A stretch of DNA of 64,000 nucleotides from Dehalococcoidia bacterium (GCA_965242615.1 CBDESR010000004.1:722124-786123); one strand, 5' to 3'; positions 1 to 64,000 are shown, counted from the stretch's first letter. Numbers and translations: made by a program. The notes: a model not told the origin generated them from the sequence alone.

Positions 1-223
1 CGGCCGGGTCAACTGGCTGGCATCAATGGCGCAGGATGTGCATAAGGGACGCCATTCGGAAATCGACTTTATGAACGGCTTGATTTGCCGCAAGGGGCGG
101 GAAACCGGCATTCCTACCCCCTACCACGACGCTATCGTTGACGCGATGCACGGCATCGACGACGGCTCCATCAAACCCGACCCGTCCACCGTGGCGCGGA
201 TAATGGACTCGGTAGAGCGGTAG
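1..223 (+). CDS. Ketopantoate reductase (ApbA/PanE) family, C-terminal part (5' end outside window)
   Basis: SMAQDVHKGRHSEIDFMNG matches the SMxQD...GRxxEID..NG ApbA_C motif. Confidence 0.75.
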   Translation, partial: GRVNWLASMAQDVHKGRHSEIDFMNGLICRKGRETGIPTPYHDAIVDAMHGIDDGSIKPDPSTVARIMDSVER

Positions 224-433
224 GCTGACCGGAACCGACCGCCCGCAGTAGATTGCCCTCCGGCAACAAGTTCAGATGCAGTGGGAAAGGTTGACCGCAA
301 AGGAATCTACGGCCGAAATCCGTTGCCGGCGGGCGGCCGGGCTTGACCCTTTCCCGCCTACCCGATAGATTATATAATCGCAAAGGGACGGAAACGGGAC
401 GCCTTGCCAATCCAAGGGGCGGGATTTGCGCTT

Positions 434-1093
434 ATGCCGGGCAACTTTCCAGCGCAGGAGCCGGAGCGGGACGATGTACCCAGCGTCGTCGTTGACCGCT
501 TGCCGCAGTATGTCCGCATCCTCAGCCAACTGCTGGATGAGGGCGTACAAGTTGCCAACTCCCAGCAATTGGGCGACAAACTGCAAATCACCCCGGCCCA
601 AATCCGCAAAGACCTCAGCTATTTCGGACGCTTCGGCAAACAGGGCCGGGGCTACCAAGTGGCGCGGCTGCTCGAGGAATTGAAACAGATTCTAGGGCTG
701 ACCTACCGCTGGAATGTGGCCGTGGTCGGCGTGGGCCGCCTCGGCCGGGCTATCCTTAACTACCCCGGCTTTACCCCCGACGGCTTTCAGATCGTGGCCG
801 CCCTCGACGCCAACCCGGACACCATCGGCCAGACCGTCGGCGGCCTGACCGTAGCCGCGGTGGACGACCTGGCCGCCGTAGTGCGTCAGCAGCAAATCAG
901 CATTGCCATCGTCGCCGTTCCCATCGCCCACACCCAAGCCGTCATCGACCGGGTAGTGGCTTGCGGCGTCCGGGCTATCCTTAACTACGCCCCGATTGCG
1001 CCCCAAGTGCCGCCGGGCGTCAATATCCGCAACATTGACCCGGTGCTGTCGCTGCAATCAATGACCTATTACCTGACTAACGCCGGCAGTTGA
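434..1093 (+). CDS. rex: Redox-sensing transcriptional repressor Rex
   Basis: RLPQY, QIRKDLSYFGRFGKQGRGY wing motif, VGVGRLG Rossmann motif, ILNYAP; start ATG434 or TTG404. Confidence 0.95.
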   Translation: MPGNFPAQEPERDDVPSVVVDRLPQYVRILSQLLDEGVQVANSQQLGDKLQITPAQIRKDLSYFGRFGKQGRGYQVARLLEELKQILGLTYRWNVAVVGVGRLGRAILNYPGFTPDGFQIVAALDANPDTIGQTVGGLTVAAVDDLAAVVRQQQISIAIVAVPIAHTQAVIDRVVACGVRAILNYAPIAPQVPPGVNIRNIDPVLSLQSMTYYLTNAGS

Positions 1094-1096
1094 TCA

Positions 1097-1126
1097 CCGC
1101 CCTTCCCGTTAAAAGGGGAAGGGCGG
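1097..1126. terminator. Hairpin between convergent genes, probable bidirectional terminator
   Basis: CCGCCCTTCCC-loop-GGGAAGGGCGG between the rex stop and the peptidase stop. Confidence 0.6.
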
Positions 1127-1136
1127 CTTCCGACTG

Positions 1137-3236
1137 CTATTCTGCCGCCGTAACCGTCAAGGTATAAGCCGCCCGCTGCCGCGTTGCCGGGGCTACCGGC
1201 GTTACCGCTGCCATCATCCGTTTCATTCCGGGATACGGCGCCACTACCGCCGCTCCGGTTAGACTGCCCGCCCCGTTCGCAGTCAGTTCCAAGCGCGTTA
1301 CCCGATTCTCCGCCCCACGCTGTAGTATCTGTACCATATACTGTTGCGGCACCCGGTTGTTGATGCGGATAAACCCGTCGGCTTGCCAGCCGTTAGATGC
1401 ACCGGTGTCAACCCCGGCGACGGTAATGGCCAGATCCCGCAGGCACAATCCGATGTCATTCAGCGCATCGTCGGTAACATACTGAAAACGCAGCCGTATT
1501 TCCTGCCCCCCGTAGCCGCTCAAATCCACCGTCTCATCAATCCAGCCCCCGCTGGCTCCGGTATAGCCCGGCCCAAAGCCGGCGTCAATGGGGTTTTCGT
1601 CCGAAGTATGCGGCGTTTCCAGAATATCCCAATGCCGCCCCCCGTCGGTGGACACCTGCAAATAAACGTAGTCCCAATCCTCCTCGATGCTGTGCCACAC
1701 TTGATAAGTCAAGGCCGCCGTATCTACTTCCCGCAAATCCACCGTCCGGGTCAGCGTGGAAGTAATGGAATCCCCCGCATTGCTCCACCAGCAGCCGCTA
1801 TCCCCCACCTCGGTCGGCAGCAAAACATTTTCCGCCGCCCCGGTAAATTGGAACCGCAGCGGCTGCTCCGCCAGTTCCGGCCCAATCTCGATATAGTCCG
1901 TGCCGTATTGCGCCGCCGCCCGGTTCAGTTCGGCAAACTCGTTAATCCTCTGCCGCGGCCGCACCGTCACCGCCAAGTCCCCATAGCCGTAAATCCCGCC
2001 CTCTTTAGCGTCCAGAAAGTTGGCGGCAATCCAATCCCGAAATACATCATAAAAGCCGACGCTATAGCCCGCCTTTTCCAAATAAGCGTCAATTCCGGCA
2101 ATATCATCCGCCGGTTCCGCTACCAGCGGGCGCAGGGTGTTGAGACCGGTTCCTTCGATTCCTTCGCCGGCAACGCCGTAATGCTCCGCCAGGTAGTGCA
2201 TAAACAGCGCAGCCGCCCCATAGTGCGCCCCAATGTAGTCATCCCCCAAGGGCCAATGCACCAGGGAAATGTGGGAATGCCGCATAAACCATTCCATACT
2301 GCCATCCTGATACCCGGCCGCCCGCACCGCCAGTTCCGCCAACCCTTCGTTGACCCAGGTAGCCTCCGAAGGGTCATAATTCCAGTGGATGGCGTGCTGC
2401 AATTCGTGAGCCAGCACGCTGCGATGGGCGGCCGAACCCACCCGCAGGACAGCGCCGTTAATATAAATCATCTCCCGTTCATTGCTGCGCGGATGCACCG
2501 CGGCGGGATATTCGTCCCCGGAACTGTAGTAGCCGGCCGCCCCCTGGATCGCTCCGTGCAGGATAGTCAAATGGACATCGTTGTCCACGCCCGGCCGCCA
2601 TTCCGTTCCGAAAGCCGCGCTGACTTGGGGATAAATCCGCTCCTCGAAGGCCGCCGCCGCCCGCTCCAAATCATTCTGATTAACCCGCAGCCCCTCCTCC
2701 ACATACCAATAGGCATTAGGCGTAACCAACCGCAGCTCAAATGTGGACTGATACACCGCCAAATCCCGCAGGTTCACCATCCAGAAATCATCCTTGCGCC
2801 CGGCGGTGTAGCTGACCGGTTCCGGGTTCACCACCCGCGCCACCTCCGGCGCGCCGGGCGGCAGCAGCAGCTCCTGCGCCAATTGATACAAGTTCCGCTC
2901 CGGAGCCGGGGCAAAGGCCGCTACCACCGGGGCCGGCGGCTGCGGAATGGGCGTAGCTGTAGGCTGCGGCAAGGTAGGCGCAACGGGAACGGGCGTATCC
3001 GTAGGCATCGGCAACGGTGTCGGCACCGCTTTAACGCCCGGCCGCGGCGGCAACTTTTCTGCGGAAAGAGATGGCGGCGCAATAGTAGCGACTGCGGCCG
3101 GCGGCGTACTGACCGCCGCCGCCCGGCTAGCGGCCGGCGCCGCTTGCGGCGCGCAACCCGCCGCCAACCCGCCGCCAAGGGCGGCCAGCAACATCATCAT
3201 CAAAAACTGGAAAACGGCCCGGCGTCCGCTAATCAT
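1137..3236 (-). CDS. Lipoprotein metallopeptidase (immune inhibitor A / M6-like C-terminal domain)
   Basis: Lipobox LAAGC, Pro-rich linker, AHELQH zinc motif, WVNEGLAE, 'IEEDWDYVY...LRFQYVTDDA' InhA-type domain. Confidence 0.75.
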   Translation of the reverse strand: MISGRRAVFQFLMMMLLAALGGGLAAGCAPQAAPAASRAAAVSTPPAAVATIAPPSLSAEKLPPRPGVKAVPTPLPMPTDTPVPVAPTLPQPTATPIPQPPAPVVAAFAPAPERNLYQLAQELLLPPGAPEVARVVNPEPVSYTAGRKDDFWMVNLRDLAVYQSTFELRLVTPNAYWYVEEGLRVNQNDLERAAAAFEERIYPQVSAAFGTEWRPGVDNDVHLTILHGAIQGAAGYYSSGDEYPAAVHPRSNEREMIYINGAVLRVGSAAHRSVLAHELQHAIHWNYDPSEATWVNEGLAELAVRAAGYQDGSMEWFMRHSHISLVHWPLGDDYIGAHYGAAALFMHYLAEHYGVAGEGIEGTGLNTLRPLVAEPADDIAGIDAYLEKAGYSVGFYDVFRDWIAANFLDAKEGGIYGYGDLAVTVRPRQRINEFAELNRAAAQYGTDYIEIGPELAEQPLRFQFTGAAENVLLPTEVGDSGCWWSNAGDSITSTLTRTVDLREVDTAALTYQVWHSIEEDWDYVYLQVSTDGGRHWDILETPHTSDENPIDAGFGPGYTGASGGWIDETVDLSGYGGQEIRLRFQYVTDDALNDIGLCLRDLAITVAGVDTGASNGWQADGFIRINNRVPQQYMVQILQRGAENRVTRLELTANGAGSLTGAAVVAPYPGMKRMMAAVTPVAPATRQRAAYTLTVTAAE

Positions 3237-3296
3237 AAGCCGATTATAACGGAAATAGCGGCCGGGTGTAAGTCAAGCGGCGCTCCGCCATATCCC

Positions 3297-5738
3297 CTAC
3301 CACACTATCAGGTTCCAGCAGTTGCCGGCGGCGCAGGTCAGGCGGCGGGTTTTGCCCTTTAAGACAACTTCGGCGGTTTCGGACACCAACAGCCAGTAGC
3401 TTTCCCCGGCGATGAAGTTTTCCAGGGTATTGGCATCCCCGGCTGCCGGGTCGTAGAAAGTCCAGGTCTTGGTGTCGTTGTTGAAGTGGAAGGCGCGGAG
3501 GAAACGGCCGCCCAGGTTGGTCAAGGCGGCATCGGCCGGAGTTACGGCACCGGCCGTTATGCCGGCGGCGGTAACGGTAAAGCTCTGGCTGACGGTGATG
3601 TCGTTGATTTGCAGCTCGACATTCTGCTGACCTAAGCCTAGACCCGGGATGAGGATTTGCAGGTCAACCCGGCCGGCGGCATCCGTTGCCGGCCGGGGCG
3701 CCGGCGTAACCTCGATATTGCCCACCGTTACCGACTGCACCGGCATAAAGCCTCGAAAGCCCTGAGCTGATGCCGTTACCATCGTCCCCGGCGGCCCGGC
3801 AGGGGGCGACAGGGTCAGAGCCGCGCCCGGCACATCATGGGCGGCCACGGTGGCGACCAATGCGCCCTCATCATCCCGGAACTCGACCCGCACTTGATTG
3901 GTGGAAGGGGCGGCCGCGTTGCGGGGAACGCGCAGCTCCGCCTTAAAGTAGCCGTCAGTGTTGGTTTGAGCGGTAGTCCGGGTCTGGCTGCTGCCGGCGT
4001 CATAAATAACCCGCAGCTGAACCCCGGAACCCTGGTCATTCCGGCTGGGGAAGTGGCGGCCCGCTACCGTTACCAAGCTGCCCGCCCATCCCCAGAGGGG
4101 GGTAATCGTCAACTCCCGTGGGGCAACGGTCACGGTCACCGTTCCGGCGCGGCCGCGGCTGTCCCGCACCTCTATTGCCAACTCGCCGGGCGTAGTGGTC
4201 GCCGGGTTCACCGGCAGGTCAAGGGATGCCGACCAGTTGCCGCCGCTGTCCACTGCTATGGCACTATCGCTACCCTGGTTACTGCCGTGAATGCGCTGGG
4301 CGTCAATGGCGCGGCCGCCGATAGTGATGGCCGCAATAGTTACCGGTTCCCCGTTGGCGGCGATAGAAAAGTCGTTGCCAACCAGGTGGATGCGCTGATT
4401 GGGCAGCACGGCCCGGGGCGTAGCCCGTACGATTGGCCCGCCGACAATAATCGTGGCGCGAGCGGCGTAAATCTCGCCATTATCCTGCCGGGTTACGGCT
4501 ACCCGCAAATCCTGGCGGCCCTCCCGCAGACCCGGCGGGGTGGCTACGCTGAAAGTCAGGACGCCGCCCTCCCCGACCCTTTCGTCGGGAAAATCCACCG
4601 GCTGGCCGGCAATTTCCACCGCCGCCAGACTTCCCGGCGGGTAGTCAGCCAAATGAATCAGGATGCGCTGGCCGGAGCTGAACTCAGCGCGCACCAGTCC
4701 GTCCAATTCCAGAACCTGCGCCGCGGCGGCCTCGGCGGCGCTGTCGCCCTCCAGAACTATCGTTGAACTTTGCCCCCGGCCGTCGACGGCGTTGACCAAG
4801 TTGCAGTTGACCCCGGCGCCGGGGCTACCGTCGCTAATGGCGCAATCGCCCGGGCCGGGGACAAAGGGCGGGCTGACGACGGTAAAGGTGCAAGTGCCGA
4901 TGTCGTCGCCGCCGACCTGGGTAACGCAGAGGGCATTTTCGCCGCCGTCCCGTACGCCGTTAAAGTTGCCGTCCCGCCAGAAAGTCAGGGTAGTATCGTT
5001 CTTGAACCCCCGGCCAATGGCGACTATTTCCGCACCCCGGCCGGCGGTATCGCTGCTTAATATGACCTGTAAGTCCACCAGCAGGCCGGTGACCAGGTCG
5101 TCCGTTGTCTCCGGCTCCGTCGTTTCCCCAAAAGCCTGCCGTACCAATTCATCGGGATGGGCGGCGGCTACCGGGTCGGCATCCCGGCCGTTCTGCACCG
5201 TCCAGGAGAAGCGGCCGCCCTCGGCCGGGTTGGACAAGCCAGCCCGGACGCTGAAAGTTACGGTGACCCGGGCCCCGGCGGCGATTTTCTGCGTCCCGTC
5301 GGCGGGACTCATATCCCCGGGAAAAACCGATATAACCGTCGGTTTTCTGGGGTTATCCTGTCCGTCCAGAACCACGGCTTGGGCCGGGCCGGAACCGGAG
5401 CCGAGGGCGGTATCGTCCACCGCGGCCACTTGGCTAGCCGCAATTCGTATTTCTTGGGGGTTAAGTTGGCCGACCCGGGGGACGCCGATGTCCTCGTGGA
5501 GGGTAAAGATGATGGGGTCGGCTTGGTCGGGCAGCAGCTCCCGGTCGGTAGTAAAGGCGACCACATAGCTGCTGGCCGCCGCCGGTTGGCGGTTTTCCGC
5601 TTTAACCGTAGCCGCCGGCGTCGGTGGCGGCTCCGCCTCCTGAGCCGTCAGCGTCCCGGCAGCCGCGCCGCCGGCCAGCAAAGCCAGCAGGAAAGCCAAG
5701 CCAACTATTATCCGATAACGGGAAAACCCCTGTGCCAT
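3297..5738 (-). CDS. Large secreted Ig-like/IPT-repeat surface protein with C-terminal 'NCWNLIVW' domain
   Basis: Signal peptide from MAQGFSRYR (ATG 5738, preceded by TATAAT); beta-rich repeats; C-terminal domain shared with 15081..15488. Confidence 0.7.
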   Translation of the reverse strand: MAQGFSRYRIIVGLAFLLALLAGGAAAGTLTAQEAEPPPTPAATVKAENRQPAAASSYVVAFTTDRELLPDQADPIIFTLHEDIGVPRVGQLNPQEIRIAASQVAAVDDTALGSGSGPAQAVVLDGQDNPRKPTVISVFPGDMSPADGTQKIAAGARVTVTFSVRAGLSNPAEGGRFSWTVQNGRDADPVAAAHPDELVRQAFGETTEPETTDDLVTGLLVDLQVILSSDTAGRGAEIVAIGRGFKNDTTLTFWRDGNFNGVRDGGENALCVTQVGGDDIGTCTFTVVSPPFVPGPGDCAISDGSPGAGVNCNLVNAVDGRGQSSTIVLEGDSAAEAAAAQVLELDGLVRAEFSSGQRILIHLADYPPGSLAAVEIAGQPVDFPDERVGEGGVLTFSVATPPGLREGRQDLRVAVTRQDNGEIYAARATIIVGGPIVRATPRAVLPNQRIHLVGNDFSIAANGEPVTIAAITIGGRAIDAQRIHGSNQGSDSAIAVDSGGNWSASLDLPVNPATTTPGELAIEVRDSRGRAGTVTVTVAPRELTITPLWGWAGSLVTVAGRHFPSRNDQGSGVQLRVIYDAGSSQTRTTAQTNTDGYFKAELRVPRNAAAPSTNQVRVEFRDDEGALVATVAAHDVPGAALTLSPPAGPPGTMVTASAQGFRGFMPVQSVTVGNIEVTPAPRPATDAAGRVDLQILIPGLGLGQQNVELQINDITVSQSFTVTAAGITAGAVTPADAALTNLGGRFLRAFHFNNDTKTWTFYDPAAGDANTLENFIAGESYWLLVSETAEVVLKGKTRRLTCAAGNCWNLIVW

Positions 5739-5892
5739 ATCCCCGATTATACACGACAGCCCGGCCTCTGCGGTATGGAATTGAGCGGGGATTTCCGGGG
5801 GAATGATTTGCTGATGGCAGGATAGTCGCCCCCCTTTGTAACAAGCTTCCCGCGCGCGGGCTTGCAGCGGATTAAATGAGCCGGTATCCCGG

Positions 5893-5921
5893 TTGACATT
5901 ATTCCCTTGGCTATCTAGACT
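5893..5921 (+). promoter_or_regulatory. Sigma70-type promoter upstream of the MFS gene
   Basis: TTGACA-17 nt-TAGACT. Confidence 0.6.
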
Positions 5922-5949
5922 AGGCTGATGGGGCAAGGGTATCCGGGCA

Positions 5950-7497
5950 TTGCCGGGGGTGGCTGATTTGGGCGTTGCAGGACTGGTTCTTTCTCGGCTG
6001 AATATCGTAGCCGGCTTTCGAGAGTTGGGCGGCACCAAGCGGCGGACGGAGACGCTGCTGGCCTTGGCGGCGTCCCAACTGCTGGTGCAGCTGACTTTTC
6101 TGCCGGTTACTTTGACGATTCCGTCGGTGGCCGACTATTTTGGCGTGGATGTGGATGACGCGGCGTGGACGGTGGTCATCCGCCTGTTGCTGTTGGGCAG
6201 CACGGTGTTTTTGACTTCCCGGCTGGGGGAAAAGTTCGGCCATGTGCGGATGTTCTTTATCGGCATCTGCGTACTGACCGGGGCCAATTTGCTGGCGACC
6301 ACGGCGCAAAGCCTGTATCAGCTGATTTTGTGGTGCGGGCTGGGCGGGTTCGGCGGCGCGCTGGTGATTTCCAACTCCAACGCCATTATCGCGATGGTGT
6401 TCGAGCCGGCGGAACGGGGGCGGGCTTTTTCGGTGCCGGTGACGGCGTCGCGGTTCGGGACGATGCTGGGTCTGCTGCTGTTCGGGCTGTTTCTGGAGTT
6501 TATCAACTGGCGGCTGGTCTATGTGTCGGCGCTGCTGGTGGGCGTGGCGGCCATCGGCTTTGCCTGGCCGGTGTTGAAGTATCAGCGGGAGCAGGCGGCG
6601 GCCGAGGGGGCCGGAGTACGGATTGACTATCTGGCGGCGGCGGTACTGGTAGCGGTATTGGCGACCTTTATCCTGTCCGGGTCGCATCTGCATGATGGGG
6701 CGGAGTCCTTTACTTCCCCGGAGGCGTTGGGCTATCACCTGCCGATGCACTTGCTGAGTTTGGCGTTGGCCGGGTTGTTTGTGGTGATGCAGTTGCGAAC
6801 GGGGAATCCCTTTCTGGATTTCCGCTACTTCAAGCGCAAGTATTTTTCGATGGCGCTGTTCAGCAACACGACTTGCCATTTGTCGATGCTGACGATATTT
6901 ACCCTGGTGCCGATAGTGGTCGAGGACGGTCTGGGGTACGGGCCGCTGGTGGTGATGCTGGTCTTGATGCCGCATCAGAGTTTCGGGTTGTGGCTGCCGG
7001 CGATAGCCGGGTATGTCTATGACCGGTATAATCCCCGTTGGTTGGGGCCGCTGTCGCTGTTTTTCATCGCGGCCGGGGTAGGAATGTTGGGGTTGTTTGC
7101 GGCGGATGTACCCATCTGGGGGATACCGCTGCTGCTGCTGCCGGCGTCGGTGGGGACGGCGCTGTTCATATCGCCCTATAACGCGGTGGTGATGAATACG
7201 CTGCCGGAAAATCGCAGCTTTGCGTCGGGGATGCTGGAGACGACGCGGCAGATGGGGCATACCGTGGGCAGCACCATCGGGGCGACCATATTGGGATTGA
7301 GCCTGCCGGTGACCATCGAGTTTATGACGGCGGCCGAGGCGCGGGGGTACTATCAGCAGGGATTTCAAGTGGCATCGCTGGCAGTGGTGTGGATAATTGT
7401 ATCCGGGGGTATCGTGGCACTGTTCCAGCGGGTGCCGGCGGTAGTGTGGCGGCGGTCGGAACGGGAGCCGGCGGCGCAGCCGGGGGCGGGTGATTAG
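5950..7497 (+). CDS. MFS transporter (DHA2/EmrB-like, ~14 TM)
   Basis: Many TM helices, SRLGEKFGHVR motif A, ERGRAF, NPFLDFRYFKRK; exact start uncertain. Confidence 0.9.
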   Translation: MPGVADLGVAGLVLSRLNIVAGFRELGGTKRRTETLLALAASQLLVQLTFLPVTLTIPSVADYFGVDVDDAAWTVVIRLLLLGSTVFLTSRLGEKFGHVRMFFIGICVLTGANLLATTAQSLYQLILWCGLGGFGGALVISNSNAIIAMVFEPAERGRAFSVPVTASRFGTMLGLLLFGLFLEFINWRLVYVSALLVGVAAIGFAWPVLKYQREQAAAEGAGVRIDYLAAAVLVAVLATFILSGSHLHDGAESFTSPEALGYHLPMHLLSLALAGLFVVMQLRTGNPFLDFRYFKRKYFSMALFSNTTCHLSMLTIFTLVPIVVEDGLGYGPLVVMLVLMPHQSFGLWLPAIAGYVYDRYNPRWLGPLSLFFIAAGVGMLGLFAADVPIWGIPLLLLPASVGTALFISPYNAVVMNTLPENRSFASGMLETTRQMGHTVGSTIGATILGLSLPVTIEFMTAAEARGYYQQGFQVASLAVVWIIVSGGIVALFQRVPAVVWRRSEREPAAQPGAGD

Positions 7498-7505
7498 GGG
7501 ACGGG

Positions 7506-7976
7506 ATGGCTTTGGCGGCGGGAGAGTACCCGGCGGAGGCGGCGGTGGCGCGGATTTTGACGGCGGAGAAGCAAATCGTCGAGGGTATCAGTTGGCAGCG
7601 CGATTTGCGCCAAGACCCGGATTGGGTCAAGTTCCGGGCAAGGGTGGAGAATGATGGCGGGTGGAATTTGACGCTTTATGGCAATGTAAGGGTAGTATCC
7701 CCTTACAAGAAGTCTTATTCGCTCATTTGGACTTTGGGCGATGTCGGTTATCGCATCTTTGCTATGGATGTCCAGGGCAACCATACCAACATAGCGATTA
7801 ACAAAGAGAAGTGGCGGCGGCGGACGCATAAGCAGATTTGGAAGGATACTTATCCCGAGTTTGCCTACACGCCTGACGAAGTAATCCCGGAGGAGCCTAA
7901 TGCGGCCTTCCTGGAGTTCTGCCGGGAGTGTAATATAGTACTTACCGGTCAACTCGGGGTTTTCCCGCCGACTTAG
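7506..7976 (+). CDS. Hypothetical protein (DUF6978-like, HTN...THK motif)
   Basis: ORF with SD-like lead; ends FLEFCRECNI; directly upstream of a DUF1828/1829-like gene. Confidence 0.55.
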   Translation: MALAAGEYPAEAAVARILTAEKQIVEGISWQRDLRQDPDWVKFRARVENDGGWNLTLYGNVRVVSPYKKSYSLIWTLGDVGYRIFAMDVQGNHTNIAINKEKWRRRTHKQIWKDTYPEFAYTPDEVIPEEPNAAFLEFCRECNIVLTGQLGVFPPT

Positions 7977-7999
7977 TCCGGAGGAAAGCGGAGGGTCAA

Positions 8000-8806
8000 A
8001 TGGGTCTCGACGGCGGCAAAGTGGTCAAGCAGTACCTGGAAAACCTGGCCGGGGAGTTCTCTTGCCACTACTACGGCGACCTGCTGAATATCATTACTCC
8101 CTATCTGTATCACGACGACTCTATGGTAGCCGTGTACTTGGAGGAACTGCCAGGGGGTAAGGTTAAAGTGCACGATGGGGGCGAAGCCGTGATGCACCCG
8201 TTCTCCCACGGCTTTGACCTGTGGGAAAGCTCTTGGGGAATGGAGGCGGCCCGGGATATTGCCCGGGACGAATGGGTGGACTTGGACGGCGGCAAGCTGA
8301 GCAAGACCGGCCCGGCGGAGGAAGTGGGGCAGATGATTCTGGATGTGGTGACGGCGGCGCGGGGGGTGTCGGATTTGATTTACGCGCACCGGGCCTATGC
8401 CCACGCTGCTTATCAGCAGAAGCGGCGGCAGGTGCATAAACTTTCCGCCTTTTCCGAAAAGCTGACTACCTTTCTGGCGGAAAGCGGTTTCGAGTACGCG
8501 CCGCGGCCCAAGCTGACCGGGGAGAGCGGGCAGGTTTATACAGTGCATTACCGGGTTGACCGGGGGGCTTACTTGCAGATTCTGGACCCGGGGCGTTCTG
8601 GGCGGGCCAAGGCGGCGGTGGACCGTACTTTCGGGATGTGGGCAGACGGCGCCGGCGATTTGACGGTCGACCGCAAGCTGACGCTGTTGAATGATGAGAC
8701 GCTGAATTGGAAGGCGGCGCATATTAACCGGTTGAGCCAGGTTTCCACGGTTATCCAGTGGAGCGAGCGGGATAGGCTGCCGGCTTTGCTGGCCGCGCTT
8801 TCCTGA
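8000..8806 (+). CDS. DUF1828/DUF1829-like protein
   Basis: IITPYLYHDDSMVAVY...VHDGGE N-terminal domain; KLTGESGQVYTVHY and INRLSQVSTVIQWSER C-terminal domain. Confidence 0.65.
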   Translation: MGLDGGKVVKQYLENLAGEFSCHYYGDLLNIITPYLYHDDSMVAVYLEELPGGKVKVHDGGEAVMHPFSHGFDLWESSWGMEAARDIARDEWVDLDGGKLSKTGPAEEVGQMILDVVTAARGVSDLIYAHRAYAHAAYQQKRRQVHKLSAFSEKLTTFLAESGFEYAPRPKLTGESGQVYTVHYRVDRGAYLQILDPGRSGRAKAAVDRTFGMWADGAGDLTVDRKLTLLNDETLNWKAAHINRLSQVSTVIQWSERDRLPALLAALS

Positions 8807-8830
8807 AATCCGTATCGGCGCAGGCGAACT

Positions 8831-9634
8831 ATGTCCTCGAACCAAGTTGATTTTACCCGCAAGGATGGGCTGGCGGTGATTACTCTGAACCGCCCGGCGG
8901 CGCGCAACGCCCTGTCCCCGGAGATGGTAGCCGACTTGGGGCGGGCGATTGCCGACTGCCGGCGGCCGGAAATTCGGGCGGCGCTGCTGACCGGGACGGA
9001 AGGGGCTTTTTGCGCCGGGGCGGATGTCAAGGATTTTGCGGAGCAGCTGGAGCAGGGCGGGCCGGAGGGTTTGTCGCAGCACCTGAACCGCCTGGCTGAT
9101 GCGCTGCACCGGGAGGTTATTATGGGCATCCGCCGGTTGGATAAACCGGTAGTGGCGGCGATAAACGGCGTGGCCGCCGGTGCCGGGTTCAGCCTGGCGT
9201 TGGCTTGCGATTTGCGGCTGGCGGCGGCTAATGCCCGGTTTATCCTAGCGTATGCCGGCATTGGCTGTACCGCCGATGGGGGTTCGACTTATATGCTGCC
9301 GCGGTTGGTGGGAATGGGCAAGGCGATGGAGATTTATCTGGCCAGTCAGCCGATTGGGGCGGAGTATGCCCGGGAGTTGGGGCTGGTCAATCAGGTTTGC
9401 CCGGCGGAGGGCTTTGACCGCCACGCTTTGGAGACGGCGGATCGGCTGGCGCAGGGGCCGACGCGGGCTTACGGGCGGGTTAAGGCGTTGTTTAATCAGT
9501 CGTGGGACGCCGACTTGGCGACGCAGCTGGCGGCGGAACGAGATGCTATCGCGGATATTGCCTACAGCGGGGATTTTCAGGAAGGAATAAGGGCGTTCAG
9601 CGGGAAGCGGCCGGCGTGGTTTCAGGGGAGGTAG
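8831..9634 (+). CDS. Enoyl-CoA hydratase/isomerase family protein
   Basis: ITLNRPAARNAL, AFCAGAD, KPVVAAINGVAAGAG, DFQEGIRAF. Confidence 0.95.
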   Translation: MSSNQVDFTRKDGLAVITLNRPAARNALSPEMVADLGRAIADCRRPEIRAALLTGTEGAFCAGADVKDFAEQLEQGGPEGLSQHLNRLADALHREVIMGIRRLDKPVVAAINGVAAGAGFSLALACDLRLAAANARFILAYAGIGCTADGGSTYMLPRLVGMGKAMEIYLASQPIGAEYARELGLVNQVCPAEGFDRHALETADRLAQGPTRAYGRVKALFNQSWDADLATQLAAERDAIADIAYSGDFQEGIRAFSGKRPAWFQGR

Positions 9635-9769
9635 GGGCTTTTGACCGGGCAGCTTTTGGGGAATATATTATCATCCACTATCCATAAAGCAAACGGAACT
9701 CTTAACAGACCTCAGCAAAAAGGTTATAATGACCCCCAAGCAAACCCCAAAGGAGTCAATCCCCCAGCC

Positions 9770-10588
9770 ATGACCACTCCGACTACTATCAACGACATCA
9801 ACGACCTGTTCCGCATCCTGCGGGACAATCCGGAATGGCGCGACCAGCTCCGCAGCGTTCTGCTGACCCAAGAAATCCTGGAGTTGCCGGCGGCCCTGGC
9901 GGCCCTGACCCAGGAAGTCCGGGAATTCATCGCCGAACAACGCGCCATCAACCAGGAGCAGAAGCGCACCAACGACGCCATCTTCGCCCGCCTCGACCGG
10001 ATTGAACAGGACGTAGCCGAAGCCAAAGCCGACATCAAAGACCTGAAGTCCGACATGGTCGAAGCCAAGTCCGACATCAAAGACCTGAAAACCACCGTCG
10101 GCCACCTCGTCGGCACCGTCAACCGAATGGACGGTACCGTCAGCCAGCTCGTCGGCGACTGGGCTGAACGCAAAGTCCACGCCAACATCGACAATATGCT
10201 CCACCAGCGCCAACGCGGCCTACGCAGCCTCGTCATACTGAAAAGCGTCAACCAGCATCTCAACACCGACCTGAGCGACGAACTGGCCGACGCCGCCGAC
10301 GAAGGCTTGATTACCCCGGAGGAAATGGAAGCCCTCCGCTCCATCGACCTCATTACCCGCGCCCGCCTCAAGGACACCGGCGAAACCATCTACCACGCCG
10401 TCGAAGTATCGGTAACCGTCGACAACCACGATGTCCAGCGCGCCATCGCCCGGGCCGACATCCTCAGCCGCGCCACCAAGACTAAAACCATCCCGGTAGT
10501 AGTCGGCGGCTCCATCATCCCCGCCGCCGCCGACTTGGCCCACCAGTCCGGCGCCCTCGCCATTGCCACCAGCCGATTGTCTGCCTAA
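9770..10588 (+). CDS. Coiled-coil protein with C-terminal PD-(D/E)xK-like domain
   Basis: Heptad repeats (EAKADIKDLKSDMV/EAKSDIKDLKTTVG); 'IDL...AVEVSVTVDNHDVQRAIARA'; AGGAG SD before ATG 9770. Confidence 0.65.
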   Translation: MTTPTTINDINDLFRILRDNPEWRDQLRSVLLTQEILELPAALAALTQEVREFIAEQRAINQEQKRTNDAIFARLDRIEQDVAEAKADIKDLKSDMVEAKSDIKDLKTTVGHLVGTVNRMDGTVSQLVGDWAERKVHANIDNMLHQRQRGLRSLVILKSVNQHLNTDLSDELADAADEGLITPEEMEALRSIDLITRARLKDTGETIYHAVEVSVTVDNHDVQRAIARADILSRATKTKTIPVVVGGSIIPAAADLAHQSGALAIATSRLSA

Positions 10589-10626
10589 AAACTTCCCAAC
10601 CCCCCCACCCCTTCCCTACGCCCTTC

Positions 10627-10657
10627 TGTCATTCCGAGGCGATAGCCGAGGAATCTC
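10627..10657 (+). repeat. REP-like repeat TGTCATTCCGAGGCGATAGCCGAGGAATCT, copy 1
   Basis: Identical ~30-bp copy at ~11487-11517; partial inverted copy (AGATTCCTC) at ~14308. Confidence 0.75.
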
Positions 10658-10760
10658 GGCTTCTCGAGATGAGACAAGGTCGTCCCCATCGGCATCCCTG
10701 CTGCCGCCCCAAAACCCTCCATCGCGCCTCGTTATATCCCCCAAAAACTTTTTCGGCGGC

Positions 10761-10794
10761 ACGGCGGGGAAATTTCGCGAAATTTCCCCGCCGT
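10761..10794. repeat. Perfect 34-bp palindrome
   Basis: ACGGCGGGGAAATTTCG|CGAAATTTCCCCGCCGT. Confidence 0.85.
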
Positions 10795-11003
10795 ATTTTT
10801 TTGAACCCCCGCCCCCCATTCTTAATTCCTAATTCTAAATTTTTAATTCTCGACCCCTCCGGCAGCCAACCCCTCCCCTCCCAGATCGGCACCAATCGCA
10901 AAAGAGGGCGGGATTTTTGTCAAGCAAAAATCCCGTCCCTTTTTACCCTTTTATTACCGGCATACCGCTGGCATTAAAAGTCCTTGCCGCCGGAGGTATC
11001 CCA

Positions 11004-11621
11004 ATGAACCGCTACCGATTCCCTATTGCCATCCTGTCCCTGACCGTCTTAACCCTCGCCCTTATCATCACCGCCAGTCCCGCCCCTGATGCCCAAGCCG
11101 CCCCCCGCTCCATCCCTTGGGAATGCGCCAACTGGCAAGCTTCCCCCGCCGTTGCCGACGCTGACGATGCCCACGTCTCCGCCATCCTCGAATCCCTCGC
11201 CGCCAACCGCGGCAAAGCCATCTACTGCGCCATCGACCAGTCCGACACCTTCACCAAAGCCGAAACCTGGGCTGCCGGCCGCGACCGCAACGAACGCGAC
11301 GACACCGTCTACTTCGGCGAAAGCGGCAACTTCCGCGGCTTTCTCGCCGCCCAGGAGGTCTACCTGACCGATGGCGAATCCGGCGTTACCGGCATCAGCC
11401 GCGAACTCATTTTTGAGTTTCCCCGGGAGCAGCGCCGCGGCAAGAAAACCATAACCAAGCGCATGGCCGTCCCCGCCCTTCCCCCATGTCATTCCGAGGC
11501 GATAGCCGAGGAATCTAAAATGCCTGCCCTACAACACCGTACAACCCAACCAACCATCCCCGATCCAAAAGTTTTGAGGGGGTGCGGGGGAACTTTTACA
11601 CAGGTAAGTATCCCTTTATAG
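11004..11621 (+). CDS. Secreted hypothetical protein, C-terminus probably disrupted by repeat/IS insertions
   Basis: GGAGG SD, signal peptide MNRYRFPIAILSL...AQA; frame runs through the REP copy and the palindrome and stops at the IS junction. Confidence 0.55.
   Translation: MNRYRFPIAILSLTVLTLALIITASPAPDAQAAPRSIPWECANWQASPAVADADDAHVSAILESLAANRGKAIYCAIDQSDTFTKAETWAAGRDRNERDDTVYFGESGNFRGFLAAQEVYLTDGESGVTGISRELIFEFPREQRRGKKTITKRMAVPALPPCHSEAIAEESKMPALQHRTTQPTIPDPKVLRGCGGTFTQVSIPL
11487..11517 (+). repeat. REP-like repeat, copy 2
   Basis: Same sequence as 10627-10657. Confidence 0.75.
11566..11597. repeat. Left arm of a 66-bp palindrome split by the IS1595 element
   Basis: CAAAAGTTTTGAGGGGGTGCGGGGGAACTTTT is the exact reverse complement of 14229-14260. 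Confidence 0.9.
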
Positions 11622-12455
11622 GTATTCTCAACACGTGTTGGCATGGGTTAAAACAAGGGAAAATCCCTTTGACAGAGGAGCGGAATTATGTCCCAACGGG
11701 CTTATCGCCACGACTTGCGCTGCCCCCATTGCGGTTCCAACTGGATGCCCAAATACGGCACTTCCCGGGGGAAACAGACCTATCGCTGTGGCCACTGCAA
11801 GCATCGTCATACCCCGGAGGGCAACCGCCACTACTATTCGGAGCAGGTCAAGAGCCAAGCCGTGCGGATGTATCTGGAGGGCAGCAGCATCTCGGCCATC
11901 GGTCGGGTATTGGGGGTGCGGCTGGAAACGGTCTATTCCTGGATTCAAAAAAAGCCGTGGCGGCAGGGGAGACCTTGAACCTGGCGCGGGAGCAGAAAGC
12001 GGCCTTGCGGCCGGCCGGGGTTAAGGCCGTAGTCATTTCCCTGGACGAGGCGTGGACTTACCTGGGCTGCCGCAAGGGGGAGCAGCGGCAATCCCTGTGG
12101 ATTTGGACGGCGGTGGTGGTGGAAAGCGACGGGCGGTGGTGGCGGGATTTTGAGGTGGGGGGACGGGATACGGAGACTTTTCTGCGGTTGCTGGCGCGAT
12201 TGCCGGAGGCGGCCAAATACAGCACGGACCGCTACGAAGTGTATAACTGGCTGCCGCCGGACCGCCATGTGGCGCGCAAGGGACGGGAAGCCAATCGGAA
12301 CGAAGGGCTGCATTCGGTCTTGCGGGGGAAGCTGAACCGGTTGGTGCGGCGGACTAAGGGATACACCAAACAAGCGGAAATGCGGTTGGTTCCCTGGCTA
12401 TGCTGTGGCTCCAGCAAGGCTGGATTTAGCCACGCCAACACGTGTTGAGAATACC
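11621..12455 (+). mobile_element. IS1-family insertion sequence (835 bp) inside the IS1595 left TIR
   Basis: Perfect 22-bp TIR GGTATTCTCAACACGTGTTGGC; 8-bp TSD CCTTTATA (11613-11620 / 12456-12463). Confidence 0.93.
11688..12448 (+). CDS. IS1-family transposase InsA-InsB, fused by -1 programmed frameshift; 3' end probably frameshifted
   Basis: InsA CPHC...CGHC zinc ribbon + HTH (11688-11978); A7G slippery site 11947-11954; InsB DEAWTYLG...TDRYEVY...NRNEGLHSVLRGKLNRLVRRTKGY. Confidence 0.9.
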
Positions 12456-12470
12456 CCTTTATAACAAGTA

Positions 12471-12499
12471 TTGACAACAAGCAGCGTTTATGGTATAAT
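12471..12499 (+). promoter_or_regulatory. Consensus sigma70 promoter of the IS1595 transposase (leaderless)
   Basis: TTGACA-17 nt-TATAAT with extended TG; ATG 6 nt downstream. Confidence 0.8.
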
Positions 12500-12505
12500 A
12501 CGAGT

Positions 12506-13420
12506 ATGGAAAGATACACTATCAAACACTTCAACGAACAATTCCCCAATGACGATACCTGTCTGGATTTCATCAAGTCCGCTCGCTGGCCTGACGGCAT
12601 TCGTTGCGTGAAATGCGACCGTATTACCCCTCATTTTCGCGTTTCCAACCGCAAGTCCTACGCCTGTCAGTTCTGCGGGAGCCAAGTCTATCCCACTGCT
12701 GATACCATCTTTCACAAGTCCTCTAATCCTCTCCGCTCCTGGTTCTACGCTATGTTCCTGATGGCTTCCACCAGAACCGGAGTATCTGCCAAGCAACTGG
12801 AGCGCGAGATTGGCGTTACCTACAAAACTGCTTGGCGTATGTTCAACCAAATCCGTAAGATTATGTCCCAAGACCCCGACCTCTTCCTCTTTGGCCCCGT
12901 GGAAATCGATGAAACTTACATCGGCGGCAAAGAAATTAACAAGCACTTCAACAAACGCCTCAACGCCGGACGCGGCGTAGCGGGTAAGACCCCTGCCTTC
13001 GGTATGGTGGAGCGGGGTGGTAAGGTCGTTGTCAAAGTTACACCTAACACTAAATCCGAAACCCTGATTCCTATCATTCAAGAACGCATCCCCTTAAACG
13101 AAACTGCTACCATATATACCGATGAGTTCCCCAGTTACAATCAGTTATCCAGCCTGGGATACGCCCACGAGACAGTGAAACACCGGGCAAAGGAACATGT
13201 TGCTGGAAATGCCCACACTAACAACATCGAAGGCATCTGGAGCAATACCAAACGAGGTATTGACGGCACTCACCACGCCATCAGCCCCAAACACCTGCAA
13301 GGCTATTTGGACGCCTACGTCTTCCGCTACAACCACCGCCACGACACAACCCCTATGTTCGTCCAGTTGTTGAACCAGGCGGTTTCCGCTCTGCCTTCGC
13401 CGGCTGAGATGCCAGCGTGA
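12506..13420 (+). CDS. IS1595-family (ISXO2-like) DDE transposase
   Basis: RWPDG-CxxC...CxxC zinc ribbon, TIFHKS, YKTAWRM, VEIDETYIGG, IYTDE, HTNNIEGIW, YLDAYVFRYN. Confidence 0.96.
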   Translation: MERYTIKHFNEQFPNDDTCLDFIKSARWPDGIRCVKCDRITPHFRVSNRKSYACQFCGSQVYPTADTIFHKSSNPLRSWFYAMFLMASTRTGVSAKQLEREIGVTYKTAWRMFNQIRKIMSQDPDLFLFGPVEIDETYIGGKEINKHFNKRLNAGRGVAGKTPAFGMVERGGKVVVKVTPNTKSETLIPIIQERIPLNETATIYTDEFPSYNQLSSLGYAHETVKHRAKEHVAGNAHTNNIEGIWSNTKRGIDGTHHAISPKHLQGYLDAYVFRYNHRHDTTPMFVQLLNQAVSALPSPAEMPA

Positions 13421-13493
13421 GCAGTCGCTCAAACCGCTCCTTGGTCAGCACTGGATTTTTTTGATTTTTGGCATTTTGCTTGCGATTCGCCAT
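13353..13493 (-). CDS. Small basic 46-aa ORF antisense to the transposase 3' end
   Basis: AGGAGG SD then MANRKQNAKNQKNPVLTKERFERLLTLASQPAKAERKPPGSTTGRT*; too short for the ORF track. Confidence 0.55.
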   Translation of the reverse strand: MANRKQNAKNQKNPVLTKERFERLLTLASQPAKAERKPPGSTTGRT

Positions 13494-13538
13494 TTTGCCT
13501 CCTATATATTGGAGGGTATTACCTTGGCATTGACCGAC

Positions 13539-13636
13539 GGAGGAGTGTCTGAGCGGTTTAAGGTGCTTGATTAGGAATCAAGTAGGGAAGGTGCTAGTAC
13601 CACCAACCCTCGCGGGTTCGAATCCCGTCTCCTCCG
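13539..13636 (+). tRNA. Non-canonical tRNA: tRNA-Ser-type body with AGG (Pro) anticodon and extra-long variable arm
   Basis: Acceptor GGAGGAG/CTCCTCC, discriminator G; D arm TCTGAGCGGTTTAAGGT; anticodon arm CTTGA-TTAGGAA-TCAAG; 29-nt variable region; T arm GCGGG-TTCGAAT-CCCGT; followed by CCG, so CCA is not encoded. Confidence 0.88.
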
Positions 13637-13667
13637 CCGAGCAATGCCAAGGTAATCCGGTAAGGGA

Positions 13668-13976
13668 CTAATAAGCCCCCTCTGTTCGGAAACTGATATA
13701 CTCAGTTCCGTCCTCGTTATAAGCCGCAAACCTTATCCAAACACTCCGACCGTCCTCCAACCTCGCCCTTCCCCGGCAGTTAATACGGTCGTCAGTTTTC
13801 GTGACCTCCTCGATGTCCAAGACATCGACAATCGGAGACCCGCCGGTCAGAAACACGTTGTCCTCGGACAAGTCCTTGACCCCGTGTTTCGCAGTCTCGC
13901 ACGACGGCAGACCGCAAGCCCCCAGAGCTATCACGCTCAAGATACCCAAGACAGCCAAAGTGACAATAGCCTTCAC
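13668..13976 (-). CDS. Small lipoprotein, IS passenger gene
   Basis: GTG start after AGGGGG; MKAIVTLAVLGILSVIALGAC lipobox; two more Cys (PSC...NCRG). Confidence 0.65.
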   Translation of the reverse strand: MKAIVTLAVLGILSVIALGACGLPSCETAKHGVKDLSEDNVFLTGGSPIVDVLDIEEVTKTDDRINCRGRARLEDGRSVWIRFAAYNEDGTEYISFRTEGAY

Positions 13977-14228
13977 AAGAACCCCCTTGCAGCGTTTGGG
14001 ATGTAGGCACTCGTCACAGCGACCGACACGGCCAAAGCGTAAGTCCACAAGGGGGCGCAGTGCGCCCATATCCCTGCGCTGAAACGACTTACGCTTTTCC
14101 CGCTCCGAACCGCTGACGGCCCGGGTCGCTGTGACAATCTAATCATATATCACAATATCCCTCATTTGACAAGTCCCTTATTGCCGTCATTCGGTTACTA
14201 CTTGTTATAAAGGAATACTCACCTTTAC

Positions 14229-14260
14229 AAAAGTTCCCCCGCACCCCCTCAAAACTTTTG
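14229..14260. repeat. Right arm of the split 66-bp palindrome
   Basis: AAAAGTTCCCCCGCACCCCCTCAAAACTTTTG. Confidence 0.9.
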
Positions 14261-14394
14261 AGTTTGGGGAGATTGGGGGATTGCAGAGGGCTGGTGATGG
14301 AGGGTCGAGATTCCTCAGTCGATAGCACTGAGCCGGCCGGGTTCTGGTTTTGCCCGGAGGTTGGGGTTGGTATGAACCCGGCCGGGGGAGGGGG

Positions 14395-14799
14395 TTAACG
14401 GTTGCTGGGTTGGCGAAAGACCTCGATGGCGTAGGCGGCGAGGAGGACCAGGGCGGCCGGCACCAGGAGGTACCACGCCCAGACGCTGGCGTCCTGCCAA
14501 CTGTTGACCAGTTTAACGAGGTAGTTGTGGAGGTACTGCATGGTCACCACCCCGAATGCCATCGTCATCAAGTTGCCGGCCCAGGTGCCGGGGGCGCGGA
14601 GGGCGTCGGCGGCCCGGGTCAGGGTTATGGCGGCGAGGACAATTACGACCAAGGGGTCGATGATGTCCCAGATGACTTGGCCGGCGCCGCCGGTTTCCGG
14701 GGCGGCGGACAGGGTAGCGATGAAAAAGTAGTTGTTCAGCAGAACCGCCAAGCCGATAATCAGCCCGGCGATAGCCAATACTTTGCGAAAAGTCGCCAT
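14395..14799 (-). CDS. Hypothetical 4-TM membrane protein
   Basis: GAGG SD before MATFRKV; four hydrophobic segments. Confidence 0.65.
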   Translation of the reverse strand: MATFRKVLAIAGLIIGLAVLLNNYFFIATLSAAPETGGAGQVIWDIIDPLVVIVLAAITLTRAADALRAPGTWAGNLMTMAFGVVTMQYLHNYLVKLVNSWQDASVWAWYLLVPAALVLLAAYAIEVFRQPSNR

Positions 14800-15080
14800 A
14801 AATCTAACCTCTCTTTGCTGATCGGGACGGTGTATCCGGTTAAGGGGAGCGTCAACAGGCAAGGTAGCATTGTCAAGGCGGCGCTGTCAAGGATTGACCG
14901 CCCCGCCCTGGGTCGATTATACTGGATGGCGGCAATTTTCCGGGGTGGTTGCCAACGGCTATAATCGGGTAGTAAGGTATAGAGGGCGGGCCGGCGGCGG
15001 CTTTGGGGAAAGGGCCGGCGGCGGTCAGCCCAACATTCCCGCAGCAGGGCAACATTTACGATTCAGGAGAGAAGGGTTCA

Positions 15081-15488
15081 ATGTCAATCATCGGCAAAGT
15101 AATGGCTCCGCTTTTCGCAGTCGGGGCGGTTATCGGCATCGCAGCCGGGGTTATCCTTTGGTCGCCCCCGGAACCCGTTGCGGCCGCCGGGGTAGTGCAG
15201 CAGGCGCAGCCGGCCAGCACCCCGGTAGCGGAGGGCATCCGGCCCCTGGGCAACAAGTTCGTCCGCGCCTTCCACTTCGACAACACCAGTAAAAGCTGGC
15301 TCTGGTACGATCCCGAGGTGCCGAGCCTGAGCACCCTCGAAAATTTCGTGACCGGACGGCCGTATTATATTCTGGTCAACGCGGATGCTACCTTGGCCAC
15401 TCCTTCCAAACCGGCGTCCGACCCGCACAAACTTACCTGTAAGGGCAGCGGCGCCAACCGCAACTGCTGGAACAACATCGGTTGGTAG
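15081..15488 (+). CDS. Small secreted protein made of the 'RAFHFDN...NCWN..W' domain
   Basis: N-terminal hydrophobic segment; C-terminal ~80 aa homologous to the end of 3297..5738. Confidence 0.7.
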   Translation: MSIIGKVMAPLFAVGAVIGIAAGVILWSPPEPVAAAGVVQQAQPASTPVAEGIRPLGNKFVRAFHFDNTSKSWLWYDPEVPSLSTLENFVTGRPYYILVNADATLATPSKPASDPHKLTCKGSGANRNCWNNIGW

Positions 15489-15494
15489 GGCATA

Positions 15495-16118
15495 GTGGCG
15501 GCTGATTTGCAGGGAACCGGGCCGGCGCTGGCGGATGCCGTATTTCCGGCAGTGAAAATTAACCGCCGGCTGCTGCGGGACGCCTTGCTGATTATCGGGG
15601 GGTGTCTCTTTACGGCGGTGCTGGCGCAGGTCAAGATTCAGTTGGGCTTTACGCCGGTGCCGATTACCGGGCAGACTTTGGCGGTGTTGCTGGTGGGGGC
15701 GGCCTTGGGCAGTTGGCGCGGCGGGGCGGCATTGCTGCTGTATCTGATGGCCGGCACCTGGCTGCCTTTTTACGCCGGCGGGGCGTCCGGGTTTGTGGGG
15801 AGCATTGCGTCCGGGGGCTACATTGTGGGGTTTGTGCCGGCGGCTTTTGTAGTGGGCTGGCTGTGCGAGCGGGGCTGGGATCGCAAGCCGTGGGTTTTGC
15901 TGGCGATGCTGGCGGGGAATGTCATTCTGTATGTCCCGGGGCTGCTGTGGCTTTCCACTTTCGCCCCGGCCGAAAGCCGTTGGGCTACTACCCTGGAGTG
16001 GGGACTGTTCCCATTTATTATCGGTGATTTGCTGAAACTAGGTCTGGCCGCCCTCCTGCTGCCCGGTAGTTGGGCTTTGGTCAATCTGGTTAAAGGGCGA
16101 CAAGGGCGAGGGCGATAG
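15495..16118 (+). CDS. bioY: Biotin ECF transporter S component BioY
   Basis: FTPVPITGQTLAVLLVGAALG...GYIVGF...PFIIGDLLK. Confidence 0.93.
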   Translation: MAADLQGTGPALADAVFPAVKINRRLLRDALLIIGGCLFTAVLAQVKIQLGFTPVPITGQTLAVLLVGAALGSWRGGAALLLYLMAGTWLPFYAGGASGFVGSIASGGYIVGFVPAAFVVGWLCERGWDRKPWVLLAMLAGNVILYVPGLLWLSTFAPAESRWATTLEWGLFPFIIGDLLKLGLAALLLPGSWALVNLVKGRQGRGR

Positions 16119-16120
16119 TT

Positions 16121-16765
16121 ATGGAGATTACTTGGCAGGGTCATGCCTGCTTTCGGCTGCGGTCGGATGATTTGGTGGTGGTGACGGATCCTTATCCGGC
16201 GGCGTTGGGGCTGCGGCCGGAGAGTCGGCCGGCGGCGGTGGTGACGGTCAGCAATTCCCATCCCAATCACAGCAATGCGGCGGAGGTGGGCGGGTCGCCG
16301 AAGGTTTTTGACAGTCCGGGGGAGTATGAGTATTCGGGGATTGCGGCCCGGGGGGTGATGACTTCGCTGCCGGAGGGGACGCCGCGGGAGCAGCGGAATG
16401 TGGCGTATTCCATTGTGATGGACAATGTGAATGTGTGCCATTTGGGGGATATTACTATGCCGTTGACGACGCGGCAGGCGGAGGAGTTGCAGCCGGTGGA
16501 TGTGCTGCTGGCGCCGGCGGGCGGGGGCTGTACGCTGGATTTGGAGCGGATTTTGCAGCTGATGCAGGATTTGGACCCCAAAATAGTCATTCCGATGCAC
16601 TATCAAATCCCTAATGCCAAGGAGCCGCTGGGCAGTTTGGAGGCTTTTTTGCGGTTGATGGGGGTGAGCGAGGCGCAGCCGCGGCGGAGTTTGACGGTGA
16701 CTACGGGGAGTTTGCCGGCGAATATGCAGGTGACGGTGATGGAGCCGCGGGGGCGGGGGGTGTAA
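16121..16765 (+). CDS. MBL-fold metallo-hydrolase (Lactamase_B_3-like)
   Basis: MEITWQGHACF, TDPY, SHPNHS, HLGD, IVIPMHY. Confidence 0.88.
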   Translation: MEITWQGHACFRLRSDDLVVVTDPYPAALGLRPESRPAAVVTVSNSHPNHSNAAEVGGSPKVFDSPGEYEYSGIAARGVMTSLPEGTPREQRNVAYSIVMDNVNVCHLGDITMPLTTRQAEELQPVDVLLAPAGGGCTLDLERILQLMQDLDPKIVIPMHYQIPNAKEPLGSLEAFLRLMGVSEAQPRRSLTVTTGSLPANMQVTVMEPRGRGV

Positions 16766-16817
16766 CGGGGGGGATTCCGGCAGGGAACTCCCCAGCTGCA
16801 TTGGCATTATGGTTGAA

Positions 16818-17108
16818 ATGGGGGATGCTTTTAGCCCAGATTATGCGGCGGCGCCGGGGGCGGTACTGCGGGAGTATTTGGAGGTTCGGGGTATATCGGA
16901 TGCCGAGTTTGCCGGGCTTTGCGGCCAGCCGCTGGATGTGGTGCAGGGAATCTTGGCCGGAGAAACCCCGGTTGACCCGGACACCGCCCAACAGTTTGAG
17001 CGGCTATTGGGCTTGGCGGCGTATGTTTGGCTGGGGATTGAGGCGGATTATCGGGGGCATTTGGCGCGGGAAAAGGCGCGGCCGGGGCGGGAAGTGACGG
17101 CGGGTTAG
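16818..17108 (+). CDS. HigA-like HTH antitoxin (orphan)
   Basis: PDYAAAPGAVLREYLEVRGIS..EFA...PDTAQQFERLLG...WLGIEADY. Confidence 0.7.
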   Translation: MGDAFSPDYAAAPGAVLREYLEVRGISDAEFAGLCGQPLDVVQGILAGETPVDPDTAQQFERLLGLAAYVWLGIEADYRGHLAREKARPGREVTAG

Positions 17109-17187
17109 GAGCCGGCTAGTCCCTTGCCGCCGGTATTCCCATCTGGTATATTGAGGGCAACCTGAGGAGCGGCAAAAGGGAGTTGCG

Positions 17188-18120
17188 GTGAAAATCGTTT
17201 CGGTCATCAACTACAAGGGCGGCGTTGGCAAAACCACCGTTGTTGCCAATATCGCCGCGGAACTGGCGTGGCGGGGTGAAAAGGTTTTGCTGATTGACCT
17301 GGACCCGCAGGCCAGTTTGACCTTTTCCTTTATCGATGTGGATGTTTGGCGGTACAACTACGCCAACCGCAAAACCATCCGCAACTGGTATGACGCCTAT
17401 GTGGACGAGGATCGCAACCTGGAGTTGAACGCTCTTATCGTATCCCCGGCAACGGTCAACGATGTGGTCAGCGAAAGCGAAAGCGGGGGCGCCGTTGAAC
17501 TCATCTGCTCCCACTTGTCCTTGATTAACATTGACCTGGAGCTGGCCGCCCGGTTGAGCGCCGGCACCCGGCGGCAATCGCGAAACAACTTTTTGCGGTT
17601 GCACGCCCGGTTGCTTGACGGCTTAAAACTCCCGGCGATTCAGGAAAAGTACGACTATGTCCTGATTGACTGCCCGCCGAACTTTAACATCGTGACGAAA
17701 ACGGCGATTGTGGCGTGTGACCGGGTGTTGGTGCCGGCCATACCGGATTACTTGTCAACCTTGGGGATTGAGGAATTGCGGCGGCATATCAATGAGCTGG
17801 TTAAAGAATTCAACGACGAAGCCGCGGTAGCCGGCACTCTGGACTACGCCTCGATTGCCCCGTCCATTATGGGCGTAATACCGACTATGGTACGGGTCTA
17901 TGGCGGCGCGCCAATCCGCGCCCAAGCCGACTTTATTGAGCGGATTCAGCGCACCGGCTTGGCGGTATTTGACCAGTTCATCCGACGCGTCGATACTCCG
18001 TACGGGCCGGCGCCGGAGTATGGAGTGCCGGTGGTGCTGAGAAGCATTGCGGGGGGCAACTACACCGTAGCCGAGGCGGAATTGACGAAGTTGACTAACG
18101 AATTCCTCAGCCGGGTTTAG
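17188..18120 (+). CDS. ParA/Soj-family ATPase
   Basis: KGGVGKTT deviant Walker A, IDLDPQASLT, LIDCPPNFN, PDYLSTLG. Confidence 0.92.
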   Translation: MKIVSVINYKGGVGKTTVVANIAAELAWRGEKVLLIDLDPQASLTFSFIDVDVWRYNYANRKTIRNWYDAYVDEDRNLELNALIVSPATVNDVVSESESGGAVELICSHLSLINIDLELAARLSAGTRRQSRNNFLRLHARLLDGLKLPAIQEKYDYVLIDCPPNFNIVTKTAIVACDRVLVPAIPDYLSTLGIEELRRHINELVKEFNDEAAVAGTLDYASIAPSIMGVIPTMVRVYGGAPIRAQADFIERIQRTGLAVFDQFIRRVDTPYGPAPEYGVPVVLRSIAGGNYTVAEAELTKLTNEFLSRV

Positions 18121-18131
18121 GAGGCATAGCT

Positions 18132-18575
18132 ATGGGCGAGTCGCGGCAGGCTATGGCTAATTTGTTCGCTGCTTTTGCGGATGCTTTGAACGCTATGGAT
18201 GACCGGGAGTTTGACCGGCTCATTCAGGGCAAGGGCAAGTTGCGGTTGGTGGAAAAGGAGCCGGGCAAGGACAGGAACGGCAAGAATGGCGGCAAGGGCG
18301 GGAAACTGCTGGAGGCGCCGCCGGTGCCGGATTTGACGGAATCGGTGCCGGAACTGGCGCAAAGGTTTGAGGCGGCCGCGTCCCGGGAGGAAGCGGCGGC
18401 GGTGTTGGCGACGGTCGACCGCCCCCGGCGCAAGGAAGTTCTGCTGCTCTTGGCCAAGGAGTTCAGCGTCAACGCTACGGCGCGGGACAACATCCGAGGG
18501 ATTGAGCGGCGGTTGATTGAGAATGTGGTGGGGGCGCGGCTGGCCGCGGAGGCGATACGGACGGTGGCTTTTTAG
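18132..18575 (+). CDS. Hypothetical helical protein downstream of ParA
   Basis: AGGAGG SD, 11 nt after the ParA stop. Confidence 0.65.
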   Translation: MGESRQAMANLFAAFADALNAMDDREFDRLIQGKGKLRLVEKEPGKDRNGKNGGKGGKLLEAPPVPDLTESVPELAQRFEAAASREEAAAVLATVDRPRRKEVLLLLAKEFSVNATARDNIRGIERRLIENVVGARLAAEAIRTVAF

Positions 18576-18613
18576 CCGGTGGCGGGGTAGTCGGTTACAG
18601 CATTTAGAGAATC

Positions 18614-18640
18614 AGGGGCAACCCTTGGGGTTGCCCCTAC
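18614..18640 (-). repeat. GTAG-type REP hairpin
   Basis: Minus strand GTAGGGGCAACCCCAAGGGTTGCCCCT. Confidence 0.65.
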
Positions 18641-18643
18641 ATT

Positions 18644-19039
18644 TTACCGGCGGCCCGGCTTGCCGGTCACCTTTTCCAGCTCGGCGTTGATGCGCTTCCA
18701 TTTCCAGCGCATGGGGTCGCCCAAGCCGGGGACGCCGCCGCAAGTCCATTTCCGGGGACGGATTTGGAGAACGGGCTTTTTCAGACCCCGGGCGATTTTG
18801 ACTTCCTTCGCGACACCATCGGCGTTGTGAGTGTCCGGGCCGACCAGGACAACTACCACGTCGCATTCCCTAATCGCGTTTTCGGCTTTGCTTTCCCACT
18901 CTTGGGCGGGATAAGCCTCGTCAAGGGACTTGTCGCGTACCCGGTGCGGGGTAAGGGTTTTGGCTTGCCCGTAGAAGTCGCCGCGGAGCTTCTTGTCCTT
19001 GTGGAACTCGAAGCTGGCAAAGATGTAGAGATTAGGCAT
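18644..19039 (-). CDS. TIR-like domain protein (DUF1863/MTH538, ThsB-like)
   Basis: IFASF...IRECDVVVVLVGPDTHNADGVAKEVKIARGLKKP with a catalytic-type Glu; AAGGAGG SD. Confidence 0.8.
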   Translation of the reverse strand: MPNLYIFASFEFHKDKKLRGDFYGQAKTLTPHRVRDKSLDEAYPAQEWESKAENAIRECDVVVVLVGPDTHNADGVAKEVKIARGLKKPVLQIRPRKWTCGGVPGLGDPMRWKWKRINAELEKVTGKPGRR

Positions 19040-19251
19040 CGGTTGCCCTCCTTTTGTTGCGGGATGGGGGCAACCGTAACACGGAGTTGCCGGCTTGGCT
19101 ATAGCCCGGAGATAGTCATTGCCAACCGTTGCCGCTCCGGGGTTTTTGGTGATGGCTCACCCTGCCCCAATTAGCACCACTTCCCGCGGTGCCGGGCTGG
19201 TAGCATCAGGGCCGCTTGCCGACATAGGGGAAAAGTCCCGGGCGGCAAAAC

Positions 19252-19280
19252 TTGACGCCGCCCCCGGCGTCAACTACACT
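19252..19280 (+). promoter_or_regulatory. Promoter upstream of apt with overlapping inverted repeat
   Basis: TTGACG-17 nt-TACACT; TTGACGCCG-N4-CGGCGTCAA. Confidence 0.5.
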
Positions 19281-19368
19281 AGGCGGCGGATTTTAAGGGG
19301 GCGACGGCGTTGTGGCCGCAATACCGCCGCCCCATCCCCATCCTTTGCTGCCGGGGACATTCTTGCCA

Positions 19369-19881
19369 ATGAACTTGAAAGATTACATTCGGGACATCCC
19401 GGACTTTCCCCAGCCGGGGATTCTGTTTCGGGACATTACCCCTTTGCTGCGGAACGCCGCGGCCTTTCGCTATTCCATTGACCAACTGGCGGAGCGGTGT
19501 CAGGATTATCAACTGGACGCCGTGGCCGCCATTGAAGCCCGGGGCTTTATCTTTGGCGCGCCGCTGGCCGCCCAACTGGATAAACCCCTGGCGTTGATTC
19601 GCAAACCGGGGAAACTGCCCGGCCGCATCCTGTCCGCCGACTACGCTTTGGAGTATGGCGTCAACACCCTGGAAATGCAGGGGGATGACCTCAACCCGGG
19701 CGACCGGGCGCTGCTGCTGGACGACCTGCTGGCGACCGGCGGCACCCTGGCCGCCGCCGCCGGGCTAATCGAACGGGCCGGCGGGCAAACCGCCGCTATC
19801 GGCGTGGTCATTGAACTGGAGTTTCTCGAGGGACGGAAAGCCCTGAGCGATTATGACCTGTTCTCGCTGATTCAGTATTAG
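19369..19881 (+). CDS. apt: Adenine phosphoribosyltransferase
   Basis: IRDIPDFPQPGILFRDITPLL, IEARGFIFG, RKPGKLP, LDDLLATGGT. Confidence 0.97.
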   Translation: MNLKDYIRDIPDFPQPGILFRDITPLLRNAAAFRYSIDQLAERCQDYQLDAVAAIEARGFIFGAPLAAQLDKPLALIRKPGKLPGRILSADYALEYGVNTLEMQGDDLNPGDRALLLDDLLATGGTLAAAAGLIERAGGQTAAIGVVIELEFLEGRKALSDYDLFSLIQY

Positions 19882-19994
19882 GGCGGCATTACGACCGCCC
19901 GGCCGGGACTATAATAAGCCGCAAAGTCTCCCGGTTAACCGAATTAACCGGCCGCCGACAGCGCGGCAAGCGACACAGAGGAGGGTACCCACTT

Positions 19995-20867
19995 ATGGCA
20001 GAGAAAGTTACCATCGGCGATTACGAAGTTACGGCGGTCATCGATATGGTGCCGCCGCCGCGGCCCCCGGCCGCCATGTTCCCGGAGGTGCCGGAAAGCG
20101 CTTGGGCCGAGTATCCGGAGGTCCTGGAAAACGGCCAGTTGCAGCTTTACTACGGCGTCTTTGTGGTGCGGTCGGAAAACCAGGTGGTGCTGGTGGACAC
20201 CGGAATGGGGCCGGGGCCGCATCCCAGCCGGGGCAACCTCACCGGCAACCTGTACGAGGAACTGCGCCCCATTATGCTCCCGCCCAATGTGGACATCCAC
20301 AACACCAATGTCTCCCCGTCGGACCAGGTCAACTATGTGGTGCATACCCATCTCCACGCCGACCATGTGGGCTGGAACCTGCGCTACTCCGGCGGGATGC
20401 CGGCGCCCAACTTCCGCCGGGCCCGCTACATCATCCCCAAGGATGATTTCGACTACTACAGCCAGCCGCACATCCTGGCGGAGAACCCCCATGTGCAGCA
20501 GCAGATTATGCCGCTGCGCCGCCTGCGCTTGCAGCAAATTGTCGAGGGGGAATACGCCGTAACCGAGGGCATTTCCACCCTGCCGGCGGCCGGCCATACC
20601 CCCGGCCATCAGGTGGTGCTGGTGAACTCCGGCGGGCAAAAGGCAATGCTGGTGGGCGACCTGCTGCACAACATCGCCCAAGTGTCCGAACCCGGCTGGT
20701 GCGCCGGGGTGGACTATGACAAGGCGCAAAGCCACGCCAACCGGGCGGCCTTGCTGGACAAAGCGGAAAAAGAGGATTGGATTGTCGCCGCCGGCCACTT
20801 CCCGCCGGGCCAACAAATCGGCAAGGTAGTTACCGAAGGCGGCAAACGGCGGTGGGTGTCGCTGTAA
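19995..20867 (+). CDS. MBL-fold hydrolase (AHL lactonase/YtnP-like)
   Basis: THLHADHVG, GHTPGH, GDLLH. Confidence 0.9.
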   Translation: MAEKVTIGDYEVTAVIDMVPPPRPPAAMFPEVPESAWAEYPEVLENGQLQLYYGVFVVRSENQVVLVDTGMGPGPHPSRGNLTGNLYEELRPIMLPPNVDIHNTNVSPSDQVNYVVHTHLHADHVGWNLRYSGGMPAPNFRRARYIIPKDDFDYYSQPHILAENPHVQQQIMPLRRLRLQQIVEGEYAVTEGISTLPAAGHTPGHQVVLVNSGGQKAMLVGDLLHNIAQVSEPGWCAGVDYDKAQSHANRAALLDKAEKEDWIVAAGHFPPGQQIGKVVTEGGKRRWVSL

Positions 20868-20915
20868 GGGGTGGTTGGCAGCAGCCGGGCGGCCGGCGAT
20901 GCAACGGTAAAAAGC

Positions 20916-20948
20916 CGGGGCGGGTCTGATAACCCGCCCCGATTTTTT
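20916..20948 (+). terminator. Rho-independent terminator
   Basis: CGGGGCGGG-loop-CCCGCCCCG followed by a T run. Confidence 0.75.
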
Positions 20949-20961
20949 GTAGGATTGGGGG

Positions 20962-22881
20962 TTAAGATTTGCGGCGGCGTCCCGCCCAGCCGATTAGCCC
21001 CAATAAAGCCAATCCCAGCAGAGCCATATCTCCGCTGATTCCGGTATTGCCGGGACTGCCGGCCGGGGCGGCGTTGCAGCTCCCGCCGCCGCTGCCGACC
21101 GGCGTTGTTACCACTACATCCGGCGCGGCCGTCGGAGTTACCGCCGCGGTCGCTGCCGCCGACGGGGATGGGGGCGCAGTCGCTGCTGCCACCGGCGGCG
21201 TAGCAGTGGGCGGCGATTCCGGGTTGTCAGTCGGTTCCGGCATGGCTGGAGCCGGCGGCGGTGTCGGTACCGGGGATGGGGTGGGCGGTGGTAGGGTGGG
21301 CCGGGGGCCGGCCGTTACCTCCAGAGTTCTCTGCTCCTTTTGGGTGTTTAACGGGTCGTTCTCGAAATTCCATATAATATCGGCAACCACGGTGGCCGGG
21401 CCCACTTGGTTGGGCGCCATAACAAAGGAGATATGCCGCACTTTTCCCGGTTCCACCGTGTAGTCGGCGCTGCACTGGCTGTTGTTGCAGGTCTCGACGG
21501 CCTCCAATTGTTTTATATGCCATCCCTTCGGCGCCGGCAGAATCAAAGTCAATTGCATCGCCGGCCGCCCCAAGGGGTTTTGCGCGGTAAGGGTGAGGGA
21601 TACATCATCCCCTACTCGTACATCTTGCGTCTGCGTGGCGTGCAGGTTGATAACCGGGTCTTGCCCCGGCTGCACCGTGGCCGTTGCGGATAGGGGAATC
21701 TTGAGGGGATTTTCCCGGGTTTCCCCCGAGTACCAGACCGCTTCCCCGGTAATCGTCAATTCCCCCGGTTCGCTGACCCGGGCTTGCAAACGAAAAGAGC
21801 GTAGATCGCCGGACTCCGTTTCTCCCCGATAGGTACACAGATTGCTGCTACAATTTTTGGTTTCATCAGCGAGGGTTACGCCGGTGGGGGCCTTCAAGGT
21901 TACGGTAAAGGTTCGGAATCGCATAGTGTGATTGATCAGGGTTAAGTTTAATTCCACCGGTTCGCCAAAGGGAATTTCCCGGCGCGTAGCGGTCAGGTTC
22001 ACTACCGGCAGAATTTCGGGGGTTGCCGTAGGTACCGGCGTCCAGGTCGGTACCGGCGTGAAAGTCGGCCGGGGCGTGTAGGTCGGCACCGGGGTGTAAG
22101 TGGGTGTCGGAAACGGTACCCGGGTCGGTACCGGCGTGGGGATGTTACCGTTCTGGCAGTAGGGGACGCCGGCATCGGAGTTTTTAGGCTCGATATCGAT
22201 GCAGCCGTATAATTCGTTACCGCCGCGGCTGTTTTGCAGATAGATGGCTTCGATGGTGAACAGTTTCCGGAAGGTTGGGGGGACGACCCCGGTCAGATGA
22301 TTGCGGGTTACATTCAGTTCCACCAGCTGGATTAAGTTGCCCAGTTGGATGGGCAGTTCGCCGTGCAGCCGATTGTTGTTCAGACGGAGGCGTTCCAGGT
22401 TGGGGATGTGGCCCATCTGGCCGGGGATTTCGCCGTTAAGTTTGTTGCCGGAGAAGTCCAGGGTGGTCAGTTTGCCCAGATTTTCAATCTCCGGAGGGAT
22501 GGGGCCGCTGAGGTCGTTGTCCGACAAGTCCAGGATTCTTAGCCCGGTCAGCTGGGTCAACGCCGCGGGGATGCGGCCGGTGAGGCCGCAGTCGCGGAGG
22601 CGGATGGCGACGGCTTGGCCGCCGCTCAGGGTTAATACGCTGGAGGGGTAGTCGGCGGCGGATTCGCCGGGGCGCAGCTCGGCCCGTTCGTTCTGCCACT
22701 CCCGGCGACATTCGGGACGCCAATGGGTACGCCCGCCAGTGTCGCGGTAGAAAGCCAGCAGGTTGGCGTATTCGCTGAGGCCGGGGCTGGCTTGAACCGG
22801 CCGCGGCTGATCCGGCAGGAAAAAAGCTCCAGCCAGCAACAGCGCAAAGAGGATTGGAATAGTCAAGAAAGACGGTTTCAT
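20962..22881 (-). CDS. Secreted leucine-rich-repeat protein (plant-type LRR) with PT linkers, two Ig-like domains and C-terminal anchor
   Basis: LxxLxLxxNxLxGxIP repeats; PTPVPT repeats; GGGSCN...TM...RRRKS tail. Confidence 0.85.
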   Translation of the reverse strand: MKPSFLTIPILFALLLAGAFFLPDQPRPVQASPGLSEYANLLAFYRDTGGRTHWRPECRREWQNERAELRPGESAADYPSSVLTLSGGQAVAIRLRDCGLTGRIPAALTQLTGLRILDLSDNDLSGPIPPEIENLGKLTTLDFSGNKLNGEIPGQMGHIPNLERLRLNNNRLHGELPIQLGNLIQLVELNVTRNHLTGVVPPTFRKLFTIEAIYLQNSRGGNELYGCIDIEPKNSDAGVPYCQNGNIPTPVPTRVPFPTPTYTPVPTYTPRPTFTPVPTWTPVPTATPEILPVVNLTATRREIPFGEPVELNLTLINHTMRFRTFTVTLKAPTGVTLADETKNCSSNLCTYRGETESGDLRSFRLQARVSEPGELTITGEAVWYSGETRENPLKIPLSATATVQPGQDPVINLHATQTQDVRVGDDVSLTLTAQNPLGRPAMQLTLILPAPKGWHIKQLEAVETCNNSQCSADYTVEPGKVRHISFVMAPNQVGPATVVADIIWNFENDPLNTQKEQRTLEVTAGPRPTLPPPTPSPVPTPPPAPAMPEPTDNPESPPTATPPVAAATAPPSPSAAATAAVTPTAAPDVVVTTPVGSGGGSCNAAPAGSPGNTGISGDMALLGLALLGLIGWAGRRRKS

Positions 22882-22950
22882 CGGGCATCCGACCGGGGGT
22901 TTCCGGCCGGCCGCAGTATTGGGCCGGCCGGTTCAGACAGCAAGAAAGGG

Positions 22951-24243
22951 CTAGGGACGGCGGCGGCCGCGGGCCGCGACCAATCCCGCCAAGCCCAGCA
23001 GGGGCAGCAGCAGCAGCGCGCCATCGGCAAGGCCGGCGGTCGGGTCAATTTCCTGGCCGGGCGCGGCTGGGGCGTTGCAGGAGACGCCTACTCCCGGAGT
23101 GTTGGCCGGCGCGGCGGGTGCTTGCGGAGCCGGTGCCGGAGGTGCCGGCGCTTGCGGAGCTGGCGGCGCGATAGTAGGCACAGCAACCAGCGGCACGGCG
23201 GCCGGCGGTGGGGCTTGGGTCGGCGCCGGCGCGGCCGGTGGAGCGTAAGGATCCGCCGAGGGATGGATTACCTCGAAAGGATGGGTCAAGGAAATGGGGT
23301 TGAACAGGTCTTTGTTGCCCTTGGGCCAATAAAGGCCGCTGAACTGGAGGGTGGAACGCCCCACTTTCTCCGCTTTCAGGTTTAGAAAAACGGTGCGGCT
23401 TTGTCCCGGCGGCACCTCGTAAGTACCGCTGGCGGCCCCAGCGGCCACATCGGTAGCCATCCCTTCGCCGTAGATATGGAACCCGCTGGGGATAAAGACC
23501 GTCAAGTCCACCACCATAGTGGCATCATTCAACTGCGGATTGCGGAACAGCACTTCGACCAAGCCGTCCTGCTCGGCGTTAATCAGGTCATTGACCGGGC
23601 GCAGGCGCACCGTGGGGCCGATGCGGAAGGCTTCGTTGACATTGGGGAAGGTCGGCGGTACCGCGGTCGGCGGCGGCACCGGCGTCGGCGTGGGAGTGGG
23701 CAAAGCCGTCGGCACCGCTGTGGGCTCCGGTGCCGGCGTGGCCGTCGGCTCAGTGGTAGCCGCCGGAGTTGCCGCCGGTTCCGGCGTGGCCGTCGGTTCG
23801 GCAGTAGCTTCCGGGGTTGCCGCCGGATCGGGCGTAGCGGTCGGCTCCGGGGTCGGCGCGGCGTCCGTGGTGAGGGACAGGGCCAGAGTTGCCAATCCGC
23901 CTACCTCAATGGTCCCGGTCGGCGTCACCGCCTGCCCGTTGACGGTAAAAGTTACCGTGGCGCCCGCGGACTGGTCCGCTACCGTAAGGGAATAATTCCC
24001 CTCGTCATTGACCTCAGCCGTGGCTACGGAAACGCCGTCAATCAGGGCGGCGATTTCCGTCCCTTGGGGAGCCGGCTGCCCGTTGATGGTCACCGCGCCG
24101 ATAAAGACCTGCGGCGGTGACGCCTGATTAGGCGCAACGGCGTAGGTCAGCGCGGGAAGGAGAGCCAAGGCGGCCACCGCTAAGGCCGCCAAAATTGCTG
24201 CGTAGAAACGAGGGCCAAGGGTTACCGCCGGCTTTATAGTCAT
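22951..24243 (-). CDS. Secreted Pro/Thr/Ala-rich surface protein with C-terminal anchor
   Basis: Signal peptide; PPQVFIGAVTING domain; TPEPTA repeats; GVSCN...TM...RGRRRP tail. Confidence 0.75.
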   Translation of the reverse strand: MTIKPAVTLGPRFYAAILAALAVAALALLPALTYAVAPNQASPPQVFIGAVTINGQPAPQGTEIAALIDGVSVATAEVNDEGNYSLTVADQSAGATVTFTVNGQAVTPTGTIEVGGLATLALSLTTDAAPTPEPTATPDPAATPEATAEPTATPEPAATPAATTEPTATPAPEPTAVPTALPTPTPTPVPPPTAVPPTFPNVNEAFRIGPTVRLRPVNDLINAEQDGLVEVLFRNPQLNDATMVVDLTVFIPSGFHIYGEGMATDVAAGAASGTYEVPPGQSRTVFLNLKAEKVGRSTLQFSGLYWPKGNKDLFNPISLTHPFEVIHPSADPYAPPAAPAPTQAPPPAAVPLVAVPTIAPPAPQAPAPPAPAPQAPAAPANTPGVGVSCNAPAAPGQEIDPTAGLADGALLLLPLLGLAGLVAARGRRRP

Positions 24244-24506
24244 ATTACCTGCCTGTTTTAATTTTCCGATTTGCCGTCATCGGCAGCTGCCGCCGGACAC
24301 TTAATCCCTGCGGGCAAAGGATTATTATGGAATCCGGCAAGGCGCGCCGGCAATTATCCTATGGCATAGGGCGGATGTCAACCGGGGATTGGGAAATGGT
24401 TGCAAGAGAATGAAGTCCATAGCAGTTATACCCCCAACGCACTTGCCAGACGAGTTGCGCCCTAATATCATTGGTTCAGTAGTTCAGTCCAGCAATGAGG
24501 GAAGGA

Positions 24507-25235
24507 ATGACGCAAGGCAATGCCAGTCAGGAAGTTCAGTCCGGGCCGGGCGGCGCGGCGGCGGTTGCCTTGGCCGCCGCCGGGTTGGAAAAGGGGTTCG
24601 GCGCCGGGCCGGTGCTGTGGGATTTGGATTTAACCGTGGAATGGGGGGAGTTTCTGGTGATATTCGGGGCCAACGGCTCCGGCAAATCTACTCTGCTGCG
24701 GATTTTGTCGGGACAAACCCGGCCGGATGGCGGCAGTGTCCGCATTGCCGGCTTTGACCTGCGGCGGCAGGGGGCGGCGGCGCGGCGGCGGGTGGGCGTA
24801 GTGGCCCACCGGGGCTTGCTTTATGATGACTTGACCGGGCGGGAAAACCTGACTTTTTACGGACGCCTTTACGCCCTTTCCGATTTGCCAAATCAGGTTT
24901 CCGAAGTATTGGAGCGGGTGGGAATGTCCCAACGGGCGGACCGCCGCGTCCGCAGTCTGTCTCATGGGATGCAGCAACGGTTGTCCATCGCCCGGGCCTT
25001 GCTGCACCGCCCGCCCCTGCTGCTGCTGGATGAACCGGAGTCGGGATTGGACCGGGATTCGGTGGCCGCCCTGGCCGGCATCTTGGGGGAATGGACGGCG
25101 GCCGGCCGCTCAGTAGTAATGACTACCCACAACGCTGACTTGGGCTTGGCTTGGGGCAGCCGCGCCGCCGCCCTGACTAACGGGAAGCTGGACTTCGCCC
25201 GGGCGGCGGATTATGCGGGGGCAAGCGGCGTTTAA
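24507..25235 (+). CDS. ABC transporter ATP-binding protein (CcmA-like)
   Basis: GANGSGKST, LSHGMQQR, LLLDEP, TTH; no permease adjacent. Confidence 0.85.
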   Translation: MTQGNASQEVQSGPGGAAAVALAAAGLEKGFGAGPVLWDLDLTVEWGEFLVIFGANGSGKSTLLRILSGQTRPDGGSVRIAGFDLRRQGAAARRRVGVVAHRGLLYDDLTGRENLTFYGRLYALSDLPNQVSEVLERVGMSQRADRRVRSLSHGMQQRLSIARALLHRPPLLLLDEPESGLDRDSVAALAGILGEWTAAGRSVVMTTHNADLGLAWGSRAAALTNGKLDFARAADYAGASGV

Positions 25236-25239
25236 CTGG

Positions 25240-27870
25240 CTACTCCTCTCCATCAGCTGCCGCGGCCGGGTCGGCGGCGCCGTTGAGCAGGGTTTCCTGA
25301 TGGTCGTTGCGGGCGGCGGCGGGCGCGCTGCCATTGGCGGCGGCGGTGCTGCCGTTGACGGCCGGGGCGTCGGGGCTGCCGCCGCTGCTGTAGTCGGTTT
25401 CCTGGAAGCAGGCTACCGAGGCTACATAGTCCTCCGGTTCCCGGTCGCGCCAGATGATGACGCCCTTGGTGCGGCGGCCATCGGTTACTTTCACATCCTG
25501 CAAGTTGATGCGAATGACCTGGGCTTTGGCAGAGATGATAAAGACTTCCTGCCCTTCGTCGTCGGTAACGACCCGGGCGGCGGCAATCGCGCCGGTCTGT
25601 TCGTCCACCCGGAAAGTGATGACCCCCTGCGTACCCCGGCCCTTGATCGGATACTTGTCCAGGGGAGTGGATTTGCCGTAACCCCGCTGGCTGACGACCA
25701 GCAGATTGCTGTTGGGCGTAACCGGGGCCATTCCGACCAATTTGTCATCCCCGGTTAGTCGGATTCCCCGAACGCCGCCGGCCGACCGGGAGCGCGGCGT
25801 CAAGTTCTTTTTGTCGTCGGAATGATTCCGCACTTGGAAACGGGCGGCTTTGCCCTGCTCGGAGACCATTACAATCTCGTCGGAATCGCCCAATTTGGCG
25901 ACGCTGACCAGTTCATCCCCTTCCTCGAGGTTCATCACAATCAGCCCGGAGGGGCGGATGTTGGTCAGTTCGCCCTCTTTCAGGGCTTTGACCTCGCCCA
26001 TTTTGGTGGCGAGAATCATCATTGCGCTGTCCCGGGCGTTTTTGACCGGGAGCATGGCCTGCACCTGTTCGTTGCGGGCGATGGGGATGAGGTTGACGAG
26101 GAGGGTGCCGCGGCTGGTGCGGGAAGTGTCGCCGGGGATTTGGAAGGCGCGCAGGGGATAGACCCGGCCGCGGTTGGTGAAAAAGAGCAGGGTGTCGTGG
26201 GTGTCCACTACCACCAGGTCCATCAGGGCGTCATCCTCGCGGGTGGTCATTCCCCGAACGCCCTTGCCGCCGCGGTTCTGGGTGCGGTAGGTGTCGCAGG
26301 GGATACGCTTGATGTAACCCTTCTGGCTGAGGGTAATCATCACATCCTGATGGGGGATGAACTGCTCCGCGGACTGTTCGCCCACTTCCTCGCGCTCAAT
26401 GCGGGTGCGGCGGGCGTCGCCGAAATCCTTTTTCAGTTTGCGGGTTTCCTTTTTGATTTCGTTGAGGATTTTGGCCGGGCTGGACAGCAATTCCTCGAGG
26501 TTGGCGATGGTTTTGAGCAGGTCGTTGTGTTCCTTTTCCAGCCGTTCCCGTTCCAAAGCAGCCAAGCGGCGGAGCTGCATATCGAGGATGGCTTGGGCCT
26601 GGATTTGGGACAAGTCCAGTTCATCCATCAAGTTGGTGCGGGCGGTTTCAGCGGTGTCGGAACTGCGGATGATGGTGATGACTTGGTCGAGGACATCGAG
26701 GGCCAACAACAACCCTTGCAGGATGTGGTCGCGGTCCCGGGCCCGGCGCAGCAGTTCCTCGGAACGGCGGCGGATGACTTCTTGGCGGTGTTCCACAAAG
26801 AGGGTCAAGGCTCGTTTCAGCGGCAAGACCTGGGGCTGCCCTTCGACCAGAGCCAGCATAATGGCGTTAAAGGAAGTGCGGAGGGCGGTATGGCGGTAGA
26901 GGTTGTTGAGGACGATGTTGGCTTGGGCGTCCCGGCGCAGTTCAATGACAACCCGCATACCCTGGCGGTCCGATTCGTCCCGGATGTCGGAGATGCCGTC
27001 GATGCGCTTTTCCCGCACCAGTTGGGCGATTTTCTCGACCAGATTGGCTTTGTTGACTTGGTAGGGGAGTTCGGTAACGAGGATGCGCTGGCGGCCGTTG
27101 CGGATTTCCTCGATTTCGGTAACGGCTTCCATAATGATGCGGCCGCGGCCGGTGGTGTAGGCGTCGATGATGCCCTGGACGCCGCGGATGACGCCGGCGG
27201 TGGGAAAGTCCGGGCCGGTGACCACTTTCATTAAATCCTCGGTAACGCAGTCCGGGTGGTCGATGACATGGCAGACGGCATCGCAGATTTCCGACAGGTT
27301 ATGCGGCGGCAGGTTGGTGGCCATCCCCACGGCGATGCCGGTAGCGCCGTTGACCAGCAGATTGGGCAGGCGGCTGGGCAGCACCTGGGGTTCGTGGAGG
27401 GAGTCGTCGAAGTTCAGGGTGTAGTCGACGGTGTTCAGGTCGATGTCGGCCAGCAGTTCCTCGGCGATGGCGGCGAGGCGGGCTTCAGTGTAGCGCATCG
27501 CCGCCGGGGGGTCGCCGTCGACGCTGCCGAAGTTGCCCTGGCCGTCGATGAGGGGATAGCGCATCGAGAACAGCTGGGCCATCCGCACCAGGGCGTCATA
27601 GACCGGGGTATCGCTGTGGGGATGGTACTTTCCGAGGACTTCGCCGACGATGCGGGCGCTTTTGCGGTGGGCCTGGTTGGGGCGCATCCCCATTTCGTGC
27701 ATGGCGTAGAGGATGCGGCGCTGCACCGGTTTCAGCCCGTCGCGCACATCGGGCAAGGCCCGGGAGACGATGACGCTCATGGCGTAGCTGAGGTAGGAAG
27801 TCCGCATTTCCTCTTCGATGCGGATGGGGCGGATACGGCCCGCCGGGGGCGGTGGGGTAGCGGTTACCAT
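25240..27870 (-). CDS. gyrA: DNA gyrase subunit A
   Basis: [32 protein letters not shown] catalytic Tyr, GyrA-box QNRGGKG. Confidence 0.98.
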
Positions 27871-27882
27871 AGTTACTGCTCC

Positions 27883-28854
27883 TTATTGGGCGATTTGGTT
27901 CATCATTTGGGCGACGGGCGTCCACACCAGTCGGAAGGGGTAATCCCCACCGCCGCCGCCAGCGCGGTGGCCGCCAAAGTTAGGGGTTAAGTACCCGCGC
28001 AAGACGGTAAAGTCGTATGCGAAATCACCATTAGCTTCGGCATTTCCCTGGATGAAATTCAGCCAAGCGGCATAAGCAGGTTGCTCCCGGAGATTGTAGG
28101 CTTCACTCAGAGAAGCCGCGCCAACCGGCTCCAGATAGTTCGGGTGTTCCTGGAAAAACCGTTGCACGGCATAATAGCCCTGCTTGAGATGGCCGGTTCT
28201 GTTGTTTCCGTCTTGGTTAAAGTAGATTTTCCTGACTTCATCCGCTACAAACTCGGTATGAGTAGAGAGAAAATCGATAAACGCGGTAATTGGCCGCAAG
28301 GGAATTGGTCCGGTTGCCGGTGGCGGCAAGGCTTCGCGCATCAGGTCAAGGAGAGCTTCCTTTTCGTGGGTCTGGCTTTGACACCAGGATACGAATTCGC
28401 GCAGCTGGGCCAATGTGGCTATGGACAGTTCGTCACGGACCGAGTGGATATAGTCCGTCAACTCCGGCATCTCCGTTGGGCTTACCAGCCGGATAATTTC
28501 AATGTTTCCGCCAAATCCGCCGCGGGTCAGGTTTGCGGAGCCGGCGATACCGACTTGGCTGTTGGCTACGATGAACTTGGCATGAAGGCGTTCCGAGATG
28601 CGTAGGTCAACCTGAGGAGATGCCGGTAGTCCCGCGATGAAGTCCAGCAAGCCATCGGGTTCGCTGGCTCCGGTCAGCCAATCCCGGGCGTCGAACTTGG
28701 TCCACACTTCCACCCGGGAGAGGCTGGACGGCAAGGATTCTGACAGAATGTCGATACCCGGCCGGGTGATGAACGGACTACAGATGTGCAAGGACTCGGT
28801 AGCCGCCCGGGCGATCTGGGTAAGGTCGTTTATGTTCGGGGTTTGCCAAGGCAT
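27883..28854 (-). CDS. Phospholipase D-family nuclease, putative restriction endonuclease
   Basis: ICSPFI, RLHAKFIV...AGSANLT single HKD-type motif; adjacent to an MTase. Confidence 0.75.
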   Translation of the reverse strand: MPWQTPNINDLTQIARAATESLHICSPFITRPGIDILSESLPSSLSRVEVWTKFDARDWLTGASEPDGLLDFIAGLPASPQVDLRISERLHAKFIVANSQVGIAGSANLTRGGFGGNIEIIRLVSPTEMPELTDYIHSVRDELSIATLAQLREFVSWCQSQTHEKEALLDLMREALPPPATGPIPLRPITAFIDFLSTHTEFVADEVRKIYFNQDGNNRTGHLKQGYYAVQRFFQEHPNYLEPVGAASLSEAYNLREQPAYAAWLNFIQGNAEANGDFAYDFTVLRGYLTPNFGGHRAGGGGGDYPFRLVWTPVAQMMNQIAQ

Positions 28855-28890
28855 AGGCGCTGTTCTCCGGGAACCGATGGGAGTATGGGG

Positions 28891-30309
28891 TTAAAGTGGC
28901 AACTTGGGCTGTGGCCCCGCCGCATCAGATTCCGGGTCTGCTTCCGGGACAGCATCGGAAATCCCGGCGCCGGTTTGTCCCGTACCTTTCAACCTTTTCT
29001 CCGTGGCAATCAGGGTGACTTGGTCCCCGCTCACCAGGTAAGAGGATGGCTCATCCTCGACAACTTGCCGTACTAAGCTTTCCAATTCCAAGCTGTCGGC
29101 TGCCTTCGCGTACAAGGTTTCCAGTATCTCGAGGACCGTCCGATAGCGCATTGGCCCGTTCAGGTTGCGCCGGTTTTTGTAATCCCGGCACAAATAACCG
29201 TCGGCCGTTACCACCGGGTCAGTTGAATGGCTTTGCTCAAACCGCCCGTTCAGTTCAATCCACGCCGCCCGCTTCTGGGATTTGGCCCGGGTCGTGTCGG
29301 ACAGGGCCAAGCAGGTCAGTTCGTCGAAATCGGAGCGCAGGGAAGTTACATCAATCCGGGTTAGCCACCAAGCCAGGGTTTTGGCTACATCGACAATAGC
29401 CATTGACCGGCCTTCGTTCCGGAGCGCCTCGAACTTGATGATAGCTGATGCTAGAGAACAAACCTCGGAAGGCTGCTGGTAGCCGAGACGCCGCGCCGTT
29501 TCCATGGCGTAATCCTCGGATATTTCGATGGCTAACCAGCGTCGCCCCAAACTCCGGGCTACTTTGGGTAGAGTTCCGCTGCCCGAGAAAGGATCCAAGA
29601 GCAGGTTGCCCGGTTGCGAACAAGCCCGCACTAATTTTTCGCTGATTTCCTCCGGGAACACGGCAATATGGGAGCTTTGCTCAACGGCACCGAAAGCCAC
29701 CCGGTCAACTTCCCACACATTGCCGGGATTCCGTCCCCAAAAATTGTTGCGCTTGTCCAGTTCTTTGGGCCTTTCCCGGATTTGGTCGACGTCGAAACAG
29801 GGTTCAGCAGCACGCCCATCGGGTTTGACGTACCACAGGATGGTTTCGTGCTTATTGGTCAGTTTTTTCTTGAAGGCTATGCCGCCGAAGTAACGCCAGA
29901 TTATGCGGTCCCAAAGGATTGCAGGGTAGGGATTGCCCTTAAAATGCTGATACGTCAGCATATCAATGGGCAATAGGTCGCCGGGAATGCCGGTTTGAGC
30001 TTGGGTATAGCCGGTTTGCCAAAAGGCCGAGCCGTTAGACCGTAGCACGCGCTTGATTTCCCCGATGGCCCGTGCCAGAAATTTGCCGTAGGCTTCTTGA
30101 GACGAGAGGTCGGGTTGACCGCTTTGGTACTGCTTGTCAATGTTGTAGGGCGGGCTGGTATGCACCAGGTCGACGCAGCCCTCGGGCAGGTACTTCAGCA
30201 AGTCAAGACAATCTCCAACCACGACGTGATTCTCGACCAGGGGCAGACCGCCCTCGCGTATCCGACTGACAAAGTCGTCGCGGGTCAGGATGAAATCTTG
30301 AATACCCAT
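28891..30309 (-). CDS. Site-specific DNA methyltransferase (N4-C/N6-A, beta class) with C-terminal extension
   Basis: TSPPYN (motif IV) before HIAVFPE and LDPFSGSGT (motif I). Confidence 0.92.
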   Translation of the reverse strand: MGIQDFILTRDDFVSRIREGGLPLVENHVVVGDCLDLLKYLPEGCVDLVHTSPPYNIDKQYQSGQPDLSSQEAYGKFLARAIGEIKRVLRSNGSAFWQTGYTQAQTGIPGDLLPIDMLTYQHFKGNPYPAILWDRIIWRYFGGIAFKKKLTNKHETILWYVKPDGRAAEPCFDVDQIRERPKELDKRNNFWGRNPGNVWEVDRVAFGAVEQSSHIAVFPEEISEKLVRACSQPGNLLLDPFSGSGTLPKVARSLGRRWLAIEISEDYAMETARRLGYQQPSEVCSLASAIIKFEALRNEGRSMAIVDVAKTLAWWLTRIDVTSLRSDFDELTCLALSDTTRAKSQKRAAWIELNGRFEQSHSTDPVVTADGYLCRDYKNRRNLNGPMRYRTVLEILETLYAKAADSLELESLVRQVVEDEPSSYLVSGDQVTLIATEKRLKGTGQTGAGISDAVPEADPESDAAGPQPKLPL

Positions 30310-30332
30310 AATCGGATAGTCCCTTTTAGGGG

Positions 30333-31034
30333 CTACTGCTCCTTACCCGAATAGCCCTCCGCCCTTTCGTAAAAGGCGGCGAACAGGTTGGCGAAACTGC
30401 GCGGCACTTCCTCCTGCCGCTCCGGGTGGCACTGGAGGCCGATGACCCAGCTGTGGGCCGGGCTTTCCAGTCCCTCAATAATTCCATCCGCGACCGCATA
30501 GGCGCTGGTCAGCAGGCGGGGCGAGCGTTGGGCTTCCCGCAAGCCTTGGTGATGCCGGCTGTTGACCCGGAAAAAGCCGGCGCTGCCCACAATGGCGGCG
30601 GTTTTGGCCCCGGGGGCCAGGTAAATCAGATGTTTGGACGATTCCCAACAGCCATCAGACCGCTCGGCTTTATGCCCGGGCAAATCCTGTAGCAGCTGCC
30701 CGCCCATAGCTACATTGAGCAGCTGCATCCCCCGGCAGATGGCCAGTATCGGCAGATCCCGGGCCAAGGCGTAGTCCAGCAAGGCCAACTCCAGGTCGTC
30801 CAGGGGGCGGCACAGCTCCAAGTCGGCGGCCGGATCGGGTGCGGCGTGGTACAAAGCCGGATCGACATCCGGGCCGCCGCTCAGCAGCAGCCCGCCGACG
30901 CCCTTTAAGAGCCGCGGGGCGGGGCCGGCATCCGGCGGGGTCAGCAAACGCACCTCCGCGCCCAAGTCGGTCATTACTTGAGCGTAGCGGAGGCTGTTGC
31001 GCTGGTCGATGGAAGTGATGGCTACAGTAGTCAT
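30333..31034 (-). CDS. Peptidase C26 / gamma-glutamyl-gamma-aminobutyrate hydrolase family
   Basis: LLLSGGPDVDP, ICRGMQLLNVA, VNSRHHQ, QCHPE. Confidence 0.92.
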   Translation of the reverse strand: MTTVAITSIDQRNSLRYAQVMTDLGAEVRLLTPPDAGPAPRLLKGVGGLLLSGGPDVDPALYHAAPDPAADLELCRPLDDLELALLDYALARDLPILAICRGMQLLNVAMGGQLLQDLPGHKAERSDGCWESSKHLIYLAPGAKTAAIVGSAGFFRVNSRHHQGLREAQRSPRLLTSAYAVADGIIEGLESPAHSWVIGLQCHPERQEEVPRSFANLFAAFYERAEGYSGKEQ

Positions 31035-31166
31035 TGCTTGACATATTGTAGCAGAAAGGGGGCGGGATTTATAGCAGAGAGGGGACAGGATTTACAGGGT
31101 TTGGCGGTCAGTAATGGGCCGGTTCCGGCAATTTGGCGCAGAGGGCGCTGTGCTATAATCCCGGCT

Positions 31167-33842
31167 ATGCTGGAAGCGACGCCCCGGAATAACCCTCTGC
31201 CGCCCCGACTTGCCGACCATTGGCGTGCGGCGGCCAACTTTCTGACGGCTCACGGCGCGCTGGTTATCTGTGCCCTGTTTCTGCTGGTGGGCGTCCTTAT
31301 TCTGGATGACTACGGTGTGGCTTGGGATGAGCTTATCTCGCGGAAAAATGCGATTATGAGCCTGGATTATATTCGGGGCAATAATGATGACTTGCTGACC
31401 TACCGGGACCGGGTGTGGGGCGTGGCCTTTGAGCTGCCGCTCCTGCTGGCCGAGCGGGCCCTGGGGTTGACGGACAGCCGGGATATTCATCTACTCCGCC
31501 ATATCTTGACCCATATTTTCTTTGTTGTCGGCGGTTTCTTTGGCTACCGGCTGGCGTATCGGCTGTCGGGCAATCGGCTGATTGCGCTCGCTGCGCTGCT
31601 GCTGTACCTGCTGCATCCCCGGCTTTATGCCCATTCCTTCTTTAACAGCAAGGATATTCCCTTTTTCAGTATGTTCGTCATTGCCATGTATTTGGTGGAG
31701 CGGGCTTTCCGCAAGGATACGGTAGGGGCATTCATCCTGGGCGGCGTTGCCGTGGGGCTGCTGACCAACATTCGGGTTATGGGGATAATACTGGTTCCGG
31801 CGGTGGTGGCGCTGCGGGGAGTTGACCTTTGGCTAGCGGGCGGCGGGAGCGCGCGGCGGCGGATTCTGCTGACCGGCGGCGGGTTCATTCTGGTGGCGAT
31901 AGTTACCCTGTATGCGGCTTGGCCCTACCTATGGGGCGATCCCGGCGGACGTTTTGTCGAATCTTTCCTGAGATTTTCCGCAATTGAAAACGAAGTGCAG
32001 CAGTTGTTCCGGGGGCAGTGGATTACTGAGGAAGTGCCGCCGGACTATGTCCCGGTGTGGTTTGCCATAACTACCCCGCCGGCGGCGCTGCTGCTGGGCT
32101 TGGTTGGGGCTATGGTAGTGGCTTATCGCGGCATTGCCCGGCCGCGCAGCATTTGGGGCAACAGCGTCCGGCGGTTTGAGTTGCTGCTGCTGGCTTGCTT
32201 TATTTTGCCGGCGCTGGGGATAATTCTGCTGGAATCTAACCTATACAACGGCTGGCGGCATATGTTTTTCATCTATGCGCCGGGTTGCCTGCTGGCGGCG
32301 TTAGGATTGGGCTGGCTGCTGCGGACTTTGCCGGCTGGATATTGGCGGGCCGGAGTGGTCGGTTTGGCCGGGGTTGGAGCCGGATTGACCGGATTGCAGA
32401 TGATGCAGCTGCATCCCTATCAGCAAGTTTATTTCAACTTTCTGGTGGATCGGGAAACGCCGGGGTATCTGGGGACGCAGTATGACTTGGACTACTGGGG
32501 GTTGTCGGCGTACGAGGGTTTGCAATATCTGGTAGCGGCATATCCGGAGCAGCCAATCGAAGTTGACTGGCGTCCGGCCGACGACCGGCGAATGCTGGCG
32601 GCGGCGGATCGGAGGCGAATAAGGATAAGGGCCCCGGAGGATGCCGAGTTTTACGTGGGGTTTCAGCGCAATTTAGCTTTCGACGGCAGTTTGCGCCCCG
32701 TACCGGAATCGGCTTTATATACCCGGCGCATCTACAACAGCGCCATACTGGTAGTGGCGCAGTATGCTGACCTGCGGCGGCGGTGGGAAGGGGAGTATCA
32801 GTCGGTTAAGGCCGGGGAGTTGTTGGCTAGTTCCAAGTTTGACTTGTACCGGCGGGGCAATACGCTGACTTATGTCAAGGAGCCGTGCGGATACGCGGAC
32901 TGGGAGGGACGGTTCTCGCTGGATGCGGCGCCGCGGAAGGCGGCGGATTTGCCTTGGCGACAGCGGCGGCAGGGTTTTGAGGACCGGGGTTTCAGTTTCT
33001 ACGCGCAGGGGCAGATGTTTAACGGCAAATGCGCGTCTCCGGCGTTGCTGCCGGACTATCCCCTGGCGGAAATCCGGACCGGGCAGTATCAGGACTGGGG
33101 AGTGCGGATTGACCTGCGGGAGCCGGAATACCGGGCAGAGTACGCGGCGGTTACGGCCGGCACTCCGCTAATCCGCTCTGATTTTAAGGTCTATCGGCAG
33201 GATAACCAGCTGATTTACACGAAATGGCCGTGTAGGGAGGGGGACACGGGGGAGCGGTTTGCGCTGCATTTGTGGACGGTTCAGGAGGCGGATTTGCCGG
33301 CGGAGCGGCGGCGATATGGTTTTGACAATCGGGATTTTTCCTTTGAGCAGTACGGGGTGCGGTTCGGCTATAAGTGTCTAATCAAAGTGCCGCTGCCGGA
33401 TTACCCGATTACGGCAATAGAAACCGGTCAATTTGAGGCGGCGGGGAGAATCTGGACGGGAAGGGTGGATTTGAGCGGGGCGGCTTACCGAACGGTATAT
33501 CCCGAGTTGACGGCCGGGGAGCCGGGGCTGCGGGCGGTTTTTGACCTTTACCGGCAAGAGGGGATGTTGGTTTATGTCAAGGAGGAGTGCCGGGAGGGGG
33601 ATGCGGCGGCGCGGTTTTCGCTGCATCTGTGGCCGGTAAGCGTCGCGGATTTGCCGGCGGAGCAACGGGAACGGGGGTTTGAGAACCGGGATTTTTCCTT
33701 TGAGCAGTATGGGGCGCGGTTTGACGGCAAGTGTATGGCGGTGGTGCCGCTGCCGGATTACCCGATTGATGAAATTTGGACGGGGCAGTTCATTCCCGGG
33801 GAAGGCGCGTTGTGGGACGGGAAGTTGACGGTGGAGCGGTAA
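31167..33842 (+). CDS. GT-C-fold (PMT/ArnT-like) membrane glycosyltransferase with 3 C-terminal two-Cys repeats, paralog 1
   Basis: DDYGVAWDE acidic loop, HPRLYAHSFFNSKD, ~12 TM, DYWG; C-terminal FDLY...C...LPDYP..IxTGQ repeats. Confidence 0.8.
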   Translation: MLEATPRNNPLPPRLADHWRAAANFLTAHGALVICALFLLVGVLILDDYGVAWDELISRKNAIMSLDYIRGNNDDLLTYRDRVWGVAFELPLLLAERALGLTDSRDIHLLRHILTHIFFVVGGFFGYRLAYRLSGNRLIALAALLLYLLHPRLYAHSFFNSKDIPFFSMFVIAMYLVERAFRKDTVGAFILGGVAVGLLTNIRVMGIILVPAVVALRGVDLWLAGGGSARRRILLTGGGFILVAIVTLYAAWPYLWGDPGGRFVESFLRFSAIENEVQQLFRGQWITEEVPPDYVPVWFAITTPPAALLLGLVGAMVVAYRGIARPRSIWGNSVRRFELLLLACFILPALGIILLESNLYNGWRHMFFIYAPGCLLAALGLGWLLRTLPAGYWRAGVVGLAGVGAGLTGLQMMQLHPYQQVYFNFLVDRETPGYLGTQYDLDYWGLSAYEGLQYLVAAYPEQPIEVDWRPADDRRMLAAADRRRIRIRAPEDAEFYVGFQRNLAFDGSLRPVPESALYTRRIYNSAILVVAQYADLRRRWEGEYQSVKAGELLASSKFDLYRRGNTLTYVKEPCGYADWEGRFSLDAAPRKAADLPWRQRRQGFEDRGFSFYAQGQMFNGKCASPALLPDYPLAEIRTGQYQDWGVRIDLREPEYRAEYAAVTAGTPLIRSDFKVYRQDNQLIYTKWPCREGDTGERFALHLWTVQEADLPAERRRYGFDNRDFSFEQYGVRFGYKCLIKVPLPDYPITAIETGQFEAAGRIWTGRVDLSGAAYRTVYPELTAGEPGLRAVFDLYRQEGMLVYVKEECREGDAAARFSLHLWPVSVADLPAEQRERGFENRDFSFEQYGARFDGKCMAVVPLPDYPIDEIWTGQFIPGEGALWDGKLTVER

Positions 33843-33875
33843 GGTCGCCCTTTACCTTATGCTATAATCCCGCCT

Positions 33876-36554
33876 ATGCTGGAAGCTACGCCCCGGAATG
33901 CCCCTCGGCCGCCCCGATTTGCCGGTCATTGCCGCGCGGCGGCCAACTTTCTGACGACTCACTGCGCATTGCTGATTTGCGCCCTGTTTCTGCTGGCGGG
34001 CTGGGCTGCTGTGGATGATTACGGGGTGGCTCATGATGAGAACACCCAACGGCGGCTGGCATTAGTCACCTGGGATTACATTCGGGGCGACAACGCCGAC
34101 CTGCTGACCCACTGGGATCGGTTTTACGGCGTGGCCTTTGAGCTGCCGCTGCTGCTGGCCGAGCAGTCCCTGGGGTTGACGGACAGCCGGGATATTCACC
34201 TACTGCGCCATATCTTAACCCATCTTTTCTTTGTTGTCGGCGGTTTCTTTTGCTACCGGCTTGCTCACCGGCTGTCGGGCAATCGGCTGCTCGCCCTCTT
34301 TGCGCTGCTGCTGTACCTGCTGCATCCCCGGCTTTATGCCCATTCCTTTTTTAACAGCAAGGATATTCCCTTTTTCAGTATGTTCATTATCGCCCTGTAT
34401 CTGTTGGAGCGGGCTTTTCGCAAGGATACGGTGGGGGCGTTCATCCTGTGCGGCGTCGGTATCGGGCTGCTGACCAACATTCGGATTATGGGGATAATGC
34501 TGGTACCGGCGGTGGTGGCGCTGCGGGGAGTTGACTTTTGGCGGGCGGGCGGCGGGACGGAGCGGCGGCGGATTATGCTGACTGGCGGCGGGTTCATTCT
34601 GGCGGTGGGGATTACGATATATGCGGCATGGCCTTACTTGTGGAGCAATCCGGCCGAGCATTTTATCGAATCTTTGCTGCGGTTTTCCGATTATCCCCAT
34701 GAAGTGCAGAAGTTGTTCCGGGGGCACTGGATTGACGAACCGCCGCCGGACTATGTCCCGGTGTGGTTTGCCATAACTACCCCGCCGGCGGCGCTGCTGT
34801 TGGGCTTGGTCGGGGCTATGGTACTGGCTTATCGCGGCATTACCCGGCCGCGCAGCATTTGGGGCAATACCCGCCAACGATTTGGGCTGCTGCTGCTGGC
34901 TTGCTTTATTTTGCCGGTAATGGCCGTGATTCTGCTGGAATCGAACCTTTACAACGGCTGGCGGCAGCTGTATTTCATCTATGCGCCGGGACTCCTGCTG
35001 GCGGCGTTGGGGTTGGGCGGGCTGCTGCGGGCTTTGCCGGCCGGATATTGGCGGGCCGGGATGGTCGGTTTGGCGGGCGCGGGATTAGGATTGACCGGAT
35101 TGCAGATGATCCAACTGCATCCGCATCAGCAGGTTTATTTCAACTTTTTGGTGGATCGGGAAACGCCGGAGCAGTTAAGTACGCAGTATCCTCTGGACTA
35201 CTGGAGGCTGTCGCCCTATGAGGGTTTGCAGTATCTGTTGGCGGCGTACCCGGAGGGGATAATCAAAGTTGACTGGGATGCGGGCAGCGATCGGGAAATG
35301 CTGCGGGCAGACGACCGGCGGCGGATATGGGTAAGGGCCCCGGAGGATGCCGAGTTTTACATCAGGATTCAGCGCAATCTGACCTTTGACGGCGGAGGGT
35401 TGCGTCCCTTGCCGGAAGCGGCGGTATATACCCGGCGCGTCTATAACAGCCCTATACTGGTAGTAGCGCGGTATGCTGATCTGCGGCGGCAGTGGGAAGG
35501 GGAGTATCAGGCGGTTAAGGCCGGGGAGCTGTTGGCGCGTTCCAAGTTTGACCTGTACCGGAAGGGCAATGCGCTGACCTATATCAAGGAGCCGTGCGAA
35601 CACCCGGACTGGATGGGACGGTTCTCGCTGGATGTGGAGCCGCGGGCGGAGGGGGACTTGCCCTGGAGACGGCGGCAGCAGGGTTTTGAGGATCGGGGTT
35701 TCAGTTTCTACGCGCATGGGGTAATGTTTAACGGCAAGTGCGCGACGCCGGCGTTGCTGCCGGACTATCCCCTGGCGGAAATCCGGACGGGGCATTATAT
35801 GGACTGGGGAGTGCGGATTGACCTGCGGGAGCCGGATTACCGGGCGGAGTACGACGCGGTTACGGCCGGCACTCCGCTAATCCGCGCTGATTTTAAGGTC
35901 TATCGGCAGGACGGCCAGCTGATTTACACGAAATGGCCGTGTAGGGAGCGGGACACGGCCGAGCGGTTTGCGCTGCATCTGTACACGGTTCAGGAAGCGG
36001 ATTTGCCGGCGGAGCGGCGGCAATATGGTTTTGACAACCGGGATTTTTCCTTTGAGCAGTACGGGGTGCGGTTCGGCTATAAGTGCCTGATCAAGGTGCC
36101 ACTGCCGGATTACCCGATTACGGCGATAGAAACCGGCCAATCGGACGCCGCGGGGAGAATCTGGACGGGAAGGGTGGATTTGCGCGGGGCGGCTTATCGA
36201 ACGGTATATCCCGAGTTGACGGCCGGGGAGCCGGGGCTGCGGGCGGTTTTTGACCTTTACTTGAAAGAGCAGAGTTTGGTTTATGTCAAGGAACGGTGCC
36301 AGGAGGGGGATGCGGCGGCGCGGTTTTCGCTGCATCTGTGGCCGGTGAGCGTCGAGGATTTGCCGGTGGAACAGCGGGAACGGGGGTTTGAGAACCGGGA
36401 CTTTTCCTTTGAGCAGTATGGGGCGCGGTTTGATGGCAAGTGTATGGCGGTGGTACCGCTGCCGGATTACCCGATTGATGAAATTTGGACGGGGCAGTTC
36501 ATCCCCGGCGAGGGCGGCGCGTTGTGGGACGGGAAGTTGACGGGGGAGCGGTAA
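33876..36554 (+). CDS. GT-C-fold membrane glycosyltransferase, paralog 2 (tandem duplicate)
   Basis: Colinear with and highly similar to paralog 1. Confidence 0.8.
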   Translation: MLEATPRNAPRPPRFAGHCRAAANFLTTHCALLICALFLLAGWAAVDDYGVAHDENTQRRLALVTWDYIRGDNADLLTHWDRFYGVAFELPLLLAEQSLGLTDSRDIHLLRHILTHLFFVVGGFFCYRLAHRLSGNRLLALFALLLYLLHPRLYAHSFFNSKDIPFFSMFIIALYLLERAFRKDTVGAFILCGVGIGLLTNIRIMGIMLVPAVVALRGVDFWRAGGGTERRRIMLTGGGFILAVGITIYAAWPYLWSNPAEHFIESLLRFSDYPHEVQKLFRGHWIDEPPPDYVPVWFAITTPPAALLLGLVGAMVLAYRGITRPRSIWGNTRQRFGLLLLACFILPVMAVILLESNLYNGWRQLYFIYAPGLLLAALGLGGLLRALPAGYWRAGMVGLAGAGLGLTGLQMIQLHPHQQVYFNFLVDRETPEQLSTQYPLDYWRLSPYEGLQYLLAAYPEGIIKVDWDAGSDREMLRADDRRRIWVRAPEDAEFYIRIQRNLTFDGGGLRPLPEAAVYTRRVYNSPILVVARYADLRRQWEGEYQAVKAGELLARSKFDLYRKGNALTYIKEPCEHPDWMGRFSLDVEPRAEGDLPWRRRQQGFEDRGFSFYAHGVMFNGKCATPALLPDYPLAEIRTGHYMDWGVRIDLREPDYRAEYDAVTAGTPLIRADFKVYRQDGQLIYTKWPCRERDTAERFALHLYTVQEADLPAERRQYGFDNRDFSFEQYGVRFGYKCLIKVPLPDYPITAIETGQSDAAGRIWTGRVDLRGAAYRTVYPELTAGEPGLRAVFDLYLKEQSLVYVKERCQEGDAAARFSLHLWPVSVEDLPVEQRERGFENRDFSFEQYGARFDGKCMAVVPLPDYPIDEIWTGQFIPGEGGALWDGKLTGER

Positions 36555-36586
36555 GGGCGGCCTTGCTGGGCGCTATAATTCCGCCT

Positions 36587-38564
36587 ATGCTGGAAGCAAT
36601 GCCCCGGAATACCCCTCGGCCGCCCCGACTTGCCGGCCATTGCCGCGCGGCGGCCAACTTTCTGATGACTCACGGCGCATTGATTATCTGCGCCCTCTTT
36701 CTGCTGGCGGGCTTGGCTGCTCTGGATGATTACGGGGTGGCCCGGGATGAAGGTTTCCTACGGCGCAATGCGATCGTCAGCCTGGATTACATTCTAGGCA
36801 ACAACGCTGAACTGTTGACCTACGAATTCCGGGCGTACAGCGTGGCCTTTGAGCTGCCGCTGCTGCTGGCCGAGGGGGCCCTGGGGTTGACGGACAGCCG
36901 GGATATTCACCTGCTCCGCCATAGCTTGGCTCATCTTTTCTTTATTGTCGGCGGTTTCTTTGGCTACCGACTGGCTTACCGGCTGTCGGGCAATCGGCTG
37001 ATCGCGCTCTTTGCGCTGCTGCTGTACCTGCTGCATCCCCGGCTCTATGCCCAATCCTTTTTTAACACCAAGGATGTCCCATTTTTCAGTATGTTCATCA
37101 TTGCCCTGTATCTGGTGGAACGGGCCTTCCGCCGGGACACGGTGGGGGCATTTATCCTAGGCGGCGTCGCGGTGGGGTTGCTGACCAACATTCGGATTGT
37201 GGGGATAATGCTGGTTCCGGCGGTGTTGGCAATGCGGGGAATTGACCTTTGTTTTGCGTCTGGGGGCATAGAGCGGCGGCGGATAGCACTGACTGGTAGC
37301 GGGTTTATTCTGGCGGCGGGGATTACGGTATATGCGGCGTGGCCTTACCTGTGGGGCGACCCGGTCGGTCGTTTCGGCGAAGCCTGGCGGCTCTTTTCCG
37401 AATATCCCAACGAGTTCGCGCAGTTGTTCCGGGGGCAGTGGATTACCGAGGAAGTTCCGCCGGAATATATCCCGGTGTGGTTTGCCTTGACTACGCCGCC
37501 GGCGACGCTGCTGCTGGGGTTGGTCGGCATAGTGGCATTGGCATGGTCGGTCATTGCCCGGCCGGGGAGGATTTTCGGCAATACCCGCCAACGCTTCGGG
37601 TTGTTGATGCTGGCTTGCTTTGCCCTGCCGGTAATAGCCGTGATTCTGCTGGAAGCCAACCTCTACGCGGGTTGGCGGCATCTGTATTTCATCTATGCGC
37701 CGTTCGGCGTGCTAGCGGCGGGGGGGGGGGGGGAGTTGGCTGCTGCGCGCGCGGCCATCCCGGTATTGGCGAGCCGGGGTAGTCGGTTTGATCGGCGCGG
37801 GCTTGGGATTGACCGTATTGCAGATGATGCAGCTGCATCCTTATCAGCAAGTTTATTTCAACTTTCTGGTAGATCGGGAGACGCCGGAGTATCTGGGTAC
37901 GCAGTATGATTTGGAATACTGGCGGGTGTCGCCCTACGAAGGGCTGCAATACTTGGCGGCGGCATACCCGGAGGGGAGCATCGCGGTTGACCGCCAATGG
38001 AACAAAAGCCGGGAAATGCTGCCGGCGGCGGACCGGGAGCGGGTAGTAAGAATGGCTCCGGAGGATGCGGAGTTCTACATCGGGTATCGGCTCAGTCTGG
38101 CTTTTAACGGCGGCCTGCGTCCTTTGCCGGAAGCGGCTTTATACACCCGGCGCATTTACAACAGCACCGTAATGGTGGTGGCGCGGTATGATGACCTGCG
38201 GCGGCAGTGGGCAGGAGAGTATCAGGCGGTTAAGGCCGGGGAGTTGTTGGCGAGTGCCAAGTTTGACCTGTACCGGCAGGGCGATTGGCTGTTTTATACG
38301 AAATGGCCGTGTATGGGGCGGGATACGGTGGAGCGGTTTGCGCTGCATCTGTACCCGGTTCAGGAGGCGGATTTGCCGGCGGAGCGGCGGCAATATGGCT
38401 TTGACAACCGGGATTTTTCCTTTGGGGAGTACGGGGTTCGGTTTGACGATAAGTGTCTAATCAAGGTTCCGCTGCCGGATTACCCGATTAAAGAAATCCG
38501 GACCGGGCAGTTCATCCCCGGTGAAGGCTTGCTGTGGGAGGTGAAGTTGATGGGGGAGCGGTAG
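36587..38564 (+). pseudogene. GT-C-fold glycosyltransferase, paralog 3, frameshifted at a G14 tract
   Basis: Homology switches frame at the poly-G (37720-37733); only one C-terminal repeat. Confidence 0.75.
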
Positions 38565-38628
38565 CTGAGCTGGCCTTTGGGGCATAAGGCAGTAAATGCC
38601 GGATTGCCCGGGGGAACTATCCCGCCGG

Positions 38629-39477
38629 CTAAATCTGGCTGTAGCCGGTTCCGGGGAGGGTTGCGCCGCGGCCGCGGGCGTTGGTTAGCCAGCCAAATTC
38701 CTGCAAAATCTGCTGACTGTAAGTCACCCGGCCGGTTACTTTATCCAGCGGCTCCGTAGCCAGCAGCAAAGCGGCGTCAGCCAGCAACGCCGGCGGTTCG
38801 CCGTTGGGGTCGTCCATCCCGCTGACCAGGTTATGGTACACCGTCCCCGGCGTGGGGACGACCAGCGACGGGGCAACGCAGGAAACGGCAATGCCGTAGG
38901 GATAGACTTCGCTGGCCAGTCCCTGGGTGAACCGCTCGAGGGCGGCCTTTTCCGCGCCGTAGCAAGTAGCGCCGCTGATGCCGCCGGCTGCCGGGTAAGG
39001 GCCGCGGCCGGGGCCTACCGCCGCCCCCGATGATATGTTGACAATCCAGCCGGCACCCCGGGGAATCATCTGCTCCAAAGCCGCCTGACTGAGGATAAAC
39101 GGCGCGTGAAAGTTGACCTCCCAAGAGCGAATCCAGCGGTTAATCGGAAAATCCTTCACCGGGATAAAGTAAGTCAGCGCGGCGTTGTTGACCAGCACCT
39201 CCACCGGGCCGTAGGTATCGCGGGTTTCCAGGAGCAGCCGTTGACACTCCGTCGGTTGCGCCAGGTTCACCGCCACCGCCGTAGCAGTGCCGCCGGCAGC
39301 CTGAATATCGGCAACCGTCTTTTCCAGCGAACCCTCTAGGGGATGGTCGCCCTCCCGCAGAGTGCGGGCGGCGCAGACCACCTGCGCCCCTTCCCCGGCA
39401 AAGCGGGCGGCAATGGCCGCGCCAATGCCCCGGCTGGCCCCGGTCACCACCGCTACCTTGCCGTCCAACTTGCCCAT
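38629..39477 (-). CDS. Short-chain dehydrogenase/reductase
   Basis: TGASRGIG, NNAA, YGAEK catalytic motif. Confidence 0.93.
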   Translation of the reverse strand: MGKLDGKVAVVTGASRGIGAAIAARFAGEGAQVVCAARTLREGDHPLEGSLEKTVADIQAAGGTATAVAVNLAQPTECQRLLLETRDTYGPVEVLVNNAALTYFIPVKDFPINRWIRSWEVNFHAPFILSQAALEQMIPRGAGWIVNISSGAAVGPGRGPYPAAGGISGATCYGAEKAALERFTQGLASEVYPYGIAVSCVAPSLVVPTPGTVYHNLVSGMDDPNGEPPALLADAALLLATEPLDKVTGRVTYSQQILQEFGWLTNARGRGATLPGTGYSQI

Positions 39478-39512
39478 GGGCAGCTTTCCTCGACTGCTGA
39501 CGCCCGTTCCGG

Positions 39513-40919
39513 CTAGGCGAACTGGTACTCCTGCGTGGAGACAATCAGTTGCAGCATTTGGCCGACCTGGTTGGGAAAAGCGGCGGCCGCCGTGGCAAAC
39601 TCCGCCTCCGCCCCCAAATGGCTCAGGAACAAATCGCGGGTTTCCGGCAGCAGTTGATAGCCGCCCAGACTTTCCAAGCAGCCGTCGAGCAGACCTTGCG
39701 CCGATACGGTAGCGGCGGCATCAACAAAGCGGCGGACGGTGGATTGGACGCCCGGAGCGGTGGTGCGGCCCATTTCCCCGGCGGCGTAGTTGACCCGCTC
39801 CACCAAAGTGCCGCTGTCAATCCACTCCTTCCCGGTATGCCAACCCTCCACCGTCGGCGGGTTCATCAAATCCTGCCCCATATAGCGAATTTCCAATGCC
39901 ATATCGTACATCCGGGGTTTGGGCCGGGTGAAATCCCCCATAAACCGCAGCGTACTGCACACCAATTCCGCCGGGCTTTTCACCTTGGCAAAACGGGCAT
40001 CCTTGAAAAAGTCCGCATTGAACAGAACGCTGAGGATAGCCCGAATTTCCCCGCCGGAACGGAAGTATTCGGCTTCGAGCAGCTGAATGGCCGCCGGATC
40101 CCGCGGCGGCGTATCCGCCCAAGCCGGCACCGGCGGCTCATCCGCCACAAAGAAGTCGTAAAGATGCCGGGCCACAAAACGGGCCGTCGCCGGCTGACGG
40201 GCGATGATGGCGATAATATCCTGCCCGTTGAAATTGCCGGTTTCGCCGAGGAAGGTTTTTTCCCCGTCATTATGGTCCAGACGGTTATAGAGGAACTGGT
40301 TGAAATAGCGGCCGTAGGGATAGCGCGGCATCCCGTTGGCGACCGTCCAGCCGGTAAAAGCCTGGGCGCAGGCTTGCACATCGGACTCCGTATAGTTGGC
40401 CTGCCCGTCCATCCCCACGCCCATACTGAACAGCTCCAGCAATTCCCGGCCCCAGTTTTCGTTGACCGCGTCTTTGTGGGAAAGCTGGTTGTCCAGGTAA
40501 TAGAGCATTGCCGGGTCGGTAGCCATGGCCAGCAGCAAATCCTCAAACCGGCCCAGGCCGTGGTTGCGGAACTTGTCCAGTTGGGACAGGATGTTGTGCG
40601 GCGCCATAATCTTGGAGTCTCCGACGCAGAAAATGCCGTGCCAGAACAGGCACAGCTTTTCCTGCAACTGGCGGGGGGAATTGACCATCCGGTAAGTCCA
40701 GCAGCCCTGGTTGGCGGCCAGATAGCCCATATCCCGCCAGCCCATATAGCGCTGCATCACATCCAGATCCAGGTCCGGCTGGGCTTCCGGATGCAGCAGT
40801 TCGGCGACGGTAGCGGCGTAGCCTTGGGCGGCGCGCCGTTCGAGTTCGGGGTAGGAGGCGCCGAAGCCGGCCCGGCGCATCAGGTGCGCCATCAGTTGAA
40901 TGTCGTGTTGGTTGGACAT
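39513..40919 (-). CDS. DUF1800 family protein
   Basis: HLMRRAGFG, LQEKLCLFWH, DPAMLYYLDN, NENWGRELLELFSMG, PPTVEGW. Confidence 0.9.
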   Translation of the reverse strand: MSNQHDIQLMAHLMRRAGFGASYPELERRAAQGYAATVAELLHPEAQPDLDLDVMQRYMGWRDMGYLAANQGCWTYRMVNSPRQLQEKLCLFWHGIFCVGDSKIMAPHNILSQLDKFRNHGLGRFEDLLLAMATDPAMLYYLDNQLSHKDAVNENWGRELLELFSMGVGMDGQANYTESDVQACAQAFTGWTVANGMPRYPYGRYFNQFLYNRLDHNDGEKTFLGETGNFNGQDIIAIIARQPATARFVARHLYDFFVADEPPVPAWADTPPRDPAAIQLLEAEYFRSGGEIRAILSVLFNADFFKDARFAKVKSPAELVCSTLRFMGDFTRPKPRMYDMALEIRYMGQDLMNPPTVEGWHTGKEWIDSGTLVERVNYAAGEMGRTTAPGVQSTVRRFVDAAATVSAQGLLDGCLESLGGYQLLPETRDLFLSHLGAEAEFATAAAAFPNQVGQMLQLIVSTQEYQFA

Positions 40920-41437
40920 TGGGGTGAACCCTCCTCGGGGCAGTTTTGTGGCTATTTTACACTATTTGGCGGGGAAAGGGTAGGGGCGGGCGGAGTCAAT
41001 TCCCGGAGGGCAGGATAACCGACCCCCACCCGACGCAAGGGGCCAACTGTCAGCCGTCCCCTTTGCTTTCGGAATCCTTGGCCTTGCTTCAAGACGCCGG
41101 CACCGGTTCAGTCCAGCACGGCCTCGACAATAACTTAACCCGCCCCGGCTCTATACTTGACAGCATCAGCCCAATACCGGTAAAGTCCCGCCATCCCGTC
41201 GAACCGGCCGCACCTCGGACAATGTGGCCCGGCATGGGCTTGAAAAGCGGCCCGCAAAACCTGCAACTCTCCGCCGAACCAGTGATGCCCCACTTCCGCG
41301 ATGCCTAGCCCGCCCCCGGCAAACCGGGCAATTCGCCAATTCTGTCCAATTTGCTTGGGCTAAACCGGACGGTAACTGCCTTAAAGTTATTGACAAGGCC
41401 GCCGGTAATGCCCTCAAATCTCTACAGGAGGCGAAAA

Positions 41438-41599
41438 ATGACCAGTAACCACGACGCGACCAATCGCTCCATCCAACTCAACCCCAACAATGACGCCTAC
41501 TGGACGGCTCGCGGGTTCCCCGGCCGCCCGGCGGATTGGCAAAAGCGGGTTTCCCAGAAAAATCAGCCCCCCAACTCGGGAAAGTCGGAAAGGAAGTAG
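41438..41599 (+). CDS. Small hypothetical protein (NRSxQLNPNNDAYW motif)
   Basis: AGGAGG SD; MTSNHDATNRSIQLNPNNDAYWTARG. Confidence 0.6.
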   Translation: MTSNHDATNRSIQLNPNNDAYWTARGFPGRPADWQKRVSQKNQPPNSGKSERK

Positions 41600-41705
41600 C
41601 CAACCCTCGGTACTGTTGTATGTGCTGGGTAGTTCGCTGCCGTATTTCCAAACACTTCACGCAGTTACTGCCGGAAACACTCTGCACAAACCAGCTTTAT
41701 ATCTA

Positions 41706-42001
41706 CGTTCATCGGACGGAGATACCGCTCAATTGCGTGTCGTAACTGCCCGCACCCCGGTCGCTTAAACGGTGGGCTGGTTGCCTTTGTCCTACCACTC
41801 CACCCGGTTAGCGGGCGTAGGAACTTCCTTCACACGGGTATATTGCCAATTGACCATCAGCCAATTGTTGTTGTCGTACTCGTAGCACGGAGGACATTTC
41901 CTGTGTCGCTCCAGTTCCGACCCCGGTACAAAAACCGACCGCACACTGGACAGCTCCCCATATCACTACCTCCGTACTACCCAGCAAATGCAACAGTACC
42001 C
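41706..42001 (-). repeat. Left copy of ~300-bp inverted repeat flanking tgt
   Basis: Reverse complement of 43240-43539, with scattered substitutions and two small indels. Confidence 0.95.
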
Positions 42002-42030
42002 CGCCCCGGGTTTCTGGTATAGTAGCGCCT

Positions 42031-43230
42031 ATGCCGCAACTGCCTTTTACTTACACTTTGCAGGGCCGGGACGGGATGGGGCGGGCCGGGGAACTGGTTA
42101 CGCCGCACGGGGCCGTGCTGACGCCGGCGTTTATGCCGGTGGCAACGCAGGCGACGGTTAAGACGCTGACGCCGGAGGAAGTGGCCGGGACGGGGGCGCA
42201 AATGCTCCTGGGCAACGCTTATCATCTGTATCTGCGGCCCGGGGTGGCAGCGGTGCGGCGGCTGGGGGGGCTGCATCGCTTTATGGGCTGGCAACGGCCG
42301 ATTCTGACCGACAGCGGGGGGTTTCAAGCCTTCAGTATGGGGGCACTGCGGCGGGTGGATGATGATTGGATCCGCTTTCGTTCCCATATTGACGGCAGCC
42401 AGCATCGCTTTACGCCGGAACTGGCTATCGCCAATCAGCAGGGACTGGGCGCGGATATTATTATGTGCCTGGATCAGTGCATTGCCTTTGGCGCCGAGCG
42501 GGCGGAAGTGCGGCGGGCGATGGAGCGCACCCACCGCTGGGCGCAGGTTTGCTATGCCGCGCACTATGTCCGCCCGGCGGCGGAGTATGCGGATACGGCC
42601 GCCGGGCAAGCCCTGTTCGGCATTGTGCAAGGGGGGACTTTTCCCGACTTGCGGCGGGAATCGGCGGAGTTTATTACCGGGCTGCCTTTTGCCGGTTATG
42701 CGATTGGCGGGCTGGCGGTGGGGGAGTCCAAGGAGCAGATGTATGCCATCACCGGGCAGGTAACGGAGTGGCTGCCGGGGGATAAGCCGCGCTATTTGAT
42801 GGGAGTGGGTTCGCCGGAGGATTTGGTGGAAGGCGTGGCGGCCGGGGTGGATTTGTTTGACTGCGTGCTGCCGACGCGGGTGGCGCGCAACGGGGCGTTG
42901 TTCACGGCGGCCGGGCGGGTGAATATCGCCAACCGCCGCTTTGCCGAATGGGATGCGCCGCTGGAGGCGGATTGCGGGTGTTACAGCTGCCGCAATTTTA
43001 CGGCGGCCTATTTGCGGCATTTGTTCCGGGCCCGGGAGATTTTGGGGCTGCGGTTAGCCAGCGTGCATAATTTGTGGTTCATCCAGCGGCTGATGTCGGG
43101 GCTGCGGGCGGCGATTCTGGAGGGACGGTTGGCGGAGTTTCGGCGGGAGTTTCAGGCGGCGTATCGGCCGACGGATGCGGTTACGCGGCAGGAGCAAAAG
43201 GAGCGGTGGCTGGCGGCGCGGGGTGGGTAG
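42031..43230 (+). CDS. tgt: tRNA-guanine(34) transglycosylase
   Basis: TPAFMPVAT, NAYHLYLRPG, LTDSGGFQ, GIVQGG, AIGGLAVGE, FDCVLPTR, CGCYSC...H zinc site. Confidence 0.97.
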   Translation: MPQLPFTYTLQGRDGMGRAGELVTPHGAVLTPAFMPVATQATVKTLTPEEVAGTGAQMLLGNAYHLYLRPGVAAVRRLGGLHRFMGWQRPILTDSGGFQAFSMGALRRVDDDWIRFRSHIDGSQHRFTPELAIANQQGLGADIIMCLDQCIAFGAERAEVRRAMERTHRWAQVCYAAHYVRPAAEYADTAAGQALFGIVQGGTFPDLRRESAEFITGLPFAGYAIGGLAVGESKEQMYAITGQVTEWLPGDKPRYLMGVGSPEDLVEGVAAGVDLFDCVLPTRVARNGALFTAAGRVNIANRRFAEWDAPLEADCGCYSCRNFTAAYLRHLFRAREILGLRLASVHNLWFIQRLMSGLRAAILEGRLAEFRREFQAAYRPTDAVTRQEQKERWLAARGG

Positions 43231-43239
43231 GGGTTTGGA

Positions 43240-43539
43240 GGGTACTGTTGCATTTGCTGGGTAGTACGGAGGTAGTGATATGGGGAGCTGTCCAGTAATG
43301 TGCGGTCGGTTTTTTGTACCGGGGTCGGAACTGGAGCGACACGGGAAATGTCCTCCGTGCTACGAGTACGACAACAACAATTGGCTGATGGTCAATTGGC
43401 AATATACCCGCGTGAAGGAAATTCCTACGCCCCCTAACCGGGGGGAGTGGTATGACAAAGGCAACCAGCCCACCGTTTAAGCGCCCGGGGTGCGGGCAGT
43501 TACGACCCGCAATTGAGCGGTATCACCGTCCGATGAACG
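43240..43539 (+). repeat. Right copy of ~300-bp inverted repeat flanking tgt
   Basis: See left copy. Confidence 0.95.
43280..43480 (+). CDS. Small Cys-rich (zinc-ribbon-like) protein inside the repeat
   Basis: GGAGGT SD; MGSCPVMCG...KCPPCYEY; the left copy has CPVC but is frameshifted. Confidence 0.45.
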   Translation: MGSCPVMCGRFFVPGSELERHGKCPPCYEYDNNNWLMVNWQYTRVKEIPTPPNRGEWYDKGNQPTV

Positions 43540-43586
43540 GTGATATGAGGTTAGACCTCTCTATAGCCTAAAAGGTTATCCTAAAA

Positions 43587-43619
43587 GTGAACCGGTGTCA
43601 ACTGCGACACCGGTTCATT
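43587..43619. terminator. Hairpin downstream of mrr
   Basis: TGAACCGGTGTC-loop-GACACCGGTTCA. Confidence 0.55.
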
Positions 43620-43641
43620 CAAGGAAACCGCCCCATCCCCC

Positions 43642-44538
43642 TTACACTTCCGCAAAATAGTTGGCGTCCAACTTCTTGACTTCGTAGGTGAATTCCGTAA
43701 CCACCCCGACGCCGTGCCGGATCATCAAGGCCGCCAACTCCTGTCCGTCAATCAAGCGGATGGATTGGATGCCTTGAGCAACTTTTTGCGCGGCCTGACG
43801 GGCGGAGCCCGAAAAGGTAGAGGTGGTGATTAGCACACCTTTGGAAGCTCCATGAGTGAGCAACGCCCCGGCAAACTGGTTAACCACCGGGCTACCGACT
43901 TGAGCGTCATCCCACTTCTTGGCTTGAATATAGATCTTTTCCAGCCCAAGGGTGTCCTCGTCGATGACACCGTCAATCCCGCCATCGCCGCTGCGACCTA
44001 CCGCCTGCCCGTCGCCATAGCCCATCGTTTCCAACAGGTTCACCACCAGACGCTCGAAAGCGTCCGGCTCAAGGCTCTTTAAGCTGTCCAAGATTTCCCG
44101 GGACAGGGTGGACTGGATCTGCTGATGGACAAAGTCCATTTGCTCTACGGGAGCTACATTGTCAGAAGGGGAACTCTCGGGTTCCACAATGGCAACGTTC
44201 TCCTCAGGGCTGATCCAGTCCTCCAAGTCGGCGTACTTTATCGCGGACTGGCTGGGGTGCTTGGCAAGGAAATCGCGGCCGCGTTGGGTAATCCGGTACA
44301 GTCCCCTGCCGGGGTTATCGACCATCCCGGCCGATTTCAGGACGTTCAAGGCCCAGCTGGCTCGACTTTGCACTGTGGTTATCTTGCCAGAGGGGATCAT
44401 TTTTTGCAGGTCGGCCGGGGTCAACTCGAGTTTGGGAGTCAACCCGACAATGATGGTTCTGCGCGCCACCGTCTCGTTGGATTCGGCACAGATTTCCAAG
44501 ACCGGCCGATAAAACTCGTTCACTCCGGGCACTGCCAT
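43642..44538 (-). CDS. mrr: Mrr-family (Type IV) restriction endonuclease
   Basis: N-terminal wHTH (SRASWA..LKSAG), FERLVVNLL, GDGGIDG, IYIQAKKW, LIDGQELA. Confidence 0.93.
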   Translation of the reverse strand: MAVPGVNEFYRPVLEICAESNETVARRTIIVGLTPKLELTPADLQKMIPSGKITTVQSRASWALNVLKSAGMVDNPGRGLYRITQRGRDFLAKHPSQSAIKYADLEDWISPEENVAIVEPESSPSDNVAPVEQMDFVHQQIQSTLSREILDSLKSLEPDAFERLVVNLLETMGYGDGQAVGRSGDGGIDGVIDEDTLGLEKIYIQAKKWDDAQVGSPVVNQFAGALLTHGASKGVLITTSTFSGSARQAAQKVAQGIQSIRLIDGQELAALMIRHGVGVVTEFTYEVKKLDANYFAEV

Positions 44539-44645
44539 ACTCTCCCTCCGCTTAATGTTGCTACGGCTATCCCAGCCGCGAATATATGATAAACTATCTC
44601 CCGCCATTGTCAAACTACTAACTTAATCGGAGCGTTACTGACCCT

Positions 44646-46709
44646 ATGGTTCCTCCCGGCGATATTTTCGGCGTTATTCCGGTATGGGTCGGTGTTTATC
44701 TGGCCTTGCTGCTGACCCAAGCTTTGGCCGGCTGGCTGGCTTACCGGCGGGTCATTCACCTGATACGGCAGGGTCGCAGCGTGGCCCGCTTCGACCGCCC
44801 TGGGGAACGGCTGCGGGGCGCGGTGAGTATCGTCTTGGGGCAGCGCAAGGTGTTGCAGCGGGTGGGCAGCCAGGACGCCCGCAGTCGGTCGCTGGATCTG
44901 GCGGGGCTGGGCCATGCCTTCGTCTTTTGGGGGTTTCTGTCTTTTTCCCTGAGCTACCTTATCTTTATTTTTGGCGCGGCGATTTGGCCGCCGCTGCCGG
45001 CGGCGATCCTTACCGAAACCGGAGTGATGGTCTATAGCGTCTATCTGGACTTGTACGCCGTACTGATACTGGCGGTACTGGCTTGGATGTTCGTCCGCCG
45101 TTGGGCGGCCCGTCCCTACCGGCTCAGTTTTGACCTGACCCGCAACATTGACGCCGTTATCGTTGTCGGCTTAACCGCCGCCCTGATGACGGCAACCCTG
45201 CTGGTTCACGCTTTTTATGTAGCTGCCGGCGGCCACGGCCCGGAGGCCGCCGTACCGGTGGGCGGCAGCATTGGCAACGCCTTTACCGCGCTGGGCTTGT
45301 CCGCCGGGGCGGCGGGCTTGCTGCACGCTATCTTTTGGTGGCTGCACTTGGGCATCATCCTGGGCTTTGGCATTTATGTGCCGACTTCCAAGCATATCCA
45401 CATGATTGGCGCGCCGCTGAACGCCTACTTCCGCTCCTTGGAACCCCGGGGGACTATGGCGGCGATCGACCTGGAAAATGCGGAACGGTTCGGCGCCGGC
45501 CGGGTGCAGGATTTCACTTGGAAACAGCTGTTGGACGGCTACGCCTGCGCGGTCTGCGGCCGCTGTACCGACGCCTGCCCAGCCAACACCACCGGCAAAA
45601 TCCTGTCGCCGATGCACATTGTCGAGAACCTTAAAGAGCATATGCTGACCATCGGACATCAGGGGCCGCGCAACCCGGAGCATACTGAGCCGACGCCGAT
45701 CATTGACCATGCCATCCCGGAGCAAGCCATCTGGGACTGCGTTTCCTGCGGCGCGTGTATGGAGGAGTGCCCGGTAGTGGTGGAGCATATCCCGACCATT
45801 ATGGATTTGCGCCGCAATTTGGTGCTGGAGGAATCGCGCATCCCGGAAACCGGGATGAATGCCCTGTTGAGTATGGAGCAGCGCGGCCATCCCTGGCGCG
45901 GCACCCAATTTTCCCGCACCGATTGGGCGGAAGGTCTTGATGTGCCGACTCTGGCGGAAAAGCCCGACGCCGAAATTCTCTTTTGGGTGGGCTGCACTGC
46001 CGCTTTGGAACAGCGCAGTCAAGGCTCGGCCCGCTCGATGGTCAAAGCGCTGAAAGCCGCCGGCGTGGACTTTGCCATCTTGGGGAATGAGGAAACCTGC
46101 ACTGGCGACCCGGCCCGGCGGATGGGCAACGAGTATCTGTTTCAGATGCTGGCCGCCCAGAACATCGAAACGCTGAACGGCTACGGCGTCAAGAAAATCG
46201 TTACCATCTGCCCCCACTGTTTCAACACGATGCGGAACGAATATCCCCAGTTCGGCGGGGACTACGAAGTGCTGCACTACAGCCAGTTTATCGATCAGTT
46301 GTTGCAACAGGGGCGCATCAAGCCCATTAAACTGGTTAATGTCAACCTGGCTTATCACGACTCCTGTTTCCTCGGCCGGCACAACGGCATTTACGACCAG
46401 CCGCGCAACATTGCCCGGGCCATCCCCGGCTTGAAACTGGTGGAAATGACGCCGCGCTGCCGGGAACGGGGCTTCTGCTGCGGGGCCGGCGGCGGCCATA
46501 TGTGGATTGAGGAAAGCCAGGGGGAGCGCATTAACCACGTCCGCACTGACCATTTTCTGGCAACTGATGCCGACACCGTCGGCGTGTCCTGCCCCTTCTG
46601 TCTCCAAATGATGACCGAGGGCCTCCAAGCCAAAGGGCAAGCGGACCAAAAGCAGGCTAAAGATGTGCTGGAACTGCTGGCGGAAAGTTTGGGGGATAAG
46701 GGGGGATGA
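44646..46709 (+). CDS. Membrane Fe-S oxidoreductase (FadF/HdrD-like, CCG domains)
   Basis: TM region, two CxxCxxCxxxCP, CPHC, YHDSCFLGR, CCGAGGG, CPFC. Confidence 0.92.
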   Translation: MVPPGDIFGVIPVWVGVYLALLLTQALAGWLAYRRVIHLIRQGRSVARFDRPGERLRGAVSIVLGQRKVLQRVGSQDARSRSLDLAGLGHAFVFWGFLSFSLSYLIFIFGAAIWPPLPAAILTETGVMVYSVYLDLYAVLILAVLAWMFVRRWAARPYRLSFDLTRNIDAVIVVGLTAALMTATLLVHAFYVAAGGHGPEAAVPVGGSIGNAFTALGLSAGAAGLLHAIFWWLHLGIILGFGIYVPTSKHIHMIGAPLNAYFRSLEPRGTMAAIDLENAERFGAGRVQDFTWKQLLDGYACAVCGRCTDACPANTTGKILSPMHIVENLKEHMLTIGHQGPRNPEHTEPTPIIDHAIPEQAIWDCVSCGACMEECPVVVEHIPTIMDLRRNLVLEESRIPETGMNALLSMEQRGHPWRGTQFSRTDWAEGLDVPTLAEKPDAEILFWVGCTAALEQRSQGSARSMVKALKAAGVDFAILGNEETCTGDPARRMGNEYLFQMLAAQNIETLNGYGVKKIVTICPHCFNTMRNEYPQFGGDYEVLHYSQFIDQLLQQGRIKPIKLVNVNLAYHDSCFLGRHNGIYDQPRNIARAIPGLKLVEMTPRCRERGFCCGAGGGHMWIEESQGERINHVRTDHFLATDADTVGVSCPFCLQMMTEGLQAKGQADQKQAKDVLELLAESLGDKGG

Positions 46710-46804
46710 CCACGCCGCCCTTGACATACCCATTCCGCAACGGCACAATACCAATACCGACCCACATATATTCCGGCCAGCCCGGCTCAGGAGCCGCTCG
46801 AACT

Positions 46805-47347
46805 ATGTTGAAAAACCAGCCCAAATCCACCGTTGCTCCCGCTCCTGTCGCTATCGAAATCCCGCCGGTCAACTGGGAGCGGATGTGCAACTATCTGCGT
46901 GTTGCCACCGGCGTCATCCCCGACGCTTTAGAGGAGCTGACTCACCTGGTCAACTATATGCCCCGGTCTCGCTACGCTTGGTACGAAGCCTTGGCCAAGG
47001 TGGACGACCCGGACGAATCCCCCGGCCGCCGCGCCGCCTGCTTTCACCTCCTCATCGAGGAAAGCTCCGGCGACGCCTTGGCCGGCGACCCGGTAGCTTG
47101 GCAATCCCCCTTTGCCCCCGGCAGCAAATACGAAACCCAAGGGTGGATGCGACCGACTCCCCCGGAACAAATCGCTGACATAGTTCAGCGCATCCGCAAG
47201 GAGTTCCCGGGAGTAGTCGCCGCCGAAAAGGCGGGGCGCTATGAGTTGACTCAAGCGCATATCGATAGCCTCGGCATCACCGAGGAGGACATCGCTGAAG
47301 CCATCCGGGAAGCTCGGAGAGAGGAACAATGCCTCCCCTCCGAGTAG
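46805..47347 (+). CDS. Putative antitoxin-like protein upstream of the PIN toxin
   Basis: Promoter TTGACA-17-CACAAT at 46721-46749; C-terminus LGITEEDIAEAIREARRE; overlaps the PIN gene. Confidence 0.55.
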   Translation: MLKNQPKSTVAPAPVAIEIPPVNWERMCNYLRVATGVIPDALEELTHLVNYMPRSRYAWYEALAKVDDPDESPGRRAACFHLLIEESSGDALAGDPVAWQSPFAPGSKYETQGWMRPTPPEQIADIVQRIRKEFPGVVAAEKAGRYELTQAHIDSLGITEEDIAEAIREARREEQCLPSE

Positions 47348-47754
47348 TTCTGGACACCAACGTACTTATTGCCAAACTGCTCTTTGACCCGCGCAGTGCT
47401 TGGCTCGTTCAGGCTTGGCAGAACCAAACCCTGATACCTCTTGCTACTGAGGAAACTTTGGGTGAACTCGACCGGGTTCTCACCCGGGCCAAGTTTGGAC
47501 TGCCCCAAGACCGAGTTGATGAGCGCTTGGCCGAATACCGCCCCTGGTGTCAAATCTACCCGGCGGACGCCGCTGTCACGGTTCCCGAATGCCGCGACCC
47601 GGCCGACCGCAAGTTTCTGCAACTGGCTCTCCAATCCCAAGCTGACGCCCTGGTCACTGCTGACTATGACCTGCTTACCCTGCAACCCGACTTTCCCATA
47701 CCCATCATTACCTTGGAGCAGTTACAATCCCGGCTATCCGCCATCCCAAACTGA
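47329..47754 (+). CDS. PIN-domain toxin
   Basis: RVVLDTNVLI, EL.RVL.R.KF, CRDPADRKFLQLA, LVTADYDLL. Confidence 0.9.
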   Translation: MPPLRVVLDTNVLIAKLLFDPRSAWLVQAWQNQTLIPLATEETLGELDRVLTRAKFGLPQDRVDERLAEYRPWCQIYPADAAVTVPECRDPADRKFLQLALQSQADALVTADYDLLTLQPDFPIPIITLEQLQSRLSAIPN

Positions 47755-47777
47755 ACCCTCTAACTGGAAAGAACAAT

Positions 47778-48767
47778 ATGCCCGACTCCAAACCCTACTC
47801 CCTACTGGTAATTCCCGACGACGAACCGCCGGTACTGGCTGGTACGGCCCTTGAAACCCGCGCCCGCGCCTTGGCTGACCGGGTGGAATGGCACACTACC
47901 CGCCCGGCAAACCAGCAGGACACCATCGACCGCATCAAAGCCGCTGATGCGGTCATCAACATCCGCTCGGCGGTGCCTTTCCCCCGCTTGGTACTGGCCG
48001 CTTGCCCCAACCTTAAACTGCTATCCGTCTGGGGTACCGGCGTTGACCACGTGGACTTGACCACCGCCGCTGAACTGGGCATCACCGTGGCCAACACCCC
48101 CGGCTACGGCGCGCCCTATGTATCCGAACACGCTTTAGCCCTGGCCCTGGCTGTCTCCCGCAAAATCGTCCAGAACGACCGCCGCATTCGCGCCGGCGGC
48201 TGGACCGAAGGTTTCATCGACGAACTCTACGGCAAAACCCTCGGCATCATTGGCACCGGCGCCATCGGCCAGCGGATGATTCAGCTGGGCAAGGGCATCG
48301 GAATGCAGGTCATTGCCTGGACCGTCCATCCCAGCCCGGAGCGGGCCGAAGCTTATGGAGTGGACTTTGTGCCGTTGGAACAGTTGCTGCAACAGTCCGA
48401 TGTCGTCAGCCTCCACTTGGCCCTGTCCCCGCTGACTGAGGGTTTCCTGGGTCGGGAGCAATTAGCCTTGATGAAACCCCCTGCCATCCTGGTCAATGTC
48501 GCCCGTGGCGCGGTGGTCGATGAATCTGCCCTTGGTGATGCCCTGCGCGTCGGCCAAATCGCCGGGGCCGGCTTGGATGTTTTCACCGCCGAACCCTTGC
48601 CGCCGGGGCATCCTTTCACCCAACTGGATAATGTTGTCCTTTCCCCCCACAACGGCAGTATGGCTTACAATGGCACGATGCGCGGACTGGAAATGTCTAT
48701 TGAGAACCTCGAAGCCTTCGCCGCCGGCCGCCCGGTTAATGTGGTGGCGGCCGGCAATCGGGTTTAG
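47778..48767 (+). CDS. D-2-hydroxyacid dehydrogenase family protein
   Basis: GTGVDHVD, GIIGTGAIG, VNVARG, LDVF..EP, SPH. Confidence 0.93.
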   Translation: MPDSKPYSLLVIPDDEPPVLAGTALETRARALADRVEWHTTRPANQQDTIDRIKAADAVINIRSAVPFPRLVLAACPNLKLLSVWGTGVDHVDLTTAAELGITVANTPGYGAPYVSEHALALALAVSRKIVQNDRRIRAGGWTEGFIDELYGKTLGIIGTGAIGQRMIQLGKGIGMQVIAWTVHPSPERAEAYGVDFVPLEQLLQQSDVVSLHLALSPLTEGFLGREQLALMKPPAILVNVARGAVVDESALGDALRVGQIAGAGLDVFTAEPLPPGHPFTQLDNVVLSPHNGSMAYNGTMRGLEMSIENLEAFAAGRPVNVVAAGNRV

Positions 48768-48814
48768 GCAATGGCGGCTTCGGGATTAAGCCGGCCCAAG
48801 CCCGCCGGGCGGCT

Positions 48815-49672
48815 TTGCTTCTGTCTATTCTGTTACTGGCGGTGGCGGCGGTGGGATTGATCGACTTTCTGCACCGGCAACTGGTGTTCTTTCCCGACCC
48901 GGTGGTGGCCCACACCCCGGCGGCCGCCGGCTTGCCCTTTCAAGAAGTTCATTTCAGCGCCGCCGATGGCGTTAAATTGCACGGCTGGTTTATCCCGGCC
49001 CCGGCGGCTGTTCCGGCCGCCGACCCGCCTAATCAGCCTGCCGCCGCCAACCTGACCATTCTCTGGTTCCACGGCAACGCCGGCAACATCGGCTACCAGG
49101 TGGATGATATAGTTGCCTTGCGCCAGTGGACGCAAGCCAACATTTTCATCTTTGACTATCGCGGCTATGGCAACAGCGGCGGCCGCCCCTCGGAACAAGG
49201 CATCTATCGGGACGCCCAGGCCGCTTGGCGTTACCTGCTGACCCGCTCCGATGTGGACCCGCAGCGCATCATCCTGTACGGCCGTTCCCTCGGTACCGCC
49301 GCCGCCGTGGAACTGGCTACCGCCGCGCTGGACGGCCCGCCGCCCTACGCCCTTATTCTCTATTCTCCCTTGACCAGCCTGGGCGCGATGGCACGCGCTA
49401 TCCATCCTCGACTGCCGCTCCATTTATTGGCAGGCGGTCAATTCAACTCCCTATCCCGTATCGGCCGCGTCCCTTGCCCCATCCTGATTATCCACAGCGC
49501 GGATGATGAAATCATCCCGGTGGAGCAAGGCCGCCAACTTTTTGCCGCCGCCCCGGAGCCTAAACAATTCCTTTATCCGGACGCTTCCGGCCATAACGAT
49601 GTGCTGGACTTGACCGACCGGACATTGGGAGACGGCTTGGTCAATTTCCTGAACCGACTGCCGGGGAATTGA
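48815..49672 (+). CDS. Alpha/beta hydrolase (ABHD13-like)
   Basis: FHGNAGNI, FDYRGYG, GRSLG, HSADDEII, GHND. Confidence 0.92.
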   Translation: MLLSILLLAVAAVGLIDFLHRQLVFFPDPVVAHTPAAAGLPFQEVHFSAADGVKLHGWFIPAPAAVPAADPPNQPAAANLTILWFHGNAGNIGYQVDDIVALRQWTQANIFIFDYRGYGNSGGRPSEQGIYRDAQAAWRYLLTRSDVDPQRIILYGRSLGTAAAVELATAALDGPPPYALILYSPLTSLGAMARAIHPRLPLHLLAGGQFNSLSRIGRVPCPILIIHSADDEIIPVEQGRQLFAAAPEPKQFLYPDASGHNDVLDLTDRTLGDGLVNFLNRLPGN

Positions 49673-49737
49673 CATACCGCCCCAACCGGTCTATCCTGAC
49701 TCTATACCCCGAAACTTGAAGCGTTGCGAGGTGTGAA

Positions 49738-50016
49738 ATGGCGACCGAGCGGAAACTGGAACTGGAAATTCTTTACTGCCAGGATTGAGGGCACGCCCTC
49801 CGCGCCGCCTGGATGGCCGGCGAAGCCTTGAGCCGGGTTGGCGACCATATCGCCGCCTTTAAGCTCACCCCGGGGCCGCACGGCAAGTTCGATGTCATCA
49901 TCGACGGCGACATCGTTGCCGAACACCGCCACGAACCCAACGCCCACATTTTCCCGGATTTGCAGGACTTGATGCGGGCCATCGCTGACCGCACCGGCCT
50001 GCCGGTAGCCCACTAA
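49738..50016 (+). CDS. Rdx/SelW/SelT-family selenoprotein (CxxU; UGA at 49786-49788)
   Basis: GAGG SD; MATERKLELEILYCQD-U-GHALRAAWMAGE...LTPGPHGKFDVIIDG...FPD; promoter TTGACA-17-TATCCT at 49669-49697. Confidence 0.85.
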
Positions 50017-50097
50017 CCCCGGGCCGCCGCCGGTTTCGGCGGCGGGCGACCGGAAAAACAACCGGGGCGGGTGATGCAACCCGCCCTTTAATCTTGC

Positions 50098-50391
50098 CTA
50101 AACCCCGGAAATAACCTCCACCGTCCACGCCATCAGTTCCAAATCCGGGCGGATTTCCGCTACAAAATCCGCCGCTTCGTCCGTCATCTCCCGGGCGTGG
50201 GCGGCGTCATTGCTGACCACGCAGACCAGCAGGGTCAAAACCTGCCAGCGGTCATCCTCACTCGCCTCGGCCACCGCTACATTAAACTTGTTGCGGAGCC
50301 GCGCCGTCAGGGAACGGGCTACCTGCCGCCGGTCTTTCAAGCTGTGCGCTTCCGGCAAATGCAAGGTCAAACGACCGGCGGCGATGTGCAT
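50098..50391 (-). CDS. DUF503 family protein
   Basis: HSLKDRRQV..L..RLRNKFNVAVAE. Confidence 0.88.
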   Translation of the reverse strand: MHIAAGRLTLHLPEAHSLKDRRQVARSLTARLRNKFNVAVAEASEDDRWQVLTLLVCVVSNDAAHAREMTDEAADFVAEIRPDLELMAWTVEVISGV

Positions 50392-50433
50392 GGTCGGTTT
50401 CCTTAATGGAATTGGGGCGGCGGACTATCGCCC

Positions 50434-51144
50434 TTAACCGTCCCCGGTGGATTTGTCTTGGTCAGCCAACAACTTGATGCAATCCCAAGACAGGATGTTG
50501 GCTTCCTTGAGCCAGTGTTGGTTGACCATAAACTTGACCTGTGCAGTGTTAAGAACACTGCCGAGTTTGTCCTTATCCGCTACGATGAAAGGAACTACCC
50601 GCTGGGTACTGCCAATGTGGTGAATCAAAAGTTCTGCCGCCACATACTGGCGGATAAGCTGATGAACAAGGACGTGATGCCCGTCCTTTCCAAAAGGGCT
50701 CTCGTGCTTCGCTTCCCCGATGAAAAGGTACTTCGGGTTTTCCAGCACAATGTCAGTTTCGGTGTACCGGAGGTTGTTAAAAAATTTCTCCCGGTCGGCA
50801 CTGGCCGGCCGATAGTTCCACTCCTGAGGCAACTCGAGGTTAGGGAACTTTTCAACCTCTTGACGCAGATCTGAAAACCGGCAGTTATAAAGGCTGGCAA
50901 ATCCAGCCATGACCTCTGCCTGTTCTCCCTTGCCCATCTTTGTCCAGCCGTCCTTGTCCATCTGGTCCCGAACGCCCCGCCAGAACAGTTCAATCTGAAC
51001 ATCGCCCTCGCCCAACTCGCCGCCCAGCGGCTCCAGTAGCCGCCCAGCAAGATCTCGGCGGGCAACAGGGTTCTCAAAGAACGGCGCAAAAGCCTTGGCC
51101 GTCTGCCAGTTCTCCGTCCGATTCTCAATTCCCAAAATACCCAT
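50434..51144 (-). CDS. Hypothetical protein with PD-(D/E)xK-like motif
   Basis: TETDIVLE...IGEAKHES...HQLIRQY; AGGAGG SD; lower GC. Confidence 0.6.
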   Translation of the reverse strand: MGILGIENRTENWQTAKAFAPFFENPVARRDLAGRLLEPLGGELGEGDVQIELFWRGVRDQMDKDGWTKMGKGEQAEVMAGFASLYNCRFSDLRQEVEKFPNLELPQEWNYRPASADREKFFNNLRYTETDIVLENPKYLFIGEAKHESPFGKDGHHVLVHQLIRQYVAAELLIHHIGSTQRVVPFIVADKDKLGSVLNTAQVKFMVNQHWLKEANILSWDCIKLLADQDKSTGDG

Positions 51145-51188
51145 TGTCTTACCTCCTTACGACTCTGATTTAGCCGTTTCTAACTGCC

Positions 51189-52271
51189 CTACGCCCCCGC
51201 TACTACCCGCGCACACAGTTCCGCGCCTTGCAGTACTTCCGGGATGATTGCCGTTTCCGTCGTGGTGTGGAAGGAGCGGACGCCGATGCCGACCGGCAGG
51301 GCGGCGATGCCGTTGGCAAAGAATACATTGGCGTCGGAGCCGCCGCCGCTGCCGGCTAATATCGGTTCCAGTCCCATAGTGGTCAGGGCGCGGGTCAACA
51401 GATTCACCGTGGGATGGTCGGCGTCCACGCTATAGGATTGGTAGCTGCTGGCAATATCCAGGGAGAGATGGGCGTCCGGGTACATTGCGCCGATTGCGGC
51501 AAAGACCTGATGAAATTGGGCAGTATAGGCGTCCAGTTTTTGCGGGTCGCGGCTGCGGATTTCGCCGTCGAGAAAGGCGCGCTCCGGGATGATGTTGCGT
51601 TTCAGGCCGCCCTCCAGATAGCCGATGTTGGCGGTAGTTTCGGCGTCAAGGCGGCCCAAGGGCAGGCGGGTCAGGAGGTGGCCGGCAATAACCAGGGCGG
51701 AGATGCCTTTTTCCGGTTCCAAGCCGGCGTGGGCAGCCCGGCCGGTGATGTCGGCTTTGACGATGTTTTGGGCCGGAGCGGCCACGGTAAGACGGTTGGG
51801 CGGGCCTTCGCCGTCAAAGACGAGGCCCATTTTGGCGGTAAGGCGGGCAAAATCCAGGTGATGCGCGCCCACCAAGCCGCCCTCCTCGGCCCGGGTAAAG
51901 ATTACTTCGACGGGACGGTGGGCGGCGCCCTGCTCCCGGAGGGCGGTCAGGGCTTCGAGGATGATGGCGACGCCGGCTTTGCAGTCGCCGCCGAGGATGG
52001 TAGAGCCGTCGGAGCGCAGGGTGTCGCCGTCCAGTTGGGGGCGGATGCCGCGCCCCGGCTCCACGGTGTCGAGGTGCGCCGACAGGATGACCGGCTCTCC
52101 CGTTCCGTCCCACTGGGCGATAACATTGCCAAAGGCGTCGGATTCCACCCGGAAGCCCAAGGCTTTGAGCCGGGCAGTAACTGCCCGGGCCATTTCATCC
52201 TCTTGCCCGGTGGGGCTGTCGATGCGGATCAGGTCGGTCAAAGTTTGCAGCAGTCGTTCCCGGTCAGCCAT
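51189..52271 (-). CDS. M20-family metallopeptidase (peptidase T-like)
   Basis: SAHLDTV, GGDCKAG, AEEGG, AHAG..PEKG, GGSDAN. Confidence 0.92.
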   Translation of the reverse strand: MADRERLLQTLTDLIRIDSPTGQEDEMARAVTARLKALGFRVESDAFGNVIAQWDGTGEPVILSAHLDTVEPGRGIRPQLDGDTLRSDGSTILGGDCKAGVAIILEALTALREQGAAHRPVEVIFTRAEEGGLVGAHHLDFARLTAKMGLVFDGEGPPNRLTVAAPAQNIVKADITGRAAHAGLEPEKGISALVIAGHLLTRLPLGRLDAETTANIGYLEGGLKRNIIPERAFLDGEIRSRDPQKLDAYTAQFHQVFAAIGAMYPDAHLSLDIASSYQSYSVDADHPTVNLLTRALTTMGLEPILAGSGGGSDANVFFANGIAALPVGIGVRSFHTTTETAIIPEVLQGAELCARVVAGA

Positions 52272-52392
52272 AACCGCCCTCCTTTTTTGCCGGGTTTGTT
52301 GCCAAGTATTATAACACCGGCGGCCGGCCGCTGCTGAAAAAAGCCCGGGAATGGTGTATAGTGGAGCCAATTGAACGGGGGAAAGACGCAGG

Positions 52393-52638
52393 ATGCAGTT
52401 GACGGTCAGGTTTTTTGCCTTGTACCGGGAACGGGCCGGGCGCAGCGCGGCGACGGTGGAGACGCCGGCCGGGGCTACGGTAGCCGATTTGGTAGGACTG
52501 ATCCGGCAGCAGTTTCCGCGACTGGCGCCGCCGGAAGCGCAAATAGTGGTGGCGGTGAACGAGGAATACGCTGAACCGGATACCGCGCTGCATCCGGGGG
52601 ATGAAATCTGCTTGATACCCCCGGTCAGCGGGGGTTAG
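52393..52638 (+). CDS. moaD: Molybdopterin synthase sulfur carrier subunit
   Basis: VRFFA...VAVNEEY...IPPVSGG C-terminus. Confidence 0.95.
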   Translation: MQLTVRFFALYRERAGRSAATVETPAGATVADLVGLIRQQFPRLAPPEAQIVVAVNEEYAEPDTALHPGDEICLIPPVSGG

Positions 52639-52707
52639 CCGGCAATCCCGGCAAATCCATTCCAAATACGCTTGCCGCGGAGGGCGGCAGGGGAGAGCAG
52701 CGAGGCA

Positions 52708-53175
52708 ATGCAGGGGATGATTGAAATTACCCGCCAACCCTTGAACCCGGAGGAAGTTACCGACTTGGTGCGGCAGGATTACAACGGGGCGGTGGTGACT
52801 TTCTTGGGTACGACCCGGGATTTTTCCGAGGGCAAGGCGGTGGTTCATCTGGAATATGAAGCCTACGAAAGTATGGCGGTTAAGAAACTGGAGGAGATAC
52901 GCCAGGAACTGCGGGCGGAGTTTGGCGTGGCGGATGTTGCCATTGCCCACCGCATCGGGCCGGTGGACATTGGGCAAATCAGCCTGGTGGTGGCGGTGGC
53001 GTCGCCGCATCGCAAGGAGGCGTTTCTGGCCTGCCACGAGGCGGTGAACCGCCTGAAGGAAATCGTACCCATCTGGAAAAAAGAGGTCTTTGCCGACGGG
53101 GCCCATTGGGTTGCTTGCGCTGACCATGAGTTTGCTCCGGGGGCGGGCGTTTCGGCGGCGGCTAGTGATGACTAG
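52708..53175 (+). other. moaE: Molybdopterin synthase catalytic subunit
   Basis: GAVVTFLGTTR, LEYEAY, HRIG, SPHRKEAF, PIWKKE. Confidence 0.95.
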
Positions 53176-53232
53176 GGGCGGCGGTTAGGCATTCCTGCCG
53201 GCAGATTGGTTAAGGTCGCGGCATAGCGGGAG

Positions 53233-53688
53233 TTGGCAATGGAAAGGAACTTTGGGGAAACGGTGGCAGTCTCGGAGCGGCCGGCGGCGGAATTGCCGCG
53301 GTGCATTCTGCCCGGAACTACCGTAGGAGGGGAAGGGGGAACTTTCAGCGTTGATTTCGTGCTGTGGAACGCGGACAAAACGGTGTCCCATTCCCTGAAC
53401 GGACTGGTGGATACGGGGGCGTCTTACACGCTGGTTCCGGGGTCGATTTTGGATGAGTTGGGGGTAGTGCGGGAGCAGACCAAGACCTTTAAGCTGGCCG
53501 ACGGTTCCCGGCGGAGTTATGACTTGGGGATGGTACGGATGGACTTGGAAGGCGATAGCGGACGGGTTCATGTGGTCTTTGGCCCGGAGGATGCCGGGGT
53601 ATTGGTGGGGGCTTTGGCGCTGGAAGTATTTGCCTTGGCCGCCGATGCCAAGTACCGCCGGCTGATACCGGCCGAATTGACTCTGTAG
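53233..53688 (+). CDS. Retropepsin-like (clan AA) aspartyl protease
   Basis: LVDTGASYT, FKLADG, LVGALALE. Confidence 0.8.
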   Translation: MAMERNFGETVAVSERPAAELPRCILPGTTVGGEGGTFSVDFVLWNADKTVSHSLNGLVDTGASYTLVPGSILDELGVVREQTKTFKLADGSRRSYDLGMVRMDLEGDSGRVHVVFGPEDAGVLVGALALEVFALAADAKYRRLIPAELTL

Positions 53689-53753
53689 GAAGGGGTTTTC
53701 GGGAGGGGGCGGGCCGGGGAACGCCGCCCGCTCTATGCTATAATCCCGCTCTG

Positions 53754-56093
53754 ATGACTGCGCCGACGCTCCGACTATCCTCGGGTTTTCCCTCTTTCCG
53801 GCGGCGGACGGCGGATTTTCTGACTGTCCACGGCGCCGTTATAGTGTGCGCCCTCTTTCTGCTGACCGCCCTGGCCATTATTGACGACTATGGCATTGGG
53901 ATAGATACCCCCGTCCACTACAAAACGGCTAAATATACCCTGGACTATGCGCTGGGGAAAGATGACGCCCTGCTTACTGACTGGGATCGGTTTTACGGAG
54001 TGGCTTTTGAGTTGCCGCTGCTGCTGGTCGAGCGCGCCTTGGGGCTGGAGGATACGCGCAATATCCACCTGACTCGCCACTTTCTAATCCATCTGTTCTT
54101 TGTCCTGTCCGCTTTCTGTTGCTACCGGCTGACTTGGAGCCTGTTCCACAGCCGGCTGCTGGCAATGCTGGCAATGCTGCTCTTTCTGCTGCACCCCCGG
54201 CTCTATGCCCACTCCTTCTTTAACGCCAAAGATTTGCCGCTGCTCAGTATGTTTATGATTGCCCTGTACCTGTTGGAGCGGGCTTTTCGCCGGGATACGG
54301 CGGCGGCATTTATATTGTGCGGGGTGAGCGCAGGGCTGTTGACCAACATTCGGGTTACGGGGTTGATGCTGTTTCCGGCGGCGCTGGCAATGCGCGCGCT
54401 CGACCTGATTTATGTCCGGGACTGGATGCGGTGGAAATACATCCTGCTGAGCGGTGGCGGCTTTGCCCTGACCGCTATCCTGGTCTTGTATGCTACTTGG
54501 CCCTGGCTGTGGGGCGACCCGGCGGGGCGTTTTCTGGCGGCTTGGGAACAAATGGCTCGCTTTCCCTTCCCGCTAACCTTCCTTTTCCGGGGAGAGACCA
54601 TACTATCCACGGCGATGCCGCCGGACTACATCCCCACTTGGTTTGCCATCACTGCGCCGCCGTCCATCCTGCTGCTGGGATTAGTGGGAATAGCGGCGGT
54701 AATCGGCGGCGGCTTGGCCCGCCCCGGGGCGGTTTTCCGCAATACCCAGCTGCGCTTCGCTTTCCTGCTGCTGGCCGCTTTTGGCCTGCCGATAGTGGCG
54801 GTGATATTGCTGAATTCGACCCTCTACAATGGCTGGCGGCAGCTGTATTTTCTATATGCGCCTTTCGGCTTGTTGGCGGTGTTGGGCTGCCGCTGGCTGG
54901 TTACGGCTTTTGCCAATCCGCGTTGGCGGGCCGGGGTCTATGGATTGGTCGGCTTCGGCATCGTTCTGACCATCTTGCAGATGATACAGATTCACCCCAA
55001 TCAGCAGGTTTATTTTAACTTTCTGGTCAATCGGACTACTCCCGACTATCTGCTGGCGCAGTATGATTTTGATTATTGGCGGGTTTCGAGCCGTCAGACG
55101 CTGGAATACTTGCTGGAACGGCATCCCGATGAAAGGATTTACCTGATTGCCCCCCATTTCTGGCCTTTGGCTGCCGAGATTCTACCGGCCGCCGACCGGC
55201 AGCGGCTGGTATTCAACTCCCGGGAACACGATCCGGATTACCAACTGAGCGGCGGGTACCGGGCGCGGGACGTCAACACGGTCTATGACTTGGCGGTTTA
55301 TGACAGTCCCCTGAACAGCATCCGCGCCCTGGATACGGCCCGGATGGATGCGGCCGCCGCCGATTACTACCGGCAAGCGTATCAAAGGGCGGCGGCCGGC
55401 AAGCCCATCATCCAAGCCGAATATGATGTGTATAGCAACGATGAAGCCTTGACTTTCGTCAGGGAAAACTGCCCGCCGGGATCCTTGGCCGGGCAGTTCA
55501 GCGCAAAGGTTTATTCGACCGTTCCGCCCCAACAAAAGGGGCAACTGCTCAATGCCAGCTCCTTCCGGCACCGGGAATCCTGGGGGGTGCGGCTGGGAGA
55601 TAAATGCCTGGCAATCATTCCTTTGCCGGACTACCCGATTGCCCATATATTAGCCGGCCAGTATCGTCTCGCTACTGCCGGCCGGCCGACAACCCCGATT
55701 TGGCAGGGATTGTACGACCGGGCAACGCCGGGGCTGCGGGCGCGCATCGCCGCCCTGCGGGCAAGCAACCCGCAGCCGGCGGCCGCCGCTTACTTTGACT
55801 TGTACCGGCAGGATAAAACCCTGATCTACTACCGGGAACCTTGCGTCCCAGCCGATTTTCGGGAGCAGTTCTTTCTCCACTTCATACCGGTCAACTCGGA
55901 GGATTTGCCGCCCTTGAGCAGCCGGGGTTTTGAGAACCGGGATTTTACCTTTTTTGAGCGCGGCGTCTATTTCGACGGCCGCTGTCTGGCCGCTCTGCCT
56001 TTGCCGGACTATCCGGTTGCCGCCATCAGGACGGGGCAGTTCGCTGCCGGCCGAGAACAGCTGTGGGTTGCGGAGTTGGCGGTGGAGCAGTGA
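53754..56093 (+). CDS. GT-C-fold membrane glycosyltransferase, paralog 4 (2 C-terminal repeats)
   Basis: DDYGIGID, YGVAFELPL, HPRLYAHSFFN, DYW, LPDYP repeats. Confidence 0.8.
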   Translation: MTAPTLRLSSGFPSFRRRTADFLTVHGAVIVCALFLLTALAIIDDYGIGIDTPVHYKTAKYTLDYALGKDDALLTDWDRFYGVAFELPLLLVERALGLEDTRNIHLTRHFLIHLFFVLSAFCCYRLTWSLFHSRLLAMLAMLLFLLHPRLYAHSFFNAKDLPLLSMFMIALYLLERAFRRDTAAAFILCGVSAGLLTNIRVTGLMLFPAALAMRALDLIYVRDWMRWKYILLSGGGFALTAILVLYATWPWLWGDPAGRFLAAWEQMARFPFPLTFLFRGETILSTAMPPDYIPTWFAITAPPSILLLGLVGIAAVIGGGLARPGAVFRNTQLRFAFLLLAAFGLPIVAVILLNSTLYNGWRQLYFLYAPFGLLAVLGCRWLVTAFANPRWRAGVYGLVGFGIVLTILQMIQIHPNQQVYFNFLVNRTTPDYLLAQYDFDYWRVSSRQTLEYLLERHPDERIYLIAPHFWPLAAEILPAADRQRLVFNSREHDPDYQLSGGYRARDVNTVYDLAVYDSPLNSIRALDTARMDAAAADYYRQAYQRAAAGKPIIQAEYDVYSNDEALTFVRENCPPGSLAGQFSAKVYSTVPPQQKGQLLNASSFRHRESWGVRLGDKCLAIIPLPDYPIAHILAGQYRLATAGRPTTPIWQGLYDRATPGLRARIAALRASNPQPAAAAYFDLYRQDKTLIYYREPCVPADFREQFFLHFIPVNSEDLPPLSSRGFENRDFTFFERGVYFDGRCLAALPLPDYPVAAIRTGQFAAGREQLWVAELAVEQ

Positions 56094-56169
56094 GACGGGT
56101 TTTGCCTCGAGACACTACTATTATCTGCCCGGCCGGGTTGCCCTCCGGTCATAGCGTATAATCCCCGCT

Positions 56170-57033
56170 ATGGGAACTTTTTATGTTGTCGGCACTCCCA
56201 TTGGCAACTTGGGGGACATTACCGGCCGGGCGGCGCGCATTTTGTCCGAAGTGGCCTTGATTGCCGCCGAGGATACCCGGATAACCCGCCGCTTGCTGAA
56301 TCACTTGGGCTTGCGGTCGCCGCTGGTCAGTTGTAATCAGCATAACTGGCAAGCCCGCCTGCCGTCGTTACTGCAAGCCCTGGAAACCGGGGATGTGGCG
56401 CTGGTTACTGACGCCGGGATGCCGGCGGTCAGCGACCCGGGTTCGGAAGTAGCGGCGCAAGTGGCGGCCGCCGGCTTTCCGCTCGAGGTCATTCCCGGCC
56501 CTTCGGCAGTTACGGCGGCCCTGGCTGTTGCCGGTCTGCCGGCCGATTCCTTCCTGTTCCTGGGCTTTCTGCCGCGGCGGCGTCAGGAACGGCAAGCCGC
56601 CTTATCCGCGATTGCCGCCTTGCCCTATACCCTGGTCATCTTTGAGGCGCCGCACCGCCTGCGGCCGGCTCTCGAGGATTTGCGCTCAATCCTGGGCGAC
56701 CGGCAAATTACCGTCTGCCGGGAGTTGACCAAACTACACGAGGAAGTCCATCGCAGCAGCATAGCCGCGGCGTTGGCGCATTTTACCAATCCCCGGGGCG
56801 AGTTTGTTCTGGTAGTAGCCGGCCGCGCCGCCGTCAAAGACGCTACCACTACGGATGAACTGATGGCGGCCAAGCTAGCGGCGGCCCGGGAGCAACTGAT
56901 GCAAAACATTCAAGCCGGCATCAGGGCAAGGGCGGCCGTGGCGGCCGTAACCGCCGCTACCGGCTTGCCTCGCCGGGAAGTGTATCGACTTTGGCTGGAG
57001 TTAAAAGCCGGCGGCGGGCGGGAGGATTCCTAA
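56170..57033 (+). CDS. rsmI: 16S rRNA (cytidine1402-2'-O)-methyltransferase
   Basis: TPIGNLGDIT, AEDTR, DAGMPAVSDPG, IPGPSA, EAPHR, RELTKLHEE. Confidence 0.96.
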   Translation: MGTFYVVGTPIGNLGDITGRAARILSEVALIAAEDTRITRRLLNHLGLRSPLVSCNQHNWQARLPSLLQALETGDVALVTDAGMPAVSDPGSEVAAQVAAAGFPLEVIPGPSAVTAALAVAGLPADSFLFLGFLPRRRQERQAALSAIAALPYTLVIFEAPHRLRPALEDLRSILGDRQITVCRELTKLHEEVHRSSIAAALAHFTNPRGEFVLVVAGRAAVKDATTTDELMAAKLAAAREQLMQNIQAGIRARAAVAAVTAATGLPRREVYRLWLELKAGGGREDS

Positions 57034-59405
57034 TTCCCTACCGCGAACTCCGTTTCCCACGAGCGTTCCCCGCCAATGACAAACTGCCCGGTGCGGATGC
57101 CTGCGATGGGATAGTCGGGCAAGCGGATAGTAGCCAGGCATTTGCCGTCAAACTGCGCTCCGTAGCGGGCAAAGTCAAAATCCAGGTTGTCCACCCCATG
57201 CTCCTGCCGCGCCGCCGGCAAGTCCGCTACATCCGCCGGCAGCAGATGCAGAAAGAAACGGGCCGCCGTATCCGCCGGCTGGCATTGCTCTTTGACATAG
57301 TGCAGTTGATTGTCCCGCAAATACAGGTCAAAGGCAGCGCGGTGCGCCGGTTCACCGGCTACGATGGATGGATAGGCGGCGCGGTACAAGGGCGTGTTGT
57401 CCACCGGGAAACGGACGCGCCAGATTTCCCCTTGCCCGGTTTCAATTTCGGACAAGGGATAGTCCGGCAGCGGCACCACCGCCAAGCAATCATCCTCCAG
57501 CTGAACGCCGCGTACGCCAAAGGTAAAGTCCCGATTGGCGAAGCCGTGTCGCCGCTCCGGAACGGGCAAATCCCCCAAGTGAACGGGAAAGAGATGCAAA
57601 CTGAACCGAATATCCTTTGCCAAGGAGTCGCAAGGGGATTGAGTGTAAATTAGCTGCCGGTCGTGGATGTGCAGGTCGAATTCGGCCCGGGCCGCCGGTT
57701 CCCGGGATTCCAGGGGCTGTCCCAGCTGCCGGTAGTAACTGCCGGCAGCGTAATTCGGATTAACCCGGAATATGACACCGTCAGACATTTCCGCTATCGG
57801 CTCCAACCCCGGCAGCGTCCTCAAATCGGCGGCCTGGTAGTTGTAAAGGCGATTGCGCGGCCGATCAAAGAGCCAAGCTACATAACTCCCGGCGGGAGCC
57901 GTCGCAACCTGCCAGCGCATACGGTCTAGGTCCCGGACCAAATTCCGATAAGGTTGCAGCCGGCCCGAGGTGTAGATATAGGCCGGAGGCTGCAAGTTAG
58001 TTAACACCGGGCCAGCAAGGGCGCTTTTCCGCAGGTGTCTCAGAACTTCCGAATTGACCCAACGGGGATTGCTGAAGGCGCCGCTGCCCGGCGCGTCGGG
58101 ACGGTCGGAGTTGGATAGCTTTATAGCCTGCCAACTCAGGGCCGCACTGTGTGCCAGCCAAGCTGAAATTATCGCTATAGCGATTAGTGGAATAATCGTC
58201 AGCAGAAGCCTCCGGGCCGGCCGGCCGGAACCGGATTTCTTTGGGGACGCCGCGGCCGCATTCCGCCGCAACTCTCCTATGTAGCCCAGGAAACGGTCCA
58301 GGACGAACAAGCCAACCAGCAACAAGACCGGCCACAATGGTCTCAAATGCCTAGCTTCAAAACCGACACTAGTAGTTCCCAGCGATATGGCAACCGAGTA
58401 CAAAGCGAGGTAGGCCAGGGCAAAACCGCCAAAGATGTAAAAGGGACGCCAACTGACTCCGTCCTCTCCTTTCCGTAGCTCCCGGATTAAGGTATAACCT
58501 ACCGCTACCCCCAGGATAGCCAGCAACCCGCCCCAGACCGCCAGCGGAATAAACCCGGCGGCGGGCGATGCCGGATTAAGGAATATCCAGTGGGGCAGAA
58601 CTGTGGAAACACCTTCCAGAACCTCCGGCAAGGTAGGGGAGATATAGTTTCTATCGCCAGCGACACCGCCGGTCTCTAGCGAGTTCCGCAACATCCACAG
58701 ACCCAGCGGCACCGCCGCTATTGGCAAGTAAAGGCAAATGCTTTTTAACTTCTCCGGCAGAGTTGCTCCGTGCCGGAAAATCAGCAAAACTACTACCACC
58801 GCCGGCAGAACAATACCCATATAGCGGGTCAGCAGCGCCAGCGCGGTGCCGATTCCAACCCAAATCAGAGCGGAGGTTTTGCCCTTATCTAGGAACCGGT
58901 CAGCCTGGATTAAGATTAAGACGGTCAACAAAATAAACAGCGGTTCCGAATAGGCTTGGGACGCCGTCCAGACCAAGGGGATAGAAAAGGCTAATGCCAA
59001 GCAACCCCACACGGTCAGCAAGACGGACTGGAGCCGTTGCCGCAGGTAGCTGCCGGCAACATAAATGGTCAATCCGAAAATAGCGGCGTTGACCGGGCCG
59101 GCCGCCGCGTAAGGGTCAAAGGCAAGCAACCCGGCGGCAGCTAATAACAGCGGATAAAGGGGAGGTTGCAATGAATAAGTATGTCCGTCAAAACCGGTAA
59201 AACCGGCCCCGTCAGCCAAATTGCGCGCTACGGAGATGTAATAGACGGGATCCCAATCCAGCCCGACGCCGTAGCTGATTTGCCGAGCCAGCACCAAGCC
59301 GGCGCCCAGCAGAGACAGCGCAGTCAGCAATAGAGTAAAAGGTCGCGGTCGGCAATGGGCAAGCCAACCAGCGGTGCCGGACAATGTAACCCTCGGACGA
59401 GTCAT
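57030..59405 (-). CDS. GT-C-like membrane protein (second N-terminal subtype) with 2 two-Cys repeats
   Basis: DPVYYISVARNL..G.G, PPLYPLLLA, SEPLF, TRYMG; same C-terminal repeat. Confidence 0.75.
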   Translation of the reverse strand: MTRPRVTLSGTAGWLAHCRPRPFTLLLTALSLLGAGLVLARQISYGVGLDWDPVYYISVARNLADGAGFTGFDGHTYSLQPPLYPLLLAAAGLLAFDPYAAAGPVNAAIFGLTIYVAGSYLRQRLQSVLLTVWGCLALAFSIPLVWTASQAYSEPLFILLTVLILIQADRFLDKGKTSALIWVGIGTALALLTRYMGIVLPAVVVVLLIFRHGATLPEKLKSICLYLPIAAVPLGLWMLRNSLETGGVAGDRNYISPTLPEVLEGVSTVLPHWIFLNPASPAAGFIPLAVWGGLLAILGVAVGYTLIRELRKGEDGVSWRPFYIFGGFALAYLALYSVAISLGTTSVGFEARHLRPLWPVLLLVGLFVLDRFLGYIGELRRNAAAASPKKSGSGRPARRLLLTIIPLIAIAIISAWLAHSAALSWQAIKLSNSDRPDAPGSGAFSNPRWVNSEVLRHLRKSALAGPVLTNLQPPAYIYTSGRLQPYRNLVRDLDRMRWQVATAPAGSYVAWLFDRPRNRLYNYQAADLRTLPGLEPIAEMSDGVIFRVNPNYAAGSYYRQLGQPLESREPAARAEFDLHIHDRQLIYTQSPCDSLAKDIRFSLHLFPVHLGDLPVPERRHGFANRDFTFGVRGVQLEDDCLAVVPLPDYPLSEIETGQGEIWRVRFPVDNTPLYRAAYPSIVAGEPAHRAAFDLYLRDNQLHYVKEQCQPADTAARFFLHLLPADVADLPAARQEHGVDNLDFDFARYGAQFDGKCLATIRLPDYPIAGIRTGQFVIGGERSWETEFAVGN

Positions 59406-59473
59406 AGCGGAATTATACCACCCCTAATCGGTCAAACCTCGAAAGACCCTCGGACTGGCTAAAACACCTCATC

Positions 59474-61858
59474 CTACCGCGCCACCGGAAAGGAAATTTC
59501 CCAAAACCGTTCCCCGCCAATGACAAACTGCCCGGTACGGATTTCTTTCAGCGGATAGTCGGGTAACGCTATCCGGGCCAGGCATTTGCCGTCAAACAGC
59601 TCCCCCCGTTGGGCAAAGTCAAAATCCCGGTTGTCCGTGCCGTGCTGCTGCCGTTCCAAGGGCAGGTTGGCGACATTCACCGGCACGAAGTGCAGAAAGA
59701 AGCGAGCTGCTGTGTCCGCCGGAAGGCAGGGATCCTTGAGGTAATACAGCCGGTCATTCTGTAAATACAGGTCGAAAACAGAGCGGCGCAACGGATCGCC
59801 GGCCGTGATAAAGGGGTAAGCGTCCCGGTATTCATCGGTATAATCCACGGGGAACCGGGTGCGCTCTTGCTGCCCCCGGCCGGTGCGGATTTCGGTAATC
59901 TGGTAATTGGGCAGCGGAACCGTGATCAGGCACTTGCCGTCAAACACCGCGCCGTAATCGTCGAAGTTAAAATCCAAGTTGTCAAAGCCGTATCGCCACC
60001 GTTCCACCGGCAGGGCAAACTTGTCCAGCGTATTCAGATGCAGGGCGAACCGGCCGGCCGTATCCTCCCCATCGCACGGCTCCTTCAAGTAGGTCAAGGC
60101 ATTGCCCCGCAGGTACAAGTCAAACTCGCCCCGGGCGGTCGGTTCCCCGGATACCAAGGAACCGTATTGCCCGGTGAACTGGTCCCGGTCGTAAAGGAAT
60201 ATCCGCTGGTTCCCCGGCGTCAGCAGCGCCGGCCCCGGCTCCCGCCGGCCGGTGATAACAAAATCAGCCCGGTGATAGTTGCTTTCCTGCGGGGCAAAGA
60301 GCAGTATGCTGCCGGACAGGTAGTAATGTATTCCCTCCCGGGCGCCGACGAACTGTTTCAGGGTTTCCGACGCCGGCGGCACCGCCACAAAGACCACTTT
60401 CCCCGGTGTCAGCTCCCGAATGATCTCGAAATCAGCCACGACTTCGGCGTGAAACTCGGCAAAGGCCGGGTCATAGCCGGAGCCCTTGACCTGGTAAGCC
60501 GACAGGATGAAAAGGGCCGCCGTAACTATCGCCAATCCCGCTATTGCCCCGGTCGCCAGCCTAGAGACAATACGGCCGCCAGCCCGCTGGCGCAGGTACG
60601 CCAGGCCGCCGCAGAACAAGACCAACGGGATGCCAATGTAGAATACGCCCTCGAAAGGGTGAAAGGCGACGAAATTACGCATTGCCACAGCCCACAGGAC
60701 ACCAGAAAAAGCCAGCGTCGCCAACAGTATCCGTTGGCGTCCCCAAAGCAAAGCACACAGGCAACCTCCACCCACTAGAACAAATATGACTACAGATTGA
60801 CCGGGCAACGGCATTGATGGCCGTTGCCCCAGCAAATCCAGCCGATCGGCCAAGGCATAAGGGAAAGACATCAGGCTGACCCGGTATAGCTGCTCCTCCA
60901 AGTAATTGGGCCAAGCCAGGGCGGCGGCATAGGCGGCGCTCCGCTCCCCGTCGGCGCCCACGCGAAACAGAGCAGAGCGGACGGTGGGGAGGTCATTGAA
61001 AGCGCGTTCCCCATTATAGGAAAGATATTCATTCCCCAGATTAAAGGCCAGAACCCCCATCCCGAACAGCAGTGTAATCACGCCCAGCAGCAGGTAGCGG
61101 CTCCGGAGCAACCGACCGGCCCGTTCTTTAAGAGGATGCAACGGAGACGGCGACGGTGGGACAGTGTCAGTGTCAACTGGGACGAAGCGGCGGGAAAACA
61201 ATTGCCTAGCCAGTCCAAGAGTAATAAAGACCAGGAGCAGCGCATATACGTGCCAGCCCAGCAGCAAGGCAAAGCAGGACTTGACCAGCAGTTGACGGAA
61301 CCGTCCCTCTTGCTCAAAAACGACCATCCCGTGAAAGGTCAGCATTATTCCGAATAAATGAAACATCGACTCGCCTACCATAGTGTTGAAAAACAGCGCC
61401 GGGTAGGCGGCAAAGGGCAGCAGAGTAGCGGCGAGGGCAACCCATCCATCGCCGGCGATGCGGGATAAGGACAGCCAAGCCAGGATGACGGCGGCGGAGA
61501 AAAATGCCAACATCAGCAACCGGGCGGCGGAGATTTGCGCCGTCAGGGAATCGCCAAAGGGCAGGATTGCCAGCTTAATCAACGCATAGCCGCCAATGGG
61601 ATAACGGCTATACGGTTCATAAGCCAACCGTCCCCCATCATCCAGCGTCTGCCGGTAGAATAGCAGGAAATTATGTTGTGGGGAGAGGTTCGTGGCTTGG
61701 GTCAGGCTGCTGGCAGAGATAGAGTCGTAATGCCGCATCAGATAGCTGCGACCCTCGCCAAAAATGAACGCCGCCGGCAAAGCCAGCAGCAACAAAAGCA
61801 GGGGAAGCAGGGACACGGTGTCAGTGGACTTGAGCCAGGCGCGCCATCGTTGCAGCAT
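59474..61858 (-). CDS. Multi-TM GT-C-like protein (third N-terminal subtype) with 2 two-Cys repeats
   Basis: YSRYPIG, many TM helices; ATG 61858 preceded by TATAAT; same C-terminal repeat. Confidence 0.7.
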   Translation of the reverse strand: MLQRWRAWLKSTDTVSLLPLLLLLLALPAAFIFGEGRSYLMRHYDSISASSLTQATNLSPQHNFLLFYRQTLDDGGRLAYEPYSRYPIGGYALIKLAILPFGDSLTAQISAARLLMLAFFSAAVILAWLSLSRIAGDGWVALAATLLPFAAYPALFFNTMVGESMFHLFGIMLTFHGMVVFEQEGRFRQLLVKSCFALLLGWHVYALLLVFITLGLARQLFSRRFVPVDTDTVPPSPSPLHPLKERAGRLLRSRYLLLGVITLLFGMGVLAFNLGNEYLSYNGERAFNDLPTVRSALFRVGADGERSAAYAAALAWPNYLEEQLYRVSLMSFPYALADRLDLLGQRPSMPLPGQSVVIFVLVGGGCLCALLWGRQRILLATLAFSGVLWAVAMRNFVAFHPFEGVFYIGIPLVLFCGGLAYLRQRAGGRIVSRLATGAIAGLAIVTAALFILSAYQVKGSGYDPAFAEFHAEVVADFEIIRELTPGKVVFVAVPPASETLKQFVGAREGIHYYLSGSILLFAPQESNYHRADFVITGRREPGPALLTPGNQRIFLYDRDQFTGQYGSLVSGEPTARGEFDLYLRGNALTYLKEPCDGEDTAGRFALHLNTLDKFALPVERWRYGFDNLDFNFDDYGAVFDGKCLITVPLPNYQITEIRTGRGQQERTRFPVDYTDEYRDAYPFITAGDPLRRSVFDLYLQNDRLYYLKDPCLPADTAARFFLHFVPVNVANLPLERQQHGTDNRDFDFAQRGELFDGKCLARIALPDYPLKEIRTGQFVIGGERFWEISFPVAR

Positions 61859-61924
61859 AGCGGGATTATAACACACTTAGCCGGTCAAACCTTGATAACG
61901 CCTGTTCCGGCTAAACCCCGCGCC

Positions 61925-64000
61925 TTACCGCGACACCGGCAAATAGACTTCCCAAAACCGCTCACCCCCGAGGACAAATTGCCCAGTGCGAATTTCCTGC
62001 ACCGGGTAGTCGGGCAGAATTGCCCGGGCCAGGCATTTGCCGTCAAACAGCTCCCCGCGTTGGGCGAAGTCAAAATCTTGGTTGTCCGTACCGTACTGCT
62101 GCCGTTCCAGGGGCAGGTCGGCAACATTCACCGGCACGAAGTGCAGAAAGAAGCGGGCCGCCGTGTCCGCCGGGGCGCACGGCTCCTTGAGGAAATACAA
62201 CCGGTCATTCTGTAAATACAAGTCAAAGACGGAGCGGGCCGCTGGCTCGCCGCGGGTGAGTTCCTGATAGGTCGCTTGACGGCGTTCCGCCATTCCCAGC
62301 GGCAGCCGGACCCGCCACCGGTCGCCTTGGCCGGTGCGGATTTCGTCAATGGGGTAATCCGGCAGGGGAACCGTCGCCAAGCATACTCCGCCCAATCGCG
62401 CGCCATTGCGGTAGAAATAGAAGTCCCGATTGTCAAAGCGATGCTGACGCCGCTCGGGGGGCAAGTCGGATTGGTTGGTGGGGATGATGTGCAAAGAAAA
62501 TTTGGTCTCAGTATCCGCCGGGCGGCATCGCTCCTTCAGGTAATGCAGGGTCTGCTCCCGCCGGTACAAGTCAAAATCGGCGCGAGCATCCGGCTGGTCG
62601 GCGGCCAGGGACTGATAAACTGCTTGGGTCGCCTGCCGGTACTCGGCCGCCAGGTCGGTATAAGGGCGGCTCGGCTCGGCCGGCTCCACTGCCATCAAGG
62701 TGTTGCCATACGCTTGAACGATGCACTTGGCCGTGGCCGGCAATTCCCGTTGCCAGCCGCCGGCGTAATAACCGGGCAGCGCAAAACCGACATTTTCACC
62801 GCGAATAAATATCCGCTGCCGGTCGGCCAGCGGCAGGATTTCCCGGTTTCGCTTCAAGTCGTTTCGCCCCAGCCCTTCCAAATAAAGCGGCAAATCCGGG
62901 TACTCTTTCAACAAACATTCCAGACTTCCCCGGTAGGACAGCCCCCAATAGTCCAAATCGTACTGGGAGCGCAGATATTCCGGGGTTGTACGGTCCACCA
63001 GAAAGTTGAAATAGACTTGCTGGCTGGGGTGCAGTTGCAGCATCTGGAGGATGACCAGAACCAATCCGACGCCGCCCAGACCATAGACTCCGGTTCGCAG
63101 AGCTTTACGGTTAAAGTTGGCCGCCAGCCAATGTATTCCGATTGCTGCTAGCAGGCATAGGGGGGCGTAGAGAAAGAATATCTGCCGCCAGCCATTGTAG
63201 ATAGTGGTGCCGGTCAGGGCGATTGCCAGTACCGGCAGCGTGCCGCCAGCTAGCAACAGGAAGCCAAAGCGCAAGTTGCCGTTGCGGAAAACCGCAAGGG
63301 GACGACTGATGCCGTGCGCTAGAACCGCCGCCGCGCCGACCAGCGCCAGCAGCAGGACAACCGGGGGTGTGGTAATGGCAATCCAAACCGGGAGGTAACG
63401 GGGTGGGGCTTCCGTAGAGAGGATAAGCTCGCCTTGGAACACCTGCCCTATAATCGCGGGAAATTGGAAAAGTGCCGTAAGTATCCGCGCTATTGACGAG
63501 GGGTCGCGCCAAAGATACGGGGTGGCGACATAATAAGCCAAGCCGCCAGCCAGTAAAAACAATCCAGCGGTCAGCAAAACGCGGCGGCGTTCCGCTACCC
63601 CGGCAGCAAAGAGCAAATCCCAACCCCGCATTGCGATAACGGCGACGAGCAGTATCAATCCCATAATCCGAGCGGTGGTCAATAGCCCCGCCACTACACC
63701 GCAAAGCACAAAGGCTCCAACCGTGTCTTTCCGGAATGCCCGGTGGATCAGAAACAGGGCAATCATAAACATACTGACGAAGGGCAAATCTTTGGAGTTA
63801 AAGAAAGAATGGGCGTACAGCCGGGGATGCAGCAAAAACAGTAACAATGCCAGCAACGCCAGCAGCCGATTGTTGAATAATCGGTACACTAGCAGGTAGC
63901 AGAAAAATCCGCCAGTGACAAAGAAAAAATGAAGCAGAATGTGGCGGCTGAGGTGGATTTGGCGAGTATCCTCTAATCTCAAAGACGCGCTCAATCAGTA
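61925..64000 (-). CDS. GT-C-fold membrane glycosyltransferase paralog (5' end outside window), 2 repeats
   Basis: HPRLYAHSFFNSKD, YNGWRQ, DYWG, LPDYP repeats. Confidence 0.8.

What the first reader, a model, noticed from the sequence alone, without database searches (positions are those of the whole stretch)
13539..13636. IS-borne chimeric tRNA: serine identity elements with a proline (AGG) anticodon, a candidate mistranslating tRNA
Seen: an intact 7/5 cloverleaf with G1-C72, G2-C71, A3-U70, C11-G24, discriminator G73 and a 29-nt variable region (AGGG/CCCT and GGTG/CACC stems separated by an AA/AA internal loop). The 5-bp anticodon stem CTTGA/TCAAG closes a 7-nt loop TT-AGG-AA. Established: these acceptor pairs, G73 and the long arm are the bacterial SerRS identity set, and SerRS does not read the anticodon. 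Bacterial tRNA-Pro needs C1-G72/A73, has a short variable loop and has G37. A34 anticodons are rare in bacteria apart from Arg-ACG. Inference: the RNA would be serylated and insert Ser at CCU codons (more codons if A34 becomes inosine). That would make it a Pro-to-Ser mistranslator, or a decoy/regulatory tRNA, mobilised as transposon cargo. It resembles allo-tRNAs in concept but has a canonical 7/5 fold.
Basis: partly seen in the sequence, partly recalled or inferred. Interest (0 to 1): 0.93.

Follow-up and report, generated by a model that had tools for sequence, protein, structure and literature searches.

The report
Transposon-borne serine tRNA with proline anticodon
A jumping gene in this sponge-associated Chloroflexota genome carries an intact serine-type tRNA whose anticodon reads a proline codon, and sister genomes carry relatives that read a stop or a phenylalanine codon, so these mobile elements may spread tRNAs able to misread the genetic code.

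Summary
Window 13539-13636(+) is a well-formed class II tRNA (Rfam tRNA 46.2 bits) with the acceptor, D-arm and discriminator features of the host's own tRNA-Ser genes and the anticodon AGG. It is a passenger in a 1.8-kb IS1595-family unit present twice in the genome. AGG is not an assembly error: contigs from two studies show it.

Two other species of the genus carry homologues with UCA (5 copies, and 1 copy) and GAA (2 copies) anticodons in other multi-copy transposon units. Across the four distinct sequences, 9 of 20 stem pairs change on both sides while pairs 1-4, C11-G24 and G73 never change. All four sit in unusually strong leader/trailer hairpins.

Nothing equivalent was found in 148 other family genomes, in 398 other genomes of the order (UCA type only), or next to 80 related IS1595 transposases.

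Most likely it is a working seryl-tRNA that can put Ser at CCU, the host's rarest proline codon. Expression and charging are untested. The AGG copy lacks an encoded CCA, and its counterpart in G002 is a dead remnant. It is a new, canonical-fold (7/5) variant of the allo-tRNA kind of mobile mismatched tRNA.

The parts
13539..13636 (+). Class II, serine-type tRNA gene (7-bp acceptor stem, 5-bp T stem, discriminator G73 at 13636), followed by CCG, not CCA
   Evidence: Rfam RF00005, 46.2 bits, model positions 1-71; sequence; fold
13573..13575 (+). Anticodon AGG in the 7-nt loop TTAGGAA (13571-13577)
   Evidence: Rfam alignment; unchanged in contigs of runs X1, X2 and X5 from two studies
13583..13611 (+). 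29-nt two-tier variable arm (AGGG/CCCT, AA/AA internal loop, GGTG/CACC, 7-nt loop)
   Evidence: Fold; the same two-tier build, with changed stem letters, is seen in the G002 remnant L041 and in the G002 UCA tRNA
13518..13532 (+). Leader arm of the flanking inverted repeat (ATTACCTTGGCATTG)
   Evidence: the repeat finder I3; fold; leader/trailer duplex -32.5 kcal/mol against a mean of -17.4 (sd 5.6) for 47 host tRNAs
13642..13656 (+). Trailer arm of the flanking inverted repeat (CAATGCCAAGGTAAT)
   Evidence: kept in the G002 remnant and in a diverged contig of run X4
12506..13420 (+). IS1595-family transposase, 304 aa
   Evidence: Pfam DDE_Tnp_IS1595 (145 bits) and Zn_ribbon_IS1595; 7653 homologues at E <= 1e-20
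12471..12499 (+). Consensus sigma-70-type promoter (TTGACA-17-TATAAT, 12 of 12, TG extension) ahead of the transposase; no terminator-like site between it and the tRNA
13668..14069 (-). Passenger ORF of 133 aa, a small membrane-anchored or lipoprotein-like protein (lipobox-like LGAC) of unknown function
   Evidence: 56% identical homologue beside the tRNA remnant in G002; 23 representatives at E <= 1e-3; no Pfam family
11584..11620 (+). Outer part of the left terminal inverted repeat of the IS1595 unit, cut off from the rest by an IS1 insertion
12456..12500 (+). Inner part of the left terminal inverted repeat
14198..14242 (+). Right terminal inverted repeat; identity with the second copy ends at 14242
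11621..12455 (+). IS1-family element inserted into the left repeat (context only, not part of the tRNA unit); 8-bp duplication CCTTTATA
   Evidence: the repeat finder I2; Pfam DDE_Tnp_IS1, 27.9 bits; junctions

Best explanation
The feature is an intact serine-type tRNA gene with the proline anticodon AGG, carried as a passenger inside an IS1595-family insertion sequence. It belongs to a small family of transposon-borne tRNA-Ser derivatives found here only in this Chloroflexota genus. Their anticodons have moved off serine (AGG here; UCA and GAA in two sister species), and each gene is embedded in a long leader/trailer hairpin.

Proposed working (inferred, not shown):
- It is transcribed from the transposon, probably on the transposase transcript.
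- It is cut out of the hairpin.
- Its 3' end is completed by a CCA-adding enzyme.
- It is serylated by the single host SerRS, which by established knowledge reads the long arm, the acceptor pairs and G73, not the anticodon.
- It is delivered by EF-Tu, so that it reads CCU (possibly also CCC) as Ser.

That makes it a low-level Pro-to-Ser missense suppressor. Its cost is limited because CCU is the host's rarest proline codon. What the transposon gains from it is unknown.
For: Shown:
- It is a real tRNA fold.
- Acceptor pairs 1-4, C11-G24 and G73 are identical to those of the host's four tRNA-Ser genes. They are invariant in all 4 family members, while 9 of 20 stem pairs change on both sides; 96.3% of cells are paired, against 42.5-55% when the partners are slid.
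- All anticodon loops keep U33 and A37-A38.
- The UCA loop is unchanged between the G001 and G002 elements, whose surrounding DNA is about 76% identical, with two compensatory changes in the anticodon stem.
- The 5' strand of the T stem (GCGGG) equals that of host tRNA-Ser(CGA); in this copy the closing 49-65 pair is G.U, not G-C.
- AGG is present in contigs from 2 studies. In the X5 contig, 3 substitutions and 1 insertion fall in the 224 nt upstream and none in the 85 tRNA positions covered.
- One SerRS gene per genome, and two PolyA_pol-type nucleotidyltransferase genes.
- A consensus promoter lies ahead of the transposase, with no terminator before the tRNA.
- CCT is 6.2% of Pro codons, 4.1 per 1000 codons, in 1282 long ORFs.

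Precedent: engineered yeast tRNA-Ser with a Pro anticodon mistranslates Pro as Ser (PMC6827378, PMC9258585; listing and start of abstract only). A human tRNA-Ser G35A variant puts Ser at Phe codons (PMC12993449; likewise).
Against: - There is no evidence of expression or charging.
- The AGG form is known only from near-identical copies (two in G000, and contigs in runs X1, X2 and X5), so nothing shows selection on AGG itself.
- CCA is not encoded (CCG), unlike the genuine host tRNA genes inspected.
- Its Rfam score (46.2) is the lowest of the family.
- The copy beside the same neighbouring gene in G002 has lost its 5' half and gives no Rfam match.
- Eight of the 17 Pro codons of the element's own transposase are CCT, among them the nearly invariant Pro29 and Pro189, so Ser insertion would damage its own transposase.
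- The GAA relative would hit about 37 Phe codons per 1000, which is hard to reconcile with free use in translation.
- The long leader/trailer duplex could hinder normal end processing (inference).
Confidence: 0.45

Rival explanations
1. It is a tRNA-shaped RNA element that is not used on the ribosome. It would serve as a processing or stability module, or a regulatory decoy, of the transposon's transcripts. The tRNA fold plus the long leader/trailer helix would recruit RNase P, RNase Z or RNase III to define or protect transcript ends, or would bind a tRNA-binding protein. The anticodon would then be free to drift.
For: All four family members have leader/trailer duplexes at or beyond the extreme of the 47 host tRNAs: -29.6 to -41.3 kcal/mol against a mean of -17.4 and a minimum of -30.6. 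The arm sequences differ between members. The tRNA is co-oriented with the transposase, with no terminator between them, in the window, and lies just upstream of the HTH and transposase genes in G001. Anticodons that would be costly in translation (GAA) occur in the family. Mukai et al. judged many allo-tRNA(UAU) species not to be used in translation (PMC5389517, passages read).
Against: The SerRS identity positions, U33, A37 and the T loop are all kept, which a mere processing signal would not need. The UCA anticodon loop is kept unchanged between two elements about 24% diverged.
Confidence: 0.22
2. It is a hitch-hiking, decaying copy of a tRNA-Ser(GGA)-like gene that the transposon captured. 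The anticodon changes are neutral or mildly harmful accidents in a poorly expressed gene, and the copy is on its way to loss.
For: - No encoded CCA.
- It has the lowest Rfam score of the family.
- The G002 counterpart is a 3' remnant.
- The two G000 copies are too alike (3 substitutions and 1 single-base gap at the end of the stretch, over 1787 nt, none in the tRNA) to show selection.
- A metagenome tRNA-Ser(GGA), locus L170, has the same acceptor stem and D arm, so AGG is two changes, or an A insertion plus an A deletion, away from GGA.
Against: No stem is broken. The tertiary-contact positions (U8, A14, G18-G19, G15-C48, T54-A58) are intact. The family as a whole shows compensatory evolution. 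Odd anticodons are rare among look-alike tRNAs: 0 of 79. Yet three different ones occur in three multi-copy elements of a single genus.
Confidence: 0.22
3. It is charged with proline, or with both Ser and Pro, through its G35-G36 anticodon. It would then help to translate the transposon's CCU-rich transposase gene in a host that rarely uses CCU.
For: 8 of 17 Pro codons of the transposase are CCT, against 6.2% in host ORFs (binomial P 3e-6). G35 and G36 are major ProRS identity elements (established knowledge, recalled).
Against: G73 and C72 stand in place of A73 and G72, and the arm is long. No archaeal-type ProRS C-terminal domain was found, so the host enzyme is presumably the bacterial type, which also reads the acceptor end. 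The CCT excess only follows the gene's general low G+C content (51.5%) and T-ending codon bias (Fisher P 0.16). The host already has tRNA-Pro GGG, UGG and CGG.
Confidence: 0.07

Closest known systems
allo-tRNAs and 'irregular tRNAs' of Acidobacteria and other soil bacteria (Mukai et al. 2017, Nucleic Acids Res 45:2776; PMC5389517; start of abstract and passages read)
   Same: Natural bacterial tRNAs with serine identity elements (long arm, G73) joined to sense or stop anticodons. They are found near transposon-related genes and toxin-antitoxin genes, and are discussed as missense or nonsense suppressors or as regulatory RNAs. Some were active in E. coli and others were not.
   Different: Allo-tRNAs are defined by an 8/4 or 9/3 acceptor/T-stem build; this RNA and its three relatives are canonical 7/5. 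The host phylum here is Chloroflexota. The genes sit inside defined multi-copy IS units and inside long leader/trailer hairpins, which the passages I read do not describe. The supplements of that paper were closed, so I could not check whether any 7/5 or Chloroflexota example is listed there.
Engineered or variant mistranslating tRNA-Ser: yeast tRNA-Ser(UGG) with a proline anticodon (PMC6827378, PMC9258585) and the human tRNA-Ser-AGA G35A variant (PMC12993449); listing and start of abstract only
   Same: The same logic: SerRS ignores the anticodon, so a Ser tRNA with a Pro or a Phe anticodon inserts Ser at Pro or Phe codons. This is toxic in proportion to its level. The G001 GAA relative is the exact analogue of the G35A change.
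   Different: Those are eukaryotic, chromosomal, laboratory-made or rare alleles. This one is bacterial, transposon-borne and multi-copy, and its activity is untested.
tRNAProX/ProRSx of Streptomyces and relatives
   Same: A naturally maintained bacterial tRNA whose identity and anticodon disagree, giving deliberate mistranslation.
   Different: That system pairs the odd tRNA with its own dedicated synthetase and inserts Pro at Ala, Thr or Asn codons. Here each genome has only the single housekeeping SerRS, and the direction is Ser at a Pro codon.
Suppressor tRNAs of stop-codon-recoded phages
   Same: A mobile genetic element carries a tRNA that changes how a codon is read; the UCA relatives are formally opal suppressors.
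   Different: Those phages have recoded genes that need the suppressor. Here no element gene clearly needs the tRNA. The idea that the G001/G002 transposase is made by read-through is weak, and the window's transposase would be harmed rather than helped.

Membership tests
Bacterial tRNA-Ser (class II) | Cloverleaf with a 7-bp acceptor stem and a 5-bp T stem, and a canonical T loop and D loop (G18-G19) | tested here: met
   Rfam tRNA, full-length match, 46.2 bits; fold; 96.3% of stem cells paired over 4 relatives
Bacterial tRNA-Ser (class II) | Long, stem-forming variable arm starting one base after the anticodon stem | tested here: met
   29-nt arm; it starts TAGGG and ends CCCTC, as in host tRNA-Ser(GGA)
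Bacterial tRNA-Ser (class II) | Discriminator G73 with G1-C72, G2-C71, A3-U70 and C11-G24 (the SerRS identity set; the set itself is recalled knowledge) | tested here: met
   Present; shared with all four host tRNA-Ser genes; invariant in the 4 family members
Bacterial tRNA-Ser (class II) | Serine anticodon (NGA or GCU) | tested here: not met
   The anticodon is AGG; relatives carry UCA and GAA
Bacterial tRNA-Ser (class II) | Aminoacylation with serine by SerRS | not testable with these tools
   Needs an in vitro charging assay or acid-gel/tRNA-seq analysis
allo-tRNA (Mukai et al. 2017) | 12-bp acceptor branch built as 8/4 or 9/3 | tested here: not met
   The build is 7/5 in the Rfam alignment and in all 4 relatives
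allo-tRNA (Mukai et al. 2017) | Serine-type identity joined to a non-serine anticodon, in mobile or toxin-antitoxin surroundings | tested here: met
   a PaREP1/HEPN-like neighbour stands beside two relatives
Bacterial tRNA-Pro | C1-G72, A73, short variable loop, G37 (recalled) with an NGG anticodon | tested here: not met
   Only G35-G36 fit. The RNA has G1-C72, G73, a 29-nt arm and A37; the host tRNA-Pro genes have C1-G72 and A73
tRNA-Sec | 8/5 branch, 6-bp D stem, UCA anticodon | tested here: not met
   The window RNA is 7/5 with a 3-bp D stem and AGG. ARAGORN and Rfam label the G001 UCA relative 'Sec' only because of its anticodon and long arm; the true host tRNA-Sec is a different gene
IS1595-family insertion sequence | DDE_Tnp_IS1595 transposase with an N-terminal zinc ribbon | tested here: met
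   Pfam 145.3 and 39.7 bits
IS1595-family insertion sequence | Terminal inverted repeats and more than one copy | tested here: met
   About 45-nt imperfect repeats; 2 copies at 99.8%; contigs of 1832 and 1844 nt in runs X1 and X2, close to the 1816-nt unit
IS1595-family insertion sequence | Direct target-site duplication (8 bp; recalled) | tested here: not met
   Neither copy has a direct repeat at its ends; both sit in the centre of a palindromic flank

The most novel reading that the evidence does not exclude
The 'hairpin-tRNA-hairpin' unit is a portable codon-misreading module. Transposons of this genus carry an anticodon-diversified set of seryl-tRNAs (Pro, Phe, opal) whose maturation is gated by the leader/trailer helix. 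Serine mis-insertion or stop read-through would then be switched on only under particular conditions, for example as a toxin-like or stress or defence device, or to tune the transposase. The opal-reading members may have contributed to the unusually low use of TGA as a stop codon in this 61% G+C genome.
Probability: 0.15. Interest if true: 0.92.

Novelty: new variant of a known kind. Interest (0 to 1): 0.7.

Why it matters
If the RNA is charged and used, it would be a natural, horizontally mobile missense suppressor with a standard tRNA fold. Insertion sequences, the commonest mobile elements, could then move altered codon meanings between genomes. That bears on how codon reassignment starts and on how much mistranslation bacteria tolerate. 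It would also add a class of IS passenger genes that standard annotation misses: ARAGORN skipped this one and called a relative 'tRNA-Sec'. The family also offers naturally tested scaffolds for genetic-code engineering, namely a 29-nt two-tier variable arm and opal, Phe and Pro anticodons on a Ser body.

Tried and rejected
1. Assembly error: rejected. AGG is present in contigs of runs X1 and X2 (study P1) and X5 (study P2).

2. Expression: no RNA holder was listed, and all the runs laid were contigs, so there is no information either way.

3. The tRNA as a trait of the IS1595 family: rejected. None of the 80 loci encoding 45-67% identical transposases carries a Ser-type tRNA with a non-Ser anticodon. 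The 12 model hits were ordinary tRNAs or weak matches at varying distances.

4. Self-recoding of the window's transposase (CCU meant to be Ser): not supported. CCT codons sit at the nearly invariant Pro29 and Pro189. Only position 75 alternates between P and S in homologues. ORF133 has no CCT codon.

5. CCT enrichment as a specific match to the tRNA: not supported. It follows the gene's general T-ending codon bias (Fisher P 0.16).

6. Read-through fusion in the UCA elements. In both G001 and G002 the HARE-HTH ORF and the transposase ORF are in one frame, separated by about 45 codons that contain only TGA stops, two in each, one of them shared. But 0 of the 120 best homologues carry the fused N-terminal part; 116 are 336-450 aa and four 489-490 aa, each matching only the transposase part (53-71% of the query). 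The two elements also share ancestry, so this is one observation, not two. I keep it as a weak lead at about 10-15%.

7. U10.U25 as a family signature: rejected. The pattern found 79 tRNA sequences with canonical Ser anticodons (52 GGA, 24 CGA, 3 GCT) and 1 sequence that is not a tRNA, among the 80 loci examined of at least 120 matching stretches.

8. Wider distribution. A DNA search of 60 relatives gave full-length matches only in genus g1. With model R1 on 151 family genomes, every hit of 99 bits or more was from G000, G001 or G002, and the 27 best loci from other genomes that I inspected were all tRNA-Ser(GGA). The class II UCA pattern, run on 401 genomes of the order, hit only G001, plus two hits that are not tRNAs; G002 was not in that sample. 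More diverged odd tRNAs would have been missed.

9. ARAGORN's odd calls in the host genome (a 97-nt 'Pro GGG', an 87-nt 'Val GAC' and a 75-nt 'Pro GGG') lack tRNA hallmarks and were set aside as false positives.

10. An extra synthetase: none. There is one full SerRS match per genome.

11. Back-up stops behind TGA-ended genes: no excess.

12. Literature. Three full-text searches found no paper on IS-encoded suppressor or mismatched 7/5 tRNAs. This is no proof that none exists.

Full report
**1. Is it there?**

Window 13539-13636(+) reads as a complete class II cloverleaf: GGAGGAG / TG / TCT-GAGCGGTTTAA-GGT / G / CTTGA-TTAGGAA-TCAAG / 29-nt variable arm / GCGGG-TTCGAAT-CCCGT / CTCCTCC / G.

- Rfam's tRNA model matches exactly these coordinates over its full length at 46.2 bits (gathering score 29). 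It is the only Rfam hit in the 64-kb window.
- ARAGORN finds nothing in the window, probably because of the 29-nt arm.
- Folding 13505-13670 reproduces the cloverleaf, the two-tier variable arm and a 14-bp helix between leader and trailer (MFE -70 kcal/mol, z -3.8).
- On the same Rfam model the host's tRNA-Ser(CGA) and (GGA) score 61.1 and 52.0, so this gene lies a little below them.

**2. Whose tRNA does it look like?**

The host genome (six contigs, 3.44 Mb, 61% G+C) has a full tRNA set. It includes Ser CGA, GCU, GGA and UGA, Pro GGG, UGG and CGG, and a separate tRNA-Sec.

- All four host tRNA-Ser genes begin GGAG, have C11-G24 and G73, and encode CCA. The window gene shares all of this except the last: it is followed by CCG.
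- The host tRNA-Pro genes have C1-G72 and A73 and a short variable loop.
- The U10.U25 mismatch is not decay. A metagenome scan for this D-arm pattern matched at least 120 stretches. Of the 80 loci examined, 79 held tRNA sequences with canonical Ser anticodons (52 GGA, 24 CGA, 3 GCT) and one did not hold a tRNA. One of them (L170) has the same acceptor stem and D arm as the window gene, but with GGA.
- The body is therefore a tRNA-Ser(GGA)-like body, and a non-Ser anticodon on such a body is rare (0 of 79).

**3. Is AGG real?**

Contigs of four public runs were laid on 13300-13900.

- Runs X1 and X2 (one study) hold the whole stretch without a change. They may be the source of this assembly.
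- Run X5 (another study, labelled sponge metagenome) holds 13315-13623 in a contig. It has three substitutions and one 2-base insertion, all upstream of the tRNA, and none in the 85 tRNA positions it covers, the anticodon included.
- Run X4 holds a diverged copy of 13543-13655 (9 changed letters and 1 gap) in different surroundings, with the flanking repeat arms kept. Its anticodon could not be read from the output.
- No RNA run was listed.

**4. The mobile element.**

- Window positions 12455-14242 (1788 aligned bases), plus 11584-11620, recur at 99.8% identity on another contig.
- The unit ends in about 45-nt imperfect inverted repeats (GCGGGGGAACTTTT...).
- It holds an IS1595-family transposase, the tRNA 118 nt downstream on the same strand, and a convergent 133-aa ORF.
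- An IS1-family element has inserted into the left repeat of the window copy, with an 8-bp duplication.
- A perfect sigma-70-type promoter precedes the transposase, and no terminator-like site lies between it and the tRNA.
- Neither copy shows a direct target duplication; both sit in the centre of palindromic flanks.
- The 133-aa ORF is a real but uncharacterised small protein family: a 56% identical homologue in G002, 23 representatives, and no Pfam family.

**5. Relatives.**

This is the key result.

| Genome | Anticodon | Copies | Size and carrier |
|---|---|---|---|
| G000 (window) | AGG | 2 | 98 nt; 1816-bp IS1595 unit |
| G001 | UCA | 5 | 92 nt with CCA, 74% identical to the window gene; 3188-bp unit with a DDE_Tnp_1/DUF772 transposase and a HARE-HTH ORF |
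| G001 | GAA | 2 | 95 nt with CCA; 3795-bp unit |
| G002 | UCA | 1 | 98 nt with CCA; unit about 76% identical to G001's |

- G002 also has, beside a homologue of the 133-aa ORF, only the 3' 60 or so nt of a tRNA of the window's type. That remnant has the same CCG end, the same trailer arm and the same two-tier variable arm, but gives no Rfam match.
- Over the four distinct full-length sequences, 96.3% of stem cells pair, against 42.5-55% with slid partners. Nine of 20 pairs change on both sides. Pairs 1-4, C11-G24 and G73 never change.
- All loops keep U33 and A37-A38.
- The two UCA genes differ by compensatory changes in the anticodon stem, the D arm and the variable arm, while the loop CTTCAAA is unchanged.
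- Four sequences from three related genomes are few, and relatedness inflates such counts. Still, the pattern is that of a maintained tRNA and not of pseudogenes.

**6. A family trait outside the tRNA.**

Each of the four genes lies between complementary leader and trailer segments whose sequences differ from one member to the next. The best leader/trailer duplexes are -32.5, -29.6, -31.0 and -41.3 kcal/mol. For the 47 genuine host tRNAs the mean is -17.4, the sd 5.6 and the minimum -30.6. In the GAA gene the helix runs on continuously from the acceptor stem through the CCA end. I read this as a processing or gating helix. That is inference.

**7. How far does the family reach?**

- Full-length DNA matches occurred only in the genus, among 60 relatives searched.
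- With a covariance model of the four sequences (R1) run on 151 family genomes, all hits of 99 bits or more were from G000-G002. The 27 best loci from other genomes that I inspected were all tRNA-Ser(GGA).
- A pattern for class II UCA tRNAs run on 401 genomes of the order hit only G001, plus two hits that are not tRNAs.
- None of 80 loci with related IS1595 transposases (mostly from Chloroflexota and Acidobacteriota assemblies) carries such a tRNA.
- The tRNA is therefore cargo picked up within this lineage, and it travels on at least three different transposon types.

**8. What would it do?**

By established knowledge (recalled), bacterial SerRS recognises the long arm, the acceptor pairs and G73, and not the anticodon.

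- The host has one SerRS and two PolyA_pol-type nucleotidyltransferase genes that could complete CCG-trimmed ends.
- The 5' strand of the T stem (GCGGG) equals that of host tRNA-Ser(CGA); in the window gene the closing 49-65 pair is G.U, not G-C. EF-Tu binding should therefore be close to ordinary (inference).
- No archaeal-type ProRS domain was found, so the host's ProRS is presumably the bacterial type, which also reads A73 and G72. The RNA lacks both.
- The likeliest product is therefore Ser-tRNA(AGG), reading CCU and, by recalled work on unmodified A34, perhaps CCC.
- In 1282 long host ORFs, CCT is the rarest Pro codon (6.2% of Pro codons, 4.1 per 1000), while CCC stands at 23 per 1000.
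- Yeast tRNA-Ser with a Pro anticodon and a human tRNA-Ser G35A variant are direct precedents for such mistranslation (listings and starts of abstracts only).

**9. What speaks against a simple 'mistranslator'?**

- Eight of the 17 Pro codons of the element's own transposase are CCT, among them the nearly invariant Pro29 and Pro189. Ser insertion would hurt the transposase.
- This CCT excess only reflects the gene's lower G+C content and T-ending codon bias.
- The GAA relative would compete at about 37 Phe codons per 1000.
- AGG itself has no deep conservation: there are only near-identical copies, and a dead remnant in G002.
- For these reasons I give the translational reading 0.45. I keep two rivals at about 0.22 each (a tRNA-shaped processing or regulatory module, and a decaying hitch-hiker) and a small chance of Pro charging.

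**10. A lead that did not hold.**

In both UCA elements the HARE-HTH ORF and the transposase ORF are in the same frame. They are separated by about 45 codons that contain only TGA stops; one TGA is shared, and one corresponds to TGG in the other element. This suggested that an element-encoded opal suppressor makes a fused transposase. However, none of the 120 best homologues carries the fused N-terminal part: 116 are 336-450 aa, four are 489-490 aa, and each matches only the transposase part. The two elements also share ancestry. I rate this lead at about 10-15%.

**11. Comparison with what is known.**

- The nearest published kind is the allo-tRNAs and 'irregular tRNAs' of Mukai et al. (PMC5389517; passages read). 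They share the Ser identity, the odd anticodons, and the transposon or toxin-antitoxin surroundings. They are defined, however, by 8/4 or 9/3 stems, which this family lacks.
- Three literature searches found nothing on IS-encoded suppressor or mismatched 7/5 tRNAs. The supplements were closed.
- Earlier unchecked notes of this scan describe transposon-borne class II tRNAs with mismatched anticodons in other phyla, one of them in an IS1595 element. These are leads, not support, but they suggest that this window is one case of a wider pattern.

**12. Verdict.**

It is a new, canonical-fold, Chloroflexota member of the mobile mismatched-tRNA kind, and it comes with a small anticodon-diversified family and a distinctive flanking hairpin. 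Its function in translation is plausible but unproven.

Noticed in passing
window 11621-12455: An IS1-family element (DDE_Tnp_IS1; 31-nt terminal repeats) has inserted into the left terminal repeat of the IS1595 unit, with an 8-bp duplication CCTTTATA. It has probably crippled this IS1595 copy but leaves the promoter, the transposase and the tRNA intact.
   Followed up: yes
window 11554-11583 and 14243-14275; G000:C5 flanks of 1835773-1837588: Both IS1595 copies sit at the centre of palindromic flanks that differ between the two sites, and no direct target duplication is visible. This is unusual for a DDE transposon.
   Followed up: partly
window 11000-11600 and 14229-14316: The DNA around the element consists of highly repeated sequence: a segment of about 450 nt and a segment of about 120 nt, each with dozens of 80-97% identical copies across the genome. 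The outermost IS ends overlap the short repeat.
   Followed up: no
whole genome G000: TGA is the least used stop codon among 1282 ORFs of at least 350 codons (TAG 553, TAA 454, TGA 275), in a 61% G+C genome that has RF2. From general knowledge, TGA would be expected to dominate at this G+C content. TGA-ended genes show no excess of back-up stops. This was not compared with relatives.
   Followed up: partly
L034:2845-2983 (G001) and L042:2770-2899 (G002): In the UCA-tRNA elements the HARE-HTH ORF and the transposase ORF share a frame, and the linker of about 45 codons between them has only TGA stops. One TGA is conserved, and one corresponds to TGG in the other genome.
   Followed up: partly
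L039:2700-3515 (G001) and L042:3840-4763 (G002): A PaREP1/HEPN-like protein (the two are 32% identical to each other) lies next to the GAA tRNA in G001 and next to the UCA tRNA in G002, in different orientations. There is no such gene in the window's unit.
   Followed up: partly
L039:4178-5329 and L005:1997-3091 (G001): The odd-tRNA units of G001 lie beside restriction-modification-type genes: a DNA methylase fused to an HNH nuclease, and a large ORF that looks like a fused restriction-modification enzyme (not checked against any family). These are defence-island-like surroundings.
   Followed up: no
G001:C1:733751-733845 (L283): G001 has an extra tRNA-Ser(GCU) gene with no counterpart at that score in G000.
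   Followed up: partly
runs X1, X2, X4: The samples that hold the window's IS1595 unit also hold the G001-type UCA-tRNA unit at roughly 14-29 times higher contig depth. G000 itself has no UCA copy, so related strains or species seem to co-occur.
   Followed up: no
window 13668-14069: The passenger ORF belongs to a small family built on a domain of about 100 aa. The domain occurs singly or repeated; the best example is a 1485-aa protein with 10 matched stretches.
   Followed up: partly
L273:1140-1237 (G298): A group II intron domain (Rfam, 59.4 bits) turned up beside a chance pattern match in another genome of the order.
   Followed up: no
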